Virus record (IMG/VR): IMGVR_UViG_2690316273_000023
Coordinates: 1 to 6,086 of that record
Length of the DNA: 6,086 nt
Source of the DNA: a virus
Lineage: Duplodnaviria; Heunggongvirae; Uroviricota; Caudoviricetes
Reading direction: 5' to 3' (one strand)
A model generated the notes under the pieces. The model did no database searches. It was given only the letters and a program-made list of their open reading frames with translations, and had not been told where the DNA came from. This document shows positions 1 to 6,086 of this stretch, piece after piece. Numbering within the stretch: the first letter of the stretch is position 1; the number at the start of each line of letters is the position of its first letter. Made by a program: the position numbers and the translations under genes.

Positions 1-474
1 ATGTACAGTCCGGTACAAATAGCCAATAAATTCATAACGTTGGGAAACCAACATCATAATCCTCTGACCCACATGCAACTTCAGAAGCTTACTTATATTG
101 CCCATGGTTACTATTTAGCATTAACAGGTAAGCCTTTGCTCAATGAATGTGTCTCCGCGTGGAAGTACGGTCCAGTTATTCCTGGAATGTACGATGCTTT
201 CAAAGACTATGGGAATAAACCTGTTACGAATGTAGCAGTAGCTCCTTTTGGTGGCATCGTTACTATGGATCCGCAAGCAGAGAGCATTATAGGGGCTGTT
301 TATAAGTTTTACGGCTCGAAAAATGGAATTGAGTTATCAACTCTAACTCATATGCCAGGTACGCCTTGGTCACAAGCTTATAATGGTATTGGCTCGTCGA
401 TCATCTCAAATGATGCGATCAAGGCTTATTATCATGATTTATTGAATAACCGACAGCAATGTCAGGGCCTCTGA
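1..474 (+). CDS. Panacea-domain (DUF4065) protein, PanA/SocA/GepA-like putative antitoxin
   Basis: 157-aa ORF from the ORF track. N-terminal half (YSPVQIANKFI...LTHMQLQKLTYIAHGYYLALTGKPLLNECVSAWKYGPVIPGMYDAF) matches my recollection of the conserved DUF4065/Panacea core (LQKLLY..G..L...G.PLF.E...AW.YGPV.P..Y). The ATG sits at window position 1, so RBS and promoter cannot be seen and the true start is unverified. GC visibly lower than the rest of the window. Confidence 0.72.
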   Translation: MYSPVQIANKFITLGNQHHNPLTHMQLQKLTYIAHGYYLALTGKPLLNECVSAWKYGPVIPGMYDAFKDYGNKPVTNVAVAPFGGIVTMDPQAESIIGAVYKFYGSKNGIELSTLTHMPGTPWSQAYNGIGSSIISNDAIKAYYHDLLNNRQQCQGL

Positions 475-496
475 AAAAGTAATATTCAGGGATGAC

Positions 497-1045
497 ATGT
501 CTCATAATTCAGATATCTATAAACTGATCGGAGCGGCCGCAGGTGTTGAAAATGGTCGCTCTGAAGCATCCTTAAACTCTACTGACAGTCAAGAGCAGGC
601 TTTTGAATCCGCATTTGAGCCGTCTAATCATGAGCGCGATGATGATTCTTCTTCAGAAAATAAGGCTATTCTGGAGGCAGAAGAGTTTGGTTCTAATACT
701 GGTGCATTGCATGAGTTTATGCAGCAGAACAGAATGGACAGTCTTCAAGCTCAGCTTGATATGCTCAAGTCACAAGTACGGGATAAGATAGCTGACGCAA
801 CTGGTAAAGAAATAGACAATGAGCTTCGGACAAAAATGGCCTCATTCACGGTTTGGTTTATGTCGTGTTGGTGCTTATTTGTAGCCGGAATGTTTGTATC
901 ATTTCTTATTGCTCATGAAGGAAAGCCGCCAGTTGAAGCAATCGTTGCATTACTGGGAACAAGTACAATTAGTATTGTTGGTTTGGTTGGCTTCGTTGTT
1001 AGTGGATTGTTCAAATCTAGAAAAGATGGCGATAAAGAAAAATAA
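497..1045 (+). CDS. Membrane protein with acidic N-terminal region and two C-terminal TM helices; candidate PanA-associated toxin/effector
   Basis: 182-aa ORF starting 22 bp after the upstream stop, with a purine-rich AGGGA 4-5 nt before the ATG. N-terminal ~110 aa are acidic, Ser/Glu-rich and low-complexity with a short predicted coiled segment (QQNRMDSLQAQLDMLKSQVRDKI). The C-terminus has two hydrophobic stretches (FTVWFMSCWCLFVAGMFVSFLIA and AIVALLGTSTISIVGLVGFVVSGLF) and a basic tail (KSRKDGDKEK). No family recognised with certainty; DUF2335-like is possible. Confidence 0.6.
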   Translation: MSHNSDIYKLIGAAAGVENGRSEASLNSTDSQEQAFESAFEPSNHERDDDSSSENKAILEAEEFGSNTGALHEFMQQNRMDSLQAQLDMLKSQVRDKIADATGKEIDNELRTKMASFTVWFMSCWCLFVAGMFVSFLIAHEGKPPVEAIVALLGTSTISIVGLVGFVVSGLFKSRKDGDKEK

Positions 1046-1066
1046 CCCGTATATACACGGGTTATT
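1031..1066 (-). terminator. Intrinsic terminator at the end of the minus-strand operon, possibly bidirectional
   Basis: Perfect 10-bp inverted repeat aataacccgt (1041-1050) / acgggttatt (1057-1066) with a 6-nt loop. On the minus-strand transcript it is followed immediately by UUUCUUUAUC (complement of 1031-1040) and lies 13 nt downstream of the stop of the 1079-1351 gene. The plus-strand stop TAA (1043-1045) lies inside the left arm; on the plus strand the T-rich stretch only begins ~20 nt after the stem. Confidence 0.6.
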
Positions 1067-1078
1067 CATGGTCTTAGT

Positions 1079-1351
1079 TTAGTTATATTTTTGTTTATCC
1101 GTTCTGACCTTTTCCCACTCAGCTCGTCCTTCTTCTCGTCTTTTGTCTATGTATTCCGCAAGATCCTGAATATTGATGCAACGTTTTGCTTTTTGTGATG
1201 TGCCGATGCGATATGTTGGAACGGGCAACTTACAAGCGTTTGCTTTTGCTTCTGCCGTGGCTGGACTCATGCCAAAGTACTTTTGGCTAACTGCTGAGAG
1301 TTCAATGTTAGGGGTATTGAATTCAGCCATCAGTAAAAACAAGGTGTTCAT
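1079..1351 (-). CDS. PrtN-family / excisionase-like small DNA-binding protein
   Basis: The ORF-track start at 1378 is a GTG with no SD. The internal ATG at 1351 is preceded by GGAG with a 6-nt spacer and gives a 90-aa protein MNTLFLLMAEF...QDLAEYIDKRR, which matches my recollection of the PrtN / excisionase-like family. It is the last gene of the operon, followed by the terminator. Confidence 0.6.
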   Translation of the reverse strand: MNTLFLLMAEFNTPNIELSAVSQKYFGMSPATAEAKANACKLPVPTYRIGTSQKAKRCINIQDLAEYIDKRREEGRAEWEKVRTDKQKYN

Positions 1352-1387
1352 AATTTTCTCCATCAAAACCGGCTGCACCCGGAAAAA

Positions 1388-1960
1388 TCATAATTCTGTG
1401 CTGGTGGCAGGAATTAATTTCTGCCAGATAGCTGAAACATATTTTGCCTGATGACGAGCATCAGCCAGGGCGTTGTGCCGTTCGCCATCGAAAGGCATGT
1501 CCATTTTGGGGTCGAATCCGATGGAACGCCCAAGCGTAACGATCGTGCGTACATCGTGATCATTCCAGTACGCCCATGGGCAGATTTGTCCTGCTCGTTC
1601 ATAAGCTCCGCGTAAAATTACGTTGTCGAAGGTGGCCCCGTTACCCCAAACTTTTAAATATTTCGTATTGCCTGCGTGCCGATTAATGAAATGGCTCAGT
1701 TCAGAGAGTGCATCGCTGATCGACAAAGTATCATCAATACAGATTGCAGCTCGTGCTTCAGGGCTTTGTTTCAACCACCACAGGATGGTATCGCCGTCAG
1801 GTGTGGCCCCTTGCTCCATAGCACTGTCCAGGCTGACAACCGTATAGAATGCTTGTCCGATGTCTCCGGTTTCTGGAGTGAAGAACACCGCGCCAATGGA
1901 AACGAACGGTGCATCCTTATTTTTCCCCATCGTCTCAAGGTCGATCATTAAGTTGTTCAT
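1388..1960 (-). CDS. DEDDh-type 3'-5' exonuclease (DnaQ-like fold, phage Rv2179c-like exonuclease family)
   Basis: Motifs read directly from the translation: Exo I (MIDLETMG), Exo II (WGNGATFDNVIL) and Exo III (HNALADARHQAKY, H-x4-D). ATG at 1960 preceded by GAGGTG; the ORF-track start at 1963 is a GTG. Start overlaps the upstream gene's stop as TGATG. Confidence 0.8.
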   Translation of the reverse strand: MNNLMIDLETMGKNKDAPFVSIGAVFFTPETGDIGQAFYTVVSLDSAMEQGATPDGDTILWWLKQSPEARAAICIDDTLSISDALSELSHFINRHAGNTKYLKVWGNGATFDNVILRGAYERAGQICPWAYWNDHDVRTIVTLGRSIGFDPKMDMPFDGERHNALADARHQAKYVSAIWQKLIPATSTEL

Positions 1961-2586
1961 CACTTCACCTCATGCGGCGGTTCCGGTAGCGGCATCCAGT
2001 GTGATGGTATCCACGACGCACCAGGTATTACCCACCCATCATTAGCGTCAGGATGCCCCGGGATGTAAGTCGCCCATTTCATTCGCCAGTCACCTTTCCT
2101 GTCAAACTCCCTGGCAACAAGAACGGCTGTTTTGCTATCCGGCATTCGCTCACTACAGCTTATCCAACCGCCCGGAATTACCGGAGAGTTGCCATTTACA
2201 TCGAAGTTTGGCTCTGCGTCCTGAACTAGGAGGATGTAACCATTCTTGGCTGTATCAAGTTCTAACGCCTCGGTGACGGTACCGAAATAGCGATTACCTA
2301 AATCAGCATCACAAGTGCTTACATCAATGGAAACTTCCATCCCTTCGATTAATTCTGGCAAGTTGTAAGTTTGGCTTACAGGCTCTGCTTCCAGTGATGC
2401 CAGTGCAATTCGTGCCAGCTCACGCACAACTTCAGGGGGCGCGTAACGGTCATTCAGGTCATCCCACAGGCGTAGCATGTTATCGCTACCAGGGTGAACA
2501 TCCTCGTTAGTTCCGGCAAGCGCACTAATAACCTCATCGGCTGCTTCAATAATTTTCTGTGCCTGTTCTCTGGTAATAGTGGTCAT
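1960..2586 (-). CDS. DUF551-domain phage protein
   Basis: 208-aa ORF. C-terminal region (GGWISCSERMPDSKTAVLV...GWVIPGASWIPSHWMPLPEPP) carries the W-rich signature ending in WMPLPEPP that I recall for DUF551. N-terminal MTTITREQ...ELARIALASLEAEP module is shared with the 2796-3191 gene. Confidence 0.72.
   Translation of the reverse strand: MTTITREQAQKIIEAADEVISALAGTNEDVHPGSDNMLRLWDDLNDRYAPPEVVRELARIALASLEAEPVSQTYNLPELIEGMEVSIDVSTCDADLGNRYFGTVTEALELDTAKNGYILLVQDAEPNFDVNGNSPVIPGGWISCSERMPDSKTAVLVAREFDRKGDWRMKWATYIPGHPDANDGWVIPGASWIPSHWMPLPEPPHEVK
2389..2428. repeat. Dispersed direct repeat, copy 1 (encodes the ELARIALASLE motif)
   Basis: ttccagtgatgccagtgcaattcgtgccagctc at ~2391-2423 matches ttccagcgatgccagagcaattcgtgccagttc at ~3059-3091, 30 of 33 positions identical. 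Both copies lie in the same frame of adjacent minus-strand genes. Confidence 0.7.
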
Positions 2587-2596
2587 TTGTTATGCC

Positions 2597-2794
2597 TCAA
2601 TACACGAAATCTGTTTTAAATTCATGGTTACATTCTGGACAGCATGTTTCGTAACCTTTTATTTCTTCACATGCCTGTTTAGCTCCAGAAAACTCCCAGA
2701 AATCAGCGTCACAAAGCAGATCGAAATTGTGACCGCATTTTGGGCATTCGGTATCAAGTGACAGATTCCAGTAAGCAGTGGTGTTTTTATCCAT
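2597..2794 (-). CDS. Small zinc-ribbon protein (CxxC...CCxxC)
   Basis: 65-aa product MDKNTTAYWNLSLDTECPKCGH...ETCCPECNHEFKTDFVY with two Cys pairs. ATG at 2794 is preceded by AAGGAG with a 6-nt spacer, and the upstream gene's stop is at 2796-2798; the ORF-track start at 2827 lacks an SD and would overlap the upstream gene. Confidence 0.55.
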   Translation of the reverse strand: MDKNTTAYWNLSLDTECPKCGHNFDLLCDADFWEFSGAKQACEEIKGYETCCPECNHEFKTDFVY

Positions 2795-2795
2795 A

Positions 2796-3191
2796 TCAGT
2801 CTCCTTTCCCCTGAAGCATAGCGGCACGGCAGGCGTTCCAGCCTCTCACCTCTGCAATAGCGGCAACAGCATCAACCGCGTACATACTAAGAGGATTAGG
2901 CATTGGTTTTTCTTCCGGTACTACTTGCGCTGGAGGGGCGGCGTAAATGCCCTCTATCACTAAATGTTTGCGCTCAAAATCATCTGGCTCTCGATGATAT
3001 ACGTAACTCCAATCACCAAGGTTATCATTGCGCCTGCAACGGAAACCTATCGGCTCGACTTCCAGCGATGCCAGAGCAATTCGTGCCAGTTCTTCCGCTT
3101 CTTCTGCTGGCAGTACAACGTTGCTACCCGGTCCGTATGTTTCGCGCCACTGCTTGATTGTCAGCAGTCGCTCTTTGGTAATAGTGGTCAT
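2796..3191 (-). CDS. Hypothetical phage protein sharing an N-terminal module with the DUF551 protein
   Basis: 131-aa ORF MTTITKERLL...EELARIALASLEVEP...; AAGGTG 8 nt upstream of the ATG. The shared N-terminus is visible at the DNA level (see repeat features). C-terminal part unrecognised. Confidence 0.6.
   Translation of the reverse strand: MTTITKERLLTIKQWRETYGPGSNVVLPAEEAEELARIALASLEVEPIGFRCRRNDNLGDWSYVYHREPDDFERKHLVIEGIYAAPPAQVVPEEKPMPNPLSMYAVDAVAAIAEVRGWNACRAAMLQGKGD
3055..3097. repeat. Dispersed direct repeat, copy 2 (encodes the ELARIALASLE motif)
   Basis: Partner of the 2389-2428 copy. A second shared block covers the two start regions: ctggtaatagtggtcat at 2570-2586 and ttggtaatagtggtcat at 3175-3191. 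Confidence 0.7.
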
Positions 3192-3193
3192 AG

Positions 3194-3385
3194 CTATTTC
3201 ACCTTAATCTCAACATTTCGCAGCTTTAGCTCTACTGGCAGGTCTGACTTTCCGGTTAATGCTAATGCGAGATTTTCTGGAGTAATGAGAGCAGTTATTG
3301 TTTTCCCCCTCGCCAGACGAATAATCATTCGTATCTCGCAATCGTCACATGCTCCCGGTCGAACAATTGAGATTTGTCCGTTCAT
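3194..3385 (-). CDS. Small hypothetical phage protein (63 aa)
   Basis: Internal ATG at 3385 (MNGQISIVRPGACDDCEIRMIIRLARGK...) is preceded by AAGGAG and lies 1 nt after the upstream gene's TGA (3387-3389). The longer ORF-track version (3194..3547) would overlap the upstream Ea22-like gene by ~160 nt and is rejected. Confidence 0.5.
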   Translation of the reverse strand: MNGQISIVRPGACDDCEIRMIIRLARGKTITALITPENLALALTGKSDLPVELKLRNVEIKVK

Positions 3386-3386
3386 C

Positions 3387-4094
3387 TCACTCTCCTTTGA
3401 TGCGAATGCCAGCGGCGCGCTCGGCTTCACTTTGTTCCCAAAACCACTTGTGAAGCGCCATAAGCTTTTCGTCAATCGGTGCATATTTGCGATTAAAGTA
3501 GGCCTGAGCATCTTTCTCAGATTCGTCCGGTAATTCGCCAGGGCCAAACAGTGTGTTATAAATCCATGCTAGTCCGCTCTTAGCGTCGCCAGTTGCCTGC
3601 CATTCGATAATGGCAGCCTGCATGACCAGAATGTTTTTCCCGATTAATAGGTCCAGTTCTTTGTACCGGTTGCGGATGTATGCATTCTCGCTTTGTAATT
3701 TTGCGTTGCGCTTTTCTGAGGCTTCAAGTAACGCCTGCTTATCGCGTAGCGCTTCTTCCAGTTCAGCAACATGGCACTCACTATCAATAAGGTTGTTCTC
3801 TGCGGCTTCCAGCTCAACACGCAGCTTCCCTACCGTTAGCGCAATATCCTCGTTCTCCTGGTCACGGCTTTTGATGTATTGCTGGTTTCTTTCCCGTTCA
3901 TCCAGTAGTGCCAGCACGGTTTCTGGTCCGGCCAGAAATTTGAAGGCGTTGAGCGCATCAATATCCACACCGTAATCTTTAAGTTCCTGTTCACTTAACA
4001 AATCATCATCAGCTGGCAACATTAACAGGCGTTCCATTGCTGGAATTGCACGTTCCGCCGCCTCACGCAGTGCCTGATAGTCAATCTTGCTCAC
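3387..4094 (-). CDS. Ead/Ea22-like coiled-coil protein
   Basis: 235-aa ORF MSKIDYQALREAAERAIPAMERLL... with a long heptad-like Glu/Leu/Ala-rich central region (ELEAAENNL...ELEEALRDKQALLEASEKRNAKLQSENAYIRNRYKELD). Matches my recollection of Ea22-like proteins of lambdoid prophages. Start overlaps the upstream stop as ATGA. Confidence 0.68.
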   Translation of the reverse strand: MSKIDYQALREAAERAIPAMERLLMLPADDDLLSEQELKDYGVDIDALNAFKFLAGPETVLALLDERERNQQYIKSRDQENEDIALTVGKLRVELEAAENNLIDSECHVAELEEALRDKQALLEASEKRNAKLQSENAYIRNRYKELDLLIGKNILVMQAAIIEWQATGDAKSGLAWIYNTLFGPGELPDESEKDAQAYFNRKYAPIDEKLMALHKWFWEQSEAERAAGIRIKGE

Positions 4095-4780
4095 TGGTTG
4101 CCTCCTTTTCGAAGCTGGGCGGCGATATCTTCGAGAACGCCATCAGAGAATGAGCGGTCAAAATCGCCTTCCGGCGCATTAGCCATAAACTCAGTAGAGG
4201 TAAGAATCATCCGGGCAATATCCGCGGCGTTCTTCGCAGTATCATCAATAAAACCAGCTTCCCAGGCAGCCAGCATTCTGTTCGCCACAAAATAAGCGCC
4301 TTCCTTGCGTGCTTCAGTCTTCACTTCAGCCAGAAAAGCATCGGTGGCTGGGGTGTCGATATTAGGCAGAAGCGCATAATCGCAAATCGTATCGATCGCA
4401 GGATCACAACAGTCATCCTCGTTGCGTGGTCGTTCGCCAACCTTCGTTGACGATTGCATGATGATTCCCCAGCAAATACTATCGACCTCTTCGCTCCATC
4501 CATCGCAAGCATCACCGCGATAGTCGTCAATTGCAGCCTCAGCCGATTCGATAGCTTCCTCAGCAGTTTTGTGCCATTCGAAATTATGCTCAGAGCCATA
4601 TGAGAAATATGAATGTCCCGCCTTCAGCCCCGCATTCTCCGCCGCCAGCGCCGCGCACTTGGCCTCCGCTTCAGCAAATTTACGCACCAGATATTCAGCA
4701 TTTGTTTCGTTCACTTTCAGATCTCGCGGTACACATTTCCCGCGAAGAAACCCTTCCATTTCGAAAACATTCATGCGCAT
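4091..4780 (-). CDS. Ead/Ea22-like family protein (second, divergent copy)
   Basis: 229-aa ORF with N-terminal coiled-coil segment (NAEYLVRKFAEAEAKCAALAAENAGLK) followed by an acidic, Cys/Trp-containing domain. GGAG 8 nt upstream of the ATG at 4780. Family call is from recall and only moderate. Confidence 0.55.
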   Translation of the reverse strand: MRMNVFEMEGFLRGKCVPRDLKVNETNAEYLVRKFAEAEAKCAALAAENAGLKAGHSYFSYGSEHNFEWHKTAEEAIESAEAAIDDYRGDACDGWSEEVDSICWGIIMQSSTKVGERPRNEDDCCDPAIDTICDYALLPNIDTPATDAFLAEVKTEARKEGAYFVANRMLAAWEAGFIDDTAKNAADIARMILTSTEFMANAPEGDFDRSFSDGVLEDIAAQLRKGGNQ

Positions 4781-5307
4781 TTGCGTAACTCCGATAACTC
4801 GTTAAAACGTTCCATAAACATCCCGTAGGCATGGCCTGGTGACAGTGGAATAACTTTGAACATCTCTGTTGCCGGGATGCCTTCCAGTACAGGCCAGAAA
4901 GAGCCATCATCAAGCCCGAGATCGCGGCGTTCGGTTGCCAGCATGATGAGATCGGCATATTTCACTGGCGTGCTCATAACAGGAGGTAACCCGTATTTCT
5001 CACGGATTACGGCGTCTATTTTTTCTTCCATCCGTTTATAGTCAGGAAGAAGTCGTTTCAGTGGCGCGGGGATGTCCTGGCAATATGCTTCTGTTGCATC
5101 ATGCATTAACGCTTCAAAAGCAAATTCCTGCGGCACCAGCTGGCTGCAAAGCACCGCATGCTGGGCGACACTGTAGAAGTGTGAAAGATGTCCTGCAAAG
5201 CGACAGATATTTGAAAGGGAAACTGCGATATCGTTAATCACGATGTCGTCTTTATTTATCTTGTCATAATAAAAATGCTTCCCGGAAAAAGTTTTAATAA
5301 ATGACAT
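4771..5307 (-). CDS. yfdR: HD-domain phosphohydrolase, YfdR-like (5'-deoxynucleotidase family)
   Basis: His...His-Asp metal-binding signature read from the translation (HLSHFYSVAQHAVLCS ... ALMHDATEAY). Internal ATG at 5307 (MSFIKTF...) is preceded by GGAG with a 6-nt spacer and gives 178 aa, which I recall is the length of E. coli K-12 CPS-53 YfdR. The ORF-track start at 5319 is a GTG lacking an SD. Confidence 0.78.
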   Translation of the reverse strand: MSFIKTFSGKHFYYDKINKDDIVINDIAVSLSNICRFAGHLSHFYSVAQHAVLCSQLVPQEFAFEALMHDATEAYCQDIPAPLKRLLPDYKRMEEKIDAVIREKYGLPPVMSTPVKYADLIMLATERRDLGLDDGSFWPVLEGIPATEMFKVIPLSPGHAYGMFMERFNELSELRKCA

Positions 5308-5401
5308 TTCGTTCTCCACTTTATATGCGCTGCACCGCGCTGAATTCTGCTAAAAGGAAGCTCTCACCATCCGGTGATTATTGAGTTAATTACGTTTCCA
5401 T

Positions 5402-5423
5402 AAATGCCCCCGCAGGGGCATTT
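5402..5423 (-). promoter_or_regulatory. GC-rich stem-loop in the yfdQ-like/yfdR-like intergenic region
   Basis: aaatgcccc (5402-5410) / cgca loop / ggggcattt (5415-5423): 9-bp perfect stem with a tetraloop, 13 nt downstream of the yfdQ-like stop on the minus strand. No U-tract follows on either strand. Confidence 0.4.
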
Positions 5424-5435
5424 GCAGTAATGAAA

Positions 5436-6086
5436 TCAGGCGGTGAAAGTACCAATAAAGGTTTCTACTTTGCTGTCTTTGAATTTCTCAACAAGCAGAT
5501 CACGAAATTCGTTAGCCATTTCTTCCTGCATCGCTTCCAGCTGAATAATGCGCAGAACCAGTACAGGACGATCGCCAGTGATAATTCTGAGGCGTAATTT
5601 AAACGGACGTTCTTTCAGGCCTTCAAACGGAACGCATTTAAATTCAAATGCCACTGGCATAATGTCTTTGGTTTTCGCTTCGACAGACTCCATCAGGGAG
5701 CGTTTGCCGCTGAAGTCATTGTCTTCAAAATCAGCGGTCTGGTTTGCTTCAATTGTGATTTTACGGACTGCAGCAGCCGCTTTGGTTGCCTGAATGGTGT
5801 CACCATTAGCATCAAAGCCCACAAGGTAGTCGGCCCAGTCTTCAATCCATTCTGCCAGTGACTTCTGGGAGTTACGCTCGCCATTAACAGACAACAGAGC
5901 AGAAAACGGTGCTGTCTTTTTCAGTTTGAGGGTGGCGGTGTTATCTGCGTGACCTGGTTCATCAATAGTACCCAGGTTAAGCACACTGACGGCTCGCATA
6001 TTATCGGCATCGATAAAGCAGCGGGTGCCTTCATCTGCAAGATCTTTAGAATAACGGGTAAAGTCATCGATGCTGGCAGTGGAAAG
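5436..6086 (-). CDS. yfdQ: DUF2303-family protein, YfdQ-like; partial, 5' end lies beyond the right window edge
   Basis: I translated the minus-strand frame upstream of the ORF-track Met at 5999 and it stays open to position 6086 (...[35 protein letters not shown]...), so the gene is truncated by the window. The position immediately upstream of the yfdR-like gene matches the yfdQ-yfdR order I recall for CPS-53. Family assignment is by synteny and recall, not by a motif I can verify. Confidence 0.55.

Follow-up and report, generated by a model that had tools for sequence, protein, structure and literature searches.

The window analyzed here, the entire 6,086-nucleotide stretch of viral DNA, opens with two genes on the plus strand. 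The first (ORF1, panA; positions 1-474) encodes a 157-residue Panacea-domain antitoxin that carries no additional N-terminal domain. An earlier note, made from the sequence alone, had recognized the core of the Panacea/DUF4065 domain in this protein, and a profile search bore this out: the Pfam family PF13274 SocA_Panacea (formerly DUF4065) was matched over profile positions 1-112 of 113 with 66.3 bits (E = 5.9e-18), well above the gathering cut-off of 25.7 bits. The GPV signature motif of the family, reported to be important for the Panacea domain (PMC8832971), is present as G57-P58-V59, and the PHROGs family phrog_1281 was also matched (E = 6.6e-49). A further match, to the NCBIfam model NF047745 "SocA family antitoxin," was partial (E = 1e-27) and, at 97 bits, did not reach the equivalog cut-off of 190 bits.

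The second gene (ORF2, panT; positions 497-1045, plus strand) encodes a membrane toxin of 182 residues. These coordinates confirm that it lies 22 bp downstream of panA on the same strand, as had been noted, and the spacer (positions 475-496, plus strand; AAAAGTAATATTCAGGGATGAC) contains a Shine-Dalgarno-like AGGGA at 488-492, 4 nt ahead of the panT ATG. Across 14 related loci, the gap between the two genes is 21-22 bp. The N-terminal part of PanT is acidic and variable; it is followed by a conserved stretch with helix propensity (residues ∼60-115) and by two predicted C-terminal transmembrane segments. Residues 1-115 contain 23 acidic (Asp + Glu) versus 11 basic (Lys + Arg) residues, for a net charge of −12. 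The membrane segments were called from hydropathy alone by the Kyte-Doolittle method with a 19-residue window and a threshold of 1.6, and the two hydrophobic stretches, at residues ∼115-140 and ∼145-172, both gave mean values of >1.6. The charge count and the two hydrophobic segments thus agree with the acidic N terminus and pair of C-terminal helices previously ascribed to this protein. Searches of ORF2 against Pfam yielded no family above any cut-off and only sub-threshold matches (DUF6463, DUF2207_C, and others); DUF2335, which had been put forward as a possible family for ORF2, was absent from these results. By comparison with PHROGs, phrog_13343 ("unknown function") was matched end to end (E = 5.1e-112). 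Alignment of PanT with a 64%-identical relative revealed that conservation starts near residue 60, with residues 20-55 being variable and including a 10-residue difference in length.

The two genes differ in composition from the DNA that follows, with a GC content of 41.1% in positions 1-1045 versus 47.9% in positions 1079-6086, in line with the lower GC content that the earlier note had attributed to the pair. They are also convergent with their neighbors, as that note had stated: an excisionase-like gene occupies positions 1079-1378 on the minus strand (PrtN family PF11112, E = 3.9e-23; phrog_1300 "excisionase," E = 6.2e-40), and all further genes in the window likewise lie on the minus strand. 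The excisionase-like gene is context and stands outside the panAT module. Its start is ambiguous, in that the longest reading frame runs from a GTG at 1378 and encodes 99 residues, RefSeq annotates 273 nt (window positions 1079-1351), and the record for phage 1720a-02 gives 285 nt. Between the converging genes, an inverted repeat was detected at positions 1040-1067 (12 pairs, a loop of 4, core CCCGTATATACACGGG; called on the minus strand at positions 7067-7040 of L003, a related locus that extends beyond the window). This repeat overlaps the stop codon of panT and is located 12 nt past that of the excisionase-like gene. It may act as a shared two-way terminator for panT and the excisionase-like gene, a putative assignment made by consensus match only.

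The remaining genes of the window form a typical lambdoid early-left set, encoding a Rv2179c-like 3′-5′ exonuclease, a DUF551 protein, an Ead/Ea22-like protein, a YfdR-like HD-domain phosphohydrolase, and YfdQ, all on the minus strand. Two reading frames within this set (1960-2586 and 2796-3191, both minus strand) begin almost identically (MTTIT.E...) and have the internal stretch ELARIALASLE in common. Each gave a match to phrog_60, but the C-terminal parts differ, with DUF551 present in one of them; an N-terminal module looks to have been duplicated or recombined here. The YfdQ-family gene (5436-6086, minus strand) contains no in-frame stop codon from position 5999 to the end of the window, and the RefSeq length of this gene is 825 nt. 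It therefore extends past the right edge, and the 187-residue reading frame seen here results from truncation by the window. The early-left region as a whole (1100-6086) is mosaic. Although 4282 of 5426 complete E. coli genomes match parts of the window, none of them contains 80% of it at a single location, and phage 1720a-02 is identical only over panAT and the xis end.

Given that the first base of the window is the A of the panA ATG, the ribosome-binding site and promoter of panA must lie outside the window. Many viral contigs in IMG/VR begin at this same base, so the window edge looks like a cut made at a gene boundary or by a prophage caller and not like a biological edge. In L003, a GGAGG ribosome-binding site is found upstream of panA at positions 5988-5996. 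A sequence with a perfect σ70 consensus (12 of 12 positions; TTGACA-16-TATAAT) occupies positions 5816-5843 of the same locus, ending 157 nt before the panA ATG. An exact match to this 28-nt promoter-like sequence was present in the 14 related loci that were fetched, and the total number of promoter-like sites in the panA upstream region was no greater than in shuffled sequence. The σ70 site is a candidate promoter by virtue of its match to the consensus.

Comparison of window positions 1-1100 with known genomes revealed 100% identity to Escherichia phage 1720a-02 (KF030445) and 96% identity to phages PhiR47_1 and phiSTEC1575-Stx2k. Identity to the chromosome of E. coli STEC1588 was 99.9%, the single difference being a silent one at window position 393. 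In the RefSeq annotation of STEC1588, the two coding sequences correspond to WP_000287252.1 ("Panacea domain-containing protein") and WP_000019185.1 ("hypothetical protein"), and the translations of ORF1 and ORF2, respectively, are residue-for-residue identical to these proteins. Both appear in Table 1 of Kurata et al. 2022 (PNAS 119:e2102212119, PMC8832971), where WP_000287252.1 is PanA(Esc. col.) and WP_000019185.1 is PanT(Esc. col.), the source of the pair is E. coli STEC O31, and the mode of action of the toxin is given as "Membrane." The accompanying dataset row reads "noNTD, T3, A|T, 22, TA," in which the gap of 22 is that of the window. Every feature of PanAT systems and of cluster T3 toxins that can be examined in sequence was found in the window. 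In addition, in the GenBank record of phage PhiR47_1 (2025), the homologous genes carry the labels "PanA antitoxin" and "PanT toxin." Window positions 1-1045 thus almost certainly encode the published two-gene toxin-antitoxin module PanAT(Esc. col.), which is located at the ends of lambdoid E. coli prophages, including Stx2 phages. The exact proteins of the module have already been described, and ORF2, which the earlier note had thought might be an undescribed partner, is the described toxin PanT(Esc. col.) of cluster T3.

Functional data for the identical proteins have been published (PMC8832971). Expression of PanT(Esc. col.) alone from an arabinose promoter halts the growth of E. coli, and growth is rescued by the cognate PanA, such that the pair was validated on both counts applied in that study, toxicity of the toxin and rescue by its cognate antitoxin. 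Metabolic labeling with [35S]methionine, [3H]uridine, and [3H]thymidine showed that translation, transcription, and replication are shut down together, in a manner resembling the effect of HokB or CCCP. By microscopy, the DiSC3(5) signal was lost and SYTOX Green entered the cells, demonstrating that the inner membrane was both depolarized and permeabilized, and the authors interpreted this effect as depolarization via large pores (PMC8832971). In a 10 × 10 cross-neutralization matrix, protection was conferred by the cognate PanA only, and an evolved Vibrio PanA (T36M Q131L) gave partial protection against PanT(Esc. col.) (PMC8832971). The reading of the two genes as a Panacea antitoxin and a membrane-acting toxin, advanced in the earlier note as a candidate, can be stated more firmly than that, because these exact proteins have already been validated experimentally as a pair (PMC8832971).

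The manner of neutralization bears on a different account of PanA, in which the protein would resemble the type VI antitoxin SocA and serve as an adaptor that delivers the toxin to a protease, instead of inhibiting it by binding. Such a role would accord with the SocA_Panacea domain of PanA and with the partial match to NF047745 described above. The score of that match lies far under the cut-off, however, the partner is a membrane protein and not a SocB-like toxin, and both ClpXP and Lon are dispensable for PanA neutralization, which persists in strains lacking these proteases (PMC8832971). The adaptor account is accordingly highly improbable, being largely refuted by the published neutralization data. 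Stable PanA-PanT complexes have been demonstrated by pull-down for five other PanAT pairs, the E. coli pair not being among them (PMC8832971); type II direct binding is thus an extrapolation for the pair in the window. For a pair from Bartonella, the toxin of which resembles PanT in composition, AlphaFold models together with two disruptive PanA substitutions, reported by the same group in a later PNAS paper, place the contacts at the N-terminal region of the toxin and a short helix that precedes the membrane segment. The onset of conservation near residue 60 of E. coli PanT is consistent with this contact-site model.

The distribution of the module was examined in complete genomes and viral contigs. 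Of 5426 complete E. coli genomes, 79 contained window positions 1-1100, in each case as one chromosomal copy. In complete phage genomes, panAT lies 300-400 bp from the end (1720a-02 at 100% and PhiR47_1 at 96% identity). In STEC1588, a partial "tRNA-dihydrouridine synthase" fragment is found ∼300 bp upstream of panA, and the prophage insertion site is dusA. The integrase gene is located at the opposite end of the linear phage record, and the order in the circular phage is therefore int, attP, panA, panT, and the convergent xis-like gene. The dataset row for the validated pair (GCF_000281775.1) carries the tag "NotPhage" (PMC8832971); despite this tag, the validated pair is clearly phage-borne.

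Linkage of the two genes was consistently observed. In 30 of the 30 IMG/VR loci for which upstream sequence was available, PanA was encoded directly upstream of PanT. A diverged pair, with 76% (PanA) and 64% (PanT) identity, was located at positions 436-1564 of locus L034, flanked by a DinI-like gene on one side and by serine invertase and tail-fiber genes on the other, and hence in a different phage backbone. The occurrence of a diverged pair in this setting implies that panA and panT travel together as a cassette. These observations also bear on the proposal that ORF2 encodes an ordinary membrane protein of the phage (for example, a holin, a superinfection-exclusion protein, or a structural protein) and lies beside a Panacea gene incidentally. 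The small size of ORF2, its two predicted transmembrane helices, and its phage origin are all compatible with a protein of this kind. The gene, however, is placed at the att/xis end, next to the early-left genes and a long way from any lysis cassette. PanA accompanies it in every locus with upstream sequence, the different backbone included, and rescue specific to the cognate PanA has been published. No holin family was matched by ORF2 in Pfam or PHROGs. A holin or other ordinary membrane protein is thus ruled out by the published neutralization data, and the probability left to this proposal is negligible.

Wider relatives were sought in a scan of one genome per species for PanT peptide patterns, in which 90 pattern matches were obtained and none was confirmed by tblastn. 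A scan for exact words reaches close relatives only and therefore says little about the wider T3 family.

Among close variants, the two genes behaved differently. Fourteen panAT variants from among loci L001-L033, which are related to each other, were compared with the window by plain counts of changes. In 11 of the 14, panA carried 2-10 nucleotide changes and zero amino acid changes. In the same 11 variants, panT carried 3-12 amino acid changes, and in three loci all 3 nucleotide changes in the gene were non-synonymous. Changes in PanT are concentrated in the first membrane helix (residues 120-134) and at positions 35, 37, 47, and 61. PanA is therefore nearly invariant among close variants, whereas PanT is changing.

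These data, together with the published experiments, can be accommodated by the following model. PanT inserts into the inner membrane, dissipates the membrane potential, and admits SYTOX Green, and the cognate PanA alone cancels the effect, as published. PanA would bind PanT directly, by extension from other PanAT pairs, and the likely site of contact would be the N-terminal region of PanT and the helix ahead of the transmembrane hairpin. This site is inferred by analogy with the Bartonella pair, the toxin of which has not been established by the authors as a homolog of the T3 toxins. The operon would be transcribed in the lysogen from its own strong σ70 promoter, ∼157 nt upstream of panA. The benefit to the phage would come from the death of cells in which PanA is lost or inactivated, and such killing would either defend abortively against other phages or help to retain the prophage.

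The first of these possible roles is abortive infection. Here, an invading phage would inactivate or deplete PanA, or the Panacea domain would sense the invader, and the PanT so freed would collapse the membrane ahead of completion of the invader's cycle. Several observations fit a prophage-encoded anti-phage defense of this type: the module is cargo of lower GC content at the end of a temperate phage genome, a consensus promoter of its own precedes it, and the cassette recurs in a phage backbone unrelated to this one. The group that described PanAT also favors the idea, proposed in the later PNAS paper, that Panacea may sense activating cues, and has found that another membrane-depolarizing toxin-antitoxin system, RosmerTA of Gordonia phage Kita, protects E. 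coli against phages. On the other side, a literature search returned no phage-challenge data for E. coli PanAT, no PADLOC model was matched by PanA or PanT (searches of PADLOC-DB v2 gave chance-level matches only, E = 0.014-0.02), and PanAT was not among the systems named in the searched text of an E. coli pangenome defense screen. In the portions of text searched, strain ECOR13 occurs both in that screen and in the SNIPE paper, and phage PhiR47.1 occurs in the SNIPE paper; Panacea and PanA occur in neither. Defense is accordingly put forward tentatively, as a role that is possible but has rather less than an even chance of being the main one.

The second role is that of an addiction device, whereby loss or excision of the prophage would deplete an unstable PanA, and the longer-lived PanT would then kill the cell, thereby stabilizing lysogeny. 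The position of panAT, 300-400 bp from the phage end or attachment site and adjoining an excisionase-like gene, is in keeping with such a function, as is its single-copy, exclusively chromosomal occurrence in the 79 of 5426 complete E. coli genomes. The authors of the published work, moreover, discuss addiction roles for PanAT modules near the recombination sites of mobile elements. The neutralization data, in which ClpXP and Lon are not required, give no hint of the short-lived antitoxin on which classical addiction depends, and an excised phage normally kills the cell regardless. An addiction device is for these reasons considered unlikely, though well short of implausible. As the main role of the module, defense is thus given around one chance in three and prophage retention around one in five; the two roles are not mutually exclusive.

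The literature was also searched for evidence bearing directly on either role. No test of phage defense, prophage stabilization, or the natural trigger was found for E. coli PanAT, and a search for later work on PanAT and Panacea returned nothing relevant beyond the two PNAS papers. In a "bully phage" preprint dealing with 1720a-02, the interference phenotype maps to Cro, and the panAT genes are unmentioned. A broader proposal is made with some reserve: PanAT, as cargo at the end of functional lambdoid phages, Stx2 phages included, might be expressed in the lysogen from its own consensus promoter for abortive defense or prophage retention, with the lone Panacea domain sensing the trigger. If this were true, selection on PanT, exerted for instance by inhibitors that phages encode, would account for a toxin that changes beside a constant PanA. 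The find itself adds little, being the rediscovery of a published and experimentally validated pair. The presence of an identical pair in the inducible Stx2 phage 1720a-02, however, means that an existing lysogen offers a direct test of a role in defense or in maintenance of the prophage.

The module may finally be compared with other systems that share one of its parts or its mode of action. The type VI system SocA-SocB of Caulobacter has an antitoxin that shares the Panacea domain with PanA. It differs in that SocA serves ClpXP as an adaptor and its toxin is not a membrane protein, whereas ClpXP and Lon are dispensable for PanA. HokB and RmrT, the toxin of RosmerTA from Gordonia phage Kita, resemble PanT in causing a rapid general shutdown through loss of membrane potential. 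The sequences of both are unrelated to that of PanT, Hok is controlled by antisense RNA, and the antitoxin of RmrT belongs to a different family. Anti-phage activity has been demonstrated for RosmerTA and not for E. coli PanAT. HokB served as a comparator in the original study (PMC8832971), and RmrT was compared with the Bartonella PanT in the later PNAS paper. The PanT-PanA pair of Bartonella apis/choladocola (cluster T12/node D11) likewise has a single-domain Panacea antitoxin, and its toxin shares with E. coli PanT a charged N-terminal region, C-terminal transmembrane helices, and the combination of depolarization with SYTOX Green uptake. Given that the similarity between T3 and T12 is too low for the clustering method of the authors, homology of the E. 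coli and Bartonella toxins can be regarded only as possible. By contrast, PanAT(Esc. col.) of STEC O31 has both proteins identical to those encoded in the window, with the antitoxin gene first and an equal gap of 22 bp, and no difference from the module in the window exists at the protein level.

What the first reader, a model, noticed from the sequence alone, without database searches (positions are those of the whole stretch)
1..1100. Compositional break and terminator mark the module as separately acquired cargo
Spot counts show the 5' end of the window at roughly 35% GC, against roughly 55-60% inside the minus-strand operon (60-bp samples at 1-60 and 2401-2460; not a full computation). The boundary coincides with the hairpin terminator at 1031-1066, where the two transcription units converge. 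This suggests the module is a moron or boundary island rather than core phage sequence. No att site is visible, so I cannot tell whether it lies inside or just outside the prophage.
Basis: partly seen in the sequence, partly recalled or inferred. Interest (0 to 1): 0.45.

Follow-up and report, generated by a model that had tools for sequence, protein, structure and literature searches.

The report
PanAT toxin–antitoxin moron beside prophage att

Summary
The spot counts are exact (1-60 = 35.0% GC, 2401-2460 = 58.3%) but unrepresentative. The module (1-1078) is 41.1% GC and the rest of the window 47.9%. The best single GC breakpoint is at 1445, not at the hairpin, because the adjacent core gene xis is equally AT-rich. 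The hairpin is real (1040-1067, about -14 kcal/mol) and lies where the two transcription units converge, but only its minus-strand side has a T-run.

The two plus-strand genes encode proteins 100% identical to WP_000287252.1 and WP_000019185.1. This is the E. coli STEC O31 PanA-PanT pair validated by Kurata et al. 2022, whose toxin depolarises and permeabilises the membrane.

In related genomes the cassette lies about 300 bp inside the prophage, next to the displaced 5' fragment of dusA and at the opposite end from int. It is also present in deposited phage genomes. In closely related prophages the same att-to-xis slot holds at least four alternative cargos, found in 79, 208, 358 and 49 E. coli genomes. 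PanAT homologues sit in other moron slots of unrelated prophages.

Verdict: a genuine moron-type cargo cassette inside the prophage. It is already known and of modest interest.

The parts
1..474 (+). panA: stand-alone Panacea (DUF4065) antitoxin, 157 aa
   Evidence: Pfam SocA_Panacea E = 5.9e-18, 66.3 bits against a cutoff of 25.7. Also matches phrog_1281. The translation is identical to L001 8001-8474, annotated WP_000287252.1. That accession is PanA(Esc. col.) in Table 1 of PMC8832971.
497..1045 (+). panT: membrane toxin, 182 aa, with a charged N-terminal region and two C-terminal hydrophobic helices (about aa 117-139 and 146-172, nt about 845-913 and 932-1012)
   Evidence: The translation is identical to L001 8497-9045, annotated WP_000019185.1. 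That accession is PanT(Esc. col.), mode of action 'Membrane'. Kyte-Doolittle peaks give the two helices. phrog_13343 E = 5e-112. No Pfam hit above cutoff.
1040..1067 (.). Hairpin at the convergence point of panAT and the leftward early operon. It has a T-run only on the minus strand, and its stem core AACCCG/CGGGTT is shared by all cargo classes.
   Evidence: Scan hit on the minus strand: 12 pairs, tail TTCTTTATCG. dG -14.3 and -14.6 kcal/mol, z = -3.0 and -3.8. Alignments A1 and A4 show the invariant stem core.
1068..1101 (.). Right-hand junction of the variable cassette. Nucleotide homology to prophages with other cargos resumes here, at window 1076/1079, 1089/1090 or 1101 depending on the cargo class.
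   Evidence: Megablast query starts; alignments.
1079..1351 (-). xis: PrtN-family excisionase of the conserved backbone. It is not cargo, but it has the same low GC (42%).
   Evidence: Pfam PyocinActivator E = 3.9e-23. phrog_1300 'excisionase' E = 6e-40. Phage mEp460 gp25 is annotated as excisionase. Present in 767 of 5426 E. coli genomes. GC values.
1388..6086 (-). Context: the leftward early (pL-type) operon of the lambdoid prophage. It contains an Rv2179c-like 3'-5' exonuclease, DUF551 and Ea22-type mosaic genes, yfdR (5'-deoxynucleotidase) and yfdQ (DUF2303, cut by the window end).
   Evidence: The same gene order is seen in the phage records.

Best explanation
Window 1-1078 is the coding part and 3' hairpin of a self-contained PanA-PanT type II toxin-antitoxin cassette of about 1.3 kb. 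The cassette fills a variable cargo slot between the phage attachment site and the excisionase gene of a lambdoid, often Stx-converting, temperate phage that integrates into the 5' end of dusA.

Shown:
- Both proteins are identical to the experimentally validated E. coli STEC O31 pair.
- In related genomes the cassette lies inside the prophage, about 300 bp from the att junction, at the end opposite int.
- Closely related phages carry other cargos in the same slot.

From the literature, for the identical proteins: PanT expression shuts down transcription, translation and replication together. It does this by depolarising the inner membrane and forming large pores. Co-expressed PanA neutralises it.

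Inferred:
- The cassette is transcribed rightward from its own perfect sigma-70 promoter (TTGACA-16-TATAAT). In 99.9%-identical loci this lies about 160-185 bp upstream of window position 1.
- The displaced host dusA promoter may also read into the cassette.
- Transcription ends at the hairpin, which also ends the leftward xis operon and so insulates the two convergent units.
- The cassette is exchanged between phages by recombination in the conserved flanks (the att arm, and the hairpin with the xis 3' end).
- Its pay-off to the lysogen is probably abortive-infection defence against other phages or prophage addiction. Neither has been shown for this pair.
For: Identity of the proteins: Pfam Panacea hit; 100% protein identity to WP_000287252.1 and WP_000019185.1; those accessions are listed as a validated pair with mode of action 'Membrane' in PMC8832971, with DiSC3(5) and SYTOX Green data.

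Location: gene order in the related prophage is dusA - int - ... - stx2a - ... - cI/cro - yfdPQR - exo - xis - panT - panA - dusA 5' remnant. The phage-borne dusA 5' surrogate and the host remnant align up to the crossover. The cassette is present in the deposited phage genomes 1720a-02, phiSTEC1575-Stx2k and PhiR47_1, and the last annotates it as PanA/PanT. Phage 1720a-02 excises and lysogenises new hosts at dusA (PMC6328086 and bioRxiv 10.1101/2025.01.01.630987).

Variable slot: with sharp homology boundaries.

Promoter: a 12/12 match at L001 7816-7843.

Hairpin.

Mobility of the pair: PanA-PanT homologues are always adjacent and in the same order, but in different slots. These are an Enterobacter prophage end after the lysis genes, a Salmonella site next to DinI and tail fibre genes, a Providencia site between Q and an RM system plus holin, and a Serratia P2-like prophage between gpA and portal. 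Their GC stays at 40-44% against 51-58% flanks in the Enterobacter and Serratia loci; the Salmonella and Providencia flanks are themselves AT-rich.
Against: The window itself contains neither att, int nor the promoter. Location and promoter are inferred from loci that are 97-99.9% identical over 1-1100.

No complete E. coli genome or phage record covers 80% or more of the whole window, so the exact source prophage is not in hand.

The plus-strand side of the hairpin lacks a U-tract, so termination of panAT there is not established.

Composition does not single out the cassette, because xis and int are equally AT-rich.

No PADLOC model matches. No paper read here reports an anti-phage or stabilisation phenotype for this pair, and the pull-downs reported in PMC8832971 were for five other pairs.
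Confidence: 0.85

Rival explanations
1. The low GC belongs to the whole integration region (att arms, xis, int). These regions are AT-rich for functional reasons, such as binding and bending sites for recombination proteins. On this view PanAT is ancestral core sequence of this phage lineage and not an acquisition.
For: xis is 42% GC and statistically indistinguishable from the module. The best breakpoint is at 1445. In the related prophage the int region is also 43% GC or less, so int-attP-cargo-xis forms one low-GC block in the circular phage.
Against: Four different cargos occupy the slot on near-identical backbones, and PanAT is the minority state (79 of 767 genomes carrying xis). PanAT homologues occur in unrelated slots and phage types. 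The two explanations are not exclusive: composition alone cannot decide, but comparison does.
Confidence: 0.08
2. The module is a host genomic islet lying just outside the prophage, a boundary island, and is not part of the phage genome.
For: It is the outermost coding sequence at that end. The window shows no att site.
Against: The displaced dusA 5' fragment, which marks the att junction, lies about 300 bp beyond panA, so panAT is on the phage side. Three deposited phage genomes include it. In mEp460 the equivalent slot lies between int and xis on one contiguous phage genome. tblastn with PanT finds no plasmid and only these three phage records. All 30 listed E. coli hits have xis adjacent.
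Confidence: 0.03
3. The hairpin is primarily the terminator of the leftward early/xis operon and a backbone feature, not the cassette's own terminator. It therefore says nothing about the cargo being a separate unit.
For: The T-run is present only on the minus strand. The stem core AACCCG...CGGGTT is invariant across cargo classes A-D at the same position.
Against: In classes B, C and D the equivalent hairpin has a clear plus-strand T-run (GGGTTTTTT), so it can act bidirectionally there. The loop and flanks are specific to each class. A stable 3' hairpin can still define or stabilise the panAT mRNA 3' end.
Confidence: 0.45

Closest known systems
PanA-PanT(Esc. col.) of E. coli STEC O31 (Kurata et al. 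2022, PNAS 119:e2102212119; toxin WP_000019185.1, antitoxin WP_000287252.1)
   Same: Both proteins are identical over their full length. The gene order and 22-nt spacing are the same. The toxin has a charged N-terminal region and two C-terminal transmembrane helices.
   Different: Nothing differs at the protein level. In the passages read, the paper does not place the pair in a dusA-phage att-xis slot. That context is added here.
Morons of lambdoid phages (extra transcription units inserted between conserved genes; Hendrix/Juhala concept, from my own knowledge)
   Same: The unit is present or absent between conserved flanks. It has its own consensus promoter and a terminal hairpin. It is AT-rich relative to the phage as a whole (41% against 52.4% for the related prophage) and transcribed against the neighbouring phage operon.
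   Different: The immediately neighbouring core gene xis has the same composition. The plus-strand terminator lacks a U-tract. The slot is never seen empty in the loci sampled, only filled with alternatives, so it behaves more like a cassette-exchange hotspot than a one-off insertion.
dusA-associated integrase (DAI) prophages and islands (Farrugia et al. 2015, PMC4482086), e.g. phage mEp460 and Stx2dact phage 1720a-02 (PMC6328086)
   Same: Integration is about 100 bp into dusA, with a phage-supplied replacement 5' end. A tyrosine integrase lies next to the restored dusA. A PrtN-family gene is present; Farrugia et al. found one in 63.8% of such islands.
   Different: Those papers describe cargo as generally mosaic. 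In the passages read they do not single out the att-xis slot or its toxin-antitoxin content.
Defence and accessory hotspots of temperate phages, e.g. the P2 slot between the replication gene gpA and the portal gene (from my own knowledge)
   Same: A PanAT homologue in Serratia sits between gpA and portal of a P2-like prophage. Alternative toxin-type cargos replace each other at a fixed position.
   Different: No defence phenotype is known for this PanAT pair, and there is no PADLOC match.

Membership tests
PanAT (Panacea-antitoxin type II TA systems) | The antitoxin carries the Panacea/DUF4065 domain | tested here: met
   PF13274 E = 5.9e-18, 66.3 bits against a 25.7 cutoff, covering aa 27-123.
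PanAT (Panacea-antitoxin type II TA systems) | Conserved two-gene architecture with an adjacent putative toxin gene | tested here: met
   panA 1-474 and panT 497-1045 are on the same strand with a 22-nt gap. Adjacency and order are conserved in homologues at 49-67% identity in four other genera.
PanAT (Panacea-antitoxin type II TA systems) | The toxin inhibits growth and the cognate PanA rescues | not testable with these tools
   Reported for the identical proteins (Table 1 of PMC8832971; membrane depolarisation and SYTOX uptake). Sequence identity was verified here.
PanAT (Panacea-antitoxin type II TA systems) | Direct PanA:PanT complex (type II neutralisation) | not tested
   The pull-downs in PMC8832971 were for five other pairs. 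No complex prediction was run here.
Moron | Present in some and replaced or absent in otherwise closely related phages, between conserved flanks | tested here: met
   Four cargo classes on the same backbone with sharp homology breaks.
Moron | Own promoter | tested here: met
   TTGACA-16-TATAAT, 12/12, at L001 7816-7843, inside the cassette-specific DNA. This lies outside the window and was seen in loci 97-99.9% identical to it.
Moron | Own factor-independent terminator | tested here: inconclusive
   The hairpin is present, but there is no plus-strand T-run and the stem core is shared with the other cargo classes.
Moron | Nucleotide composition distinct from neighbouring phage genes | tested here: inconclusive
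   41.1% against 47.9% for the rest of the window and 52.4% for a related whole prophage. The adjacent xis is 42%, and the best break is at 1445.
dusA-integrating (DAI) prophage | Integration in the 5' end of dusA, with a phage-borne replacement 5' end and an adjacent tyrosine integrase | tested here: met
   Shown in related genomes only (L001, L012, mEp460). The window itself contains neither dusA nor int.
Intrinsic (Rho-independent) terminator | G+C-containing stem-loop immediately followed by a U-tract | tested here: met
   Met on the minus strand (stem 1067-1040, tail TTTTTCTTT). Not met on the plus strand.
Known anti-phage defence systems (PADLOC-DB v2) | Match to a defence-system protein model | tested here: not met
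   No hit at E <= 0.01 for PanA, PanT or any of the alternative cargo proteins.

The most novel reading that the evidence does not exclude
The att-to-xis slot of dusA-integrating lambdoid (including Stx) phages may be a dedicated exchange hotspot for toxin-type or defence cassettes. Two different Panacea pairs and a YafO pair occupy it. Its commonest occupant is a 177-aa protein with no Pfam, NCBIfam or PADLOC match and a PHROG family of unknown function, found in 358 complete E. coli genomes including O157:H7. That protein could then be an undescribed toxin or defence effector. All cargos point the same way as the orphaned host dusA promoter and 5' fragment, so the slot may also be wired for lysogen-specific expression from a host promoter.
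Probability: 0.3. Interest if true: 0.45.

Novelty: already known. Interest (0 to 1): 0.2.

Why it matters
The cassette is an experimentally characterised membrane-disrupting toxin-antitoxin pair, so the window adds no new biology at the gene level. What this work adds is context. The pair rides in transmissible, often Shiga-toxin-converting phages, immediately inside the att junction, in a slot where related phages carry other toxin-antitoxin-type cargo. That makes the slot a convenient place to look for further accessory or defence genes. It also gives a natural setting in which the unknown trigger and role of PanAT (phage defence or prophage addiction) could be tested. The case is also a methodological caution. 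Two 60-bp spot counts overstated a 7-point GC difference as 20-25 points, and composition placed the boundary in the wrong place. Comparison of related phages gave the right answer.

Tried and rejected
- A scan of one genome per species (genome contigs) with PanT peptide patterns gave 90 pattern matches but no tblastn-confirmed relative. This was uninformative, so I used the protein database and the look-up of encoding contigs instead.
- tblastn with PanT against plasmids found nothing.
- PADLOC had no model for PanA, PanT or any alternative cargo.
- Rfam found nothing in the window at gathering thresholds.
- A literature search for the paper behind the PhiR47_1/PhiR40_1 phage records (terms ECOR13, PanT) returned only irrelevant hits.
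- No paper in the library combines Panacea with dusA and Stx phages.
- The 'bully phage' preprint on 1720a-02 attributes its inter-prophage effect to Cro, not to this module.
- I considered whether the hairpin belongs purely to the cassette. I rejected this as unproven, because the stem core is invariant across cargo classes.
- I considered calling the GC break the cassette boundary. I rejected this because the likelihood peak is at 1445 and xis shares the composition.
- I did not verify that every genome counted for cargo classes B, C and D carries the cargo in this slot. The counts come from nucleotide matches to the cargo alone.
Full report
**1. What is in the window**

Two plus-strand ORFs (1-474 and 497-1045) converge on a long minus-strand operon (1079-6086).

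- ORF1 carries the Panacea/DUF4065 antitoxin domain (PF13274, E = 5.9e-18, above the curated cutoff).
- ORF2 has no Pfam family above cutoff. It has a charged N-terminal region and two hydrophobic helices at about aa 117-139 and 146-172, and it matches phrog_13343 end to end.
- The minus-strand genes, in order, are a PrtN-family excisionase (PF11112; phrog_1300 'excisionase'), an Rv2179c-like 3'-5' exonuclease, DUF551 and Ea22-type genes, yfdR (a 5'-deoxynucleotidase) and yfdQ (DUF2303). This is the early-left region of a lambdoid phage.

**2. Checking the observation**

They are tails of a wide distribution (60-bp windows: mean 46.7%, sd 6.8%).

Properly computed, the module (1-1078) is 41.1% GC and the rest of the window 47.9%. 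The 200-bp profile never exceeds 53% in the operon.

The shift is statistically real. The single-breakpoint log-likelihood ratio is 11.9, and 0 of 300 block shuffles reached it. Third-position GC is 32.2% in the module against 43.9% in the other genes (Fisher p = 1.1e-4), and 55.3% in host genes flanking a related prophage.

The best breakpoint, however, is at 1445. The ratio at 1078 is only 8.3. The reason is that the core gene xis is just as AT-rich: 42% GC, GC3s 37%, p = 0.44 against the module. In a related complete prophage the PanAT block is in the lowest 0.6% of 1078-bp windows. The other blocks at 43% GC or below include int on the far side of att and the cI/cro region. So composition marks an AT-rich int-att-cargo-xis neighbourhood, not the cargo itself.

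The hairpin is real, at 1040-1067, with dG about -14.3 and -14.6 kcal/mol (z = -3.0 and -3.8). It sits in the 33-nt gap between the two stop codons. Only the minus strand has a T-run after the stem.

**3. Identity of the module**

Window 1-1100 is 99.9% identical to E. coli STEC1588. There the two genes are annotated WP_000287252.1 (Panacea domain-containing protein) and WP_000019185.1 (hypothetical protein). The window translations are identical to those loci, and the single nucleotide difference is silent.

These two accessions are the 'Escherichia coli STEC O31 PanA(Esc. col.)-PanT(Esc. col.)' pair in Table 1 of Kurata et al. 2022 (PMC8832971). The listed mode of action is 'Membrane'. In that study, PanT(Esc. 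col.) expression inhibited transcription, translation and replication indiscriminately. It caused strong depolarisation (DiSC3(5)) and SYTOX Green uptake, interpreted as large-pore formation. The phage record PhiR47_1 (PV340566) already annotates the pair as PanA/PanT.

**4. Where the module sits**

In STEC1588 the gene order is: dusA (intact) - int - DinI - tail - head - lysis - stx2a - Q - replication - cro/cI - yfdPQR - exo - xis - panT - panA - 105-bp dusA 5' fragment - host genes.

The phage supplies a surrogate dusA 5' end next to int. This surrogate aligns with the displaced host fragment up to the crossover near ATGCTCGA|TAGG. That is the arrangement described for dusA-associated integrases (PMC4482086, which lists mEp460) and for the Stx2dact phage 1720a-02 (PMC6328086).

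panA therefore starts about 300 bp inside the prophage end, at the end opposite int. The cassette is present in the deposited phage genomes 1720a-02, phiSTEC1575-Stx2k and PhiR47_1. Phage 1720a-02 excises and lysogenises new E. coli at dusA.

**5. Is the slot variable?**

Yes. The xis-exo backbone is found in 767 of 5426 complete E. coli genomes. Between the conserved att arm and xis, these genomes and related phages carry one of at least four cargos:

| Class | Cargo | E. coli genomes | Examples |
|---|---|---|---|
| A | PanA157 + PanT182 | 79 | this window, 1720a-02, PhiR47_1 |
| B | a different 190-aa Panacea protein + 128-aa partner + 57-aa ORF | 208 | strain 2015C-4136CT1, OkiPb01684 |
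| C | 177-aa protein + the same 57-aa ORF | 358 | mEp460, O157:H7 |
| D | 179-aa protein + YafO-family toxin | 49 | PhiR40_1, AH21I008 |

Homology among all classes stops at ...CTATTGGGAACC on the att side. It resumes at the hairpin and xis 3' end. Megablast matches from the other classes begin at window 1076-1101.

Every cargo is 40-43% GC and is oriented like panAT.

The class A cassette-specific DNA contains a perfect TTGACA-16-TATAAT promoter about 160-185 bp upstream of the panA ATG. It is flanked by ACAGTG/CACTGT repeats.

Each class ends in a hairpin with the same stem core, AACCCG...CGGGTT. Classes B, C and D have a plus-strand T-run after it. The hairpin therefore sits on the junction and cannot be assigned to the cargo alone.

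**6. Mobility of the pair**

PanT relatives (68 clusters) are confined to Enterobacterales. In the four homologues examined, at 49-67% identity, a Panacea gene always lies immediately upstream. The surroundings differ:

- the end of an Enterobacter prophage, after the lysis genes;
- next to DinI and tail fibre genes in Salmonella;
- between antiterminator Q and an RM system plus holin in Providencia;
- between gpA and portal in a Serratia P2-like prophage.

Their GC stays at 40-44%, against 51-58% flanks in the Enterobacter and Serratia loci. The Salmonella and Providencia flanks are themselves AT-rich. So the two-gene unit travels as cargo between the accessory slots of temperate phages.

**7. 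Mechanism**

- Shown in the literature, for identical proteins: free PanT disrupts the inner membrane, and PanA neutralises it.
- Shown here: the cassette anatomy, its position, and the replaceability of the slot.
- Inferred: constitutive transcription in the lysogen from the cassette promoter, possibly with read-in from the orphaned host dusA promoter, since no plus-strand terminator is predicted in between.
- Inferred: insulation from the convergent xis operon by the hairpin.
- Inferred: exchange of cassettes by homologous recombination in the conserved flanks.
- Not established: the biological role, whether abortive-infection defence or prophage addiction. PADLOC has no match, and no phenotype for this pair was found in the papers read.

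**8. Verdict**

The AT-rich shift is real but modest, and the hairpin is real, but the two do not define the boundary together. The interpretation that this is moron-type cargo is supported by independent comparative evidence. The module itself is already known and experimentally characterised. The added value is its placement in a variable att-xis slot of dusA-integrating, often Stx-converting, phages. Interest is low to modest.

Noticed in passing
L009 2019-2922 (E. coli O157:H7 17B6-2); L004 3031-3934 (phage mEp460 gp23/gp24): The commonest occupant of the att-xis slot (358 complete E. coli genomes) is a 177-aa protein (phrog_4350) followed by a 57-aa ORF (phrog_2741). Neither has a Pfam, NCBIfam or PADLOC match. 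It is an uncharacterised occupant of a slot otherwise filled by toxin-antitoxin pairs.
   Followed up: partly
L007 1733-2934; L008 1721-2922: A second, different Panacea pair occupies the same slot in 208 genomes: a 190-aa PanA-like protein with a 128-aa partner (phrog_19071, no Pfam family), followed by the same 57-aa ORF as in class C. The cargos are therefore themselves mosaic.
   Followed up: partly
window 2597-2827 (-): A small Cys-rich (Zn-ribbon-like) ORF forms a low-GC island (39-42% GC, GC3s 31%) inside the early-left operon. It is compositionally as deviant as the PanAT module but has no promoter or terminator of its own.
   Followed up: no
window 1960-2586 (-) and 2796-3191 (-): Two ORFs share an N-terminal module (MTTIT...ELARIALASLE(A/V)EP) fused to different C-terminal parts; both match phrog_60. 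No complete E. coli genome or phage record covers 80% or more of the window, so this region is highly mosaic.
   Followed up: no
window 5402-5423: A strong hairpin, AAATGCCCC-CGCA-GGGGCATTT, lies in the low-GC gap between the yfdQ stop and the yfdR start. Neither strand has a T-run after it. It may be an intra-operon attenuator or an RNA processing site.
   Followed up: no
L001 7775-7806, 7893-7903, 7951-7959 (upstream of window position 1): Repeated ACAGTG/CACTGT motifs, including an 11-nt inverted repeat, flank the 12/12 promoter of the PanAT cassette. They look like operator sites, yet this PanA has no recognisable DNA-binding domain.
   Followed up: partly
L001 7592-7696 relative to 8001-9045: The orphaned host dusA 5' fragment, presumably with its promoter, points into the cargo slot. 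All four cargo classes share that orientation, and no plus-strand terminator is predicted in between. Host-promoter read-in that occurs only in the lysogen is therefore possible.
   Followed up: no
L012 7722-7862: The related Stx2a prophage also carries a Hok/Gef-family membrane toxin gene near its tail fibre genes. That is a second small membrane toxin in the same phage.
   Followed up: no
L011 1-3000 (E. coli Z1323CEC0019): In this genome the PanAT-xis end is not next to a dusA remnant. It abuts an IS3-family element and fragments of tsh and a peptide deformylase gene, so that prophage end has been rearranged.
   Followed up: no

What the first reader, a model, noticed from the sequence alone, without database searches (positions are those of the whole stretch)
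2389..3191. Two adjacent genes share an N-terminal module but have different C-terminal domains
The 208-aa DUF551 protein and the 131-aa protein both begin MTTIT(R/K)E and contain ...ELARIALASLE(A/V)EP, with near-identical DNA at 2391-2423 / 3059-3091 and at the two start regions. Their C-termini are unrelated (DUF551 versus unknown), and a zinc-ribbon gene sits between them. This looks like domain shuffling by local duplication or recombination, and the shared module may be a common interaction or targeting domain.
Basis: seen in the sequence. Interest (0 to 1): 0.5.

Follow-up and report, generated by a model that had tools for sequence, protein, structure and literature searches.

The report
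Shuffled prophage accessory genes share leader
Two neighbouring prophage genes start with the same short leader segment because both belong to a large family of E. coli phage accessory proteins assembled from interchangeable modules, which is a clear but largely expected case of phage gene mosaicism.

Summary
Both minus-strand genes, 208 aa (1960-2586) and 131 aa (2796-3191), begin MTTIT(R/K)E and contain ELARIALASLE(A/V)EP (BLASTP E=5e-7). The window is the early-left (exo-xis / 'ea') accessory operon of an E. coli lambdoid prophage.

The shared piece is a discrete N-terminal leader. It comes in a 48-aa form (N1) and a 70-aa form (N2). It starts at the ATG and ends at ...LEAEP. It heads at least 1258 protein clusters (50% identity), followed by dozens of unrelated cassettes.

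The 131-aa protein is not 'leader plus unknown domain'. Its 95-98% identical relatives continue into DUF551, so it is the front half (N1-B-C) of the same module chain. It ends after the conserved RAAMLQ joint at a recurrent stop/Shine-Dalgarno/ATG junction. In other phages, modules of both genes sit in a single polypeptide of about 400 aa.

Breakpoints cluster at the conserved joints. SNPs inside N1 are unlinked from the downstream cassette, and synonymous divergence exceeds non-synonymous. This supports repeated homologous recombination at conserved joints plus protein-level constraint. It does not support a local duplication.

The function of the leader is unknown. It is predicted helical at low confidence, and I infer a self-association or docking role by analogy with Ea22.

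Verdict: new member of a known kind, of moderate to low interest.

The parts
2796..3191 (-). 131-aa gene (g131). Architecture: N1 leader, B mini-domain, C helix, then a GKGD terminus and stop.
   Evidence: ORF. Relatives at 95-98% identity are 200-228 aa and carry DUF551. AF2 model has mean pLDDT 64.6.
3048..3191 (-). N1 leader module, codons 1-48: MTTITKERLLTIKQWRETYGPGSNVVLPAEEAEELARIALASLEVEPI.
   Evidence: Found in 1268 of 5426 complete E. coli genomes, up to 7 places per genome. It is a DNA island of 0.87-1.0 identity from the ATG to +135, with flanks conserved in only 14-17% of 80 viral loci. BLASTP breakpoints peak at residue 48.
3051..3092 (-). ELARIALASLEVEP joint motif of g131 (codons 34-47).
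   Evidence: Compared with the g208 copy, pS is 0.38 and pN 0.03.
2910..3047 (-). B module (residues 49-94): a beta-beta-alpha-beta mini-domain ending YAAPPAQVVPEE.
   Evidence: AF2 strands at 49-54, 63-65 and 77-82, with pLDDT 74-80. It is one of more than 25 alternative cassettes that follow LEAEP.
2811..2909 (-). C module (residues 95-127): a helix ending GWNACRAAMLQ.
   Evidence: AF2 helix 105-127. The same module lies directly before DUF551 in the phiSTEC1575-Stx2k protein. BLASTP breakpoints peak at residue 127.
2792..2807 (-). Gene-junction element AAAGGAGACTGATATG. It encodes the last residues KGD and the stop of g131, carries the Shine-Dalgarno sequence, and ends in the ATG of the zinc-ribbon gene.
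   Evidence: Two copies in the window against 0 expected by chance. Present on the coding strand in 75 of 88 fetched loci.
2597..2794 (-). 65-aa zinc-ribbon-like gene between the two leader-bearing genes (two CxxC pairs).
   Evidence: ORF. phrog_4173 at 1e-28. Weak zinc-motif hits. No promoter or terminator of its own.
1960..2586 (-). 208-aa gene (g208). Architecture: N2 leader, M module, DUF551.
   Evidence: A 100% identical protein (P0241) and many variants exist in E. coli and Salmonella prophages and plasmids.
2377..2586 (-). N2 leader module, codons 1-70: MTTITREQAQ...RELARIALASLEAEPV.
   Evidence: Found in 179 of 5426 E. coli genomes. BLASTP breakpoints at residues 69-72. AF2 gives three helices at low confidence.
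2380..2421 (-). ELARIALASLEAEP joint motif of g208 (codons 56-69).
2173..2376 (-). M module (residues 71-138): SQTYNLPELIEG...NGNSPVIP.
   Evidence: The same module follows ...RAAMLQGGQPV in mEp460 gp27. It follows AAMLQGSQPV in P0329 and L045. AF2 does not resolve it (pLDDT about 27).
1960..2172 (-). DUF551 domain (residues 139-208) and stop codon.
   Evidence: Pfam PF04448 at E=3.5e-20, residues 140-204.
3172..3191 (-). Start patch ATGACCACTATTACCAAAGA of g131. Its partner in g208 is 2567-2586.
   Evidence: 19/20 identical (family D4).
3383..3398 (-). Second copy of the junction element (AAAGGAGAGTGAGATG), at the stop of the Ea22-like gene and the start of the 63-aa gene.

Best explanation
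The two genes are paralogous members of a highly mosaic family of early-left-operon (exo-xis / 'ea' region) accessory proteins of enterobacterial lambdoid prophages. These proteins are strings of small, independently exchangeable modules joined by short conserved Pro-containing joints: ...LEAEP(V/I), ...Y(A/T)APPAPVVP, ...AAMLQ, ...SPVTPDGW and ...HWMPLPEPP.

Shown:
- The shared N-terminal piece is one such module, a leader that begins at the start codon and ends at LEAEP.
- It occurs in at least two forms: N1 (48 aa, in the 131-aa gene) and N2 (70 aa, in the 208-aa gene).
- Either form can sit in front of the same bodies.
- The 131-aa gene is N1-B-C and stops just after the RAAMLQ joint at a recurrent stop/Shine-Dalgarno/ATG junction.
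- The 208-aa gene is N2-M-DUF551.
- In other phages equivalent modules lie in one polypeptide. So in this window the chain is split in two, with a zinc-ribbon gene between the halves and the second half restarted by a leader.

Inferred mechanism of origin: repeated homologous recombination within the conserved joint-coding DNA. This is the boundary-sequence model of lambdoid mosaicism. It is not a duplication within this prophage.

Inferred function (weakest step): the leader is an amphipathic helical segment kept by selection on the protein. I think it most likely serves self-association or docking that presents the variable downstream domains to host targets early in infection. This follows the example of the N-terminal and coiled-coil part of Ea22, which tetramerises and carries variable C-terminal domains.
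For: Context:
- The window matches lambdoid and Stx phages and the E2348/69 prophage.
- All genes from 5999 to 1079 are on one strand, with no internal promoter or terminator signal above chance.

Module reality:
- Pairwise BLASTP E=5e-7, and shared PHROG N-terminal profiles.
- A profile of the leader finds 1258 clusters at E<=1e-3 and 443 at E<=1e-10 among 1.84 billion representatives. In 148 of the 150 listed hits the match starts within the first 8 residues.
- Of 136 representatives, 32 have DUF551, 5 have dATP/dGTP pyrophosphohydrolase, 1 has Lar, and about 98 have no Pfam domain.

Interchangeability: P0288/P0299 (N1 plus the g208 body), P0240 (N2 plus the g131 B module), and P0329/P0343/P0347 (extra modules inserted).

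g131 as the front half of a DUF551 chain. Single-chain versions: L045, L010, L054 and L068, and phiSTEC1575 and mEp460 gp27.

Joints:
- Breakpoints cluster at residues 48 and 127 of g131 and at 69-72 of g208.
- N1 DNA is an island bounded at the ATG and at about +135.
- SNPs at nt 136-144 are linked to the downstream cassette (Cramer's V 0.77-1.0, null 0.42). SNPs at nt 12-135 are not (0.34-0.56).
- 64 of 78 site pairs show all four gametes.
- The junction element is recurrent.

Protein-level constraint: pS 0.13 against pN 0.015 among N1 alleles, and pS 0.38 against pN 0.03 for the motif between N1 and N2.

Helical prediction.

Literature:
- Ea22 proteins are mosaic, DUF551 is described as a portable domain, and Ea22 is tetrameric with a dimeric CTD (PMC10834534).
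- The exo-xis region downstream of ea22 is variable and mosaic (PMC8614690).
- The boundary-sequence model is cited in PMC3029335.
Against: - No experiment or confident structure supports any function for the leader. AF2 confidence over it is 44-66 pLDDT, and there were no fold or PDB matches.
- The pN/pS estimate among N1 alleles is biased downward, because the loci were retrieved by exact peptide patterns.
- Conserved joints could also be explained by selection on viable products of illegitimate recombination, without the joints acting as crossover sites.
- The island starting exactly at the ATG also fits a translation-initiation role.
- The direction of events (a chain split by insertion, or two genes fused by deletion) cannot be decided from these data.
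Confidence: 0.7

Rival explanations
1. Local tandem duplication within this prophage. One gene was copied next to itself, and the copies then diverged and acquired different C-termini.
For: The two genes lie 605-671 nt apart on the same strand and share start and motif patches. Eight of 80 related loci carry two leader genes.
Against: - Similarity is limited to two patches. The 22-codon insertion region and the remainder of the leader are not alignable.
- The motif patch has pS 0.38.
- Both N1 and N2 are separately widespread and internally conserved in many other contexts.
- The identical two-gene arrangement also occurs in other contigs (L005-L008), so it was not created in this genome.
Confidence: 0.05
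2. The leader has no protein function of its own. It is a 'start cassette' and recombination handle. Its conserved DNA provides an efficient translation start and homology for cassette exchange, and the peptide is merely tolerated.
For: - The DNA island begins exactly at the ATG.
- The first 16 nt are identical between N1 and N2.
- The body of N1 is unlinked from both flanks.
- The AF2 model is low-confidence.
- The second half of a split chain restarts with a leader.
Against: - Non-synonymous diversity is about a tenth of synonymous diversity among N1 alleles (sampling caveat applies). The ELARIALASLE peptide is kept despite synonymous changes between N1 and N2.
- The Shine-Dalgarno region is not part of the island and differs among loci.
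- Very different leader variants keep the same peptide ends: MNSITKE... in P0075, MNTITKE... in mEp460 gp27, and MTTFTNKE...IALVSLEVEP in YfdT.
Confidence: 0.2
3. The 131-aa gene is a decaying remnant: a DUF551 gene truncated by insertion of the zinc-ribbon gene, and not functional as such.
For: Its nearest relatives are longer and carry DUF551. A zinc-ribbon gene sits where DUF551 would be.
Against: - The same ending, RAAMLQGKG(E/D/K)-stop, recurs in many distinct alleles with different B or C modules: P0009, P0067, P0075, P0089 (41 contigs), P0158, P0215.
- It ends in a well-formed junction element that also closes the Ea22-like gene.
- The ORF is intact and tightly coupled to the next gene.
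Confidence: 0.1
4. Chance resemblance of two short motifs.
For: Only about 22 residues are clearly shared.
Against: - BLASTP E=5e-7.
- Common PHROG profile hits at 1e-11 to 1e-18.
- The junction and joint patterns are absent from shuffles.
- There are hundreds of database proteins with either leader.
Confidence: 0.01

Closest known systems
Ea22 / Ead family proteins of lambda and Stx phages (Pfam PF13935), described as mosaic with portable C-terminal domains including DUF551 (PMC10834534, PMC8614690)
   Same: - Same operon region. An Ea22-like gene lies upstream in 64 of 80 related loci.
- Same logic: a conserved helical N-terminal part plus variable C-terminal domains.
- DUF551 is one option for the C-terminus.
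- The proteins are acidic.
- phiSTEC1575 fuses an Ea22 N-terminus to the C module of g131 and to DUF551.
   Different: - The leader here has no PF13935 match.
- It is much shorter, with no long coiled coil.
- Its oligomeric state and any pro-lysogenic effect are untested.
E. coli K-12 CPS-53 prophage proteins YfdT and YfdS (PMC4776307)
   Same: - YfdT has the same layout: MTTFTNKE...IALVSLEVEP followed by a cassette (DEREAYELFMEKRFG...). That cassette also occurs behind N1 (P0127) and behind the mEp460 leader variant.
- YfdS shares its first 45 aa (93%) with the 229-aa gene of this window and carries DUF551.
- The yfdQ and yfdR homologues are in the window.
   Different: - YfdT matches the leader profile only weakly: 13.3 bits, better than all 2000 shuffles.
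- The reported activity (multicopy yfdQRS or yfdQRT inhibits replication initiation) has not been tied to any module.
Pfam DUF551 (PF04448) proteins
   Same: g208 is a member. Most close relatives of g131 are members too.
   Different: g131 itself lacks the domain. The finding concerns the N-terminal leader, which Pfam does not model.
Boundary-sequence (linker) model of lambdoid mosaicism: Susskind and Botstein 1978, and Clark et al. 2001 on HK620, as cited in PMC3029335
   Same: Short conserved sequences lie at module boundaries where exchange occurs. Here there is both an intergenic 16-nt junction and intragenic joints.
   Different: The joints here lie mostly inside genes and are also conserved as peptide. 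Selection on protein linkers and use as recombination substrate therefore cannot be separated with these data.
Polymorphic toxin and effector families with a conserved N-terminal region and variable C-terminal domains
   Same: Conserved N-terminus, highly diverse C-terminal cassettes, and sharp junctions at a conserved motif.
   Different: This is an analogy of architecture only. There is no secretion or immunity context and no toxin domains. These are phage early-operon genes.

Membership tests
DUF551 (PF04448) | Match to the Pfam model above the gathering score (22 bits), for the 208-aa protein. | tested here: met
   73.1 bits, E=3.5e-20, residues 140-204.
DUF551 (PF04448) | Match to the Pfam model above the gathering score, for the 131-aa protein. 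| tested here: not met
   No Pfam hit. However, relatives that are 95-98% identical over its full length continue into DUF551.
Ead/Ea22-like (PF13935) | Match to the Pfam model in either of the two genes. | tested here: not met
   Only the neighbouring gene 3387-4094 matches (E=1.2e-32). Neither g131 nor g208 matches.
Leader-module family (PHROG 3323 / 660 / 5117 / 60 N-terminal region) | Both proteins match the same profile region with their N-termini. | tested here: met
   phrog_3323: residues 1-73 at 1.6e-11 and residues 1-56 at 7.9e-18. phrog_660, phrog_5117 and phrog_60 are also hit by both.
Leader-module family | The module is N-terminal, starts at the initiator Met and ends at the (I/L)A(L/V)xSLE(A/V)EP joint. 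| tested here: met
   In 148 of the 150 best representatives listed, the match starts within the first 8 residues of the protein. The joint motif is followed by dozens of unrelated sequences. The DNA island runs from the ATG to +135.
YfdT-like (K-12 b2363) | Significant sequence similarity of the leader to the YfdT N-terminus. | tested here: inconclusive
   Pairwise BLASTP matches only IAL(A/V)SLEVEP, E=0.002. Profile score is 13.3 bits, above all 2000 shuffles. The layout and the downstream cassette are shared through P0127 and mEp460 gp27.
Products of a local tandem duplication | Contiguous DNA homology between the copies with low synonymous divergence. | tested here: not met
   Only two patches align. 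pS is 0.38 in the best patch.
Oligomerising N-terminal scaffold (Ea22-like mode of action) | Self-association of the N-terminal segment. | not testable with these tools
   Only monomer AF2 was available. It gives helices at 6-18 and 29-44 (N1) and at 6-24, 35-47 and 51-65 (N2), with block-mean pLDDT 44-66 (N1) and 36-60 (N2).

The most novel reading that the evidence does not exclude
The leader is a dedicated address tag. It would be a short helical docking, oligomerisation or turnover signal that marks a hypervariable repertoire of phage early effectors, covering more than a thousand architectures. Those architectures include a nucleotide pyrophosphohydrolase and a Lar-type restriction-alleviation domain. 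The tag would deliver all of them to one common hub, for example the YfdQ/YfdR-DnaA replication-control complex or a host protease. The conserved joint DNA would have been co-opted as a built-in recombination substrate that lets prophages re-deal the repertoire. That would make this a phage counterpart of polymorphic effector systems and a natural test bed for the boundary-sequence model.
Probability: 0.12. Interest if true: 0.6.

Novelty: new member of a known kind. Interest (0 to 1): 0.33.

Why it matters
Mosaic accessory genes between exo and xis in lambdoid and Stx phages influence the lysis-lysogeny decision and host physiology, yet most are uncharacterised.

This locus shows unusually clean conserved joints, both inside and between genes. 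Population data indicate that crossovers fall within them. It is therefore a convenient system for testing whether short boundary sequences really drive phage mosaicism, as opposed to illegitimate recombination followed by selection.

It also corrects annotation. The 131-aa 'hypothetical protein' is a DUF551-family chain without its last domain. The many 'DUF551 domain-containing proteins' are better described as combinations of about half a dozen module types.

The phenomenon itself, mosaic proteins with a portable DUF551, is already published for the neighbouring Ea22 family, so the gain is incremental.

Tried and rejected
- AF2 with shallow alignments. The g208 model is unusable (pLDDT 45.3; the middle module is about 27). 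The g131 model is moderate (64.6) but the leader is low-confidence.
- Foldseek of the g131 model against BFVD and PDB gave no match at E<=1e-3. PDB sequence searches found nothing.
- NCBIfam and PADLOC gave no hit for either gene.
- A sigma-54-like string, TGGCACG..TTGCA, lies inside the ELARIALA coding DNA. I rejected it because the GG-to-GC spacing is 8 nt rather than 10 (read from the sequence; the consensus is from my own knowledge).
- Chi site: not present.
- P0273 (MTTITRE followed by RLLTIK) looked like a crossover inside the first 20 nt. It can equally be a single AAA-to-AGA change, so I did not use it.
- The genome-contig scan returned only 5 loci because a single peptide pattern was used. 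It supports no more than 'Enterobacterales' as the range.
- Literature searches for the motif strings found nothing.
- I considered the zinc-ribbon gene as a moron with its own signals. No promoter or terminator was found.
- I considered a ClpX N-terminal recognition motif (from memory of the lambda O and Dps type signals) for TTITKE. The fit is poor and cannot be tested here.
Full report
**What is in the window.** All ORFs of interest lie on the minus strand and are tightly packed. In order of transcription they are:
- a YfdQ/DUF2303 gene (5436-5999 as listed; the Pfam match starts at profile position 84 of 269, so the gene probably begins beyond the window end);
- a YfdR-like HD hydrolase (4771-5319);
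- a 229-aa protein (4091-4780);
- an Ead/Ea22-like protein (3387-4094);
- a 63-aa protein (3194-3385);
- the 131-aa protein (2796-3191);
- a 65-aa zinc-ribbon-like protein (2597-2794);
- the 208-aa DUF551 protein (1960-2586);
- an Rv2179c-type 3'-5' exonuclease (1388-1963);
- a PrtN/excisionase-like protein (1079-1378).

The DNA matches lambdoid, Stx and mEp460-like phages piecewise at 95-98%. It matches a prophage of E. coli E2348/69 at 99.8% over 1964-3600. No sigma-70-like promoter lies on this strand, and terminator-like sites within the block do not exceed chance. This is therefore the early-left (exo-xis / 'ea') accessory operon of an enterobacterial lambdoid prophage.

**Checking the observation.**
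- BLASTP aligns residues 1-70 of the 208-aa protein with 1-48 of the 131-aa protein. There are 27 identities and a 22-residue gap, E=5e-7. Nothing else is significant.
- The DNA repeats are 2567-2586 / 3172-3191 (19/20) and 2381-2440 / 3052-3111 (77% of 60 nt).
A 41-nt probe with 3 mismatches does not find the partner.
- Between the patches the DNA does not align.
- Both N-termini hit the same PHROG profile regions, for example phrog_3323 at 1.6e-11 and 7.9e-18.

**What the 131-aa protein really is.** Its best homologues, 95-98% identical over 98-100% of its length, are mostly 200-228 aa and carry a C-terminal DUF551 domain. Reading them shows the layout:
- leader: MTTITKE...ELARIALASLE(A/V)EP;
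- B: IGFRCRR...IYAAPPAPVVPEE;
- C: ...GWNACRAAMLQ;
- then either GKG(E/D/K)-stop, or a linker followed by one of several DUF551 variants, or other domains.

The window's protein is the short form. Its last codons and stop lie within AAAGGAGACTGATATG (2792-2807), which contains the Shine-Dalgarno sequence and start codon of the zinc-ribbon gene. The same 16-nt element (AAAGGAGAGTGAGATG, 3383-3398) closes the Ea22-like gene. None is expected by chance. It occurs on the coding strand in 75 of 88 fetched loci. The short ending is thus a regular alternative terminus, not a random truncation.

**The leader is a portable module.** A profile of five leader variants finds many proteins in which an identical leader is followed, straight after ...EP, by more than 25 unrelated sequences. 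Examples are IGFRCRR, VSQTYNLPELIEG, VAWMRDDADGRE, VAYIFKHPAGKL, VASCIIEDG, DERAAYELFMEKRFG and VVYMWDSERKD (DUF4752), and there is a dATP/dGTP pyrophosphohydrolase.
- An exhaustive HMMER scan of 1.84 billion cluster representatives gives 1258 proteins at E<=1e-3 and 443 at E<=1e-10. In 148 of the 150 listed hits the match starts within the first 8 residues.
- Of 136 of these, 32 carry DUF551, 5 carry PF04447, 1 carries Lar, and the rest have no Pfam domain.
- N1 DNA occurs in 1268 of 5426 complete E. coli genomes, up to 7 places per genome and also on plasmids. N2 occurs in 179 genomes.
- The one genome-contig scan found relatives only in Escherichia, Shigella, Enterobacter and Edwardsiella.

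**The two genes are two deals from one deck.** Homologues of the 208-aa protein include:
- P0288 and P0299 (P0299 seen on at least 1000 contigs), which carry N1 in place of N2 on the same M-DUF551 body;
- P0283 and P0351, with the same N2-M but other DUF551 variants;
- P0329, P0343 and P0347, in which B- and C-type modules are inserted between leader and M;
- P0240, which is N2 followed by the B module of the 131-aa gene.

Viral contigs encode single chains of about 400 aa, such as L045: N1-B-C'-linker-D-E-M-DUF551. mEp460 gp27 and the phiSTEC1575-Stx2k protein combine the M module and the C module with other N-termini, including an Ea22 N-terminus.

Compared with such chains, the window has the sequence 'KGD-stop, zinc-ribbon gene, N2 leader' sitting between ...AAMLQG and PVSQTYNL.... 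Whether this arose by insertion or the long forms arose by deletion cannot be decided here. The same two-gene arrangement exists in other contigs (L005-L008).

**Evidence for how it arises.**
- High-identity BLASTP segments against 496 collected proteins end at residue 48 (55 cases) and residue 127 (59 cases) of the 131-aa protein. They end at residues 69-72 of the 208-aa protein.
- In 80 viral loci the N1 DNA is an island. Identity to the window is 0.87-1.0 from the ATG to +135. Only 14% of loci share the 15 nt upstream and only 17% share the DNA beyond +135. At least ten different upstream genes are seen.
- In 61 non-redundant loci, SNPs at nt 136-144 are tightly linked to the downstream cassette (Cramer's V 0.77-1.0 against a null of 0.42). 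SNPs at nt 12-135 are not (0.34-0.56). Of 78 site pairs, 64 show all four gametes.

This is what repeated homologous exchange within the leader DNA predicts. It corresponds to the boundary-sequence model (Susskind and Botstein; Clark et al. 2001, as cited in PMC3029335), with the difference that most joints here are intragenic.

Local duplication is not supported. The best-conserved patch between the two genes has pS 0.38 and pN 0.03, and the remainder of the leaders is not alignable.

**Is the peptide itself constrained?** Among 55 distinct N1 alleles, pS is 0.13 and pN is 0.015. This is biased, because the loci were found through peptide patterns. The comparison within the window is not biased in that way and points the same direction. 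Very different leader variants keep the M-x-x-(I/F)-T start and the IAL(A/V)SLE(A/V)EP end: P0075, mEp460 gp27 and K-12 YfdT. I conclude, as inference, that the peptide matters and not only the DNA.

**Structure and function.**
- AF2 gave a poor model for the 208-aa protein (pLDDT 45.3). N2 appears as three helices, and DUF551 as a beta structure at pLDDT 60-70.
- AF2 gave a moderate model for the 131-aa protein (pLDDT 64.6). N1 has helices 6-18 and 29-44 at pLDDT 44-66. B is beta-beta-alpha-beta at 74-80. C is a helix at 105-127.
- There were no fold or sequence matches to solved or predicted viral structures.
- Both proteins are acidic, with pI 4.4 and 5.1.

Published work on the neighbouring family shows the following. 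Ea22 proteins are mosaic, DUF551 is called a portable domain, and lambda Ea22 is a tetramer with a dimeric C-terminal domain (PMC10834534). The region beyond ea22 is variable and mosaic (PMC8614690). Multicopy yfdQRS or yfdQRT inhibits replication initiation in K-12 (PMC4776307).

By analogy only, I propose that the leader is a self-association or docking helix that presents variable domains. This step is inferred and is the weakest in the argument. The main rival is that the leader is a start-and-recombination cassette with no function of its own.

**Comparison with what is known, and novelty.** The phenomenon is known: mosaic, multi-domain accessory proteins in the lambdoid exo-xis region, with DUF551 as a movable domain. 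The leader module itself is not modelled in Pfam or NCBIfam. It is buried within several PHROGs. The motif strings occur in no paper of the searched library. Its closest named relative is K-12 YfdT, with only weak sequence support.

I therefore file it as a new member of a known kind. The scale of the combinatorial family and the clean joints make it a useful test system, but a phage genomicist would not be surprised.

Noticed in passing
window 1-474 (+) and 497-1045 (+): A DUF4065/SocA-like antitoxin-type protein (NCBIfam NF047745, E=1e-27, below the curated cut-off) is followed by a 182-aa protein with a hydrophobic C-terminus. The matching genes in phage PhiR47_1 are annotated PanA and PanT, so this is probably a Panacea-type toxin-antitoxin pair at the prophage end.
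   Followed up: partly
window 4091-4780 (-): The 229-aa protein shares its first 45 residues (93%) with K-12 YfdS and then diverges completely, lacking YfdS's DUF551. This is a second N-terminal module type showing the same shuffling.
   Followed up: partly
window 3387-4094 (-), residues 124-222: The C-terminal half of the Ead/Ea22-like protein matches the PADLOC model named DpdH at E=1.2e-36. What that model really represents was not examined.
   Followed up: no
window 2792-2807 (-) and 3383-3398 (-): A recurrent 16-nt gene-junction element, AAAGGAGA(G/C)TGA(T/G)ATG, encodes the last residues KG(E/D), a stop, a Shine-Dalgarno sequence and the next start. It occurs twice in the window (0 expected by chance) and on the coding strand in 75 of 88 fetched loci.
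   Followed up: yes
window 3194-3547 (-): The mechanically listed 117-aa TTG ORF overlaps the Ea22-like gene. The real gene is probably the 63-aa product starting at the ATG at 3385, which covers phrog_1222 end to end.
   Followed up: partly
window 1960-1964: The 99.8% identity to the E2348/69 prophage stops exactly at the boundary between the DUF551 gene and the exonuclease gene, whose start and stop overlap. This is another mosaic joint at a gene border.
   Followed up: no
window 2405-2419 (-) and 3076-3090 (-): The DNA encoding LARIAL reads CTGGCACGAATTGC(A/T), which resembles a sigma-54 -24/-12 element. The GG-to-GC spacing is 8 nt rather than 10, so it was dismissed.
   Followed up: yes
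window 1040-1067: A 12-bp hairpin with T-runs on both sides lies between the convergent PanT-like gene and the excisionase-like gene. It is probably a bidirectional terminator.
   Followed up: no
P0001 and P0176 (relatives of g131): In some genomes a zinc-ribbon-like ORF (MKTFTIDWLNKCRCGNK...CNSCGR...) is fused in frame upstream of the N1 leader, so the leader becomes internal (starting around residue 72). This is either read-through annotation or a real fusion.
   Followed up: no

Follow-up and report, generated by a model that had tools for sequence, protein, structure and literature searches.

Phage-borne yfdQ and yfdR: a proposed link to DnaA-dependent initiation and a constant upstream partner, yfdP

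The window, which is the whole 6,086-nucleotide stretch of Caudoviricetes DNA that was analyzed, contains at one end two minus-strand genes corresponding to yfdQ and yfdR of Escherichia coli K-12. The original prediction of an HD protein next to a DUF2303 protein at positions 4771–6086 is confirmed for both genes, the products of which are 98% identical to K-12 YfdR and YfdQ. The features of the window that are relevant here are the following.

5436–6086, minus strand: 3′ 651 nucleotides of a yfdQ-like gene (216 codons and a stop codon), DUF2303 family
5402–5423, minus strand: GC-rich hairpin AAAUGCCCC-UGCG-GGGGCAUUU, followed by AU, 13 nucleotides past the yfdQ stop codon
4771–5307, minus strand: yfdR-like gene encoding 178 residues, HD-superfamily phosphohydrolase of the YfdR/Atu1052 subfamily, 98% identity with K-12 YfdR
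4091–4780, minus strand: "Eae"-type gene encoding 229 residues, from the list of open reading frames (PHROG_14548/614)
1960–2586, minus strand: gene for a DUF551 protein of 208 residues (Pfam DUF551, E = 3.5e-20)

Judged by sequence, the two genes are orthologues of yfdQ and yfdR of CPS-53 (KpLE1), and the leftward early operon in which they lie is that of a lambdoid E. coli prophage from the class without a recombination module. Both genes have been named, annotated, and biochemically and genetically characterized in K-12, occur in over half of the complete E. coli genomes, and as such are already known.

The end of the window cuts yfdQ, and approximately 58 codons of its 5′ part lie beyond position 6086; near-identical loci contain an open reading frame of 274 residues. 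The 216 residues encoded in the window correspond to residues 59–274 of K-12 YfdQ with 98% identity. They match model positions 55–269 of Pfam DUF2303 (PF10065) with an E-value of 1.9e-72 and a score of 244 bits, compared to the gathering score of 26.6, and the protein is assigned to PHROG_210 (E = 4.8e-97). One mass-spectrometry report describes a virion-associated DUF2303 protein in Burkholderia phage JC1. The pair had been placed at the head of an accessory operon, which holds within the window only: in phiSTEC1575-Stx2k, which is the closest phage (DNA identity of 99.6%), the interval between a cI-like repressor gene and yfdQ contains yfdP and three small open reading frames.

The yfdR gene starts with an ATG at position 5307, has a GGAG seven nucleotides upstream, and ends with a stop codon at 4771–4773. 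In a full-length comparison, 175 of the 178 residues are identical to those of K-12 YfdR (98%). The protein matches the profile of PHROG_318, "deoxyribonucleoside 5′ monophosphate phosphatase" (E = 4e-110), and its closest solved relative is Atu1052 of A. tumefaciens (PDB 2gz4; profile match, E = 3.7e-28). Its score of 24.3 bits against Pfam YfbR-like (PF12917) is slightly under the cut-off of 25.9, and that of 19.9 bits against the NCBIfam equivalog NF003009 remains below the family cut-off of 122. The profile searches bear out the DUF2303 assignment of YfdQ and the phosphatase family of YfdR, and not a place for YfdR in the Pfam YfbR-like family. YfdR is a member of the related YfdR/Atu1052 subfamily and not an orthologue of YfbR.

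The H...HD signature noticed originally is indeed clear. The H...HD...D metal-binding residues of HD-superfamily phosphohydrolases are present in YfdR as H50, H69–D70, and D119. Across 26 homologues with sequence identities down to 35%, there is no substitution at H50, H69, D70, D78, or D119, and E73 is nearly invariant. The profile match to YfbR (PDB 2paq; EC 3.1.3.89) falls around the HD motif; the alignment superimposes the HD segment of YfdR on H68–D69 of YfbR, and E73 and D78 on the catalytic glutamate E72 and the deoxyribose-recognizing aspartate D77. The two proteins share the HD fold and the motif ...HDxxExxxGD.P.P.K, which spans both metal ligands, the catalytic glutamate, and the deoxyribose-specifying aspartate. 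As far as can be read from these residues, YfdR is an HD-fold metal-dependent phosphohydrolase with a complete active site. The K-12 homologue carries the annotation 5′-deoxynucleotidase, in agreement with the original reading. PMC4776307, citing Zimmerman 2008, ascribes to K-12 YfdR a dNMP phosphatase activity with a nucleotide affinity much below that of YfbR; together with the scores under the YfbR family cut-offs, this reported affinity distinguishes YfdR from YfbR.

The genes yfdQ and yfdR are separated by a 128-nucleotide spacer (5308–5435), which contains the hairpin at 5402–5423 and folds with a z-score of −2.6 relative to shuffled sequences. A hairpin occurs at the matching position in 10 diverged Enterobacterales loci, with compensatory changes in 6 of 10 pairs. 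It is probably a weak intrinsic terminator, an attenuator, or a 3′ stabilizing hairpin, and may modulate transcription. A simple terminator scan of positions 4600–6086 does not flag the hairpin because its T-run is short. A promoter scan of the same segment identified no promoter-like site, and an Rfam scan of the window gave no relevant match, only a single sub-threshold chance hit. At its other end, yfdR overlaps the start of the next gene (4091–4780) by its last 10 nucleotides. Therefore, yfdR is translationally coupled to the genes downstream and not to yfdQ.

The first 35 codons of the gene at 4091–4780 are identical to those of K-12 yfdS, and the sequence is divergent afterwards (tblastn, 100% identity over YfdS residues 1–35 only). 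This stretch, at 4676–4780, is the only match of YfdS in the window. The DUF551 protein encoded at 1960–2586 is the sole other protein of the window with a domain common to K-12 YfdS, and has no BLAST-level similarity to it. YfdT has no match in the window. The spacer with its hairpin (97% mean column identity) and the 10-nucleotide overlap of yfdR are shared with the yfdP-yfdQ-yfdR-yfdS-yfdT locus of CPS-53 (KpLE1), as are YfdQ and YfdR at 98% identity. By contrast, the downstream genes of the window are mosaic, with the start of yfdS continuing into the Eae-type gene and yfdT absent. CPS-53 (KpLE1) is a cryptic remnant, whereas the window represents a complete lambdoid prophage type.

Co-occurrence of the two genes, which had been proposed as a check of their connection, is far above chance in enterobacterial prophages. 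Of 5426 complete E. coli genomes, 3012 contain the pair, and yfdR accompanies yfdQ in all 79 near-identical viral contigs that extend far enough downstream. The first scan of viral contigs returned only E. coli loci that were 99–100% identical and thus did not constitute an independent test of co-occurrence. The neighborhoods of DUF2303 genes were compared in 65 species-level loci, which form 34 clusters after dereplication. A YfdP homologue is located immediately upstream of DUF2303 in 63 of the 65 loci. A YfdR-like gene is located downstream in 30 loci, or in 8 of the 34 clusters, and is directly adjacent to DUF2303 in only 15 of the 65 loci. The conserved unit is yfdP-yfdQ, and yfdR is its optional, separable neighbor. 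The original idea of a conserved YfdQ–YfdR functional unit is supported in part; the association is not obligate. That the constant partner of yfdQ across bacteria is the small upstream yfdP, instead of yfdR, is the new point of this analysis.

The YfdP–YfdQ pair, in which YfdP has approximately 120 residues, is carried by temperate phages, and by some virulent ones, throughout the Gammaproteobacteria, and a few loci are labeled as Betaproteobacteria or other phyla; the DUF2303 family is widespread and diverged, and still syntenic. The yfdP gene also lies directly 5′ of DUF2303 in Xanthomonas phage CP2, Vibrio phage 44E38.1, Salmonella phage ST64B, and Stx2a phage ArgO145, and Pasteurella phage Pmp13 carries the yfdP-yfdQ-yfdR trio. 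In the 30 loci in which YfdR is downstream of YfdQ, the genes are always on the same strand, and the arrangement recurs in Enterobacterales, Pseudomonadales, and Pasteurellales; the pairwise identities of YfdQ and YfdR co-vary (Spearman 0.81). DUF2303 lineages without YfdR include Xanthomonas CP2, Vibrio podophages, ArgO145, Marinobacter, and Alcanivorax. Conversely, YfdR-like genes occur without YfdQ in many unrelated phages of Bacillus, Caulobacter, and Rhizobium; of the 324 phage records that contain a YfdR-like gene, at least 121 have host genera outside the ten that are most common among DUF2303 records. In Burkholderia phage vB_FKKS2, the YfdR-like gene is positioned between those for DNA ligase and DNA polymerase. 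A Pfam census of the neighbors of DUF2303 identified no consistent third partner. The downstream neighbors are heterogeneous (C5 methylase 9, integrase 9, Rv2179c-like exonuclease 6, SSB 5, and DHHA1 5), and the upstream neighbors are mainly repressor/HTH, PrtN-like, and YqaJ proteins.

A structure of a YfdQ homologue from a Xanthomonas phage has already been deposited (PDB 9o7m, 36 chains) and is apparently unpublished. No YfdP or YfdR homologue was found in the PDB, and fold matches for YfdP and YfdQ were not informative. The entry was considered as a virion component and rejected: because the major capsid protein of CP2 has no near-identical PDB entry, 9o7m lies outside any virion reconstruction set.

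The role of the HD protein in a phage early operon had been described as not established, which overlooks published data on DnaA binding and oriC inhibition (PMC4776307). Noguchi & Katayama 2016 showed that multicopy yfdQ and yfdR together with yfdS or yfdT block initiation at oriC (PMC4776307). Both yfdQ and yfdR, with yfdS or yfdT, are needed to suppress the over-initiation of hda-185, and extracts inhibit oriC replication in vitro (PMC4776307). Purified K-12 YfdR binds domain I of DnaA in a Phe46-dependent manner and competes with DiaA and DnaB, whereas binding of YfdQ to YfdR or DnaA was not detected in pull-downs (PMC4776307). The effect on DnaA was observed under multicopy expression only, and the authors allow for an overexpression artefact; deletion of yfdQRST in K-12 causes no initiation phenotype (PMC4776307). 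Because YfdR binds DnaA and both yfdQ and yfdR are needed for the multicopy inhibition, the experimentally supported joint function of the two genes is in DnaA-dependent replication initiation rather than in nucleotide pools. This corrects the earlier emphasis on nucleotide-pool control, in the same way as the census moves the conserved unit to yfdP-yfdQ. From the YfdQRST gene set, the window contains yfdQ and yfdR and lacks the yfdS or yfdT that the published block requires; only the first 35 yfdS codons and the divergent DUF551 protein are present, with no close yfdS or yfdT homologue.

It is proposed that the genes serve in host takeover. As is known for the 98%-identical K-12 protein, YfdR would bind DnaA, the host initiator, through the Phe46 surface of domain I, which DiaA and DnaB also use. 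YfdR, YfdQ, and one more early protein would together block initiation at oriC, with YfdQ required for the block in vivo. The native role would most likely be to turn chromosome initiation off after induction or infection while the phage replicates; such a shut-off in a live phage is suggested by the multicopy data. The yfdP-yfdQ genes would form an older two-gene module kept across phages and prophages of Gammaproteobacteria, with yfdR as a frequent but separable downstream neighbor that the conserved hairpin sets apart from yfdQ. This explanation as a whole, including the orthology, the DnaA-binding YfdR, the yfdP-yfdQ module, and the separable yfdR, has about an even chance of being correct. 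It is tentatively possible that YfdP–YfdQ is a new kind of early phage machinery that targets host DNA replication or DNA ends, or serves in counter-defence, and that became coupled to the DnaA-binding YfdR in enterobacterial phages.

The DnaA-binding model does not require catalysis. Because the catalytic residues are strictly conserved and YfdR-like genes occur in many phages without YfdQ, catalysis itself appears to be under selection, and YfdR could be mainly an enzyme, a dNMP 5′-phosphatase that alters the deoxynucleotide pool at an early stage of the lytic cycle, with YfdQ irrelevant to it. The full catalytic set, intact in YfdR and invariant in homologues down to 35% identity, is consistent with this function, as are the lone YfdR-like genes of unrelated phages such as vB_FKKS2, which lie in replication or nucleotide modules. 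The enzyme might dispose of dNMPs or, by analogy, remove precursors of nucleotide-based immune signals. Dmp of phage T5, with an identical reported activity, counters Kongming through dAMP depletion (bioRxiv 10.1101/2024.12.20.629578), which gives the counter-defence idea a concrete, if analogous, precedent. However, with an hhalign probability of 0.3%, Dmp and YfdR are not homologues, and the precedent is an analogy only. Furthermore, the affinity of K-12 YfdR for nucleotides is low in the account cited above, PADLOC has no matches for YfdR, YfdQ, or YfdP, and nothing in the window indicates a dNMP kinase or base modification for which such an enzyme would be useful. A mainly enzymatic role is considered unlikely.

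The adjacency of yfdQ and yfdR may instead be inherited gene order without joint function, in which case YfdQ and YfdP would form an independent early DNA metabolism module that assembles large oligomers, and YfdR would simply be the cassette that follows in the early-left operons of enterobacterial lambdoid phages. The difference between the 63 of 65 loci with adjacent yfdP and yfdQ and the 30 of 65 (8 of 34 after dereplication) with yfdR agrees with this arrangement, as do the many DUF2303 lineages without YfdR, the hairpin separating yfdQ from yfdR while yfdR overlaps the downstream gene, and the 36 chains of the YfdQ homologue in 9o7m, with no YfdP or YfdR homologue found in the PDB. It is at odds with the genetic requirement of the multicopy block for both genes, and with the recurrence of yfdR downstream of yfdQ in three orders, in every case on the same strand and with parallel divergence of the two. 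Inherited order is a possible but doubtful explanation. That the genes are decaying remnants without current function is highly improbable. The K-12 copies belong to a cryptic prophage, and their deletion has no replication phenotype; however, the open reading frames are intact and 96–100% conserved in inducible and plaque-forming phages, including mEp460, SfV, cdtI, and Stx2c- and Stx2k-converting phages. The invariant catalytic residues and the widespread, diverged, and syntenic family add to a conservation pattern that already contradicts decay.

The proposed host takeover by YfdR resembles the activity of lambda P and SirA of B. subtilis, which are also small initiator-binding factors that block host initiation. 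SirA and YfdR both use the Phe46/Phe49 surface of DnaA domain I, whereas lambda P binds domain III. The folds of lambda P and SirA are unrelated to the HD enzyme fold of YfdR, and YfdR, unlike them, needs co-expressed partners in vivo. T5 Dmp resembles YfdR as an early phage enzyme reported to dephosphorylate dNMPs, the depletion of which can be counter-defence; it has no Pfam match, and its reported active-site residue is D22. T5 is virulent and degrades host DNA, which temperate phages of the window type are not known to do.

The yfdP-yfdQ-yfdR cluster of lambdoid phages has been discussed in a 2025 paper (PMC12315714). The yfbR/yfdQ/yfdP-type cluster of the "no Rec module" lambdoid phages LLS, ST64B, and phiNP shares the three genes and the operon position with the locus described here (PMC12315714). 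The same study (Genome Res 2025) noted that ArgO145 has the cluster alongside a complete Rec module, which makes a hidden recombinase unlikely (PMC12315714). In ArgO145, yfdP and yfdQ are present, with no YfdR-like gene within 5 kb. PMC12315714 gives no figures on partner conservation, and the present census supplies the counts.

The window represents the leftward (minus-strand) early operon of a lambdoid E. coli prophage. Two genes occupy positions 4771–6086:

Ends at 5436, open at the window end, minus strand: yfdQ, 216 codons, Pfam DUF2303 (E = 1.9e-72)
4771–5307, minus strand: yfdR, 178 codons, PHROG_318 (E = 4e-110)

The encoded part of YfdQ is 98% identical to residues 59–274 of the K-12 protein, and YfdR matches its K-12 counterpart in 175 of 178 residues (98% identity). 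The label of PHROG_318 is "deoxyribonucleoside 5' monophosphate phosphatase". The ORFs, the Pfam and PHROG matches, and the identity to the K-12 proteins therefore confirm the yfdR and DUF2303 genes of the original prediction. The feature is real and was correctly described; however, it is already known and annotated. RefSeq labels in E. coli genomes read "YfdQ family protein" and "yfdR: 5'-deoxynucleotidase". The DNA of 4771–6086 is present in 3012 of 5426 complete E. coli genomes, and its best phage match is phiSTEC1575-Stx2k, with 99.6% identity. At least 80% of the segment is covered, at approximately 96–100% identity, in 46 of the 49 matching phage records, which include mEp460, cdtI, and Stx2c, Stx2a and Stx2k converting phages. 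YfdQ is 99.3% identical in SfV. The pair appears to head the operon only because the window ends there: in phiSTEC1575-Stx2k, yfdP and three small ORFs are located between the cI-like repressor and yfdQ.

YfdR scores 24.3 bits against the Pfam YfbR-like model, slightly below the threshold of 25.9, and 19.9 bits against the NCBIfam YfbR equivalog, far below the cut-off of 122. Thus, YfdR is a relative of the 5'-deoxynucleotidase YfbR but not its orthologue. The closest solved relative of YfdR is Atu1052 (PDB 2gz4, E = 3.7e-28 with the family profile). In an alignment of 26 YfdR homologues with identities down to 35%, including versions from Pseudomonas, Proteus, Morganella, and Serratia, residues H50, H69, D70, D78, and D119 show no variation and E73 almost none. 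The YfdR segment ALMHDATEAYCQDIPAPLK pairs with the YfbR segment AMYHDASEVLTGDLPTPVK, so that H69-D70 correspond to the YfbR metal ligands H68-D69, E73 to the catalytic E72, and D78 to D77. The "clear H...HD signature" noted earlier is borne out by this alignment and by the invariance of H50, H69, and D70. Judged from residue conservation, the active site of YfdR looks functional.

The yfdR gene begins 131–132 nucleotides past the last tblastn-matched yfdQ codon in 79 of the 79 contigs with enough downstream sequence; however, these come from 80 near-identical viral contigs that represent one lineage, so the adjacency says little. A DUF2303 profile scan with one genome per species yielded 65 loci from Enterobacterales, Pseudomonadales, Oceanospirillales, Alteromonadales, and Pasteurellales, and a few metagenome-assembled genomes labelled Betaproteobacteria or other phyla; their neighbours were scored with HMMs. 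Directly upstream, 63 of the 65 loci have a YfdP homologue on the same strand; 30 have a YfdR-like gene downstream, likewise on the same strand. The YfdR-like gene is the very next one in 15 Enterobacterales loci, with apparent gaps of 26–132 nucleotides between called ORFs, in which the position of the yfdR start is approximate. Serratia-like and Pseudomonas loci have it at a distance of two to four genes (0.6–2.5 kb). The HMM census of the 65 loci found no YfdR-like gene at those of Marinobacter, Alcanivorax, Hahella, Kistimonas, and Haemophilus, nor at two Xenorhabdus, several Pseudomonas, and other loci. After dereplication at 60% identity, 31 of 34 DUF2303 clusters contain YfdP and 8 contain YfdR.

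Annotated phages fit this picture. YfdP and YfdQ occur without YfdR in Xanthomonas CP2, Vibrio 44E38.1, and the Stx2a phage ArgO145; all three occur in Salmonella ST64B and Pasteurella Pmp13; and YfdR occurs without the other two in Yersinia YeP3 and Burkholderia vB_FKKS2, in the latter between DNA ligase and DNA polymerase genes. K-12 YfdP is 34–61% identical to the CP2, ST64B, and Vibrio proteins, with 20 invariant columns. Phage records contain a YfdR-like gene in 324 cases and DUF2303 in 184. At least 121 of the 324 come from phages of Bacillus, Caulobacter, Rhizobium, Stenotrophomonas, and Ruegeria; none of these genera is among the ten commonest first organism-name words of the DUF2303 records. 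From these totals approximately 1.2 joint records are expected by chance, and at least 46 were observed. In loci with both genes the pairwise identities of YfdQ and YfdR co-vary (Spearman 0.81), which fits long co-inheritance within one operon. Therefore, the proposed co-occurrence of YfdQ and YfdR holds far above chance, but it is confined to certain lineages and is no obligate pairing, and the idea of a two-gene unit does not extend to the wider sample. The constant partner of YfdQ is YfdP.

According to the neighbour censuses, yfdP and yfdQ are placed early in the leftward operon, with repressor/HTH, PrtN-like, YqaJ, RecT, Erf, and SSB genes upstream and a mixed set downstream. YfdP, YfdQ, and YfdR gave no PADLOC hits. 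The yfdP, yfdQ, and yfbR-like trio has been reported as common in lambdoid early-left operons and argued not to represent hidden recombinases (Genome Research 2025, PMC12315714). One solved relative of YfdQ was identified by sequence, PDB 9o7m ("YfdQ Protein", 36 chains), for which a literature search found no publication. This protein, from a CP2/MET23-P3-like Xanthomonas podophage, shares approximately 99% identity with a hypothetical protein of Xanthomonas phage MET23-P3 and 93.5% with CP2 ORF37. The PDB has no near-identical entry for the YfdP homologue or for the capsid protein of this phage group; therefore, 9o7m probably represents a homo-oligomer or many copies in a crystal rather than a virion map. 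The YfdP–YfdQ module is widespread, tightly linked, and structurally unplaced, and is the residual question of the locus.

YfdP is approximately 120 residues long, has a conserved PTxRGK...E(E/D)xT motif (for example, outside the window at 6187–6567, minus strand, of locus L001 and 9605–9967, plus strand, of L002), and is assigned to PF27127.1 by precomputed database annotation. In a few single-member proteins of the database, PF27127 and PF10065 occur together; these may be fusions or assembly artefacts. In CP2 (3068–3892), yfdQ has a yfdP homologue on one side and a DUF1351-like gene on the other, followed by Erf, exonuclease, and SSB genes. In four Pseudomonas prophages (L138, L143, L144, and L146, around 6800–9300), genes for DUF2303, a protein of approximately 240–270 residues, one of approximately 360–400 residues, and a YfdR-like protein are joined by 4-nucleotide overlaps at all junctions, which suggests a tightly coupled block. 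C-5 DNA methylase is among the commonest downstream Pfam hits, and may correspond to the Pseudomonas gene of approximately 390 residues.

The 128-nucleotide yfdQ–yfdR spacer (5308–5435) folds more strongly than shuffled sequences (z = −2.6) and contains one element:

5402–5423, minus strand: hairpin AAAUGCCCC-UGCG-GGGGCAUUU, then AU, directly after the yfdQ stop

A hairpin occupies the same position in E. coli, Salmonella ST64B, Superficieibacter, Enterobacter, Morganella, Proteus, Providencia, and Xenorhabdus. The stems differ in sequence, with compensatory changes in 6 of 10 pairs in a small sample trimmed by hand; position and structure are conserved across Enterobacterales. The Morganella hairpin is followed by a canonical T-run and that of E. 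coli only by UUUAU; a simple terminator scan did not flag the latter. In both the window and K-12, the end of yfdR and the beginning of the next gene share 10 nucleotides. Together with the hairpin, this overlap couples yfdR to the downstream genes and sets it apart from yfdP and yfdQ. The hairpin may act as a partial terminator, in which case attenuation would gate yfdR and the genes after it separately from yfdP and yfdQ. The first 35 codons of the next gene (4676–4780, minus strand) are 100% identical to K-12 yfdS, and the remainder is unrelated Eae-type sequence (PHROG_614/14548); the recombination breakpoint of this mosaic junction lies within the coding region, just past the overlap.

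The original statement that the role of YfdR is not established is true only in part, given the work on DnaA in K-12 and the 2025 study of the trio. The K-12 yfdQRST cluster was isolated as a multicopy suppressor of hda-185 over-initiation (Noguchi & Katayama 2016, PMC4776307), and represses initiation in the wild type as well as in dnaAcos, seqA, DARS, and diaA backgrounds. Binding of purified YfdR to DnaA depends on Phe46, YfdR competes moderately with DiaA and DnaB, and extracts inhibit oriC replication in vitro (PMC4776307). The experimentally supported joint function thus concerns DnaA rather than the nucleotide pool originally suggested. In the best-supported account, YfdR would combine an HD fold and weak dNMP phosphatase activity with binding to domain I of DnaA; produced early together with YfdQ and one more partner, it would block host initiation. 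This would serve host takeover, with an outcome like that of lambda P or B. subtilis SirA.

A weakness of this account is that the evidence for the initiation block comes from multicopy expression only; deletion of the K-12 cluster has no initiation phenotype, and the effect is possibly an overexpression artefact (PMC4776307). The prophage in the window lacks yfdT and retains yfdS only as the N-terminal part of the Eae-type fusion. The DnaA model also leaves the invariant catalytic site unexplained. The chief alternative gives YfdR a purely enzymatic role, with the deoxynucleoside-5'-monophosphatase Dmp of phage T5 as a recent functional precedent: Dmp defeats Kongming immunity because it depletes dAMP (bioRxiv 10.1101/2024.12.20.629578). 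However, Dmp is not homologous to YfdR, and the nucleotide affinity of YfdR is much lower than that of YfbR (Zimmerman 2008, as cited in PMC4776307). DnaA binding and enzymatic activity are compatible and not exclusive.

The distal end of the early-left operon encodes a PrtN-like excisionase (1079–1378, minus strand), with an Rv2179c-like 3'-5' exonuclease directly upstream (1388–1963, minus strand, E = 5.5e-74), a family also found downstream of yfdPQ in six diverse census loci. Two minus-strand ORFs (1960–2586 and 2796–3191) match PHROG_60 and share near-identical N-termini, MTTIT(K/R)E, and an ELARIALASLE(A/V)EP motif; only the longer, 1960–2586, has a C-terminal DUF551 domain. The pair looks like a duplicated or shuffled N-terminal module. 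On the plus strand, a SocA/Panacea-domain (DUF4065) antitoxin-like gene (1–474, Pfam E = 5.9e-18, below the NCBIfam SocA_antitoxin cut-off) is followed after 22 nucleotides by a 182-residue ORF (497–1045) with, by eye, an acidic N-terminal half and a hydrophobic C-terminal part. These genes may constitute a PanA-type toxin-antitoxin or accessory pair oriented against the early operon.
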